NCBI GenBank assembly: GCA_017499595.2
Contig: CM039001.1
Span: 496,001-560,000 of the forward strand
DNA length: 64,000 nucleotides
DNA from: Psilocybe cubensis
Lineage: Eukaryota
Direction: 5' to 3'
Of this stretch, positions 1 to 64,000 are shown in pieces (positions within the stretch are counted from its first letter, which is position 1; each line of letters opens with the position of its first letter). The notes beneath the pieces are model-generated. The model did no database searches. It saw only the letters and a program-made list of their open reading frames with translations, and was not told the origin of the DNA. The translations under genes and the position numbers were made by a program.

Positions 1-457
1 ATTCAGCCGTACTTCAGGGAAGACGAGATTTTTTGCACTATGCTGGAGAATCTGGGGTACCTGTGCCAGGACCGCTATAGCGACAAGGTGGATATCCTTC
101 ACCAGCTGGACAAGGCCATTTATGATGCTCGCATTAAGAGTTACAAATTGGAGGTTTCAGAATCAGCAGCGTCTGGACAGTGGAAAGGATCATGATGAGT
201 TCTTGCTCATCGTTAAGACGGCCATCGATGCGCTTGAACAAGAAGAGGCCGAGGAACAGAAACACGCTGCTGTGACTCCGTTAGGGGACCGCTCCAACGT
301 CGAGCCCGACACACCATCAAAAACCGAGAAATTTTGCAGCACTGTAGAAATTAAGAAACGAAAGCTCGATAGCGTTGATGGGGAGGAGAAAGCGGACCAG
401 AAGCGTGCGAAGGCCCGCCGCGAGTCAAATGAAAATGACCCTGAACAAGGTCTTTGA
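1..457 (+). CDS. 3' end of a gene entering from the left edge; possibly the C-terminus of a fungal-type (FunK1-like) kinase, possibly frameshifted
   Basis: Frame 1 from base 1 reads IQPYFREDEIFCTMLENLGYLC...; frame 2 continues ...DHDEFLLIVKTAIDALEQEE... with a basic KKRKL tail to a stop at 457. The family guess is weak. Confidence 0.3.
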   Translation, partial: FSRTSGKTRFFALCWRIWGTCARTAIATRWISFTSWTRPFMMLALRVTNWRFQNQQRLDSGKDHDEFLLIVKTAIDALEQEEAEEQKHAAVTPLGDRSNVEPDTPSKTEKFCSTVEIKKRKLDSVDGEEKADQKRAKARRESNENDPEQGL

Positions 458-1151
458 CACTTTGGCGCTTTCTGTTGTTACCTGTGTAATGTGAAATTTA
501 CGAATGATTTTTGTTTATAGTTAGTTATGATGTGATGTTCACCACTGTACCGTACTCTTTTTCTTCGATCGTTGATGAAATATTTGACTTAAATACGGGT
601 CCGGCATTCAAGTCATAAATCACAATGATTCTGACGCTCGATACCATCTTACCATCTGATATAGTAGATAAAGATGAAAAGGCAGATAAACTTCAATTAG
701 AAATAAACGGGATAATTGACGAAGCAAATTCTTGTGTGCGCAGCATGGGGCGCTTCGCTTTGATAGCTGTGGACGCCATGACCCGGCTAGGAATGGCAAT
801 GTTACCGTTGCCGATGTCAATGCTGTCAACCCAATAGGCGCCGAACCTGAGGCTGGGACCCACCTCTGATTTACCATCTTGTAAGGTGTACATAACTTGA
901 ACAATGTTACAGGTCCTAAAATTTCAAAGCTTCGAACTAATCATCCATGCAACAATTCCTTTCCTTTCAAAGCTACAGCATACACAGCATACTTGAGAGC
1001 GAGTTTGTTTCTATCCAATCCACTGAAATTGTATCCCACTGAGCACAAGCACAACATCGTCATGAAAAAAAAAGCAACCGATCGCAAAAACAAGAAAAAA
1101 TTCATCAGATCATCCTCGTTCCTCATGCACGCACATACACCTCCCCTCGAT

Positions 1152-4100
1152 CTACCGCACGCCTGTAGGCGGCACCCACTCCGGCACCTTCCCCCACCCA
1201 AACCTCTCCGCAGCCCACGACTCCTTCGCCCACCCAGGCTGCATATCCGTATACACCCCCTCCGGCTGCGGGAGCATCGCGTCATACGGCGTCGTGCCGG
1301 GGATATACCGGAACTTGCTCTGCGAGGGCGAGGCAGAGGCTTGGAGGAGAGGGGTGAAGTCCAGCGCGAGCGCGGAGGATGCGGCGGCTGGTTTGGGTAC
1401 AGAGCCGAAAGAGTTACTACTAGAGGCGGTGGTGAATGAAGAGGGGAAGGCGGGGTTGGATGCACTCGTCGGCGTGTCCATCGAGACGCTCGTCGACGGT
1501 GCCGTGCTTCCGAACGGTCCCGCCCCGCCTCCAAATACAGACCCCGTATTGTTCGCAAGGTTCCCAAACGCACTCTGCGTCTGTGCAGGCTGGCCAAATG
1601 CACTCGGCTGCCCGAACACGCTGCCGCCCGTCTGCTGTTGCTGACCAAACGCACTGGGCTGGCCGAACACGCTTCCTCCCGTCGTCGCCTGCTGCTGCTG
1701 CTGCTGTTGTTGTTGTTGAGTAGGCTGTCCAAACGACCCCTGCCCAAACACACTCCCGCCAGTATTCTGCGCCGCACCAGCACCAGCACCAAGCCCGCTA
1801 AACGCACTTTGCCCAAACACACTCCCGCTTGGGTTCGTCGCCGATGCCTGGGCCGGCTGCCCAAATGCGCCTGTCGTACTAGCAGGCTGGCCAAATGCAC
1901 CCGTAGTTGCAGCAGGTTGTCCAAACGCCCCTGTCGTACTGGCAGCTGGCTGTCCAAACGCGCTGGTCGTAGGCTGTCCAAACGCACCCGTTGTAGATTG
2001 GGCGGGCTGCCCAAATGCACCCGTCGTGCTGGCAGGTTGACCAAATGCACTCGTCGTGCTGGCAGGTTGGCCAAACGCACTTGTTGTGGTTGCAGGCTGA
2101 CCAAACGCGCTTGTTGTGGTTGTAGGCTGACCAAACGCGCTTGCTGTGGTTGCAGGCTGGCCAAACGCACTCGTCGTGCTGGCAGGCTGCCCAAATGCAC
2201 TCGTCGTGCTAGCAGGTTGCCCAAACGCATTCGTCGTACCAGCAGGCTGGCCAAACGCGCTTGTAGTAGTAGTAGTCGGTTGTCCAAACGCGCCAGTAGC
2301 CGTCGTCGTGGGCTGTCCGAACGCCGGCTGTCCAAACACATTTCCCCCTCCTCCTCCTGCCCCGGCACCACCACCAAACGCACTAAAGGCATTACCCCCA
2401 CCCCCACTTGCCCCTCCACCAAATACGCTCCCCGAGTTGGGGTTGCTAGCATTTGCAGCGGCAGCAGCTGCTGCGAACGGGCTCGAGCCGCCCACACCAC
2501 TGAACGCGCCGAACCCCGTCGCGGGTTTGATCAGCCCACCCCCAGCACCAGCGCCAGCAGCTTGGCCAAACGCGGACGGCTGACCAAAGACTGAGCCGCT
2601 CGGGTTAGTGGTTGTGGTCGACGTTGTACTTGAAGGCTGGCCAAAGGCAGACGGCGTCGTCGTCGCCGTGTTCGTTTGTTGCCCGAACGCAGATGGCTGG
2701 CCGAACGCCGGTTGGCCGAATGCGGAGGTCGTTGTCGTTGTGGCTGGTTTGGTGCCGAAGGCGGATGTGCCGCCAAAGGGCGAGTTCGTCGTGGCCAGGT
2801 TTCCAAACGCTGTTTTCCAACAAGAAAAAGATAGAATGAGTTAGGGTCAATGTTATACAGGTAAAATGTATGCAGTGCGTACCTCCTCCTCCTCCTCCCA
2901 ACGCAGACCCAGTTGCGTTCGTGTTCGAAGTAGAATTAGTATTCGAACTCGACGCCCCCCACCCCGACCCGCTCGGTTTGCTCTCATTGCTTCCCCACCC
3001 ACTTCCACCCGCACCGCCCCATCCAGAGCCAGACGCCCCGCCCGGCGTAGGACTCGGGGAGCTCCAGCCCTTGTTGTCTCCCCAGCCCTTGTTGTCTCCC
3101 CAGCCCTTGCCGTCTCCCCAGCCTTTGCTGTCTCCCCAGCCCGACTTGTCGTTGTCGCCCCACCCCGGGGACTTGGTTCCCTCGCGCCCCCAGCCGCCGC
3201 CTGTGGTGTTGCTGCTGCCCCAGCCCGAGGTGGATGGGCCGGCAGTATTGGCGGTGGAAGAGGAGGAGGCCTTGTTGGCGCTGGCGGCTTCGAGTACGGC
3301 TGTGATTTTGCTTTGCTTGTATGCTTGCTCGTATGCTTGTTCTGAGTTTGCGCGTGCGTTCTATGAAACCGGAGAGGAAAGGGGGTTAAGAGGATGAATG
3401 AAAAGGGGTGGATAGAAAATACAGATTGGTTTAGATTGACAAACAATAGCACGAAATAGATAGAGGAAAGAACAACGCACAGCGAGGGCCTGATTCGCAG
3501 CTTCGATCCTGCTCGATTCATAATTTGTCTACCCAAAAGAAAAACCCGTCAAACACTCGGCGAAGCGAACGAGACAGCACGAAAACCCCTACATATTCGG
3601 CCAGCGTGCCGCTGCTTCGCGCGGCGTACGCTTTGACACGGAGCTCCTCGAAGCTCTCGTCTAACCCTGCCACGAGGAGCGGCTCGTGCTTGTAGGGGGC
3701 ATACGAGGACAGTGGCCAGCTCGGCTTTTCAGTCGCAGGGTTCAGGTCGTTGGCTATGTTCGCTGCACTGTATTTATACAAGTAAATTGAGAATCGCTTG
3801 CTTTGTAGGTGTTCAGCGAGAGGCACACGGACTTGTAAGGCAAAGCTAGCTTCCCCGAGCCTGAATTGGCAGGCTTGTTCCAAAGATTGCTGCCTGATAT
3901 CGACGTAGGCATCGATCGCAAAGGTGGTGGGTGTTCGAGTTGAAGAGGTAAAAAGAAGAAGAGCCAAGAAATCAGAAATCAATTAGGATTTGCATTACAC
4001 TATAGCGAGTGGCCCTAGCACACACCTCCTCCGCCGCCGCCGAATTGGGGCAGCGCATTTGCGGGGTGTTCGTTCCTGCACGAGTTGCCGAAGCGACAGG

Positions 4101-4246
4101 TCCCCCGCAGAAAGTACTGACACACAGTCTGTGGATGGTGAGCGCTTATTCGCCGTACATTAGAGTTGGACTGACCATTAGATTTAGGTTCAAAGGAGAG
4201 AAACACGCCGTTTGGATCCTGATAGCATCGATTACATAACCATCAT
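1152..4246 (-). CDS. Amo1/Nup42/NUPL2-like nucleoporin: N-terminal CCCH zinc finger, GW-repeat exon, long FG-repeat region (spliced)
   Basis: Zinc finger TVCQYFLRGTCRFGNSCRNEH (4128-4066), then the Amo1-like block DLNPATEKPSWPLSSYAP...DESFEELR. Dozens of AFGQP repeats follow, and the C-terminus FGWGKVPEWVPP resembles the Nup42 Gle1-binding tail. The start ATG at 4246/4243 is inferred from a GT...CAG intron (4240-4129). Confidence 0.8.
1845..2335 (-). repeat. Coding tandem repeat (about 30-bp units) encoding AFGQPASTT-type FG repeats
   Basis: Repeated ccaaa(c/t)gc...gcagg(c/t)tg units on the + strand translate to AFGQP(A/T)(S/T)TT on the - strand. Confidence 0.9.
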
Positions 4247-4296
4247 TTTCTGACCTCAACGCCCTCCAGCCTTGCTCATCATCGCCATCGACGACA

Positions 4297-6172
4297 ATGA
4301 AGGCGGACGAGTCGACCCCGACACCGACCCCAACACCGCAGACGCCCGCGCCCGTTGTTCAGACGTACACCTCCCAATGGGCCTCTACACGTACGTCCCC
4401 CTTTTGACAAGTCTCACCACAAACCTGCTCACATCGTCCAGCGATCCAGCAGCCCGGGCAGCACCCAACGTAGAGCACCTTCACACTCTCCAGAATACCA
4501 ACGCTGACGACTGTAATACAGGGCATCTTACTACCAACCGTATACATCGCACTACCCACAGGCTGCATATGCCACCCACTACCAGGCCTACGCTCCACCA
4601 CAGACGCCCACTGCCACCACGTCCACAACACAGCAGCAGCAGGCCGCTGCTGCGCGCCCGACGACGACGACACCTGCACCGACAGCTGCATACCAGACGA
4701 GCACGTACAATCTTAGCACGGCTGCCGCGAACACGACGACAACTGCCAATGCTGCGAGCAGTAGCAGTAATAATAACAGTGGCGGTATGGATACGGCGGA
4801 TGTCGCTACGCTCAACGATGCCCTGGGAAGTGCAGGCGTCGATCTTCGCGTACGTCGTGCTCAAATATCCTTTGTTTCCATCTCCAATCTAACTGGCCTC
4901 CTTTACTGAAAGGCCGAGGAAGAATCCCTTCAACGTTCCTCCGACCTCTCTCACCCACTCACATCCTCACTGCACCATTCCCACAGCTACCACCGTCCAT
5001 ACGAAGACCGCACCCGCAAGGCTCCCCAACCACCGCACTGCTTCCCGACACATGTGATCGGTCCAACCATGCGCACCGTCGCGACGAACCACAAAGTCAC
5101 CCGCGTCACCGACGACGCCGTCAACTACCTCGCCCTCGCCCTTCGCGCGCGCATACACGACCTCATCAAGGGCATGGTCGCCGCCGCGCGCCACCGCACA
5201 GATGCCCAATTCGACCGCCCCGCACACTTTTACGGCGACGAAAACGCAGTCGATCCCGCCGCTACCGCTGCATCTACATCTGCAACAGCAGTCATCAAAA
5301 TTGAAGTCGACGGCGAGCTCGTCCCGGCGCCCGCGTCCGACAAGCCAAAAGACCGCACACCGATGTGGAGCATCGTCATCCGCAAAGACATATCCAAGCA
5401 GCTCGCCGCGCTCGAGAAGATCGAGCGCGAGGAAGAGCTTCGCGCGCGGAAGGAAAGGAAAGAGCGCGCAGAGCTCACCGCTGCACATGCCGCCGCGCTC
5501 GCCGCACAAGCATCAGGTATGGCATCTGGCTCAACAGCATACGGTGCAGGCGCCGCCGGCGGGGCCGCTGGCTCCTCTGCCGCTGGTGCTGGTGCTGCAG
5601 GTGGGGACGGAGACGACGGCGATGGAGGCGCGAATCCCAAAAAGAAGCGTAAGAAGGATGGTCCGGGTGTGACGGCGCGCAACATGTCCGAAGACGTGCG
5701 CAAGAAGATGTCTAATGCGGTCGCGAGTCAGGCTGCGGGGCTCGGTGGACGGTATAGCTGGATGACGGCCGCGAATGCGGGCGCGGCTGCGACGCCCGTT
5801 AAGCCCAAGCCCGCTACTACTACTACTACTACTCCTAGTGCTACTACCACTCCTGCACCTACAGGGACGTCGGGCGGTGATGCAGCCGCAGCTGGCACTG
5901 GCACGGGTTCAACGGGGACGGCGGCGGCAGCAGCAACGACACCTACATCCTCCTGGGCACGGCCCTACATCCCGACCAAAAAACCCGGGTTCTCTTCTTC
6001 GCTCGCGTCCTCTGGCACTACCAATGGCACGGCGAACGGCACGGGTGGCAAAGAGGGCGAAGGCGACGCGGAGAGCAAGAAAATATCTGTCACAATGCGA
6101 GATGCCATGTTTGTCGTTGAGAAGGAAAGAGGCCACGGGGCGGGGAGGGGTGCCGCCCGTGGGTGGGTGTAG
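4297..6172 (+). CDS. TAF4: TFIID subunit TAF4 (spliced)
   Basis: ATG at 4297 (MKADESTPTPT...). The motif DVATLNDALGSAGVDLR|AEEE spans an intron at about 4850-4912. Histone-fold segment VNYLALALRARIHDLI, then MSNAVASQAAG and the C-terminal VTMRDAMFVVEKER. Confidence 0.88.
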
Positions 6173-6777
6173 ATGCAGATGCGGACTTTTATTGAACTTC
6201 CCAATTCGTATGGGTTTCCCCAGGAACTTTCTTTCTTTTTTTCTACTCACCTGCTTCTTGCTTGATTGATTGCCTTGTTGGCTGTATGTACCATGTATTT
6301 TAGCCTACCAACTTACCTTACCCTTCCCATTACACCCTAGACCAACAAGGGCCCCCATCGATGATCATGGTGTTTGAAGCCAAGGTCGGCGCCTATTTGC
6401 TGACGGCATCTGATTGACACTTACATCGGGTTATGCCGTGCCGGATCCTCTTTCGTATTTGAAGCGCCCACTCGCATTGCATGAATATGTACGTGGTACG
6501 GCAGAAACCACGTACATACACGCAATATAAGTAGTAGAAATATGTTAGAGCTTTTATGATTTTCCTCACTTTTCCTAGATGTTTACAAGATGTTTATGCC
6601 TATCAAAGTCAAGCAAGTTGCACATCGAGGTGGAAAGGCTTTGGGTGAAAAATTTTGCAGTCTTTCAAATAGAATAACAAAGGTAATCATATACAACATT
6701 TATGCACTTTGGTTGGTTAACATATATTGATTTTCTTTTGCCTCTAACAAGCGTCAAGAGTTGGTCCCATATTTCTT

Positions 6778-9700
6778 CTACTTCGTCGGAGCAACAGTCT
6801 CCAATTTGTTGTGGAAATGACGAACAGCGTTTTGCCAGCCTTTGATCGTTCCAGCGGTCATCTCGCCGTACATGTTGCGAGCGTGAGGAACATGCGCCGC
6901 GTCTTCGTCGGCAGTAGGCTCAGAAGCGACGTTGAGTGCATCAGAATCGACGTAAATATTTCCGACGAGCGTGATAGTGCCTTGTGTAACGACGGGCTGG
7001 TTCTTGATGTCGTGGAGAGGGATGGGATCCATTGTCGATGCCGGGTATGGATCTCTGTACACTTTGACGCGGAGTATTTGCCCGGAGCTGAAGAAGAATT
7101 GGTTGGTGATCTTGAAATCTTTCATGAGCGGGAAGGGCTGCATGGATGCCTCGTGTACGTTCTCAGCAACAACAATGAGGCCCTTGGCGAGGTCCTCGCT
7201 TGACACCTCGTCGTCGAATTTGTACTGTATTTCGCCAGCACTCAGATGGATGTTAGGAACGACAGTAATGACATGGTCGAGATGAGCGTGTCCTTGAGTC
7301 CCGTAGAAATAGAATGGCATCAACGATGGGTACGCAGATTCCAGGTCCTCAGTCATCAGAGAGCGCTTCTTGACTACTTTAATGTTTGAAATCTTCACTT
7401 TGAAACTAGTTTTCCTGTGCATTGCAATGATGTTAGCTTGTCAGAGGTAAAATAAAATCAGATGTGTACCTCTTTCCGATGGTGAGTATGCCATCAAATG
7501 ATCCTCCGTCAACGATTTCGTCAAGGCGGAGGGGCACAGTGTTATGTACAATCACTGCTTCAACTCTTTCATGGGCATGTATCGCCTGCCGAACTTGGCC
7601 TTCAACATTTACTGAAAGGATGATTTGGCGACGGCCGCTGGCCATATGGATCGTTGGGGTGTGGACAAGATAGTATTGCTCTCCTGAACCATGAAGAAGG
7701 AAGGTGTGAATGCTAGGTTTCATATCGTTGCGGATCCGTGCATACTATTATTATAAATGTGTATGAGTAAAGCATTTCATTGAAAAATTATGTGCAAGCC
7801 TTACCTCGACCTCCTCCTCAACGATCTTTTGGAAGGTGTTTGCCAGAGTTCCCACAAAGTCGTTCGTTGTAGTAAATGGAGACATAACGACGTTCCTCAG
7901 GACTATAACATCCTGGTCACCAACAAGTCCCATGCGTCTCTTTACTTCGGTTGCACAGACGCCGTATTCGGACTGTTTCAAGGTGGTTGAGCTGAGGAAG
8001 AATGGCGTATGCAATGGGTTCTCCTCGGCACTTGTAACAGAAAAGCGTTGGAAAATACGGTTATTGAGCCAGTTGGCTTCCTCGACGTCGGTGTTGAGAT
8101 TATTATCGCGGTCGCGGAAGTTGCATGCGAAAACGTTGATATTGAGATCGGACCCAAGTTGGTGCAAGAGTTCCATAGCCTCAGAATCGTTGTATATTTC
8201 CTCGTTCGACTTGAACAAAATACGATCCCTGATGAACTGCTTTTGCTCTTCGACCTTTGCAGGGTCAGCGTTGGGGTCGATGTCAGCGGGGATGGGATTG
8301 AACGGGGTGACAGTGAAACTGGTAGTATCGGTAGACATTGCAGACCAGTGAGCAGCATACTAAATAAAGTGCTAAGTCTTCGTTGAGATGTACATGAATA
8401 GCACAATAACTTACTCGGCGACAAGTAAACATTGCCTGGCCAAGAAGGTTCCCGTATCCAGAAGGAGTCAGGCCAATGGTTTCGTGCGCCATGAATACCG
8501 CGGATGCTGCTGCACCAGGTTTGCTGTAGTACGTCGATTGGGTTACAACAACGTGGTAGAAGTTTCAATGCACTCACCTTCCTTCAATCCCGTATATACC
8601 GATACTTTGGCCCTCATTGCCTTGGGCAAGGTAGGGCGCGGACCATGTAAGCAGGTACCTCATCCTTCCGTCGCGATAACAGAGTGCCCCAGCAGGATAA
8701 GGAACATAGCCTGCCTTGTGCGGGTCGATAGTAATTGAATCGGCATACTTTATATGGCTGAGTTGTAACGCGCTCTCCTCGCGCAGACCGACGTGAGGGA
8801 CAAAGCCCGAGGTAGTGTCCTCTTTGGGAAGCCTAGTCCGGTTTCGACCCAATGTATCTTTGGGTAGCATGGTTGCAAAATAGCCTCCCCAAGCAGCATC
8901 TGCATGGATGGCAAAAGACAGACCCAAAGCTTCATACTTTTGGCGCAGCTTCAGGATCTCCGTAATGCGATCGACACCGCCCTCTTCGGTGGTACCGATA
9001 ACAGCAACTACTTGGTATACTGGCGTCTCCTCGTCCAAGCAAATTTTTAACATACGATCGAGTTCGTTTATGTCCATGTGGGCTTGGATGTCTACTGGGA
9101 CGTTGCGAAGGTTGTCTGAGCCAATACCGAGCACAGCTATGAACAAAAACAGCGATTAATTCCACATCACATCCAACTTGTTAGTCATACCTGCAGCCTT
9201 TGGCCAGGAATAATGGTTTGTGCTCGGGGATAAAACGACAGGTTGTTGGGTAAGTCCCCAACGCTGCATCAACGTGTCTTTGTTGGTAGACTGGATGATA
9301 TACTTTCGCATAACCTTTTCGAGGAACTGAGGTGAAATATTGTACTCGTCGTGCAGACGGTCGGGCATGTCTAAGATAGTAGAAACATGCAAATTGAGGA
9401 GTTCCCATGGGCTGCAATCCTTCAATAATTTTTTGTCACCAACACAGGTTTTGACGGAGAATGTGTCACGAATGAATTCCATCTCTGCGCCTTCGGCTGA
9501 AGCATCACGGAGTGAGAGAGGGTAAAACTTGAGGTTTCGCGCTATAGCGGAGGAACCATTGTAAGATGTAGAATGGATAAAGTTGTGGTCATAAGCTGCT
9601 TACCCGCCCTTTCAAAAGAGAGGAAGTTAGTAGGTCTCGGATTAAATGCAGAACAGTGACTTACCACATCGCTTCCAGGTTTGCAACAGTTCCACCTGAT

Positions 9701-10281
9701 GCAATATGTCCCCAGGCGAGAGGTTCCTCGGTGTTATTTAGCCGATTATAACCCAGCATCTCAGAGAGTTGCAAGCCAACTTCTTCCTCGATGAGGGTAG
9801 TGAATGGACTAGCCTCGAAGGCAACATTGTTAGGATTGTAAAATGTGGTCGATAAGAATCCGAGAATGGCAGGTAGACTTTGGTCTACAGACATATGGCC
9901 GCTGTACCGAGGAGAGAAGAAAGGAATGGACCTTTCACCGAGTGCAGTCAATAATTCGGTGAGATTGGAGGTGATTACTTTAGTAGTCTGAGTAAAGGCG
10001 GGGGAAGTTTGCATGTCTGTAGTAATAAAAGCCTGTCATTCAACCATTCGGTTGTAAGTAGAAATATCGAGGTGTGTATATTCAACAGTGCCACTCACAT
10101 TGTCATCCGGGAAGTATGCATCGCGGGCAGCCTTTTGCTGTGCGACAACCGTGGTCAACCATTGCTGGAGAAATGCGGCATTTTCTGCTTTGGGACCCAA
10201 GAACAGAGCAGATATACGTTCATGGTCGTCACTCGAAGGAACCCGATAGCGATGAGTAATGTGAGGGTGACTGGAAGGCAT
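6778..10281 (-). CDS. ncAAAD: Non-canonical Ca2+-activated aromatic L-amino acid decarboxylase, copy 1 (PLP-dependent group II decarboxylase with C-terminal appendage domain)
   Basis: Begins MPSSHPHITHRYRVPSSDDHERISALFLGPKAEN; contains GGTVANLEAMW, IHADAAWGGY, the PLP lysine motif DPHKAGY, and WSAPYL; ends NKLETVAPTK. Matches my recollection of the P. cubensis PcncAAAD protein. Confidence 0.93.
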
Positions 10282-10338
10282 AGCAAAGCACTGGGCAGTG
10301 GGAGATGCTGTTGAGCTGAATAGCCTATGGAAGCGACA

Positions 10339-10345
10339 TTTTATA
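10339..10345 (-). promoter_or_regulatory. Putative TATA box of ncAAAD copy 1
   Basis: TATAAAA on the - strand ends 58 bp before the ATG, the same spacing as TATATAA before copy 2. Confidence 0.5.
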
Positions 10346-12792
10346 GGATATTTCCAGATACAAGGCTTCCATCGAGCGGACTATAGCGAACTAGAATAAT
10401 TGTTTGGTTGCTTCCATCGAAAGGGTCAGTACGAGAGTGGCACACCTGACGCATACGAGGGACGTGAAGCCAATTAAAGAAATGAATGGCATTGGTAGAG
10501 CAGCATAGACAAGGTCATCCGCAATAAAATTTAGGGTCAACGGAAGCAATGCAATGCATTCTAGCTGCTTTGGAGAGGGCGAAATAGAAATGTTCTGGCC
10601 ATCGTGAGGATGGCGGACGAAACATGCAGACCGGTTGAACCCTCGATCTTTTGATAGATTCGTCACGAGAACTAAGGCTGTAGCCCAGCATATGAAGCGA
10701 GCAAGTATGTGCAACTTGAATTGCGTTCTTTGCTATAGTGGAGATGTTCGATTCAACGAAATCTACGATTCGCAAACGCCATTCTTGCAGTGGAGCGGCA
10801 TCCGATAGTCTATCCCACCACTGTCTGGTTCCTGAAGTAACTGTAGATTAGAAATTGAACGAGTTCCATACCGGGACAGGTTGAACAAGTGTCAACTTAC
10901 TGAGCAAAGAAGCATAAGCTTGAACAATCGATGAGATGCCATCGTCCTTAGATGACTTTCTTGAACCATCCGGTGTCGTAAGTCGCGTTGCCCGTAGCAC
11001 TGATAAGATTCACCAATAAGATGCACAGCTCGAAAAATATGGCAAAGAAAGGAAAAGAGGAAGAGGCTTTAGTTAACCACGAACGTTTCAAACAACAGGC
11101 TTGAAGGTCGACATCGTTGTTTGCTCCGTGTTTGTCACTTGATCTCCTCTGGGCAATGGGGACGATAGGGGTACAGTTGTGCCTGACAATGACATTGCTG
11201 GCCCATCCCTCAGACTGTACAGTACAAACTAAAGAACGTTCACATTCAGTTTTGACTAACTCTAAATCTAGTATACGTATTCTAAACAGAACATCACATA
11301 TCAACGCAAAGCTAAAATTAGTTGGTCAGTGCATGAGCCAATCACACCAATTTAAAGTTGTTTCAACGAGTTGTCCCATTTAATGACATAGAACAGCGCA
11401 AAGTTTGTAAAAAAGCTCTGATAATCTGTTCAAGCGGTGGTTTATGATAGTCGGAAATGTTCTTAAAAGTTGCCCTATGACAGAGTTCTAACTGTCTATT
11501 TAGGAAAAGAAATAGTACAATATTCGTGGTTATTCACTTCGGAGCTTGAGCTCACTCAGGTACCTATAATAAAAAGAGAGTCCACTCGTGTTACGTATTG
11601 ACAGTCGATAATACGATTAGAAGCACTCTTTCAAAGCGTATTCTTGATCATCCCCCTTATTTCCCTTAGAGCATTGAATCAGGTCCTTCGGAAGACATAC
11701 CCACAAGTACTTCTCAAGGATTCTCAGTTTTGTATGAGAACGGATATCCTATTAATACAAGCTAACCTGATTTAGGGTCTTGAATGTGCAGGACGACTCT
11801 ATACTGCAGATAAATTTGAAGAAGAATAAAACAGATGTCCCTGTGGTGGGGATGTGGGGTTGGAAGTAGGTTAGGTCGCTTCCAGAATCGCCATGTCGCC
11901 GTGGTTTAGCGAAAATAACTCTGAACATTCGGTGGTAAGCCTCCTCCGTTCATCAATTCCCATGCATTTTCCACCACTCCATAGACTTGATTCAGCTGAC
12001 CTAGACGATACCATTGTAAGTCCTCCAAGTTTGGAGCCAGCTGACATTTACTGAATGCCTGAGTCGACACTAATATTGGTCTCAGGACCTTTTGGGCACT
12101 GGAAGATTAAGACCTTGATATTACCCAAATAATGAAAGATATCTTTCAGCGAAGATGAACTTTTACATATAGATGGTGTTAACGGGCTGTCCGAGCACAG
12201 CGCGTACACTGACAATCACCGGAAGCGAGTATTACTGCGCTACATCGCGAAAGGGGAAGTCGATTTCTTGCATTCTGGAATGAATTTATGTTGTTAGATT
12301 GAATATTGAATATTGGAAAACTGCTGGCAAACGTGGATATTGAAGAAGCTTGGGTTGAGCTAGTTGAGCTTGGGGGTCACTAGAAAAATAGCTGGTGCGA
12401 GGCTTAGGCTTGATGCGTGAGCAGGAGGCGGCAAATCCCGCAGAGGAATACCGGCACGGCGGCACCCACACATTGGCTTCGCATTGACGATGCACGGGCA
12501 CATGGAGCTTGTCTTCGCGCTTCAATATCCCCCGTCAAGGACCAACGCACAGTTTCTCAATCTTGTTGGGGAACATGTATTCAATCAGAGAAGATCACGC
12601 GTCACGTCGGAGTAGGGTTGTACCTCCTGTTTAGCCCACTTTTGAATTTGCCTATGATGATCACCAATTGGTACAGAAAAAGTGCAACTAGCGATTCGAC
12701 CACACTGCTGACAGAATATTTTGGGAAGGACAGTAGATCATAAATTAAGGATTAATCAAAACTAAAATTCACCTTACCTACCGTTCATAACA

Positions 12793-14667
12793 ATGCACCT
12801 CACAGTGGACCTGTCAGCCGCCGTCATTTTTGCGGGCGCAGTAATGGCGTCTCCAGTACTGATATCTAAGTCTCCAGTGACACTCTCCCTTTCCAGACGC
12901 GTCAACACAACAAGTATTCATAATCTCGTTCGACACGATCAGTCCAGAGCCAAGCAGCTCAGATTCGCGACGGCGCGATCATCATCTCCTCCAGATGCCA
13001 GCAACTTTTCAAAGCAAAGAAAAGACGACGTAAATGTACCCGCAGACAATCAAGCGGTATCTTATGTCGCTTCATTGGAGATCGGAACTCCATCCAGTAC
13101 TTCTCGGCCCAACACATGTGGGTTCCCAATTTTCAAATTATTATTGAAGTTACTTACACATGACAAATTTGTAGTCTCTCTCATTGTCGATACAGGAAGG
13201 TATATTTCCTTGAACTCGCCGTCGCAGTAGACGCAGTTGATAATTTATAACTTAGCTCAAACACTTGGTTTGGTGCTGGGACAACCAAATACATTTCAGG
13301 AACTGCAGAGCAGGATTATGATTTAGTGGTACGCGTGCCTTTTTAAGACATGTCTGTAAATCTAATGCTCCGTTCACAGGCGGTCCAATATGGCTCTGGA
13401 TACTTCATCGGTGTGTGGCCTTATTTTAATGTTTGCGCCGGGAAGCTGACCAGCTATTTCAGGAGATGAAATTCATGATGTCGTGACATTAGCACCAGGG
13501 TTCAACGTTTCGAACCAATCCCTGGGCAAATCTTTTCTGGTAAAGCAGAGGCATTTAATTTAAATTAAGCATGGTCTACTCAGATTTCAGCACAGGCAAA
13601 AGGGTTCTCGGATGTCGACGGTATTTTAGGGTAAGAATGTCAGCCAGTTATACTACTCATATATATCGACATATTTTGTCTAGTTTGGGCCCGACGCAGC
13701 TTACAAAAGGTGAGTATATTGTTTCACAAACCGAACCTTGTAATACTCATATTACGCGTGAAATTAGGGACACTTTACCCTTCTGTCAATGATGTAATTC
13801 CTACTATTATGGACAATCTGTATAATCAGGGACTTGTTTCTAACTATGAGGTGGGGATCTTTTTTGAGGCTACGACCGACACAAACGTCTCAAACGGCCA
13901 GCTTACTTTCGGTCAGTATTCTGAACCATATATTAACACTAAAATCTGATATTAGCTTTGCGTAGGAGGCACCGATCCATCTAAACACATGGGCGATATC
14001 ACCTATACGTGAGTTGTATCTCCAGTTTTGAATATACGCTCAATTTTTACAGGCCAATTACATCAATATCCCCCGCAAGCGCTTACTGGGGCATTACTCA
14101 GTCGCTGAGCTACGGAAACCTCAATATCCTTTCTCCAGGTACGCCTGGTATCGTGGACACAGGTAATATGCCTTTACATACATATCTTCAAATTACATTA
14201 CTCCGCAGCTGACCAGTACCCTTAAATACAGGAACAACTCTTATTCTTATTGCAACGGACGCATTCCAGAAGTATACATCGGCAACCGGAGCCACCTTTG
14301 ACGGCGCGACAGGCTTACTGACTATCACACTTGCTCAATACAAGAACCTTCAGAATCTGATTTTTCACATCGAAGGAGTAAGCGTGTTCTTGAACACATT
14401 GGCTCGAGTACACTAACTTGACATCAGACAGACTTTACGCTGATTCCCGACGCACAAATATGGCCTCGCGCTCTAAATCAAGACATTGGTGGTATTACAG
14501 GTAGCATATATCTGGTCATTGGAGACCTTGGCGAATTATCAGGCGCAGGACTTGACTTCATAAATGGCCTCGGTTTCCTCGAACGGTTTTATTCCGTATT
14601 TGACACGGGCAACAAACGGGTGGGACTTGCTCCAACGAGTATCACGACACGTATAATAAATTTCTAA
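12793..14667 (+). CDS. Secreted pepsin-like aspartic protease (family A1), many short exons
   Basis: Signal peptide and pro-region (MHLTVDLSAAVIFAGAVMASP...). Both catalytic motifs are present: LIVDTG(S)SNTW and GIVDTG|TTLILI. Also DGILGLGP and FLERFYSVFD; stop at 14665-14667. Confidence 0.9.
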
Positions 14668-14819
14668 CGAGAATTAGATAAATCGATGTAAATATATCAC
14701 CAAATATCGAAAGCTTCCAGTGAAGAGGAAAATTGAAAGGAATACTTGTACTTACAAGAAACTAGGGAGGCTATGATGTTCTGTACAACAGTGGTATTGG
14801 TACAGCCACTCCTGCAAAT

Positions 14820-15140
14820 AGGTAGAAAAATTCTCCGGCAGATTCTCCGACGCGATGTAAGCAACAAGCCTCTGTGGTAATCGATGGAAAATCGGTTTAC
14901 CATGATTATGACTCAATCCAAGATTTACAAAGTTCAAGGAATATTTGTACGAAATTCTGCTCGGAAAAAATAGACTTTGGACTTGGTTGGAGTGCACCAG
15001 CATTTGAGCAGCGTATTCGAGCGCGTTGCGCCCAGTCAAAACGCCAAAACGCCAGCCCTAAGGAAGGTCACGAGACCGTTTCAGTGTTGCTACATGTCGC
15101 CAAGCTTTCGCGACTTCACTTGGAGTTCACAACTTCCATT
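14820..15140 (+). pseudogene. Degraded fragments resembling a fungal-type protein kinase (FunK1/Pkinase_fungal)
   Basis: Motif-like pieces ILRRDVS (cf. ILHRDIS), IDFGLG (cf. LIDFD) and TRPF (cf. GTxPF) occur in order but in different frames, with stops. Confidence 0.3.
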
Positions 15141-15334
15141 CGCAAACGGCCAAAAATAGCTTCTCGCATTATAACAATGGACAAAGAACAATGGGAGTCT
15201 GAAAGGAACCGGACTTCATACCATTTTGGGCAGTATTCCCGTTACTCGAAGCCCGTTGATGGGCCACTCCAGTTTGGTTAAATAGTGGACGAGGTTCAAC
15301 GGAAAGAAAGTTTGCTCTTTCCTTTCCCCCCATC

Positions 15335-16692
15335 ATGTCCCGAGACAACACCCCTAGTGCACCTTCTACTCTCCCTGGCCCAGCTACTACTAGACTGGAC
15401 TCTTTGATGAATTCTGATTCTCCAGAGCCGACTTGGCCTCCCACCTGGGGTAAAATCTGCAGAGCTTTATTTCCAAATGCACCTCTTGCCAACCGAGTCG
15501 TCTACCCATCGGCCCGACCATACACAGGCTCCTTGGATTCCCCATCTACTTCGGATACTAGTTCAAGTTGCTCAGTTTCTCCCGATGCTTGTCAAGCTTT
15601 ACCGTCGTTGATGAGCCAGATGAACGTTACAAATATCACTGTTCGAGTTTTCTATCGCCCAGGAGAGCTTCCTGCAGAGAACTCTTTCACTCCGTCTACT
15701 ATTGCCCAGGAATCCCCAAAATCGGTTACCAAATATGGTACCGATAACACTTTTGCTACGGCTGCAGAAAACATATCGGAGGCATCTGGTCTCAGCCTCA
15801 ATGGTTTGCGATCTGCCAAAAGCTTCAAAGACGTTATCAGATGTCTTCTTCGGGCCATTCAGGGTACGCAACTATCCCTTCTATTCTGTCTCAATTATTA
15901 AAGATAATCTCTAGATGAATGTGCCAAATTTTCTGGTGGCGAGAGCGATGATGAGTTTGACAGACAATCTGCAGCTTTAGCGGCTCGGAAGAAAAAGTCA
16001 ACTGCTGCGACCTCCGACCCATTCAAACTTGTATGTTATTAATTTTCTTCGATAAATAGCTTCATATACTGAAAAGCGAATAGAACTCAAGGGCATTCAT
16101 GTCTTACGATATGATTTCAAAGCCCGGCAAGGAGCTTACGCTTCACGATAGCCTGGAATCCTTGGTCTGGATCTTTCTGTATATCGTGCTACGATACTCG
16201 AAGCACAACGCAATCAGGGATGCCGTCAGGCCTATGAGAGAGCAAATGTCGTGCACGCCGGTCAAGAATAAACCCAATCTTAACGCATTGCTGACGCTGC
16301 TATTTTGCCAAAACACACTGGCCGAAGAGGAATACGGAATCGGATTCGCAAAATTGGCCCTATTCCTGACTTCTCGTCCTCTACCTCCCAATTTCGAGGT
16401 ATTCGACAACCCAGCTATCACATCGGCCGTTTTCTCTCTCATTGAGCTGTTCGAAGAGAAATACAGATATTTAGAGCGCACTCTTCCCAAAAAGGTTCGC
16501 GCCTTGGCGCAGGTTGAAGAGATCAGTTACGAGGAGGCCGAAATCGAATACATGGCCACAACCTCATATAAGCGACATATGGAGGTCATCGACATGCTGC
16601 CCGAACGGATGGAGAATATCCTGCTGGACTGTATGCGTGATGAGGATTGGCCTGAGCAAGACATCCTGGTGGACGGATTGGCGGGACAGTGA
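15335..16692 (+). pseudogene. Truncated or degenerate FunK1-like kinase (C-lobe remnant)
   Basis: KSFKDVIRCLLRAIQ and MSYDMISKPGKELTLHDSLESLVWIFLYIVLRY resemble FunK1 FMSxxLL...HDLESxxWV. No HRD-type catalytic loop is visible between them. Confidence 0.45.
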
Positions 16693-17007
16693 GGGATTGG
16701 TGAAGGGTGTTCTGTATCATGTAATTATATCGAGACAACAGCAATTCGTGTACCATAGTCATTGAAATTTGCATTCATTATCTTTCAGCAAACTCAATAT
16801 ACTAAAGCACAGACCACAAAATGGTAACCCGTTCTCTAAGAGTATTGTCACGTAATATTAGCGCTTATTTAAGTCTAAGCTCTGTTACCTCCAAGTTACC
16901 TCCGTAGGGTTGGCAGATCGTCATTCACGTCTTCATGTTTAAGACTAACAGATATTCAGGAATCCCAGTTCTAAGTTCTGATGTTATCAATTATAGTAAT
17001 GTATTGG

Positions 17008-18552
17008 CTAATCTCTGCAAACAAGTTTCATTGAACAAGGATCATCATAGAATGTCACTTTCAATCCTTCCTTCTGTAGAACTAAGAGTCTCCGAATATC
17101 ATACAGTAAAGAACGGCCGACACCACAGACCGAGACGGCTTTCAGATATTTCTTACCAGGAGCACCGTTCCATCGATATTCAATCATGGATGATAGCACT
17201 GGGTCGTCCGAGTCGACTTCCACACCGTCTTTGTCGTAGCCGAAAGACTCAAGCACGGGACATATACTAAACTCTCCCTTCGACGTGTCCCATGTTGTCA
17301 AGCATTTTGCAAAAGCATCGGTCAGCAAGTGTGGGCCATCGTCTTCCTGCTCGCAGTCATATGTAGAATGTAGTTCCAGTGACTTTAAATTTGGAAGCAA
17401 ACATAGAAACTCGAGCTTTTCTTGTTCTGTTGATTGATCCCGATCGAGTACGAGGTGTTCCAGCGTGAGCTCGCATCGTGAAATGAAAGTGATGAAGTCC
17501 TCCTGTATCCATTTACGATCACGGCGTAGGACAAGCTTATTGAGCAATGGAGCGCGTATGAGTGAGAGAATTCGAGTCAACGGAGAATTTCCTCGAATGT
17601 CATCTGCAACATAGCCTATTAAAGTCAATTCTCTTAAAAAAGGTAAATTTCTGATCCGGCTCTGTGCTGGTATCACGCCGAGTAGCCGCCCTGCGTTGCA
17701 CCTTTCCAGTGCCCTTGTCGATGAGAGAACGAGATACAGTTCCGATACAAAAATATAGCCTTCCAGGATTTCCAGATTTACTAGATTCCGAAAGTACATC
17801 TGCGTGTCATGAACTAAGACTGGCCTACCAGAAGTAGGCTGCCGCCTTATTAGTGTGTGCAGCTTTGGGGACATCTGCACCGTCCTCCGCACAAACGGGG
17901 CGAGGCCCTTATCGTATAGACCAATTTTGTATTCATCAGGGGAAGGATGCCTAACACTTCCCACGATTTCCAGAGTCTCTAGGATCGGCGCGTAATGTTT
18001 AACGAAGATAAGATCACTTGTCGCTCGCCACTGAAAACGTTTGGCGGGATTGCGACAACCGATGCAGGTGGTATTCAAGAGTTGGGCATCAATTCGCATT
18101 TTCTGCGCGCGGTGAATGTTTAGAGCGAAATTCCAGAATGCGGGCAGAGCATATCGTCGTTTTACAGCATCTCGAATGTTGGAGCTACTCGTCAGATAAA
18201 CAGGAGAGGCGTTGTTTCGGAGCGACGCAGTCGTATATGCGAGGTTGAGGGTGAGGGGTTTGGTAGATGCGCGCTTGAAGGCAAGAACGATGAGCTCTTG
18301 CTTTGGTGAACTGTTCCCGTGGCGATCGATTCTTAATGCGATATCGGTCCATAAATCTGGGATATCCGCAACTATGTTGTAAAACCTAGAGCAGACATGG
18401 CTTAATCGAAGAGAATTATCCACTACCCGACTTGATGTTGAGGCTATATCGATTTCTGGGTTTTCGAGGACTGCGATCTTGAATATCTCTTGCCAAACGT
18501 CTTCTGGGATCTGGTGAATGACCCAGTTTTTTGCAAGAGTCGTTGACCTCAT
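17008..18552 (-). CDS. Intronless F-box-like protein with an LRR-like C-terminal region
   Basis: 514-aa ORF. IHQIPEDVWQEIF...LSHVCSRFYNIVADIPDLWTDI is a typical agaric F-box-like N-terminus; LxxLxL repeats follow downstream. Confidence 0.8.
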   Translation of the reverse strand: MRSTTLAKNWVIHQIPEDVWQEIFKIAVLENPEIDIASTSSRVVDNSLRLSHVCSRFYNIVADIPDLWTDIALRIDRHGNSSPKQELIVLAFKRASTKPLTLNLAYTTASLRNNASPVYLTSSSNIRDAVKRRYALPAFWNFALNIHRAQKMRIDAQLLNTTCIGCRNPAKRFQWRATSDLIFVKHYAPILETLEIVGSVRHPSPDEYKIGLYDKGLAPFVRRTVQMSPKLHTLIRRQPTSGRPVLVHDTQMYFRNLVNLEILEGYIFVSELYLVLSSTRALERCNAGRLLGVIPAQSRIRNLPFLRELTLIGYVADDIRGNSPLTRILSLIRAPLLNKLVLRRDRKWIQEDFITFISRCELTLEHLVLDRDQSTEQEKLEFLCLLPNLKSLELHSTYDCEQEDDGPHLLTDAFAKCLTTWDTSKGEFSICPVLESFGYDKDGVEVDSDDPVLSSMIEYRWNGAPGKKYLKAVSVCGVGRSLLYDIRRLLVLQKEGLKVTFYDDPCSMKLVCRD

Positions 18553-19058
18553 CGGGGGAGATAAAGAAGAAAATGAGGTTTTTTATGGGCGATTTGTGGA
18601 TGAGGAACAAAGCTTCTGTAGGCATCAAAGAATACCTATATAGGTGTCGTTCTGTCAAAAGTACACATGACTGTGAGATTCAAACACCGGCGAAATAAGA
18701 TGATAAACCTCATCCGGCCAAAGTAAACAAAATTGAGTCAATCTGATACCCCGGACTCTCAGTGGGATTATTTGTGTTTATGAACAGCCACAAACCGTAA
18801 ACAAAAAATTAATGCCACGATGTATGATGCCTTGAGCCCTCGCAGAATTTTGTCAAGTTGCACACTTTCAAAACGTAAATTCAGTCTGAATGGTAGAGGG
18901 AGAAATAATGACTGTCGTATATCGCCTGGTGGCACAGAAAAGGTGCACCTTGTACGAAATGAAATTATGGGAAGGACATGAAGAACAAGAGCACCTCGTT
19001 GTTCGAGGTAAGTTTCGAGCGAACGGGTGGTGACCCCAACACGTGAAGCAGGTTTAGG

Positions 19059-19170
19059 GCAGGCGCTCTGGCGTTCCCACTTCCAGGTTGATACATTATT
19101 GAGATGGTAGATAGCAGGCGCTCTGGCGTTCCCACTTCCAGGTTGATACATTATTGAGATGGTAGATAGC
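19059..19170. repeat. Perfect 55-bp tandem duplication
   Basis: gcaggcgctctggcgttcccacttccaggttgatacattattgagatggtagata occurs at 19059 and again at 19114. Confidence 0.95.
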
Positions 19171-19772
19171 TTACACTACGAATATCTACATTCACTTATA
19201 TACACACAATATCACCCCAGATACAACAAAGTTCAACAACTTCTCCAATACAAACAAAATGGTTTCAGTATCCCGCCCTATCATCCCACCACGTAAAGTT
19301 ATCCAACAATATTTGGTACAGAATAATGCCTCTGATCGACACGAATGCCGCTCTGTTGTACAAGATAGATTGTGTTGGAAATTGGTAAAGCCTGTAAGGA
19401 CGATACCATCCATGACCAGCTTTTGCGTTCAGCTGCTTTTCCGAGGATCGATGAAGCACATCGGGGTGTCCCTCCAGTGTTGACCCTGCCGACTTGCTGT
19501 TGCTCCCAGTCGAGGTTTTTGACAGGACAATGCGTGTCATTAAAGAAGTAAAGGTGGTCTTGCAAATTGCCGGGTGGTAGTTAGCGAGAACGTGTGGATC
19601 GCTTCTTCCTTCTGGGATGCTTCTACAAAAAATTGTTAAAACGCTGTAACTTCGAGAGTACAAATTCATACCAGTGGCAGACACCCATTGTGACCGGTGT
19701 CCTGAAACTGGCACAACCCGTTCGAAGCATGCATTTCGCAACCATCCACGCTGTTGCCACCAAAATCCAGTG

Positions 19773-20973
19773 TTATCCATGTGATATCTTAAGTTCCGCA
19801 AGTTGATTCAAAAGACGAGCTCTTTCATTTAGGAGCTCTCGAGTGCGTTCGTATTGTTCTTGCACCGTTTCTATTTTGACAGAACGAGTCTACATCAAAG
19901 ATGGCATCAGCAATAAAATTGCGAGTGGCATAAATGGAAGATGACAGTACCTTTCCTTTTGAACGAGGGCGATCGATAGACAAGGAACGACTGTGTTCAA
20001 ACTCTGCCAATTCTAATTCCTCGTCCACAGGCTCAATGTACCCTGAATATCTGACGGAGGTGTTCGATTGATTTTGCCAATCATCGGTGTCAAGAAAGAC
20101 ATTGCTGGTGTCATGGTTTGTACGAATAGGTTGATTGTAGGTGGCACGCGGTGTTCGGTCGCTAGAATGCGCGATTGCCGGGGTTGAAGGCTGAGCATAA
20201 TCGCGCGAGAATAAAAGAGATGATGATGGTGCTGCATATTCGTGATCGCATGGAGGTTGAGGAATGTCGGATTTCGCAAAAGGTGGAAGAGCGCTCAGGA
20301 CATCCGAAACATTGTCCGAGGATTCGTCGGGATGTTCGTCGTGCACATCGTGTTCCCCGGCATCTAGGGTAGTGAAAGATTCCTTGTCCGTATCTTTCAT
20401 GAAGGGGGAGAAGAGATGATGAGAGCGTCTCGTGCTTCCTGTAGCTGTGGACCCCGTCTGGAATAGAGATATGGCATCCAAATCTAGCTGTGACTTTGGA
20501 GAAAGCGGAGCGGGTGGAGGCGTGGATTGAGGTGGGGTATGGTATCGCTGAGCAATTGATTGTCGCTTGTGCGTCCTCGGGGTTTGGATAAGGCCTTCTC
20601 GTCTACCCATCCAACAAAGTAGTTCCGCGACAAAGGAAATCTCCTCCTCTTCTCCGTCCGCTAGGCGCCGAGGGTCGATATCACTAAGACCAACATCCAT
20701 CTTCATTACATCAATTTCGAGGAAACCTAAAAATATCTTCATGTTCTGGACTTTGGAAGCTTTGGAATACTTCGCTTGCTGGCTTCGGTCGATGAGGGGT
20801 ATCCGCATGTTCAACATGGATTCGAGAATGGCGATTAAGAGACTAGGCGTCAAGTCTGTGGGTGAAACTAAAGTGATCGGGATGTTCAGCGAAGATAAGA
20901 GAGTATTTAGTTGATCTACCAGTGTAGCTTCATCTAAAACACTACTTTTACTCGCGACATGAGCTGATGCCAT
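19773..20973 (-). CDS. Hypothetical protein with an N-terminal calponin-homology-like (CEP95/DUF5745-like) helical domain and a C-terminal coiled coil
   Basis: Long ORF MASAHVASK...KVQNMKIFLGFLEIDVMKMDVGLSDIDPRRLADGEEEEISFVAELLCW. After an intron near 19890-19950 the last exon reads ...ERTRELLNERARLLNQLAELKISHG*. The domain call is inference. Confidence 0.65.
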
Positions 20974-21312
20974 CTGCTCGAAGACCTAAGACAAGAGTCG
21001 GATGGTTTGAATGTTGCGGGAGATACAAGTTTATCACATATGTCAAGCCAGATGTTTAGCTCAGACCTGTTTTTAAGCATATCAGAATTAATGAGATAAC
21101 CTTTCATATAACAGAAAAACATACCGGCATACAGTCTTCTAAGCAGCGCCTGTGGGTGTAAGTAGAGGGCGCATAGCAGCCAGAATAGGAAGTGTGTGCC
21201 GCTGACTAAGACCGGCCCTAAACCTCATCAAGGACGCGAACAACAATTTGGCAGGACGCGACTTTTATTATTGCACTTATTGCCTTTGTCGTCATTTCGA
21301 CGCGTCGACGAC

Positions 21313-26784
<5,472 letters not shown>

Positions 26785-27169
26785 TGCGTATTTTATAGTA
26801 TACATTAGCCCTTGTACTAATACTTCTTTTTCTGTGTTTTATATTTTTGGTTATTGTAACATGTAAATGATTTTTTTCTGCTGATGATGATGAAAAAAAT
26901 CTTATCGGTTGCTATATATGGAAATTTTGATCATGTCAGGCTCAATCGCGTCGGCTGCTGCTTGAGCTCTTCCTTTACCGTTGGACCCTCCGAGTGCGCG
27001 TGGGATTATCAGAGTCACTCTGGACGCGCTCCCTCTGTCGACTTAATACTGCTTCTGACTGGATTCGATCTCCAGACCGTCTAAATTCAAGTTTAGATCA
27101 CCCTCAATCCAAATCTTCTTCCACTCTCTCCCTCCTCCACCTCCACCCCCAACTCCCCCTCCAAAACCA

Positions 27170-29294
27170 ATGGCCTCAACCTCCCTATCCACCCCTCTCC
27201 CCCTCCCCCCTCCCCATCCCCCCACATCATCCGCCCTCGCACTCGCACATCTAACACAAGAAGAACACGACGCACTCCAAGCCGCCGTGTTCCAGCGCCT
27301 GCATCCACGACTGTATCTGGAGCGGTATGTGAGCGAGCGGGTGAGGCCTGATGCGCGGCTGTTTGGGGAGGGGAGGGGGGTGAGTGTTGATGTTGGTGAG
27401 TTTTGAGTTTTGTTTGTGTTTGTGCTTTTTTGCTTTTTTGCTTTTTTGCTTTGTGTTTTTTGCTTTGTTGTTGTGGGTTGGGGTGGGTGAGATGGGTAAG
27501 ATGGGTGGGTGGTGGTTTGGGTGGTTTGGGTGGTTTGGGTGATAGGGACACGGACGCGGACATGAACTCGGACACAGACTTGGACACATACTTGGACTTG
27601 GACTCGGACTTGGACGAAGGGAACATTCGCGATTATCTTTGGTTGGCATATGCTTAGGATGGACCCTCCCTCCCTTCAACACCGCGTCCTCGTCCTCCAT
27701 CCAACCATCTCAAAATCACGCATTGCGTTCCCTCCGTCCAATGTCCAATTTCCATTTTTTTTGTTTGGCTATTTGCTAGGTGTCATCTCGTCTTTGCTCT
27801 CCGTCTATCTATCTGTCCGTCCGTTTGTCTGTTTCGTAATCGGGAAACATGGAGAACTGTCTCGAGATCCGCTGCCTACGGTTTCACTCCCCATCCTAAT
27901 CCTCATTCCAATCTCCAATCTCCAATCTTGTCCTTTTAAACATCTAAAATAAAATTCGAATCTAATCTAACACACTCTCTTTCTTCTCTTTGACTTCTCT
28001 TGGCCTTCAACTTCAACTTCAACTTCAACTTCCACTTCAACTTCAACTTCAACTTCAACTTCAACTTCAACTTTGACTTCAACTTCAACTTTGACTTCAA
28101 CTTCAACTTCACCTTCACCTTCAACTTCAACTTTACACTGACTTTAACTAACTTTACCGCGAAAGGACAGGCTCCATATCGACCGCCGACGGCTCCGCGC
28201 TCGTCAGGATGGGCGAAACGACCGTCGTGTGTGGTGTCAAAGCTGAGATTGCGGAGCCTGAGCTGGATAGAGAGTCGTTAGGGTTTTTAGGTGTGTATTT
28301 TACCATTTCCCGTTTCCCGTTTCCCTGTCCTCTTTTGCTTTTTAATTTTTGATTTTTGACTTTTGCGCTTTTCGGTGTAATTGAGATGGTCTAAGCTGAA
28401 GATGTGTTGTGCTTTTATAGTGCCCAATCTGGATCTTACTGCGATGTGCTCGCCCAAGTTTAAACCTGGTCCGCCGACGGAGGAGGCGCAGGTGTTGTCT
28501 GATCGGTTGAATCATGCGCTTATCACGTCAGTATTATACACACACTCTCTCTCTCTCCATCTCTCTTTCCTCAAACCCAATGCGCACACACTGATTTATT
28601 TTTTGAAATTTTGTCGCAGATCGAATTTTGTATCGCTGGAATCGCTGTGCATACACCCAGGTAAAGCGGTATGGGTGCTCTACGTCGACGCGACATGTGT
28701 GAATTATGATGGGAACGCGTTTGATGCGACGTTGCTTGCGATGGTTGCTGCTCTTCGAAATAGTGCGTTTTTTTGGTTTTTTTTTTCGCTTTTGCTTTCG
28801 AAAGCGTCGGCATTCTTATTATATGCTATTTTGTCGATGGGTGTAGCGACACTGCCGCAGGCGACGTATGACCCTGAAACGAACCGGACGGTATGTTCGA
28901 GGAGATTACCGAGGGTCCCGCTGCAGTTAGCGAAGAGCACGCCGATTAGCACGTCGTTTGGGATATTCGACTCGTACGTCAATCGTTCATGTTCATTGAT
29001 CTTCCTACACGGATTGCTGATACTGTTTGTTTGATTCGATTTGATTTGATTAGGAAATATGTTTTGCTGGATCCGACGGCGTTCGAAGAGCCGTTGTTGG
29101 ATACTTCTCTGTCGATTGTGTTGGGTGATGAGGGTGATATTGTGTCGGTTGCGCAGGTGGGGTCGTTGGTGGTTTCTGTGAGCGAGGGTGAGGGTGAGGG
29201 AGGGGAGGAGGTGCGGAAGGATGTGTTGGCGGAGTGTATAGCGAGTGCGAAGTTGCGGCGCGCAGAGGTTGTAGATGCGTTGAACGTAACGTGA
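27170..29294 (+). CDS. RRP43: Exosome complex component RRP43 (RNase PH fold)
   Basis: AAVFQRLHPRLYLERY...RPDAR; GSISTADGSALVRMGETTVVCGVKAE; VPNLDLTAMCSPKFKPGPP; VWVLYVDATCVNYDGNAFDA; LLDPTAFEE. Confidence 0.9.
28005..28135. repeat. (TTCAAC)n hexanucleotide microsatellite in RRP43 intron 1
   Basis: About 21 imperfect ttcaac units. Confidence 0.95.
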
Positions 29295-29858
29295 AACGGT
29301 GAAACGGTGATACTCGAAAAGTTAAAGTTGGAAGTTAAAGTGACTAGCCCCTGTGTTCAGGCAAAAATATAACGAAGCGAGGTGGAGAGGATGATCTTAT
29401 GTCCGAAAAAGCGTATCGGGATTATGTAGTCCGAACAACAGCGATCTGTAAAAAAAAATTAAAAGTGAATGTGACTCGTTCAGGAGGTACATATAAGATC
29501 CCCCGGGTTATTCCCCGTGTCGGTGTTTGTTTCCTTGTTCGCTGACTCTCATCATACGCAAAAATCAAAAATCATCGGTGCACTGCACTGTTTGTAGGTA
29601 TGGGTTTTGTTTGTGGGATGGATGGCAAGGAGGGGGCGCTAATGGGTCTGTTAGTTTATCAGATTGCTGATAAGCGCGTCTATCACGTGTTGCGAAACTA
29701 GGTAAAGGATCATCTCGATTGCTGGAACGCATAGCGTGAGTCTCCGAGTTTTTTTGTTCTTTTTTATCTTTTGCCCCCTTCCCCTTCCTGCCTTCCTTTC
29801 CCTACCCCTCCCTTCCTTTCTTTCCTTTCTACCCCTCCCCCTCCCTCATACACATTCA

Positions 29859-31476
29859 ATGTCGATGTCGGACGCTGCGAGGACGACGACGACGAGGACA
29901 CGAACGCCGCCTAAGCGCACCTTCTCGGATGTCGAACTCGACCTCGACCAACTCGCCGAGTCATTCGACGTCCCTCCCTCCACGTCCTCCTCCGCGTCAT
30001 CAGCCATGGCCATAGCCTCCTCCTCCGCATCAGCCTCCTCCTCCTCCACGTTCGCGTCTCCCTGCCCTCCTCACCCCGCAACGATCCTAATTACTGACTC
30101 CCCCGCGTCCAGATCCAAAGCGACACTACTACTCACCTCAAAGCAAAAGCCCAAACACCCGCACCCGCGCACAAGCATGCAGCACCCCTCCTCGTCTGCG
30201 CCTATCAAGGTAGGCGTGCTCGGCGCCACGGGCACCGTAGGCCAGCGCTTCCTCACGCTCCTCGCTGCGCACCCGTGGTTCGCTGTCGATGCGCTCGGCG
30301 CGTCCCCGCGCTCCGCGGGGAAGAAGTATAAAGATGCGGTCAGTTGGAAGCAGAGCACGCCTATCCCGCAGGGCGTTAGGGATGTGGTTGTGCGAGAGTG
30401 TAGGCCGGAGAATTTCGCGCAGTGTAAGATTGTGTTTTCGGGGCTGGATGCGGATGTTGCTGGGGAGATTGGTAAGTCCACCTTTTTCCTTTTGTTTTTT
30501 GTGATTTGTGATGTGTGTGTGATGTGTGGGGTGGGGGAGTGGGGTGGGGTGATTGTGATAAGATAAGATGCTGATCGCATACACACTCTTTTTTTCTCAT
30601 GGGTGTTTTACAGAGGAAGCGTTCCGCGCCGCGAATCTGGCCGTCTTCTCCAACGCGAAGAATTTCAGGAGGGACCCACACGTCCCGCTCATCGTCCCGC
30701 TCGTGAACCCGCACCATCTGTCGATCATCCCGCAGCAGCAGGCGCTGTTCTCGCCGGCGCTGACGTCCGGGTTCATCGTGACCAACGCGAACTGCTCGAC
30801 GACGGGGTACGTCATCCCGCTCGCGGCGATGGAGAAGGCGTTTGGCCCGCTTGAGTGTGTGATGGTTACTACCCTCCAAGCGATCTCGGGCGCGGGGTAT
30901 CCTGGTGTGCCGAGCCTTGATATCCTCGACAACGTCATCCCGTATATATCAGGCGAGGAGGAGAAGATCGAGTGGGAGACGCTAAAGATTCTAGGTGGGA
31001 TCAGCACGAAGGAGTCGGAGGTTACCAGCGCGGACGGGCAGCAGGTGGTGAAGAAGGAAGTGAAGACGTTCGACATGCACGCCGCGCACCCGTTGCGCGT
31101 GTCGGCGTCGTGCAACCGCGTGCCAGTGATCGACGGGCACACCGAGTGCGTGTCTGTGAGGTTCGCGAGGAGACCACCGCCGTCGCCGCAACAGGTCCGC
31201 GAGGCGCTCGCGGCGTACACGCCCGAGGCGCAGGCGCTCGGATGCCCGTCGGCGCCGTGCAGGGCGATTGTGGTGCATGAGGAACCGGACAGGCCGCAGC
31301 CGCGCTTGGATAGGTATTATCAGGACGGCGCGGGGGTGTCGGTGGGGAGGGTGAGGCAGTGTCAGGTGCTGGATGTCAAGTTTGTGGTTTTGGCGAATAA
31401 TGTGTCGATTGGTGCTGCGACGAGTAGTATTATTAATGCGGAGTATGCGGTGTTGAAGAATGTTGTGCAGTTGTGA
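29859..31476 (+). CDS. HOM2: Aspartate-semialdehyde dehydrogenase (start at 29859 or 30177; one intron at about 30472-30613)
   Basis: [25 protein letters not shown], catalytic [31 protein letters not shown] and QPRLDR. Confidence 0.95.
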
Positions 31477-31910
31477 GGTTGATTGGGATGGTGGTGGGTG
31501 GGGGTGGGGGTATATACGGTTTATGTGTTTTTGTTTTTTTTTTCTTCGTGTGTTTTTTTACTTTTTACATTTTACATTTCCGTTTTTTCCCTCCTCTTCT
31601 TTTTTTTTCTTTTTGGATTATCTGCTTTGCATGTGATGTGAAGATTCAACAAAATGTAAAGGTAAAGGCATAGTAGTTAACGCTAACCGGTTAACCCGTG
31701 ATGCACCTACATATTCCCGATTTAGGTATCTGATTGCCGGATATAGAATATGATTAACGACTAATTTGCCACGTCTTGCCACGTCTGACAGTGAGAAAAG
31801 GTCGTGTTGTTTTTTTTTTCTTTTTTGGTTTTAAACATCTCAGTGACAAATCTAATCGAAGAGAGAGGGTCGACCCAGGGTCCAGCTGCCAGCATCTGGT
31901 CACGTAAGAA

Positions 31911-32163
31911 AATGACTAGGCAATTGATGGGTCAATGACTAGTCAATTGATGGGTCATTTGACATTGACTGGGTCATGACTTGGGTGACCAGTCAATGAC
32001 TAGTCAATTGATGGGTCATTGACCGAGTCATGACTTGAGTAACTAGTCAATGACTAGTCAATTGATGGCGCATTCACTGGGTCATGACTTGAGTAACTAG
32101 TCAATGACTAGTCAATTGATGGGTCATTGACTGGGTCATGACTTGGGTGACCAGTCAATGACT
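31911..32163. repeat. 54-bp-period minisatellite built from palindromic TGAC/GTCA modules
   Basis: Units start at 31991, 32045, 32099 and 32153 (agtcaatgactagtcaattgatgggtcattgactgggtcatgacttg...); degenerate copies extend back to 31911. Confidence 0.92.
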
Positions 32164-33051
32164 TTACTTACCACAAGGGTACCCCATAGGTCAGCCCTGA
32201 GCCGAGGTCATCTTTACGGATTTGTGAAAAATGTATGGAAGTCGATGAACGGAAATGGCTTGCACCCAAGTGCTCGGGACTATAAGTATTCGTGGAGACT
32301 GTTGAGTTTACGGTTCATTAGGACGATGGCTATTAATATTAATGTTCTCGTATATCTATCCCTTATTACAGGGTCTTGGTATGTAATTATGGTTATCTAT
32401 CGCATCGATTTGCACTGTGCTTTGTACTTACATTCATCGTCTAAAGTATTATCAATTTTTACTAGTAGGATATCCTTTTCAGCTCGCCCAAGGTCAAACT
32501 TGACAAGGCTCGACAACACTCATGAACAACTTGAACGATAATGATGTCCCGCCTAACTTGAATTGGTTTTGATTTTTCTGTTGTGAAAGCTAAATAGGGA
32601 GAACAAAATAAGCTCTTGGGGCTGTGCTTCTATTCGTATCGATTGCCAGTACGTACATACACGAGTGAACCGCTCATAACTCGTGATATAACATACTAAT
32701 TTATAGGTCTGGTGCTTAATTTGACCCCCCGACATATCCTGCTATTTTCTGCCCTAGCAAGTTGCAAAACTGTCAGTTTAAACGCTCTTGATGACCATTG
32801 TGAGCTACCGCCCAAATAAAACATATTGAGCTCTTTTGCAATCTTGAGGTGTGTGGATGAACGCTACACTGGCGATTTCGGTTCATTGGCGACTCGGACC
32901 ATGAGCGTCATTTTCATTCACAATCTTCTCTTGAATAATAGAAGCTGTATTCTTAGATACAGAAGGAGTCAAAAACGAATATAACGATGGGTTACATCAA
33001 CTACTTTTGTTCTAGACTATGAAGGAATCCGTTTATATCAGGCACAGATAG

Positions 33052-33620
33052 CCCCTGTCGTCGTAGTCTCGGCCTCCCATCCTCTTTCGGATCGGTTACC
33101 CAATATGGGTAACCCATCGTAAGAGTCTGGGATATAACCAACGGTCGCAACATACCATTGCGTTCGTGGTTTTCTCGCATTTCCTTGGCACCTTTTCAAC
33201 AACTGTGCTGTCAAATCAAAGGTGATCTTTGCCTTAGAAATTCAAGGAATGGTCAACCATGTAATGTCATTGCTATTGTTTCTCCTAATGTCCTATATTA
33301 TGCACACAGGCATTCTCATAAAAAATGCTTTCCGTCTCGAAAGTGAAAATGGTTGATCCAAACATTGCTCACAATACTTACAGTTATATTTATTATGATT
33401 CTAAGTAAAGAGTAAAGTAGTATGGATCCTGTACATGTGTATAAAATAGTGGTAGGGGCAATGTTTTTTGGCCAGCAGATATGCCAAGGAAATGCGAGAA
33501 AACCACGAACGCAATGGTATGTTGCGACCGTTGGTTGTGACCCAGACTCTTACGATGGGTTACCCATATTGGGTAACCGATCCGAAAGAGGATGGGAGGC
33601 CGAGACTACTGTCGTCGGGG
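33052..33620. mobile_element. Fold-back or MITE-like element with 139-bp terminal inverted repeats around an AT-rich spacer of about 290 bp
   Basis: 33052-33190 is the reverse complement of 33482-33620, with 3 mismatches in the inner 128 bp. The inverted repeat is certain; the MITE identity is inferred, and I see no clear target-site duplication. Confidence 0.6.
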
Positions 33621-34489
33621 AATGCCGGTGATACTAGTACAGTTAAGGAACAAACACTGGACAAACAACGAAGTTTGAATGTTGTTAACTGAACGTTGAA
33701 CTTCAACGGTGAAACCTCAAACTTCCTTTGAAACTGAACATTCGCATGCACAAATCACTATTGAAGGCTCTCCTTCTTACTTTCTTTCTATGCACCGCGT
33801 ACCCTGTACAACGTGATGGACAACGCGGCGTACTTGCGAAATTGATAGAGGATGATCTAGGGATGATGATATCTTATCGATTGTTCAACCTGAACAGAGT
33901 CTTCTTTCAGCTTCTTTGCCCTATATGTGGCACACATTCAGTCCCTGCTTAATCTCTTGGCGGTTAATCTCGTATCCAGATAGTAGGATTTTCTCTAGAC
34001 AATGTACTTCACTGGAAGAACGCTGGTTACAATCCATTGAATCGAATAACGCCACTGGAAAAAAGAACGCAAAACAAGCGGCGCACAGGTTGTTCGCTTC
34101 ATATACTGGGCTACAAAATCTGTTCTCGTGACGATGGACTCTAACAAAAGATTGGGGGTTCGACCAGCCTCAAATGGCTCTGCCACCCTCACGATGGATA
34201 GAACACGTTAATTCGTTCTCTTCAACGCGGCTAGAATACCTACTCCCTGAAATTCTCTCCCTGACCCTTTCCAAATCGCATTGCTGAGGGTCTTATGTGC
34301 CCCCCAAATGGCATTCATTTCTTCAATTGGTTTTACGACCCTCTATTGAATGTCGCAGGTGTGCTACAATCTCGTACCAACGCTTTCTTTCTGGGTACAC
34401 GTTCTTGTACCTAATAGGGGCAACCAATGAATTGGCCTATCTCGGGGAAAGATTGCTCTCATCTTTGAATCGATTGGATGGTGAAATCG

Positions 34490-34496
34490 TATATAA
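34490..34496 (+). promoter_or_regulatory. Putative TATA box of ncAAAD copy 2
   Basis: TATATAA ends 58 bp before the ATG at 34554. Confidence 0.5.
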
Positions 34497-34553
34497 CCTG
34501 GATTCAAATGGACAGCTCTCCTCACAGCTCGCGGTCCTCCACACAGCTTCGCC

Positions 34554-37500
34554 ATGTCTGCCGAAAACACTATCGCTAAACCTCGCTATCGTATTCCTAC
34601 GAGTGAGGACCATGAACGCACATCTGCTCTTTTCTTGGGTCCCAAGGCAGAAAATGCCAAATTCCTCCGGGAGTGGTTGATGACGGTCGTCTCTCAACAA
34701 GAAGCAGCCCGCCATGCGTATTCCCCGAAAGACAACGTAGGCGGCTCCGTTCAAAATTCCCGACTTTATTGTTTGCTCACAGTCGAACGACTCGGGATGT
34801 GCGACAGATCTTTATTTCCGCCGCCACGCAAAGCTCCAAAGCTTTTCGCGAGACTACGAACGCAATAACGAGCAACCTCACCGCGTTATTGACCGAACTC
34901 GGCCAAAAATCAGTTCCGTTCTACTCTCCCCGGTACAGCGGACATATGTCTGTAGACCAAAGTTTGCCGGCCATTCTCGGGTATTTGTCGACCTTGTTTT
35001 ACAATCCCAACAATGTTGCCTTTGAGGCTAGTCCGTTCACGACTATCATCGAGGGAGAAGTTGGCTTGCAACTCTCTGAAATGCTGGGTTATAATCGGCT
35101 AAATAACGTGGATGAACCTCTCGCCTGGGGACATATTGCATCGGGTGGTACTGTTGCAAACTTGGAATCAATGTGGTAAGTCTCTTTATTTTATTTCGGA
35201 CCACTTCATACAAATTTCCATTTTTTTTTTGGAAAGGGCGGGTAAGTGGTTCAGGTTCCCAATTTTATTCATCCTAGAACTTATCTTGATATATCCATAC
35301 TAGCGCGCAACCTCAAGTTCTATCCTCTCTCGCTCCGAAATGCTTCGGCCAAAGGCGCAGAATTGGAATTCATTGCTGACACCTTCTCCGTGAAAACTTG
35401 CGTCGGTGATGAGAAACTACTGAAGGACTGTAGTATGTGGGAACTCTTCAATTTGCATGTAACCACCATCTTGGACCTGCCCGACCGCTTGAACAAGGAG
35501 TACAGGATTTCTGGCCAGTTCCTTGAAAAGGTTATGCGCAAGTATATTATCCAGTCGACCAACAAGGACGTGTTGATGCAAAACTGGCAGCCTCCGGAGA
35601 AGCTTGTGCAACCTGTCGTTCTCTCCCCGAGCACCAATCATTATTCATGGCCAAAGGCTGCAGGTATGGCTCATGCAACCCCTCCAAATTCGATGTGCAA
35701 TTGACGGTTATTTCTTTTACAGCTGTGCTCGGCATTGGTTCTGATAACCTTCGCAATGTCCCGGTTGACATGCAAGCGCGCATGGACATAAACGAGCTCG
35801 ACCGTATGTTGCAAAGGTGCCTGGATGAGAAGACGCCGGTATATCAGGTCGTTGCTGTTATTGGCACGACCGAAGAAGGTGGTATCGATCGCATTACAGA
35901 GGTCCTGAGACTACGCAAAAAGTATCAAGCCTTGGGTCTATCTTTTGCCATCCATGCAGACGCAGCGTGGGGCGGATACTTTGCAACCATGCTACCCAGA
36001 CCCACACCGTACACACCTGGACAAAATACATCGCTTCCCGCAGACAGCACCAATCCGGACTTTGTCCCATACGTCGGTTTACGCCCAGAGAGCGCCTTAC
36101 AACTCAGCCATATAAAGTTTGCTGACTCCATTACTGTCGACCCGCACAAGGCAGGTTATATTCCGTATCCTGCCGGAGCGCTCTGCTATCGAGATGGTAG
36201 AATGAGACACCTTCTTACGTGGTCCGCACCCTACCTTATCCAAGGCAACGAAGGCCAAAGTATCGGAATATACGGGATCGAGGGAAGGTCAGTGCATCGA
36301 AATTTCTACCACATTTTTGTAGCTTATTTAACTTTACTATAGTAAGCCTGGTGCAGCAGCATCCGCTGTATTTATGGCGCATGGAACCATTGGCATTAAC
36401 GGTTATGGGAGCCTTCTTGGCCAGGCAATGTTTACATGCCGCCGAGTAAGTTATTTGCTTCTCGTCTATTTTTCGATGATGGATTTTGAATGCTTGATTT
36501 AGTACGCTGCTCACTGGTCTGCAATGTCTACCGATTCTACCAGTTTCACTGTCACCCCGTTCAATCCTATCCCCGCTGACGTCGACCCCAACGCTGACCC
36601 TGCAAAGGTTGAAGAGCAAAAGCAGTTCATCAGAGATCGTATCTTGTTCAAGTCGAACGAGGAAATATACAACGATTCCGAGGCTATGGAACTCTTGCAC
36701 CAACTTGGGTCCGATCTCAACATCAACGTTTTCGCATGCAACTTCCGCGACCGCGATGGCAATCTCAATATAGATGTCGAGGAAGCCAACTGGCTCAATA
36801 ACCGTATTTTCCAACGCTTCTCTGTTACCAGTGCTGAGGAGAACCCATTGGATACGCCGTTCTTCCTCAGCTCGACCACCTTGAAACAGTCCGAATACGG
36901 CGTCTGCGCAGCCGAAGTAAAGCGACGCATGGGACTTGTAGGCGACCAGGATGTTATAGTCCTTAGGAATGTTGTTATGTCTCCATTCACGGCAACGAAC
37001 GACTTTGTGGGTACTCTGGCAAACACCTTCCAAAAGATCGTTGAGGAGGAGGTCGAGGTAAGGCTTGCACATAATTTTTCAATGAAATGCTTTACTCATA
37101 CACATTTATAATAATAGTATGCACGGATCCGCAACGATATGAAACCTAGCATTCACACCTTCCTTCTTCACGGTTCAGTAGAGCAATATTATCTTGTCCA
37201 CACCCCGACGATCCATATGGCTAGCGGACGTCGCCAAATCATCCTTTCAGTAGATATTACGGGTACGGTTCACCAGGCGATACATGCCGATGAACAAGTT
37301 GAGGCGCTCATTATACACAACACTGTTCCTCTCCGCCTTGACGATATTGTGGATGGAGCGTCATTCGAAGGCATACTTAGCATCGGAAAGAGGTTAGTCT
37401 GATTTTTCTTTGGCAAACGACAAACTGACATCGTTACAATACACAGGCAAACTGATATCAAAGTTAACATTTCGAACATCAAAGTCGTCAAGAAGCGCTC

Positions 37501-38083
37501 TCTGATGACTGAGGACCTGGAATCTGCGTACCCATCATTGATGCCATTCTATTTCTACGGGACTCAAAAACACGCTCATATCGATCATGTCATTACTGTC
37601 GTTCCTAACATCCATCTCAGTGCTGGCCGAATTGAATACAAATTCGACGACGACTTGTCAAGCGAGGACCTCGCCAAGGGTCTCATTGTCGTTGCTGAGA
37701 ATGTACATGAGGCATCCATGCAGCCCTTCCCGCTCATGAAAGATCTCCATATCGACGACCAATTCTTCTTCAACTCTGGGCAAACTCTCCACGTCAAAGT
37801 ATACAGAGACCCATACCCCGCGTCGACCATGGATCCCATCCCTCTCCACGACATCAAGAACCAGCCCGTTGTTACACAAGGCACTATCACGCTCGTCGGA
37901 AATCTTTACGTTGACTCTGATGCTCTCAATGTCGCTTCCGAGCCTACTGCCGACGATGACGCTCGCGCCGCTTCTCAAGCTCGCAATATGTACGGCGAGA
38001 TGACCGCTGGAACCATCAAAGGTTGGCAAAGTGCTGTTCGTGATTTCCACAACAAATTAGAGACTATCGCTCCCGCCAAGTAA
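34554..38083 (+). CDS. Non-canonical aromatic L-amino acid decarboxylase paralog, copy 2 (full length, apparently intact)
   Basis: Begins MSAENTIAKPRYRIPTSEDHERTSALFLGPKAEN and has the same intron positions as copy 1. IHADAAWGGY, DPHKAGY and WSAPYL are retained; the C-terminal appendage ends NKLETIAPAK. Confidence 0.93.
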
Positions 38084-38471
38084 ATGAGATATGGAGCAAA
38101 CTCATGACGGCTGCTAGAGGAAAAATAAATCGAAATCAAGTATATACGTTTTTACCCCCAATGTTTCGAATGTTGAATATGATCACATTTGATTTACCGT
38201 CTGTATAACAATGACTGTTTGTACCGAAAACATTTCAATATCAATGTGTAAGCTTTCATTGCTGTTGCATGGGGAATACTGAGTTGGGGTATAACGTATA
38301 TTGCGAATGATACAAATGAGCACACAATCGCATTACCCTAGGTTTTTAATACCAAGAATGCTGTGCCTCAACAAGTAAGTAATACAGATGCATAGTTTTG
38401 ACAGGAAATGGGAAAATAGGACGGAAGTGAGAAAAAGAAAGCAGGCGGTCACTCTAGTAACTAAAATTAAA

Positions 38472-40673
38472 TCATGAGTCTGACATTGCGGCATCATCCT
38501 CGTATTCTTCGCCCTCTACCTCGTCATCACCATCTTCCAAATTTTCATTAAGACTACGTCCACCTCTTTCCATAAGTCCATGAAGGTCGTGAATACCATT
38601 CCCAAACCCATTTGAAACGGAGGTCCTGGCATTTATGATACCCTCAAAATCATTATCGTCGTTGTAAATGTCGAGTCCACTTTGGAAGAAGATTCGTTTC
38701 GATGATTTTGTAGGAGCCGCGCCATATTCGTAGTGGTTGTATCCGCTTTCGTGTATTGGGATGTCGAAGTACTTTCCAGTGACAATACTCATCCGCCGTC
38801 TTTCGGAGGCCGATATATGTCCAGGCGGGTTGCTTGAATGCCGTCCACTCAGTATGCGAGGCAGAGAGTTAGCACGGTGTGGAGCACGTCTCCAGTTGTT
38901 AACAAAGGAAACAGAGCTGGCATCGCTATCAGAAGATTCTGTATCTTCCGACTCTGACTCTGATTCTTGAAGGTCGTAAAGATATCGTGTGTGTTCTTTT
39001 AATTGAGAGATAAGGGTTTAGCATATGTAACTTGCAATTGAAACCAAATTAACGTACGTGCAAGTCGCTCGTCGAGTTCATCCCTGTGTTCCCTTTTGTC
39101 TCTTTTAAAACCAAGATGACCTCCCAAGCTCGTTCTAGGAACATCCTGCATTTGAACAGAGGGCGCACAGCGCGAAGCAAGCTGCTGCAGTTGGGCAAGA
39201 GCAGTAGTTCTGTCGGAGTACGTTAGTTAAAACGCTTTTATACCCCAACCGAAAAACGCACCTAACATGATCCAAAGTTCCTTCCTTCACATTCATATCC
39301 TCCATGTTGTTTTCCGGGACTTCAAGTCTATATGTTGGTCCGAACCATTCGAAATATTGACTCCATGGCATATTTAAGTCAATTTCGTTTTCAATGCCAA
39401 TTGCGCATGCGGTCTCATACGTCCACGCTCGTGCTACATTCTTCACTGTGTATCCGCCTCCACCGAGTAATATCAGGGGTATATTGGATTTTCGAAGAAA
39501 CTGAACACAATGGGCGTGTCCCTGCATGGTGAGGTTCAGGCATCCAAGTTTATCGCCTGCCAACGAATCCGCCCCGCATTGTAGTACGACGGCAGATGGT
39601 TGGAAAACTTCCAGGATTTTTGAAATGACCTATAAATCTCCTTCAATAACCCAATGACCAAGCGCACATGTCAAGACATACAGGGTCAAACACACTCTTA
39701 AACGACTCATCCTGAATTCCATCTTTTAATGGCACATTGACGGAGTATCCTTTTCCCTTTCCGGTGCCCGTATCTTCCTGCGTACCCGTACCAGGGAAGA
39801 ACTCTCCGAACTTGTGGAAGCTGCACGTCATAACGCGGTCCGTTGTATAGAAGGCTTCTTCGACCCCATCACCGTGATGACAGTCAATGTCGATGTACAG
39901 TACCCGAGGATACGTGCGCAATAGCTCGAGAATGCCAAGAACAATATCGTTGATGTAGCAGAAGCCGGCGGCTTCGCGCTTTTTGGCATGATGCAGGCCG
40001 CCTGCCCAGTTGATCGCAATGTCCGCTGCCCCCGAGGCTATTCGTTCTGCCGCACCTGTCAAACCAGAACCACGAGAGAAGTATTCATATTAGAGAACGA
40101 GCGTCTATGAGTTGCATGCAAATTGGGCCCACACACCGATCGAACCCCCCGCTGAAATCGAACAAAACTCAAAGACACCTTCGAATGCAGGATTGTCATC
40201 TCCTACGAGGACTTGTATGAATGAGATAAGTTCCAACTGTATCACAATGGACACAACAACATGAACATACATCTTGTCTTTTGGCCGGTGAGTTTGTCTG
40301 CTGTCTCTGGAGTGACGCTATGCAGGAATTGGACGTATTCGTCTGTATGAAAGGCAGTCATGGCCTCTGGAGTGGCGCGTTTTGGTCTCTGGAGAGTGTC
40401 GTTTGGGAGTCAAAGAGTCGGTGGATTGAGATTTCTGGATAGGAATAGTGACGCAAACTCGGAAGACGTACCAAGACGTGCATCTTATCCAACATGCCAT
40501 AGGCAGTAGCCAGCTCGTGAGTAATGCGCATCCGGTGAGGCTTCATGAGGTGCGACCATCCGTATGTATACGCGCCAACGTCCGCTGTATCTTCTCCGTC
40601 AGTTGCATAGAATGAGAACAGAAGGTGAAAAGAACCGACGGTCGTAGAAATATGCAACTTTTCTTTTTGACAT
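38472..40673 (-). CDS. Class I histone deacetylase (Rpd3/Clr6 family)
   Basis: [65 protein letters not shown] and LGGGGYT. Confidence 0.93.
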
Positions 40674-41095
40674 GACTATCGAAGGGGGTTCGTCGTCTAC
40701 GTGCTGGTTGATCTTTGTCCTATCTTTCGTGCCAGAGGCTGTGCCACAACGCGGTTGCAATTACTTGAACTATGCGGGGCAAAGTCGGTCTTAACTCCGT
40801 AGTGTGGGGAAATGCTCAAGGGCATTGAGGCATGCATGCATGAATGAATGAAGGTTGGATTATCGTTCCATTTAGTGTTAAGCTTTCTGTGAATTCGACA
40901 TACTATAAATAAGCTGCAGATATCTATCGACAATCGCCTGAGCCTCGGCCATAGACCTCTATTGGCTCACTATTGACTCCTGTCGAGTCCTCAAATTAAA
41001 ACGCGGAAGTATTTTGGCATTTCAAATTTAATCAAACTACGAGGACACCCAAGGATGCTGATGAGTAACACTGCATGGTGAACGATAGGTCATCA

Positions 41096-42094
41096 CTAAC
41101 CATCGCCAACAACGTCAGCATCGGGGAGTAGCCACCTAAAGGTAACACTCATCCGAGTTCTGCGGTCGATCCAGGTGCCGGCAGGCTCTAGACTCTCTGA
41201 AGCGGAGGCGGTAGCAACAAAATCCCTCCGTTTCTTATCAATTCCATGCGTCCAGCAATACCGCGCATCTTCGGAGAGAACAATCAGACTTCTTTCAGGC
41301 AGATAAAGATCCCAACGTGTGCAAGAGTCGTTTTGTTGGGGATCAACTTTGTCGAAACGCATGACTGAGCCGCTTGAAAAGCTGACTCCAATAATTCCAT
41401 CGCCATACCGCCCGAGGAGGTCAACGTGAGGAGTTATGCCCTCCCCTGGCTGATACAAATTTATAATAGCTTGTCGGGCTCTTGTTGGGCAAGCTGGGAA
41501 TAGGACATCGTAGGTATCAGGAGGTACGACAGGTCGAAGCAACGAGGATATCTGGTCCAAAAGCTCCAATAAAATAGGAGGAAGACCTGAACTACTGGAT
41601 GCCAGGGTCTCCTTCGGAGGCAGAAAGCGCCCAAAAAGCATCACCTGGTTATCTGCAGGTGATGTGAAATATGTCTTCATACAGAAAGACACGACCTCGT
41701 CGGCGAGCTCCACGGGAAGAATGACCGAGGGATCAAAGTAAAGACCTTGAATTGGCGGGCCATTTCTGTGTGCCATTAATTTATCTTCATCCAAATCGAT
41801 AGAGATACGCGGTGAAGAATATCGTTCTTCGTCTAATAAGTCGTTAAATAATGAACCGGAATCGGAGCTAGAAAACAGAGAATGCATATCATCGTGGTCT
41901 TCTCCATTGTTGGTCTCCGACGAGACAAGTCCTGAATTTAAGTTCGAGGGTATTTCGATTCGCAGTAGCCGTGGCCGTTTATTTGCAGTTATAACAAGGG
42001 CTGAACCGTCTTTCAGACACACTTCCAGAGTGCGCTCTGATTTGGAAAGACTTTGGGTCCGTTTCCGTTTGAGATCAGGTAGTGCCTGGTCCAC
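41096..42094 (-). CDS. AlkB-family Fe(II)/2-oxoglutarate dioxygenase (5' end uncertain)
   Basis: INLYQPGEGITPHVD (HxD), WTHGI (distal His) and RMSVTFR (2OG-binding arginines). Confidence 0.85.
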   Translation of the reverse strand: MDQALPDLKRKRTQSLSKSERTLEVCLKDGSALVITANKRPRLLRIEIPSNLNSGLVSSETNNGEDHDDMHSLFSSSDSGSLFNDLLDEERYSSPRISIDLDEDKLMAHRNGPPIQGLYFDPSVILPVELADEVVSFCMKTYFTSPADNQVMLFGRFLPPKETLASSSSGLPPILLELLDQISSLLRPVVPPDTYDVLFPACPTRARQAIINLYQPGEGITPHVDLLGRYGDGIIGVSFSSGSVMRFDKVDPQQNDSCTRWDLYLPERSLIVLSEDARYCWTHGIDKKRRDFVATASASESLEPAGTWIDRRTRMSVTFRWLLPDADVVGDG

Positions 42095-42664
42095 TATGGT
42101 TTACACCAGTAGGGATATGATGAATCACATTTGGCGCTTACCATGGTTTTGCTTGAATCAAAAAAACAAAACCTATGAGCTGGTGATGGTCGAGAAGCAA
42201 AATGAAATTGCGATCTGACTGCGGAGTTCGAAGAGAAGAAAGCGTTCAGTCTCCGCTTGAAGGTTTACATCTCTCCTTTCTTTTACCTTGTAGGTTATAT
42301 ATGGACTCCGTGTCTGAGAAGCAGAAATGACTATTTTTCCAGTAATTTTCCAAAGATATTTTCAAAATAACCACCAACTTGTCTCTTGAACTCAGGTTGC
42401 TTGAGATTAACCTACGACAGGGGGATTACCTAATAGTAATAGGACCATATCGGCATTTTGGAAGTCGACCCGGGTAACCTGAATTGCCGGTGCATCGTCC
42501 AATCCAAGCACTTCCAAGCCTCACCTTGGAACCGCCCTCGACGGCGAATTCTTTTCCGAGCGATACTGGAAATCACACTCATTTAAAGCTGGTCTTCAAA
42601 AACTTGCAACCACCCTTTTATAACTTTGATACCTTAGATCTTCTCAATCCATTCCTGAAAGATC

Positions 42665-43525
42665 ATGGCGACACCCACATCTCAAAATGGTGCTATTGAC
42701 ACATCCAAAATCGCCGGCAACGGCTCTGACGAAATCAAGCAGCTCCTGGGCGACATTGGAGAATTTTTCCATAGCCGACGTGCACCTGGGATGACCACCT
42801 CGGGATTTGGAGAAGCCATCCAAAAACGACTTAGACTCACAGAAATATCTTTCAACAAGAAAGCAGAGGAGGAAAGAAAAATGGAGGCGAGGGTGGTGAT
42901 GGAAACTGAAGTCCATGAAGGTATGTCTTTGCTGTGCTTACTGTGTCACTGGCTCAAATATGCAATTTCGTCTCAAGACGAATCACTGCTCCATGTTTGG
43001 CCATACTGACAAGTATTTTCACATGTAGATATGCTCAACGGTGGTGGAAACATCCATGGAGGTTGCTCAGCATTTCTAGTTGATACGTGCGTTAAGATAT
43101 TTTCTGAGGACAAGAATGATCCTGAAAATCTTGCTTTCTCCACAGATGCTCTTCCCTCGCACTCCTCGCTATGGTTAAAGAAACTCAAGGAGTTCTTGTT
43201 GCCACTGTATCCCAGTCATTGAACCTTGTATACCACTCGCCTGCACAACTGTAAGAATCTAAAATCTTCTCCAGTAATTATCTAGCCATTCTGATTATCT
43301 TTATGTACAGAGGAGACACTTTGCGGATCGTTAATACCACTCTCACTGTTGGCGCCAGAGCGCATTCTGTACGGACGGAAGTGCGTTTCATTATATTCTA
43401 TACATCACACTTACAAATGCTTATCCGACGGTCAGATCTGGAATGTAACACATCATCGACTAGTTGTTTCGGGAACCCATGTGAAAATGGTTCCATCTCT
43501 TCCTAAACCCAAATCCAACCTATGA
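42665..43525 (+). CDS. Hotdog-fold acyl-CoA thioesterase (PaaI/ACOT13-like), copy A
   Basis: DMLNGGGNIHGGCSAFLVD, VSQSLNLVYHSPA and GDTLRIVNTTL; ends PKPKSNL*. Confidence 0.85.
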
Positions 43526-44037
43526 TTTGGAATAATCTGTTTGAACCCACTCGACGATCAAAGGTATTTCTATTCCAGTCAATAAAATAATACCATTCGA
43601 CTACGATTCTGACATTCGATACTTTGCTATGTAGCTCTTTGCACCTAGCTAGTCATATACTATCGTATTTGCTCAGGTATTATTTACACATACCGCAGCA
43701 ACCTCCTCCTTGCTGGAGAAATTAATCTATTGTACTTAGACAAATAAGTCTTTCCTTGTTTTGAGGTTGGGGAGCGCATCATTGAGTACGTACTTTGTTT
43801 TGTGGGTATATTATCATCGGAGCAGATTGTGGGCGTAACACATCATTTGCGATTTGAAGGACATCTTTACGATGGCCAAGGACGGCGGTATTGAACTGCC
43901 GTTAAACTTTGTAAGGCCTCAGAACGACACATTTGAGTTTGACTGATGTTTCACGAACTGGCATCAGATCACGCTTATTCCGTTTTCTATACAAACCTAA
44001 TACCCTGACTACTGTTCACTTCCTATATTTTACAGCC

Positions 44038-44849
44038 ATGTCTGATTCCCATTCTACCTCTATCAATATTTCGAAAATCGCAGGAAACGCTCCCGACGAA
44101 ATTAAAGAGCTTCTTGGGGATCTTGGAACCTTTCTTGGTGTAGGCCTACGGAATGGGACCGTAGAGTTCGGGAACGCTATTCAGAGCAGGCTAAGAGTAA
44201 CAGATATAACTGTCAGGAAGAATCCAGTTGAGGAAAACAAAACGGAGGCGAAGGTGATCATGGAAATCCAAGTACAGGAAGGTAAGTGTTCCAATGTTGT
44301 CATAAAAAAGGAACCGTTTTCAACTATGAAGCTAACTAAATGCCTGGAAAACAATCCAGATATGCTTAACCCAGGTGGAAACCTTCATGGTGGTTGCTCC
44401 GCTTTACTAGTCGATGTGTAAGATGATTCACATATATGAGTTGATAAACTTCGGTTTCACCATTAGTACCAGGTGCTCGTCCATAGCTCTATGCGTAATG
44501 ATCCTGTCAAAACAAGAAGAAATGCGTATGACGGTTAGCCAACATCTGGATACTGTATATCACTCTCCCGCAGAACCGTGAGTGTAATAAATGCTGGAGT
44601 TTTCAAGGCATTTGTTCATCTTGATTGTAAAGAGGCGACACTTTACGGATAGTAAGTACTACGCTCGCCCTCGGTGCCAGGACACACTCTGCTCGAACCG
44701 AGGTGAGTGTCTGGAGGTGTGGATCTGTATAGTCAATCCTTATTTTTTCCATTAAGATTTGGAATGCAACAAAAAATCGCCTGGTTGCTTCAGGCACTCA
44801 TGTGAAAACAGTTCCTGCTCATGAGCAACGTATCGAATCAAAATTATGA
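44038..44849 (+). CDS. Hotdog-fold acyl-CoA thioesterase (PaaI/ACOT13-like), copy B
   Basis: Tandem paralog with the same exon layout; DMLNPGGNLHGGCSALLVD; ends RIESKL*. Confidence 0.85.
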
Positions 44850-44916
44850 TTTCATAAACGTCGTAAACATGAAATAAACGGTGAAAGTGGATAAATAGGT
44901 ATCATGCAGTAAAGAA

Positions 44917-46248
44917 TTAAACCATGTGCCCTGATCCAGAATGCTTTTCGTCTTTCACCCCCTCAACAGACTCCAATTCTTTCCTAGCCGAGTCTAAACC
45001 AATGGCAGCTTGTTCAAGCATGTCTCTTAGAAGTCCCAACTCTTTCTCATCTAACCCTTCAAGATTTTGTTCGGGTAAAACATCCTGAGGACTTTGGTTC
45101 CTCTGAATTGATTTAACGATCGTGTCCTTGACGATTCTCCAGACATGGGTATCTGTGGGGATCATCTCGTCGAGGATGGATCGTGTGTTCTTGCCAGCTT
45201 GCAGGACAAGAGCAGAGAAAGTGACGAGTGCAGTCCATTTAGGAAGGCGAACTGTCCGCACAACTGGCTTCTGAAGGAGGTTGTTGACCAATATCCTCTT
45301 TTGCAGATCTTCACGGTCAACCGAGGCGAGATATGCATTGTAGAGCCACGAGACGGCGAATGTGGAAAGAAACATGATTTGCCCAAAGAGTTCACCCTGA
45401 GGGACGATGAAGAGTTGGAGAAGGAATTGGAAAGTGAGAGCAAGAGAGACGAGTCCGATGTCATGGTATCTTGTTTCGCTTTTGTATTGCAAGTTGAATC
45501 GGCCCCTGGTGATGCTGCTGACCACCTGTTCGCTCCCTTTCAAAAGCACAACCCGGCCACTTGTGTTAAAGAGGATGCCATCTCCTGGAGGAGAGTTTGG
45601 AGAAGAGTTAGGTTGCACAATTTTGAGCTTTCCAGAACCAATCACGATACACGAGATTCCGTTACAGAAGCATCCAAGGACAATTGTCGAGAAGCAGAAC
45701 CAATCTCCGAATACTGCACAGGCGACAGCAGCAGCAAAGCTGGCCACGATAGGGATGATGCATGCAGGGTCGAAGGGCGATAAGCCATCTTTAGGAATCA
45801 CAGGATATCCTGGGAACTTTGCGAACTCGTTCAGGTGAACAACTGTGATATAGACGTCGGAGGTTTGTGGCGGCGCCGCTGAATAGTCAACCTCCAAGTC
45901 ACTGCAGTAACTCGAGAGGAGATACGAAAGATGGCCTGTCTTTTGGATGCGAGTACCGGAATGTGCTCCAACATAACGAGGACCCTCCTTTCCGTCTAAT
46001 TCCAACATACTGGTCGGGTCTATGTTTGGACCGGGATACAGGCCGTCCCAGATCCGCGAGCGGGCTAGCAACCCATACCGCTTGGCGACGAAGTAGCTCC
46101 CTGGAGAGTTATACCAGCCGAACCATCTTCGCCCTCGTACAAGATGCACACTGGACATCGCCGCAAAAGATTCCTCGTCACCGAAGAACCCACCGATTCC
46201 GGATATGTCCAGGTCGAAGTCGGCGTCTTTCAGCGGGATTTCGCGCAT
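44917..46248 (-). CDS. Hypothetical multi-pass membrane protein (intronless)
   Basis: 443-aa ORF with about 4 hydrophobic segments (IIPIVASFAAAVACAVFGDWFCFSTIVLG; IGLVSLALTFQFLLQLFIVPQG). Confidence 0.75.
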   Translation of the reverse strand: MREIPLKDADFDLDISGIGGFFGDEESFAAMSSVHLVRGRRWFGWYNSPGSYFVAKRYGLLARSRIWDGLYPGPNIDPTSMLELDGKEGPRYVGAHSGTRIQKTGHLSYLLSSYCSDLEVDYSAAPPQTSDVYITVVHLNEFAKFPGYPVIPKDGLSPFDPACIIPIVASFAAAVACAVFGDWFCFSTIVLGCFCNGISCIVIGSGKLKIVQPNSSPNSPPGDGILFNTSGRVVLLKGSEQVVSSITRGRFNLQYKSETRYHDIGLVSLALTFQFLLQLFIVPQGELFGQIMFLSTFAVSWLYNAYLASVDREDLQKRILVNNLLQKPVVRTVRLPKWTALVTFSALVLQAGKNTRSILDEMIPTDTHVWRIVKDTIVKSIQRNQSPQDVLPEQNLEGLDEKELGLLRDMLEQAAIGLDSARKELESVEGVKDEKHSGSGHMV

Positions 46249-47300
46249 TATCGAGGGGAAGTCGGCAAAATCTGAGATATCAAGGCAGGTGTTAGGGATG
46301 TTACGCGGGTGAAAATTAGTAAAACGTTACTTTGGGTATGGGTGGGGTCTAAGAAAACATCTTTTCAGCTTGATCGTAGGGTTTATATATTGTAGGCAGG
46401 TGCCTTGAGAGCTTTGACAGTTAGGTAAATTGGAGCAAGAATTCAGTATCCGCCAAGTAATAGACCTAAAATTAGAGTTGCAGATGTGAGGTCTCGATGA
46501 AAAGCGTCAATGACATACTTACCTTGGAACCGAATAACGCAAAGATAACTTCTTGTATTTTCTCGACATTGTTCGGATGACTAAAAGGTAATCAGAGGGG
46601 GTTTATATGATCTCTGGACGACCTCTTTGAAAGACAAAACTTGGCTAAAACAAGAGTTACTTACGGCAACTGCTTGAGAAAATACTTCTCGGCCGGAATT
46701 CAATCCGTTGATTAACCCATCCATTTGCATTTCATTAATTGCTCCAGCCTCCAACGAACCTTGTGCACGTGAAGTTCTCGAACGAAAATAAACCTACGTA
46801 CGGCGAAACATAACACCGAACGTCTCTTTATGTGCACTGGATCAATCTTGATGAAACTCGTGGGATAAAAGAAACGCATCCATGGATTTAAACCAAGTTC
46901 AGTGTGTATCCGAGGATGTAGCCAATGCCAGGGACACATGAAGTCATAGATGTGGCCAGAAACGAGGTCGTAGTGAATTTGATGAATCATCGTACATCGT
47001 TGTTCAAGTTTGCATCAAGTAACAGGTTGGTAAAAGATGACTGGGACCGTTTAGCGCGACTTACGCCACGAGCATGAGGACGCACGTGGTACCATTTAAC
47101 GCGTTATTTATTTCAGATACCACTGCCATTGCCAAATAATATTAACTATTGCCACCGCCGACACCAAATTATCTCAAGAGTCCCAACAACACCACAGGCT
47201 AAGTCCCCTCAAATTCTATTTGCTTTATTCGCCTTTCTTTAGATAAAACCATACAAGTGACTCTTTGGTGATGCAAAAGATCTATATATCCTAAAACATA

Positions 47301-50300
47301 ATGACACCTAAAGTGTCCCCGGCCTATACCCCAGGTTCACCCAACTACAATGTTGCCAAATTGCTTCTCATTGGACTCGCCTTTCACCTCGTTTATATCG
47401 GCTCGGTTTTTGACTGCTACTTCAAGAGTCCAGTTGTAAATGGCATGAATAATTATGGTTATCAGACAAGTGCAGCTGCAAAACGGCTTGTTCTCATTGT
47501 TGGTATGATCGGCGACACAACTACTAGTACTACAGCCTATTTGCTCAATCCTGACTTTCCAATAGGCGACGGACTTCGTGCAGACTTGTTGTTCTCTTTG
47601 AACGCTTTTCGGGACATTGCCGAATCGCCCAAAGTCGTAGCGCCTTACTTGAGGTCTATAGCAGAAACCAGAGGCGCATTCGGAATATCGCACACTCGCG
47701 TGCCAACGGAAAGTCGTCCGGGCCACGTCGCGATTATAGGTAAGTTTATTCGAAGTTTAACTTTTGAAAAACAAAGTCTGACACATTTCGAAGGTGGAAT
47801 GTATGAAGACGTATCTGCCGTGACGAAGGTATTCGACTTTCAGAGTTAGTCCAATTCGCTGACGTACAACGGGCGCAAAGGGATGGAAGACAAATCCGGT
47901 ATGTTCGATTTCGATTATATTTCGTATTTGCTTATTTATGCCTATCACAGGTAGACTTTGATTCAGTGTTTAATCAGTCATCTTCCACCTATTCATTTGG
48001 GTCACCGGATATCTTGCCCATGTTTGCCAAAGGTGCTACACCCGGTAAAGTCAAAGCTTGGAGCTATGATGAAGAGGAAGAGGATTTCACAAAAGGTATA
48101 TGATGTCGGGATATCGTGAGATTGTTCTACACATCCTAACAGATTATCGTTTTAGATGCAACTGCTTTGGACATCTGGGTTCTTGACCAAATGAAGATAC
48201 TTTTTGCAAACGCCACCGCTAACTCCTCGTTATCGAGCGAATTGCACTCCGACAAGATTGTATTTTTTCTGCATCTGCTTGGCTTGGACACGACAGGACA
48301 TTCGTATCGACCTCATTCCAAAGAATACATGAAGAACATCCAAGTAGTCGACAGCATAGTGCGCGAAACTGAGAAGCTTGTCAATGACTTTTATGGGGAT
48401 GAAGACACGGCCTTTATCTTCACTGCTGACCATGGTATGTCCGTAATTGGGAATCACGGTGACGGTCGTAAGTTGAGCACACAAATGCAGACAAAATAAG
48501 GATTGACCTCTATCTTCAGATCCGGACAATACACGGACGCCTTTGATTGCTTGGGGTAGAGGCATACGAGGGCCTCTTCCGGACAGCAAAATATCGTCTC
48601 ATGACGTTTACTCGAAACCATGGAATCTCGGCCACTTATTTCGTCGGGATGTAGAGCAAGCAGATATCGCGGCACTTATGGCAGCTCTTCTCGGGATAAA
48701 CTGGCCCGTCAACTCTGTGGGAGTCCTGCCTGATGTGGATGCTCAATCTCCTGGCTATCTGAATCCTTCGATTCTTGGAGAAGAAGCCATCGCAAGAACT
48801 GCTCTGACAAATGCAAAGGTGCGCAATTTCCGGAAACCTTTTGCTCGTGCATTTTTGTTGACATATCAAAGGTCATTTTGGAGCAATATAGAATGAAACA
48901 CGGTATGTGTGTGCCTAAATCTTTAAACCTTTGTCATTGACGTTGCAAACTCAGAGCTCAAGAAAAGGCACACTTTGCTATACAAACCTTTTAAGCCATT
49001 GTCAAATGTTACTACCACGGAGGATACACCTCAAATCTTTAACATAAACCTCCTCATCGCCGAAAAACAATGGGATGCTGCTCGACGAGCTTCCTTCGAC
49101 CTTATTCAACAGAGTTTACTTGGGCTCCACTACTTGCAAACCTATGATCGCCTCATGATTAGAGCGTTCGTCACCGCTGCTTACCTTGGTTGGGCCGCAT
49201 ATGCGTCACTGTTTCTTTTCCGACCTTTGGATTACACAACATCGGTACTCAAACCTTCTAACCAGGACATTCGAAAGGCGCTTAACGCAGGAAGTTGGAC
49301 GATATTGGCGGCATTTTGGCTATCATTTTCTGTCCAAAGGTCGCCCTGGAGTTTCTATGTCTACATAACATTCCCGTGCTACTTCTGGAATCAGTTCTTG
49401 TCACAGGTCGTTACCACGTCCGGCATTTTAATTAACTTCAACTGGAGGAAAGGGGCCCTTGTTCTCGTCAATTCATCCTTGGTTGTGGTTGCTTTATTTG
49501 GCATGGTTGTGAGTTTCTGCTAATCTTTATGAACTATGAGGTAGTCTGATAACAATTTTACGTCGTAGGTTGGTTATACCCATAGATCTGTTTGGAGCAT
49601 TGGATTTGGCATCCTTGGTCTGGCCTGGCCTCTTTCCTGGAACCCTGACGTTCGTGCAGCCCACTGGAGAAGTCTGACCTTTTGGACTGTCTCTTGCTTA
49701 GCAACCTCCGTCTTTCCACTTCTTTCCGTTGATAAAAGTGAAAGTCTGGTAACAATGTGTGTAGTATGGCATCTCGATCATTTTGTGACTTTGCTTAATT
49801 CCTTGTTTAACATTTTAGTATGATCGGAGGGTCTGCAGTCATTATGACAGGCTCATTTGCGACGTGGCAAATATTGCTTTCTGTTAAGGAACAAAAGACA
49901 AGAAAGAGCCTACTGCGCATATTCGTGTCTCAGGTGCTTCAATTTCCACGTCACCCCAGTTTATTCCTCTAACGGAGTTTAACAATAAGGTTATCTTGGT
50001 ATGCATCACAATGAGTATCACGGCATCTTCAGTACGCGAATTGCAAGCTAAGAGGGGACTCCCGTTTCTAAACCAGTCTGCTGGATGGATTATTCTAGGT
50101 GTGTATCATGGCAATCGAAGGTCTTGCATGCTGATATTCGTGGCCAGTTACATCGTCTGTGTTTCCCTTCATGGTCAGGACTAAAGTCCATACGAAGTAC
50201 TCCAAGATCTTAATGTATTTTCTTGGATTTGGGCCATGCTTTGTGATCCTGTCGATCAGTGTTGAAGGTCTCTTTTTTGTGGCATACTCCGCAGTATTGG

Positions 50301-51133
50301 TTGCTTGGATTCAGGTTGAAAAGGCGGTGCGACTGAGCCATAGTGGCCATGCTGATTCGATATCGGCAAATTCGAAAGGCCAGGATGCTTCCAAGGATAG
50401 AACAGGCAAAACCAATTTGGCACAAGCTGCCGTTGCTCATAAGTTCCAAATGGATGATTTACGCATTGCTCTGTTCTTTTTGTTTTTTGTCCAGGTCGGT
50501 TTCTTTGGGACTGGCAAGTACGTTGATTTCTCTGTGCAGATAAATTTTCCGCTAATGTTTGTTTGTGTAGTGTCGCTTCTATATCGTATGTTTTCCAAAA
50601 CTTTCAGACTTCTTGTCGTGCTGAGAGATTGTGTATCCTCAGGTCTTTCTATCTCGCGCCTGTCTATCGACTAATTCCTATCTTTAATCCATTTTATATG
50701 TCGAGCTTATTGGTTAGTTTTATTCAATTGTCTATTATTTTATGTAACACATCGCCTCTAGGTCTTCAAAATAATTGCACCGTACATCATGCTATCGGTC
50801 TCATTTGCAGTCCTTAACGACTCTCTAAACCTTCCACCATTTTCTCTGCTCTTGGTCGCACTTACCATCACCGACGGTTAGTCCCTTATTGTGTCCGGAG
50901 TAGGACACTAACTTACCATGGCAACTTGAACTTTTCCATCAGGCATGACGCTAGCCTTCTTTTTCAAGGTTCAAGACACCGGGTCATGGCTGGAAATCGG
51001 CCAGTCCATCAGTTTCTTTTGTATAACGTCGCTGCTCCTCTTGTGGGCGGCTGGCATATGTACAGCTGGGGAATATCTCATGGCAGATGTCTTGACGACG
51101 TCGATATCTTCACGCCATATCAAGCAAAACTAG
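47301..51133 (+). CDS. MCD4: GPI ethanolamine-phosphate transferase 1 (PIG-N)
   Basis: [75 protein letters not shown] and GSWLEIG. Confidence 0.95.
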
Positions 51134-51726
51134 CCCTACGGTTATAAATATAATGTCGCCACTGTTGGAACTGCGTTTGTCTTTTGTTCTCCTCAACGGA
51201 AACAAGGGTGGTCTGAAACATGACATGGACACCTCAAGATAGTCGGTAGATGCGAATGTGCGAAATGACCGCTGGTGACCCTTGTGTGTAAGTAAATCTT
51301 TTTCCAACATGTCGTCGATGAATCTTTTTTGCAAAATATCTTTTCTGTTACCCACTTGTACGCGTGCGCGGTGCCCATTTAGATCACGTGATATCATAAG
51401 CGCAGCGTGCTACATCTAAAGTGTAGTAACCTGTGCGATAGCTCAGAGGCAACATGTTAGGCGCCCCGGCGCAGCTGGAGCATTGGGTGCTTGCCATCAG
51501 ACATAATTCTACTAAACCCCAATGTGACTTCTATTTAATTGACAAGGCTCCGCAGCACGCCTATCCGGGAATCCTTCAGAGGTCAAACAATAACGACGTA
51601 TCACTATTGGTCACACAGAGAATTTTAGGGACTCGACGTCACTAAATGAAGGTGGATGCCTCTTTAAAATGGCTACTGAGGAGCTCAGAGACATGTACCT
51701 CATCCCATCTTCAAGCTTTAGCCCTC

Positions 51727-53558
51727 ATGGCAGATCGCATTGAAACCAGTTCTGATACGCCTCCCGCTCAATGGCAATTTTCTAGTAGGCTCGATGCACC
51801 CCCGAGATACTCTGCAGTCTTTGCAGATCCCGGAGAGCAAATTTCAACAAACGCTATACCTACCAATCATGAATTCGTCCTCCATGGGGGAATTTTCAAG
51901 CCAAAACCATGGGCAACACTCCGCGTCTTCAGCAGGCCATCAAAGGTGAAGCAGAAGCACCCAATTTTTTTCGGTGGGGACAATGTGACTGGAGAAATGA
52001 AGCTCAAGCTAGGCAATCAATCTATCAGCTCCATTTCGATATTAGTTGAGTGCCTTAATAATTTCGTATCCGAATGATCCTAAAGAATAATATAATAGCT
52101 GAAGGGACTTCTGGTCACCAGTTTCCGATCTGATGGAGGATCCTATACCTTCCTCGAGTACACTTATAACGTGTGGGACAAAGGGGACGGTGATCCAAGA
52201 TTATCCGACGGTGCAGCCAAAAACAATTTTAATGGCAAACTATCTGGGGACGTAGAATTCTCTTTTGCATTCCCATTTCCCCCTACAGTCGATCTCTCAT
52301 CATTACCTTCTAACAAAGGGAAAGGCCATCGTGGATCATCTGCTGTTTATCAAACACCGCAAACTTTCTTAGACCACAACATTACGTCTAATATAGAATA
52401 TGAATTGGTTCTTCTCATAACCCATGGCCCACTTCGTCCTGATAGCAAGTCAGTTCTCATTTTCTTTCACATGATGATAGCAGTATGAATTTCAATTATT
52501 TTCAGACTCAAAGGCCGTATTTGGTTCATACCGCAAATCACTCCTGATCCACCTTCAGACATGCGACAAATGGCATATCGCGAAGGTGCATTGCTACCAG
52601 GCCCTGAAGCAGATCCAGAAGGCTGGCTCCCTTTACCTCCTCTTTCAATCAGAGGTACGGTTCAACAGAATAAAATCATAGAACTAGAGTACCATGTAAG
52701 CAAAATCGCTTGCTCTATTTTGTATTGATGATGAGTTATTTACTTCTACGTTCATAGCTCTATCTGGCCAAACCTGTAGAAATTTTCAATTTTTTTCTTG
52801 AGTAGGACGCTGATAAAGGTATATCTATCTAGCTTTGCTATACCAGAGGCACAGTTATACCCTGCTATCTCATCATCTCAAGCGCTGATTCCCGGTCCCT
52901 TGAGATCCTTGCTGATTCTAAACTGCAATATGTCCGACTAGCTCGATACATACGATATTTTGATTCACCCACCAAATGCGTCCAGCAAACACTTCAAGGA
53001 AAGAAACCCAGTTTTCTGGAGGAAATTGACGAAGCAGAGCTGGCCGTCTGGTGGATCCCTCCCAAAGATGTTCTCCAGGAACCATATTGTAAAAGGTTGG
53101 AAGGGGAAATACACTTGGCAAAAGAACTTGCACCGTCATCCAACTTTGCCCCATTGTCTGTTGAGGTACGCTACTATAATCTGCGGCGATATAAGTCTGA
53201 ACACTGAAATGTTGATTCTACAGTATTACGTTGAGGCCATGGCCTTCCCCTCTGAGATTTTTAAACATTGCGAATCATCCAGTGGATTAAAGAACGTTAC
53301 GGATGGTTTCGAGACGAAAATATTACAGAGTCATCCCGTAACAATTGCTACCTTCAATGCTAGCGGTCCCCCTCAAGTAGCCTACACACCACGTCAGCGA
53401 CCGTCGCTGGCGCATCGAAAAGATGACGACGGTGGGATCGGATTTAACCGCATTTCTGGCGCTAAATACGGTATGTATGTTCTTGAGCTACTTATCATGG
53501 TTGATTCTAAAACTTTTTCGATGTAGGGCTTGGCCACTCTGCTACCCTGGGAATCTGA
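51727..53558 (+). CDS. Arrestin-N-like hypothetical protein (spliced)
   Basis: PPRYS, PWATL...PIFFGGDNVTGEMKL, FSFAFPFP, TPQTF, IEYEL and YTRGTVIPC, a pattern typical of agaric arrestin-like proteins. Confidence 0.65.
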
Positions 53559-53739
53559 TGTTGGAAGTGTGTAATTTATTGGATAATATCATCCACATAT
53601 AACTATTGCTTTACTTTTATTCTACAAAAACCATATAAGTTTTCAGTGCTCGATGACTCCATGGGCTAAAAGTGATGAAACAAGTAATCACCGCCGACTC
53701 CAACTCTTATAATTCTAACTCTATCATCATGTTCCATAC

Positions 53740-54494
53740 TCAGGGATATCTATTCCAGTTTGATAGTGAACTGTAGGTGCTCCGTACAAACGGAAGGCCG
53801 TTAGCGGTAAACTCGATATTACCATGGTAGCCTTGGAATGCAGCCAAATTAACTAATGGCACACCAAAGGATCTCGAGGACACGGTAGAAGATCTAGTCG
53901 AGGCTGCGACGTGTTGGGTCTGTACTTGAGGAGAATCTTTATGATTTCCAGGTTCCGACGTCGATTTTAATGGTAAAGTCGGAACGGGGTATTTATTGAG
54001 CCTTGCGGTTTGGCCACCCAAGTGGGCACCACTGTAATCTGCTGGGGAGACGTTGGTGCGGGCTATGAAAGAGTTGTTATCAAAGGTAACATCTCTAATA
54101 CTTGACTTACCCATCTAGATAATTAATACATGCAGAGTAAATTTCAATAGGTATAAATAAACGAAGATATCGAACCTGATTGGTCATCTGGCTGAGCTGC
54201 TTGGTGCAAGGCCGATTAAGTGGGTTTGTACGTCTCTGGGTGAAAAGTTATCGTGAGATATACGGACTCAGGGAATAAATATGCTCATACCAACTGTTTT
54301 GACTTCATTCTTGAACTTTGTGAGATGTTGACTATCTTTGCAGAGTTCTCGAGATTTTCAATATCCATTATCAAAGATGAAAGGAGAACAAAAGTTTGGG
54401 GTGAATCTGGAAAGTGTGGGTTATATACGCCAGGCAGTGATCGACTCTGTGACACCAGGGCCTTCAAACGTAATAGGGCCACAAATTGCCGCAT
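53740..54494 (-). CDS. Possible small hypothetical gene (5' end unclear)
   Basis: A 124-aa ORF (53740-54114) and upstream ORF pieces separated by plausible introns; no recognisable motif. Confidence 0.3.
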
Positions 54495-56058
54495 TGTATA
54501 CTGGCTTAAGCTAGGTCACAATATCAACGACGTGCACTTCTGCCGGCCGCCCAACAAGACTTGATGCATCTGTGAAATGGATTTAGTGCTAGGACCTGAT
54601 TAAAATTGTATTTGAAAAGTTCCAGACTCTATTAACATGTATTGTGCGTAAAAAGAGTCTCCCTTTTATATTTACTAGTATGTTGACCAGATGTTGACAC
54701 AAACAGCCAAGTTGTTTGCTCGAAATCACGTGGTCTGCCAGGCAATTGGCGCTGAACGCTGATTGGCGCCCACGGAAGTTATACGCAGAGCAGATAAATA
54801 GGGGACAAACGTTTGGAACTCAACAGTGTGTCCAAGTCTTAATGCAGGTTATATATTTGTTTATTGTCGTAAAATTTCAAAAAGTTGGATTAAATTGGAG
54901 GGTTCTCCTTGCTTGCCTCTTTGTGATATGCCCAGTCCTACAACAATGGAGATTGATAGTTAATTAGGCATGGTAGGTATAGATGTTAAAGCGAAATGCT
55001 TAAAGCTCTTAACACTTAACACTCACGATTACAATAAAACGAGGCTACTCATTTGACATTGATGGAGGTGGAGGCTCCAGAGTTGATTTTGGGATATTCC
55101 AAATGACGGATGGATTCTCGAGATTGTCGGCCAGGTCAAAACTGGACATTCATCCAGTGCCCAGAGAAAGTGCTGCATATTATCATCCAACTATTCGAAT
55201 ATATGGAATTATACCCAGTACCAATGAAATTTAGAAAAAGGTTCTTTAAAGTGTCAAACTTGTCTTTGGCCAAGTCGAGATTGTCAGCCAGACAGTACAC
55301 CCTCAAGCTTGAGTCAGTAAAACGCAGGGGCTAATGAAACACCGTGGTCCAGTATTTTCAAAATATAAGTTTGATGAAAAAAACTCTTTTTCTCAGGGAA
55401 GAATATGATATAGTCGCCGTAGTTGCCATTGAATCCAGGATTACAGTTCAAATAAACGAACTGCAACAGTTTACTAACAAGCACACCGATGGCCTCGTGA
55501 GGTCAAAAGAATTGTTTTAACAAATAACCTCTGATGCATGAATACTGTGTTATAGCGAGATAACAGGAAAGCATTGATAAAAAAAAAAGTCTGTGAATCA
55601 CTTTTATATGGGTGGCCCAACGTACGTATTTGGCTTCAATGCGGTACAAGTGGGAAAGAAAGCAGTCCAAAGGGATCACGGGCACTGACAGGCATGTCTA
55701 GGTACCCACTGTGTTATAGTGCAACAGCATTTGCGTTTACTAAGCGCTCATGTAGACTTTGAGATAAAGCGATATCGCTGACTTGAACACTGAAAGAAAA
55801 ACAAAACCTCCAGCCCTTTTGCAAGTCGAGCTGAACTTTCCCGGTTCCGGCCAAAGAGGCTCGGTTCATCGGAACCGCTGAACCGACTGAGGAAATTCCG
55901 AACCATGTGTCTTAGCTAATCACATCATTGAGCCAGTCGTTCGCTTGACCCCACGCGAGTTCGGTTCGGCCTCAAGCCACTTTGGTTTTTACTCTCTACA
56001 CCCATTTCCCAATATTCCTCTTTTTCGTGCCCACAAATACCTAACATCCTGGATTCAC

Positions 56059-57634
56059 ATGTCTCCGACATCCCCTAGCGCATCAGCACGATATTGGCTT
56101 TTGAAAGCCGAGCCGGACACCCGCATCGTTAAGGGAAAAGATGTCAAAGTGAGTTCGCGTCGGACTCGTTTTTCCTGTGTTCAGTGTGGCAGTGAAATGC
56201 ACCTCGCTCGGCGGCTTCATATGCACTGGTTGAATGGCGTTGACACCGCGTCATAATCTCGTCTTTGAAGTACTAAACCTGTTTTCTTGTGGTTGATTTC
56301 GGCAGTTCAGTGTCGATGACTTTGAACGCGTCAAAACATCGCCCTGGGAAGGTGTACGGAATTACGAGGCGCGAAATCTGATGAGAGAGATGAAAGAAGG
56401 AGATAAAGTGCGTTTTAGTATCTTTCTTCATCGCGTCTTGCTCATATTAATGTACTGTTCTATGTTTAGGCTCTGTTTTATCACTCCAACTGCAAAGTGC
56501 CAGGTATGTCATACTTCCACTTCTTTCGTGATTGGATTATGAAAACGAAGAAAATACAATGCTAATGCATCTCCTTTTATCTCTATCTCTTATGTTAGGC
56601 ATCGCCGCTTTTGCACAGGTACGACTCGACGCCGTGCTGAGATGAAATTATGAGGAAGTAAACGAATTACGTTTTTATGCCTGTGTCCACTAGGTTTCCA
56701 AAGAAGCCTATCCAGACTGTAAGAACATCTATATCTTTTTTCGCTGAAGTTCACAGGGCTGATACTTTTCCTTGAAGACACTGCTTGGGATTCGTGAGTC
56801 GTCGGTTCTTCAACTGTTTTCCAGTCGCTATGACGCTGCATCTAACAATGTTTTCACTCCCTAATTTTGCAGATCACACCCGTACTTTGACCCTGTAAGC
56901 CAATCGCGCTCATCTTCCCTCATCCAGAAATCAGAACTCACGTTTCCATCATCCATTTCCCAGAAATCAGATTCCGAAGATCCCAAATGGTTCATGGTGG
57001 ATCTAACCTTCACATCTCGCGCACCGCACTTCGTGCCACTTGCGCTTCTTCGAAAGATTGCAGACCTGGCGCCCTCGCAGGGTATTCCGGAGGAGGTCGG
57101 TTATCTGGGTGAAGCTGGGGTTGCTTCAATTAAAAGTGCGTAGTACATCTTCACTATAGGCTCGAGTGTATACGCTGGAGGGGGCTGTGTAGGAAATGTT
57201 GCTGTATAGGCTGACAGGACTTCGTAGACATGGATCTGGTAACACGGGGGCGTCTGAGTGTGCAGCGTGTCGAAGAAGGAGCGTGGAAAGCTATCAACGA
57301 GCTGGCAAGCCGCGGAGGATGGGAGGAGATGGATCTTCGACCAGGAAAGAAACTCGAGAAGGCCAAAGATGGAGAACCAAAAGCGAAGTCAAGCCTTAAA
57401 GAGAAAGCGAAGCCTAAACCTAGAAAAAAGGCGTCAGAAACTAAGGAGGACAATAGCATGTCAAATGATACCAAGACTCGGGTAGACGGCGACAAGGAAA
57501 AGCCTCTTGGGAAAGCCACTGATGAGAAGAGAAAGGTTCCAGCCAAACGAAAACGCGAGGCTAAAGCTGAACCTGACTCTGAGGTGGCAAATGAACGTGA
57601 TGGCTTGAGGCGATCTACACGAGCCAGGAAATAG
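56059..57634 (+). CDS. EVE-domain protein (THYN1/Thy28-like) with a Lys-rich C-terminal tail
   Basis: YWLLKAEP, FSVDDF, WEGVRNYEARN, LFYHSNCK, AYPD, HPYFDP, PKWFMVD and RGRLSVQRV. Confidence 0.92.
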
Positions 57635-59623
57635 ACAATTATTCGATTTTAAATAAATTAAGTATGTATTTCAGTGTAATTTAATGCTCAACAGTGCTTT
57701 ATTCCTGTTTACAAAATGTAAATCTCAACGGCAATGCGAGGGCTTGAGCAAGACATGACTTGATACTGATGTTGAGCAACTTCCACGCAAACTCCTGTAC
57801 TATCGACGGTTAATCCTGTTTGTAAATTGCTCTGACTCTCGTGCCCGCCTCTAGTTATCCAATTCATTGCTCAACGGTAAACCGAAAGAATGCTTTCTAC
57901 TTGCCCCAGTGGTGCATTTTATTTAGGCGGCTAATTATAGAACACCCGTAGACAAAAATAACTGGTACTATGTGCTTGCAAATGGCGACCTATCTTATGG
58001 CGTAACTCTGGATGTTGCGTAGTCGATGATGACGTTTCTTATATATATTATAAGAAAGGTATATATGTTATGAAACACTCTTGCTTTGCACAGTCATTGT
58101 ATTCAGGAATCGGTGCCTAACTAGTATTAATGATGAAGGAACGTCAGGACGAGGGGCATGAGCCATAAATGAACACTGGATAATCTATAACCATGAATCC
58201 ATTCTGGTATTATTTGAAGACTGAATAGAGAATGTTTCTGTAGCAGCGCTGCGGTCATTCACTCCCATGATCCTTCGAGTACGGTTTGATATGATTCTTG
58301 GATTGGATATTTATTAGAGTTGAATGTTGTGGAAGAACAGTCGAGATAAGATGGATATAAATTTTATATTCTATAATTGCATCTTCTTGAAAATTCTGTA
58401 CTCCCATGATATCGGAAGGAACGGTTTTGTGGATTAAAGTTCGTCATTATCCTTCTCGACATCAGGATGTGACTATTTTTAGACGAGAAAGTCTAACTAT
58501 CTTTCCAGGGACGCTGTTCCTACTGTACGTTATACGAGTGCGAATAGTATGTCACTAGTAGATTACTTACTTAGTCTTACTAGCACCTCTTTGAAACGAA
58601 ACTTTCTCTTCAATGATGATAGAGATCTCCCATGTAAGTACTAAATTTAGAGTTGTGTCTAAACACAAATTTGGTCTACTCTGTTACTTCATTCAATGCT
58701 GCGCTGAATTACGGTTGTATGAGCGTTTACCTATGGCAGTAAAAGCTCATCGGCGCATCGGCAAAGGTCGTGTTTCTGCAGTGGGAACTTGCTAAATTTA
58801 TGTTCAAGTACCAATGTTCTACGCGCCCTTCATGCGCGGCATCTACCTGAATTAGAATGCCGTCCTTCCGATTTCCTCCTAAATGCGCATGCGCCAATGG
58901 TTTGGATGAGCAGAGTCGTGAGATCCTGTTGGTCGATGGCCATAGAAATTGATTTCTATCTCCCGCAAGACTGCTACTAGTCCGGAGAGTACGGGTCTCA
59001 GGGAGAGGAAATTGTGTTCATCCTTGGAGTTCCTTGGAGCGGAAAATGATTTTGTTTACATTGATTCTCCGTGTACTGAGGTCGCCCCGGCTTTCCTTTG
59101 GAAAAGACGTCATTTGTGGTGGGTTGGGCATTCGCATAGTCCTGAAGTATACCTTTCTGCATAATTTTATACCGCAGTAACGTCCTGGAAAGAATGCTTC
59201 ATTCAGGCATGGAAGGAGTCAAAATAGTACCCATGACCTTTCTATTGGAGGCCAAGCCGCGTAGCCGCGCCGCGGCAAGTATCCAAGAGCTCAGATTCAT
59301 TCTCAGCGGGTATCTTCACAGCCACAAATTGCCTTGGAAATCAAAGGTGCATTGCATTTTTGGATACCAAACAATGTATTCAAATTTTTCTAGTACGCCT
59401 CTATGAGTTTCAGGTCAAAGCAAAAGAAAGTGTAATATCAATAATCAGACGAAGAGATGTATCGGAGGAGCCTGTCGGAGGCTGTGTGCTGCGCATGTGT
59501 CTTAGCGTGGAGATGGACCCATATAGGGCGAGCATGTGCCTCGACCTCCCTTACAGGGTTCTCACTGGCTCATTTCGCTTATAAGACGCTGTTTATTCAG
59601 TAGTCCTTCTCACTCTCTACAAG

Positions 59624-61111
59624 ATGTCTTACCCACAGAACGGAATGGACTCAAAGGCTCGCTCGCAGTCGCCTTCAGACGGCAATGTCGTCGATCATCA
59701 TGCTGCAGGAGGTGAGAGAAGGTTGATTATATTGGTGGTCTACCATTCTAATTGATTCTCGCATCTAAGTTACAGAAGATGCGCCAGTAGGGCCGAGGAG
59801 GAGCGGAAATTCTGGTGAACAGACTATGATTCATGTGCAACCATTGAAGCGCACCGAGATGCAGGTATGCCAAATCAACCGTTGCGCATCGTTAAATTTT
59901 GTTTCTTAGAGTCTATGTCTGTTTAGCCATCGTACGCTCAGGATCTTGGTACAGGAGAGGTCACGCATGGAGTGTATGGCTCGCTTTTGCAAGGGTTGGG
60001 AACTGTTGTTGGATTCTTTGGAGCGATTCCTTGTTGCCCATGCCCCAACCCATTCCGAAATGTTCAACAAGGTGAACTTCATGTCAGAACTCGGTTGGTG
60101 GGCCAACACTGACATATCCGTCAATTCAAGGTTCTGTGGGTCTCGTCTCACGCTTTGGACAATTCTACAAGTCGGTCGACCCCGGTTTAGTCCAAGTGAA
60201 CGTATGCACGGAATCGCTCCGCATCGTCGACGTCAAGATCCAAATCAGCCCTATTGGAAGGCAGATGGTGATGTAATTAGCAACGCTTTCCCGCCTCTTT
60301 TTTACCAGCCGCTAATCATATTTTGAATTTAGCACTCGTGACAACGTCAACGTCGAAATGTATGTTTAGAAATCCCAGGCCTGGTTTATTTGTGAGGACG
60401 ATACTCACACTGTTTTTTCTTCACAGCGACTCGGTCATCTATTTCCAAATCTGCAACCCCTACCGCGCCGCGTTCGGCATTACCGACTTGCGCCAGGCCC
60501 TCATCGAGCGAGCCCAGACAACGCTGCGACATGTTGTTGGCGCACGGGCTGTGCAGAGCGTCGTCACCGAGCGTGAAGCCATCGCATTTGAAATTGCCGA
60601 GATCGTTGGTGACATTGCGGATAAGTGGGGTGTTGCCATTGAGGGTATCCTCATCAAGGACATCATTTTCAGTCCGGAAGTATCAGCATCGCTCTCCAGT
60701 GCTGCTCAACAGAAGAGGATTGGAGAGTCGAAGGTCATTGCTGCACGCGCCGAAGTTGACGCGGCTAGGTTAATGAGGCAGGCAGCTGATATTTTGGCAT
60801 CACCTGCTGCCATGCAGATCAGGCAGTTGGAAGCTCGTAAGTTTCTTTTTATTCATGGCTGCTCATGGATTTGAAGATGGCCTCGGGACTGACTGTATCT
60901 TTACCTGCATTTCTCAGTGCAACAAATGGCCAAATCAGCGAACAGCAAAGTGGTCTTTGTTCCGATGCAACTTCAAAGCGACGTGACCGGCCAGCTTGCC
61001 TCTGGGTCGGGGTTGAACCAAATTATACAGAACGAATCTGGGACAACACCGGAAGGTTCGTTGGGCATGGCTGGTCGCGTCGGTGTGCTGAACAGCGTTT
61101 CAGAGGTGTAA
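59624..61111 (+). CDS. Stomatin-like SPFH/Band 7 protein
   Basis: QGSVGLVSRFGQFYKSVDPG, ERAQTTLRHVVG and AARLMRQAADILASPAAMQIRQLEA. Confidence 0.93.
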
Positions 61112-61691
61112 ACAGTATGACGACTTGCCGAAATACCCGTTTATTCCTGAATTCTACATTTTTGCTATGTCAGGCTCCTACGACCTGTATTCTTTGATGA
61201 CCATCTTTCGCCTTTCTTATGATTCCCATTATTCCTTCATACCCTTTGTAACTGTATCCCCTGTTACTCTTAATATTGCCACCTGCTATCATTTTCCTAC
61301 ACCAACCTTCCTACGATTTCTGCATACGACTATAACGATGTCGTTTGCAACGCCCATTCCATCATTATTTCGATGTAGGGAATAACGATGCAATTGTGAT
61401 ACTATTTCCGTGTAATTACTTATGTCCTTCAATGATTATGCCATTCACGGTACCGGGAGGTCAGATCTAAGATATCATGATTGAATGAATCCGAAGTGAA
61501 TCGCGATCTTTTTCGTCAACTCATAAAGATTACATTAGATGAAATAGCTACATTCTGATCCACTAAACCCAAACCTGCCCAAGATAATAAACCCAAAATG
61601 AGAAGAAAGAAATGATGCGTCGTTAACTTGATATTTCGTGTGTTTATATTGCCTCCTTCTATTACATAGACACACACTTGGATTGGTTTCA

Positions 61692-64000
61692 TTACGCCGC
61701 TGTGGAAGGAGCAGCCTGGAGAATTAGAAGACTGGCATTGACGTTGGTAGCCACCAGTGCGGCGCCGACGTCACCCAACGTCTTTGGCACAGAACTGCTC
61801 GTGCTAGCCACCGTGGCCGCACCATTCGCGTTTCCACCATCGCCTGTTGCAAGTCTTTGCAGCTCGTCACGCAAAGACTCGACAGCCAGCCTGCGCGAGC
61901 GCCCAGCAACGACAATGAGGGTCCGCTGGAACGTTTTTGCGGCTTCTTCCTTCGCAAGTTCCGTGACGCGGCGAAGGGGTGTGGGCGTAGATTCGACATG
62001 GAATGTTATGCGTGAAAGAGAAGTAAGACGGGGTTCGGAGGACTCGGGGCGGGTGAAGCGGTCCCAGAGAATGCTGTCAGCTGTGTTGGAGGAAAGAAGG
62101 GTTTGTGTAGTGTGAGCGCCATATACAGTGTCTGCAGCAGCGACGGTCTAAGAAAAGAAAAATTAGCCATAAGCGATGATATATTTGTCATTGACTCACA
62201 TGTTGCAGCGGAGGAAGGACGAGAGCGGCTGTGGAACCATCACGATGTCCTTCGTCACCTGGTGTGTGCATATCGGGTACAGCCTCCGTTTTGTTGAGTT
62301 TCACAACTTTCGCAGTAACTCCTGGACATTCGCACATTTGCACCACGAGAGCCAATGCCAGACGATCATCGGGTCCACCAAAGAACGGTAGGAACAAGTG
62401 CTGCTTGCCAGTGCCATTAGATACGACACCACTGCCACTACCGATTACCCCACGATCGACAAAGAGGCCAATATCGCAAGGCGATTTGGCAAAGACGTTT
62501 CGAATATATTCAGAGTAGACGTACGAGCTCGTCTGATCTTGCGTGGTCGTTTTGTGGAAAATACCATCGAACGGGTTGCGCGTGCCCACTGCTACTCCTT
62601 GCTGTTGTCCTGCCTCGCCTGCGACATCCTCCAATACAGACGTTATACCCCTTGCCCAAGGAATGAGCACCAGCTGCGCCGACGTGTCCGCAACGTGCTT
62701 CGCAATCGTTTCAGGGAATTCGTCAAAATTGACAACAGCGAGGTTGGCCATGACATTGAAATTGTGTAGCTGTCCAAACGTGCGGTACACGGACACGACC
62801 GGATCGTTGTAGATCAGGGAGCTGGCCTCTTGAGAACGCAGCACTGCAGATGTACGATTGGTAAGTTCCATAAGACGAAGAGCTTCGATTGAAATTGGGG
62901 TTGAGTTTGACGAAGGGGATGGGTTTGATTGAGACGCAGCTTCAACATTTTGTATATCATCGGCATTGGCTCTAACGTTATCAACGAGATTCGATGAGAG
63001 TGGTGCCACAGAGTAGCTTTCAGGAGCTTGAAAGAGTTGTGAGAGAGTCATAGCTGCCGACAGCGCCTCAAACTTATCGAGGACAATTGCAAATCTGGTT
63101 TTTCTGTGATCATCAGGTGGAGGGCCAGAGATGCTAGTAGGCTTTTCGTCGCTTTCATTAACCTTATCTCCCCGGTGATGAACCCTGTGTCTTGCAGGAT
63201 AAAATAAAAGGACAAGTGGCGTGGTCATGAATGTGAGCACCAGCGCGTGCACCACAAACATAGAAAATGTCTTGGTATTTAGGATGTTGGCTTGAAGCCC
63301 GATGTTGAGAACGATTAGTTCGACTAGGCTGTTATTGCAGGGTCAGGACAACGCTACTGACAGAACAGATAAACAAATAAGAAACGTACCCTTTGCAACT
63401 CATAAGCGAACCAATTGCACCAGATTCTCTCCAATTGAAACCCGTAAGACGAGCAGCACCTCCGCAAGCGACGAACTTAGAGGTGAAAGCAACAAGACAG
63501 ATGATCACGATATATCCCCAATCAACACCGTTATTCAGAAGACCAAGATTAGTTCTGAGACCTGAAAGCGTGAAATACTATGACAAGCGAGAAAAAAATC
63601 AGCGAGAAATGCTATAACCAGACGAAAAGGCCTACAATTGGCAGGAATAAAATCGTGACCAAGTCTTCGATTTTTTCAACAATTGAAATCGCGAAACCGT
63701 TATCATGGGGGATAATCAAGCCAGCAAGGAATCCTCCTGTGGTTGTTTCCTTCAGATACTAACAAAATCGATGTAATCAAGCTGCTCACCGAAGATAGCA
63801 TGCACACCGATGATGTCAGTGAAGAAGGCTGAGATGAAAACGACGAGCAAAGTTATTGTCATCATGAAAGGTGTAGGCGACCCTTGTTCCAAACTTCCTG
63901 TACGTCGCGCCATCCAACGGAATGCCCATCGTCCAGGATACAAAAGGAATATAGTGTATCCTGCACAGACAAGTAATACCCATAGCGCAGTCAATCCAGA
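61692..64000 (-). CDS. KHA1-like cation/H+ antiporter (CPA2 family), 3' part; the 5' end lies beyond the window
   Basis: [51 protein letters not shown] and [12 protein letters not shown]. Confidence 0.9.

What the first reader, a model, noticed from the sequence alone, without database searches (positions are those of the whole stretch)
2883..3360. Hidden GW/WG-repeat (Argonaute-hook-like) exon inside an Amo1/Nup42-like nucleoporin
Seen: the - strand exon 3360-2883 reads ...SGWGSSNTTGGGWGREGTKSPGWGDNDKSGWGDSKGWGDGKGWGDNKGWGDNKGWSS...SGWGGAGGSGWGSNESKPSGSGWGA. That is 11 GW motifs in about 95 aa, in a G/S/D/N/K-rich context. The ORF track does not show this frame, but splice phases fix it: phase 0 from the upstream ALA|NAR junction and phase 1 into the g|cg-ttt-gga FG exon. 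Known: GW/WG repeats in this composition bind Argonaute in GW182/TNRC6, plant NRPE1/SPT5L and S. pombe Tas3, and S. pombe Amo1 is linked to heterochromatin at the nuclear periphery. Inference: a nucleoporin carrying its own Ago hook could tether RNAi complexes to the nuclear pore or to mRNA export. I do not know of this architecture being described.
Basis: partly seen in the sequence, partly recalled or inferred. Interest (0 to 1): 0.7.

Follow-up and report, generated by a model that had tools for sequence, protein, structure and literature searches.

The report
Tryptophan-repeat module in a mushroom nucleoporin
A mushroom-forming fungus has added a floppy stretch of eleven glycine-tryptophan motifs, which looks like the hooks that bind Argonaute silencing proteins, to its Nup42-type nuclear-pore protein; the stretch is real and expressed but found only in this lineage, and its partner is untested.

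Summary
Exon 3360-2883 (minus strand) encodes 11 G-W motifs (10 are G-W-G) in 94 residues; 0 of 100,000 shuffles match this. Transcript-like contigs of two runs from one study skip exactly the flanking introns. Skipping the exon would shift the frame.

The gene is a 7-exon, 841-aa Nup42/NUPL2/Amo1-type nucleoporin: CCCH finger, conserved core, GW block, about 40 FG repeats, conserved tail.

The GW block is a lineage-specific gain. None of 41 FG-rich relatives and none of 65 informative metagenome loci has one; they run straight into FG repeats.

The block is not a simple F-to-W swap. It has 17% charged residues and no F, whereas the FG domain has 0.6% charged residues and no W. With the published WG/GW matrix it scores 119-147 half-bits, against at most 14 in relatives. 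It is predicted disordered.

Argonaute binding is plausible from sequence but untested. The organism's genome, and so its Argonautes, could not be examined.

My odds: Argonaute or other Trp-pocket docking array about 0.4, FG-like variant 0.25, neutral expansion 0.2.

The parts
4176..4178 (-). Exon 1: the ATG only, followed by a 47-nt intron
   Evidence: Model. It gives an N-terminus of the same length and pattern (M-x-V-C-Q-Y/F-F-L-R-G) as the orthologues. It is not confirmed by transcript contigs: X2 record 11 starts at 4136, 8 nt inside this intron.
4026..4128 (-). Exon 2: CCCH zinc finger
   Evidence: Pfam zf-CCCH_4 (PF18044) E 6.5e-7, 29.4 bits, above the cut-off of 24.6. The joint 3892>4025 is seen in X1 and X2.
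3833..3893 (-). Exon 3: short linker
   Evidence: Joints 3767>3833 and 3892>4025.
3593..3767 (-). Exon 4: conserved family core (K-P-x-W-P-L-S-S-Y ... L-D-E-S-x-E-E-L-R)
   Evidence: phmmer found 188 relatives at E<=1e-3. Invariant columns are listed in alignment A1. Joints were seen on both sides.
3481..3528 (-). Exon 5: helical linker
   Evidence: Joints 3360>3481 and 3528>3593. It aligns with the orthologues.
2883..3360 (-). Exon 6: the GW exon (helix at residues 131-160, then a disordered part)
   Evidence: AlphaFold2 gives a helix over the first 30 residues and the rest at pLDDT about 39-54 with no secondary structure. Its length mod 3 is 1, so skipping it shifts the frame.
2950..3231 (-). 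GW array: 11 G-W(-G) motifs in 94 residues (model residues 174-267)
3064..3142 (-). 18-nt tandem repeat, 4.4 copies, 91% matches (K-G-W-G-D-N units): the young core of the array
   Evidence: Tandem Repeats Finder. The unit DNA is identical at synonymous sites.
2810..2882 (-). Intron 6 (73 nt), at the 3' edge of the GW module; no counterpart in the closest relatives
   Evidence: The joint 2809>2883 is seen in X1 and X2. The six closest loci examined have one long exon from the helical part through the FG repeats.
1398..2809 (-). FG-repeat domain (about 40 xFG, mostly S-A-F-G-Q-P; 0 W; 0.6% charged)
   Evidence: Pfam Nucleoporin_FG scores 27.8 bits, below the cut-off of 32.2.
1152..1289 (-). Conserved C-terminal tail (F-x-W-G-x-V/I-P-E-W-V/I-P-P ... 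R) and stop codon; presumed Gle1-binding end
   Evidence: The tail is conserved in the orthologues. There is no sequence match to any solved chain, so its role as a Gle1-binding motif is inferred from position only.

Best explanation
Shown: 4178-1152 (minus strand) is a 7-exon gene for an 841-aa Nup42/NUPL2(hCG1)/Amo1-type FG nucleoporin of an Agaricomycete. Exon 6 is expressed and is obligatory for the reading frame. It places a disordered array of eleven G-W(-G) motifs in G/S/D/N/K spacers between the conserved CCCH/helical N-terminal part and about 40 xFG repeats. The array, with the intron at its 3' edge, is a gain of this lineage. Its core grew by recent 18-nt tandem duplication. Its outer units have diverged at synonymous sites but keep G-W-G. 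Inferred: the array is a separate module, not a variant FG repeat. It displays multivalent tryptophan ligands from the cytoplasmic face of the pore and docks a protein with Trp-binding pockets. Argonaute/RISC is the leading candidate partner. That would hold silencing complexes beside the Gle1-Dbp5 site where exported mRNPs are remodelled. The placement of Nup42 at that site is from established knowledge of yeast and human Nup42, not tested here.
For: Anatomy and expression:
- Searches give the model and the transcript joints. Skipping exon 6 gives a stop 108 codons after the start of exon 5.

Family:
- CCCH finger, core and tail shared with the orthologues.
- One orthologue is named 'Nucleoporin-like protein 2' by its source.

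Separate module:
- The block has 17% charged residues and 0 F. The FG domain has 0.6% charged residues and 0 W.
- Nup98-type FG domains are reported to select against charge and tryptophan (PMC9918544, passage).
- Relatives show no G-W-G at all.

Ago-hook likeness:
- With the published WG/GW matrix (PMC2910046, Table 1) the block scores 118.8 half-bits for the core and 147.1 over residues 155-283. The best of 163 relatives scores 13.9. The paper's classes are medium 25-150 and strong >150.
- None of the eight disfavoured residues (V, F, H, C, Y, M, I, L) occurs in the 94 residues.
- 47 of 55 W pairs have 10 or more residues between them. This is the spacing stated for TNRC6 sites (PMC9262622, section 29).
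- The block is predicted disordered.

Constraint:
- The six outer units use different Gly codons around TGG yet keep G-W-G.

Plausibility:
- Fungal Argonaute is tethered perinuclearly in Neurospora meiotic silencing (PMC10411587, passages).
- Ago1 forms a complex with Gwo1 in the basidiomycete Cryptococcus (PMC6643885, passage).
- Amo1 is linked to heterochromatin at the periphery (PMC7464478, section 6.2).
Against: - The array is absent from all sampled orthologues. This covers 0 of 41 FG-rich relatives of 250 aa or more and 0 of 65 metagenome loci that reach the FG domain, out of 80 fetched. The relatives come from at least 18 named genera. It is therefore young and dispensable for Nup42 function in general.
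- Its core is a 91%-identical minisatellite, which could be neutral.
- MAFFT places the first two GWG units on the first two xFG units of the orthologues. An FG-like role is therefore not excluded.
- The compositional score is my re-implementation with a guessed extension threshold and without the paper's second (ics) filter, which is in supplements I could not open. The paper itself reports G/S-rich false positives such as hornerin.
- No Argonaute of this organism could be examined, and no binding evidence of any kind exists.
- The Gle1-binding nature of the tail was not confirmed by sequence.
Confidence: 0.4

Rival explanations
1. FG-like variant: the GW(G) units are aromatic-glycine stickers doing the same job as FG motifs (binding transport receptors or cohering with the FG phase). 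They would form a charged-spacer, non-cohesive sub-domain at the head of the FG domain.
For: The block sits exactly where orthologues begin their xFG repeats, and MAFFT aligns the first two GWG units to xFG. It lies in an FG nucleoporin. A GW meshwork has been likened to the FG meshwork (PMC4551936, discussion passage). Charged-spacer FG sub-domains exist in other nucleoporins (recalled, not from a call).
Against: There is no F in the block and no W in 40 FG motifs of the same protein. Relatives never use G-W-G. The spacer composition switches completely. FG domains of the Nup98 type are reported to select against W and charge. The protein already has more FG motifs (43) than any relative (0-38), so the block is an addition, not a replacement. 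F to W needs two base changes per codon.
Confidence: 0.25
2. Neutral low-complexity expansion: a minisatellite-driven insertion in a disordered linker that is tolerated and has no specific partner.
For: The block is lineage-specific. Its core is 4.4 copies of an 18-nt unit at 91% identity, with identical synonymous sites. Disordered regions of nucleoporins tolerate length change: a one-codon indel at 2654 is seen between strains or haplotypes.
Against: Six outer units have diverged in DNA, with different Gly and Ser codons, yet all keep G-W-G. TGG has no synonymous alternative, so drift would erode it. All 11 W are G-flanked (0 of 100,000 shuffles). All eight hydrophobic or disfavoured residue types are absent from 94 residues.
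Confidence: 0.2
3. Docking array for a different tryptophan-pocket protein, for example the CCR4-NOT module that binds tryptophans of the GW182 silencing domain, or another W-motif reader, linking export to mRNA decay rather than to small RNAs.
For: W-containing motifs in disordered regions are read by several machines. The GW182 silencing domain recruits CCR4-NOT (PMC4551936, introduction passage; the role of its tryptophans in that contact is recalled). The block's features do not by themselves specify Argonaute.
Against: There is no positive evidence for any such partner. The dense G-W-G context in G/S/N/D spacers is the signature used to find Argonaute binders specifically.
Confidence: 0.1

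Closest known systems
Nup42 / NUPL2 (hCG1) / S. pombe Amo1 nucleoporins
   Same: N-terminal CCCH finger, FG-repeat domain and short conserved C-terminal tail. There is clear orthology to Agaricomycete proteins, one of which is named 'Nucleoporin-like protein 2'.
   Different: It carries an extra 94-residue GW array and an extra intron that no sampled orthologue has. At 841 aa it is longer than the usual 470-630. Direct similarity to yeast or human Nup42 or to Amo1 was not tested, because no such sequence was in hand. The solved Gle1-binding motif was not matched.
GW/WG Argonaute-binding domains (GW182/TNRC6 N-terminus, plant NRPE1 and SPT5L tails)
   Same: Many G-flanked tryptophans in a disordered region rich in G, S, N and D and depleted of hydrophobic residues. 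The score with the published matrix is high, and W pairs are 10 or more residues apart.
   Different: It is shorter (94 aa, against 92-654 aa for predicted plant domains, abstract). It is hosted by a nucleoporin. Argonaute binding is not shown. K is more frequent and E less frequent than in the plant set.
Cryptococcus Gwo1 (partner of Ago1 in the P-body complex PRSC)
   Same: A basidiomycete precedent for a protein that travels with Argonaute (PMC6643885, passage). That Gwo1 is a GW-repeat protein is recalled, not from a call.
   Different: It has no relation to nucleoporins.
C. elegans GLH-1 (Vasa helicase with FG-type repeats that holds Argonaute granules at pores)
   Same: It links a small-RNA machine to the pore through a short aromatic-glycine repeat (PMC10411587, discussion passage).
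   Different: The logic is the mirror image. There, a silencing-granule protein carries pore-type repeats. Here, a pore protein carries silencing-type repeats.
Neurospora SAD-2/SAD-9 perinuclear tether of the SMS-2 Argonaute
   Same: It achieves what the novel reading proposes: a fungal Argonaute held just outside the nuclear envelope.
   Different: It uses a scaffold and a DEAD-box helicase, not a nucleoporin or GW motifs.

Membership tests
Nup42/NUPL2/Amo1 nucleoporin | FG-repeat domain | tested here: met
   43 FG in the model, 40 of them in the repeat domain. Pfam Nucleoporin_FG scores 27.8 bits on the window exon, below the cut-off of 32.2. PF13634 is precomputed on orthologue P0153.
Nup42/NUPL2/Amo1 nucleoporin | N-terminal CCCH zinc finger (NUPL2 type) | tested here: met
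   PF18044 scores 29.4 bits (cut-off 24.6) and PF00642 scores 26.6 bits (cut-off 20.5). The finger is at residues 4-22 of the model, as in the orthologues.
Nup42/NUPL2/Amo1 nucleoporin | C-terminal Gle1-binding motif | tested here: inconclusive
   The tail is strongly conserved among the orthologues. It has no sequence match to solved chains as a single sequence or as a profile. The only Nup42p chain hit is an FG peptide, 5xoj_E, at E 0.17.
Nup42/NUPL2/Amo1 nucleoporin | Orthology to named family members | tested here: met
   The exon-4 core finds 188 relatives. The Grifola frondosa orthologue is named 'Nucleoporin-like protein 2' by its source. The name is an annotation, not a test.
Nup42/NUPL2/Amo1 nucleoporin | Location on the cytoplasmic face of the pore | not testable with these tools
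   Needs microscopy.
GW/WG Argonaute-binding domain | Several G-flanked tryptophans | tested here: met
   11 W, all G-W and 10 G-W-G, in 94 residues.
GW/WG Argonaute-binding domain | Composition rich in G, S, W, N, D and poor in C, F, H, M, Y and aliphatics | tested here: met
   The matrix score is 118.8-147.1 half-bits, against at most 13.9 in relatives, and 0 disfavoured residues are present. The score is a re-implementation; the ics filter and the threshold are in supplements I could not see.
GW/WG Argonaute-binding domain | Intrinsic disorder | tested here: met
   AlphaFold2 on the single sequence gives pLDDT 39-54 and no secondary structure over the block. This is weak evidence, since no alignment was used.
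GW/WG Argonaute-binding domain | Tryptophan pairs 10 or more residues apart | tested here: met
   47 of 55 pairs. The criterion is from PMC9262622. Neighbouring W in the core are only 6 apart.
GW/WG Argonaute-binding domain | W-dependent binding to Argonaute | not testable with these tools
No complex prediction was attempted.
GW/WG Argonaute-binding domain | An Argonaute with Trp pockets in the same organism | not testable with these tools
   The genome is not held. The ten ORFs taken from the window's long open frames include no RNAi gene.
FG-repeat (as a reading of the GW block itself) | Phe-Gly motifs | tested here: not met
   0 F in the 94-residue block.
FG-repeat (as a reading of the GW block itself) | Spacer make-up like the protein's own FG domain | tested here: not met
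   17.0% against 0.6% charged residues. G 34% against 19%. A+T+Q 8.5% against 43%.

The most novel reading that the evidence does not exclude
A nuclear-pore protein has acquired its own Argonaute hook. The GW array on Nup42 would hold guide-loaded Argonaute at the cytoplasmic filaments, next to Gle1-Dbp5. Every exported mRNP would then be scanned by small RNAs at the moment it is stripped of export factors. This would be a one-protein solution to the perinuclear surveillance that Neurospora builds with SAD-2/SAD-9 and that animals build with nuage or P granules.
Probability: 0.3. Interest if true: 0.8.

Novelty: new variant of a known kind. Interest (0 to 1): 0.5.

Why it matters
Perinuclear placement of small-RNA machinery recurs across eukaryotes, but its physical link to the pore is usually indirect. 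A nucleoporin carrying a ready-made Argonaute-type docking array would be a direct link that is easy to test. It would also be a clean natural example of a disordered protein gaining a new interaction module by repeat expansion, with close relatives lacking the module as controls. If the array instead acts like FG repeats, it would be an unusual natural experiment on whether tryptophan can stand in for phenylalanine in the transport barrier. If it is neutral, it shows how closely a chance expansion can imitate an Ago hook, which is a caution for composition-based predictors.

Tried and rejected
Searches that found nothing:
- Word-indexed protein search with the GW exon against longer proteins: 6071 candidates, none at E<=1e-3.
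- Same tool with the C-terminal 122 residues: 1347 candidates, none.
- Same tool with exon 4 against longer proteins: only 2 hits, Crassisporium and Neolentinus.
- Protein atlas on the block: no usable hit.
- Earlier findings of this scan by place, sequence and words: nothing relevant.
- PDB by sequence with the tail: 0 hits.
- PDB with the GW exon: one chance-level hit to an RG-rich ribosomal protein tail, E 0.65.
- PDB with the orthologue profile: only FG nucleoporins and CCCH fingers.

Limits met:
- The own genome is not held. I could not look for Argonaute, Dicer, other GW proteins or a second Nup42 copy.
- No RNA holder is listed for the stretch. The spliced contigs of X1 and X2 were nevertheless informative.
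- Complex prediction was not used. No Argonaute sequence was available, and a stand-in from another host is not worth a job.

Ideas rejected:
- The tryptophans might come from a frame-shifted FG repeat. Off-frame FG DNA does read V-W-P/S/T-A every 10 residues (ORF 1879-2208), but the GW units have unrelated DNA.
- A GW-less isoform might arise by exon skipping. The exon length is 478 nt, so skipping gives a stop 108 codons after the start of exon 5, and retaining intron 6 also ends early.

Rows judged spurious or uninformative:
- P0126 and P0130, two hits, are spurious tandem-repeat ORFs.
- P0059 is a kinase fusion model.
- These three were kept in the counts but explain most of the stray W.
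- 15 of the 80 loci had fewer than 10 FG downstream (short flanks) and are uninformative.
- The five loci with 3-4 G-flanked W (L006, L011, L012, L021, L030) are off-frame or tail read-through, not GW arrays.
Full report
**What is there.** On the minus strand between 4178 and 1152 lies a seven-exon gene. All six introns are GT..AG and 47-132 nt long. The spliced product is 841 aa.
- Exon 2 encodes a CCCH zinc finger (PF18044, 29.4 bits, cut-off 24.6).
- Exon 4 encodes a conserved core.
- Exon 6 (3360-2883) is the exon of the finding.
- Exon 7 encodes about 40 xFG repeats, mostly S-A-F-G-Q-P, and a conserved tail.

**Is the exon real?** No run is on record as RNA. However, contigs of X1 and X2 (guessed RNA, both from one study, 95-99% identical to the window) contain joints at 2809>2883, 3360>3481, 3528>3593, 3767>3833 and 3892>4025. 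These are exactly introns 6, 5, 4, 3 and 2, each with CT..AC on the plus strand. The DNA-like run X4, from a second study, runs through the same places without joints.
- X1 has depth in all 30 bins, and no joint inside exon 6 was reported.
- Contigs cannot rule out rare isoforms. But exon 6 is 478 nt long, so skipping it gives a stop 108 codons after the start of exon 5, and retaining intron 6 also ends the frame early. A full-length protein must therefore contain the GW block.
- Intron 1, directly after the ATG, is not confirmed. One X2 contig begins 8 nt inside it. The model's N-terminus does match the orthologues in length and pattern.

**Is the motif more than chance?** The block has eleven W in 94 residues. 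All are preceded by G and ten are followed by G.
- None of 100,000 shuffles of the exon's own residues reached either count.
- It is the only GW-dense stretch in the six frames of the window.
- An 18-nt tandem repeat (3064-3142, 4.4 copies, 91% matches) encodes the central K-G-W-G-D-N units. These units share identical synonymous sites, so they are recent copies.
- The six outer units use different Gly and Ser codons around TGG yet keep G-W-G. I read this as modest evidence of constraint on the motif.

**What is the host protein?** An exhaustive phmmer search with exon 4 found 188 relatives at E<=1e-3, of which 150 were listed.
- Those that carry names are all Agaricomycetes: Coprinopsis, Jaapia, Crepidotus, Artomyces, Phlebopus, Grifola, Dentipellis, Mycena, Termitomyces, Pyrrhoderma, Cantharellus, Tulasnella, Amanita, Lactarius, Crassisporium and Neolentinus.
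- The Grifola protein is named 'Nucleoporin-like protein 2' by its source.
- Full-length relatives share the M-x-V-C-Q-Y/F-F-L-R-G finger, the K-P-x-W-P-L-S-S-Y ... L-D-E-S-x-E-E-L-R core, FG repeats and an F-E-W-G-x-I/V-P-E-W-V/I-P-P tail.
- I file the gene as the Nup42/NUPL2(hCG1)/Amo1 orthologue on this architecture. That the tail is the Gle1-binding motif is inferred from position only. Neither the tail nor an orthologue profile matched a solved Gle1-binding chain.

**Conservation test.**
- Of the 163 proteins fetched, 49 are 250 aa or longer and 41 of those have 10 or more FG.
- Their G-flanked W counts are 0 (15 proteins), 1 (23) or 2 (3). The maximum in any 100-residue window is 2, against 11 in the model. 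The single common one is the W-G of the conserved tail.
- A metagenome scan gave 80 Nup42-like loci, with at best 72% identity in exon 4. 65 of them reach a stretch with 10 or more FG downstream, and none has a GW array. The five loci with 3-4 G-flanked W are off-frame or read-through pieces.
- In the six closest loci examined, the helical A-R-N-N...K-Q-S-K-L segment continues in one long exon straight into xFG repeats. The same is seen in the protein alignment.

So the GW block and intron 6 at its 3' edge are gains of the window's lineage. No relative closer than about 70% identity in the core was available, so the age of the gain within that lineage is unknown.

**Is W just standing in for F?** MAFFT places the first two GWG units on the first two xFG units of the orthologues and treats the rest as an insertion. 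Against a simple swap:
- The block has 0 F and 17.0% charged residues with net charge 0. The protein's FG domain has 0 W and 0.6% charged residues.
- The W context is S/K-G-W-G-D/S-N/S. The F context is T-S-A-F-G-Q-P.
- The model has 43 FG motifs, more than any relative (0-38). The block is therefore an addition, not a replacement.
- Among the 41 FG-rich relatives, with 840 FG counted, the W that appear are the conserved N-terminal ones, gene-model artefacts or one non-G-flanked W. There is no G-W-G.
- Nup98-type FG domains are reported to select against charge and tryptophan (PMC9918544, passage).

**Ago-hook likeness.** I scored the protein with the published WG/GW composition matrix (PMC2910046, Table 1, read), using seed-and-extend from each GW/WG.
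- The block scores 147.1 half-bits over residues 155-283 with a drop threshold of 5. With thresholds of 8-10 it scores 172.3 and the domain runs on into the FG region. The 94-residue core alone scores 118.8.
- The paper's classes are weak <25, medium 25-150 and strong >150. The best relative scores 13.9.
- None of the eight disfavoured residue types occurs in the core.
- 47 of 55 W pairs have 10 or more residues between them. This is the spacing given for TNRC6 sites (PMC9262622, section 29).
- AlphaFold2 on the single sequence predicts a helix for the exon's first 30 residues and no structure for the rest (pLDDT 39-54).

Caveats:
- The extension threshold and the paper's second filter are in supplements I could not open.
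- The paper reports G/S-rich false positives.
- The same paper lists 'Similar to Nucleoporin like 2' of horse and dog as a weak candidate, score 8.95. A faint GW-like signal in this family has therefore been noted before.

**What it most likely does.**
- Shown: a real, expressed, obligatory, lineage-specific and disordered GW array in a Nup42-type nucleoporin, compositionally distinct from the FG domain and matching the Ago-hook signature.
- Inferred: it is a separate docking module for a protein with Trp pockets, with Argonaute as the leading candidate.
- The position of Nup42 on the cytoplasmic filaments with Gle1-Dbp5 comes from established knowledge of yeast and human Nup42, not from a test here. 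It would put such a partner where exported mRNPs are remodelled.
- Context from papers, as passages only: fungal Argonaute is held perinuclearly in Neurospora by SAD-2/SAD-9, and C. elegans GLH-1 uses FG-type repeats to sit at pores (PMC10411587). Cryptococcus Ago1 has a Gwo1 complex (PMC6643885). Amo1 tethers heterochromatin at the periphery (PMC7464478).
- My odds: about 0.4 for the docking reading, of which about 0.3 for Argonaute in vivo. The rivals are an FG-like sticker variant (0.25), a neutral minisatellite-driven expansion (0.2) and another W-pocket partner (0.1).

**What I could not do.** The organism's genome is not held. Argonaute presence, pocket conservation, other GW proteins, a possible donor of the module and a second Nup42 copy are all open. 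The ten ORFs scanned from the window's long open frames include no RNAi gene.

**Novelty.** Ten full-text searches were run. Those bearing on this question found no description of a GW-repeat module in Nup42, NUPL2 or Amo1 beyond the weak 2010 list entry. Subscription-only papers were not searched. I rate the finding as a new variant of a known kind: a known nucleoporin family carrying a known type of motif array in a combination not described.

Noticed in passing
window 4300-6170 (+): The divergently oriented neighbour is a TAF4 (TFIID subunit) gene: PF05236, E 8e-19, on ORF 4910-6169. A Q/T/A-rich N-terminal part lies upstream. Its start lies within a few hundred bases of the nucleoporin's start.
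   Followed up: partly
window 2810-2882 (-) and loci L001, L003, L005, L008, L010, L014: Intron 6 of the nucleoporin gene has no counterpart in the six closest relatives examined, which encode the helical segment and all FG repeats in one long exon. The GW module and this intron may have arrived together.
   Followed up: partly
window 4129-4175 (-): The predicted 47-nt intron directly after the ATG is not confirmed. One transcript-like contig of X2 starts at 4136, inside it. Without this splice there is no in-frame ATG.
   Followed up: partly
window 1000-4400, run X4: X4 holds both 99+% and 95-99% identical contigs over the same places, with doubled depth in some bins. The X1/X2 variants match one of the two sets at several sites. 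This looks like two haplotypes of a dikaryon. A one-codon insertion (CGT behind 2654) in the FG domain is shared by X1, X2 and X4.
   Followed up: no
window 1879-2208 (-), off-frame: The FG-repeat DNA read one base out of frame gives a regular V-W-P/S/T-A repeat (10 W in 100 aa). This is a reminder that W-rich periodic ORFs can be shadows of FG repeats. It is unrelated to the GW exon.
   Followed up: yes
window 29706-31473 (+); 41099-42100 (-); 17011-18582 (-): Other genes in the window: aspartate-semialdehyde dehydrogenase in two ORF pieces (PF01118, PF02774), a 2OG-Fe(II) oxygenase (PF13532) and a weak F-box-like protein. None is RNAi-related.
   Followed up: no
proteins P0152, P0153: The orthologues carry a precomputed Pfam family PF27634 that is not in the Pfam copy available here (exon 4 gave no hit). 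It probably models the conserved core, and its name might settle the family assignment.
   Followed up: no
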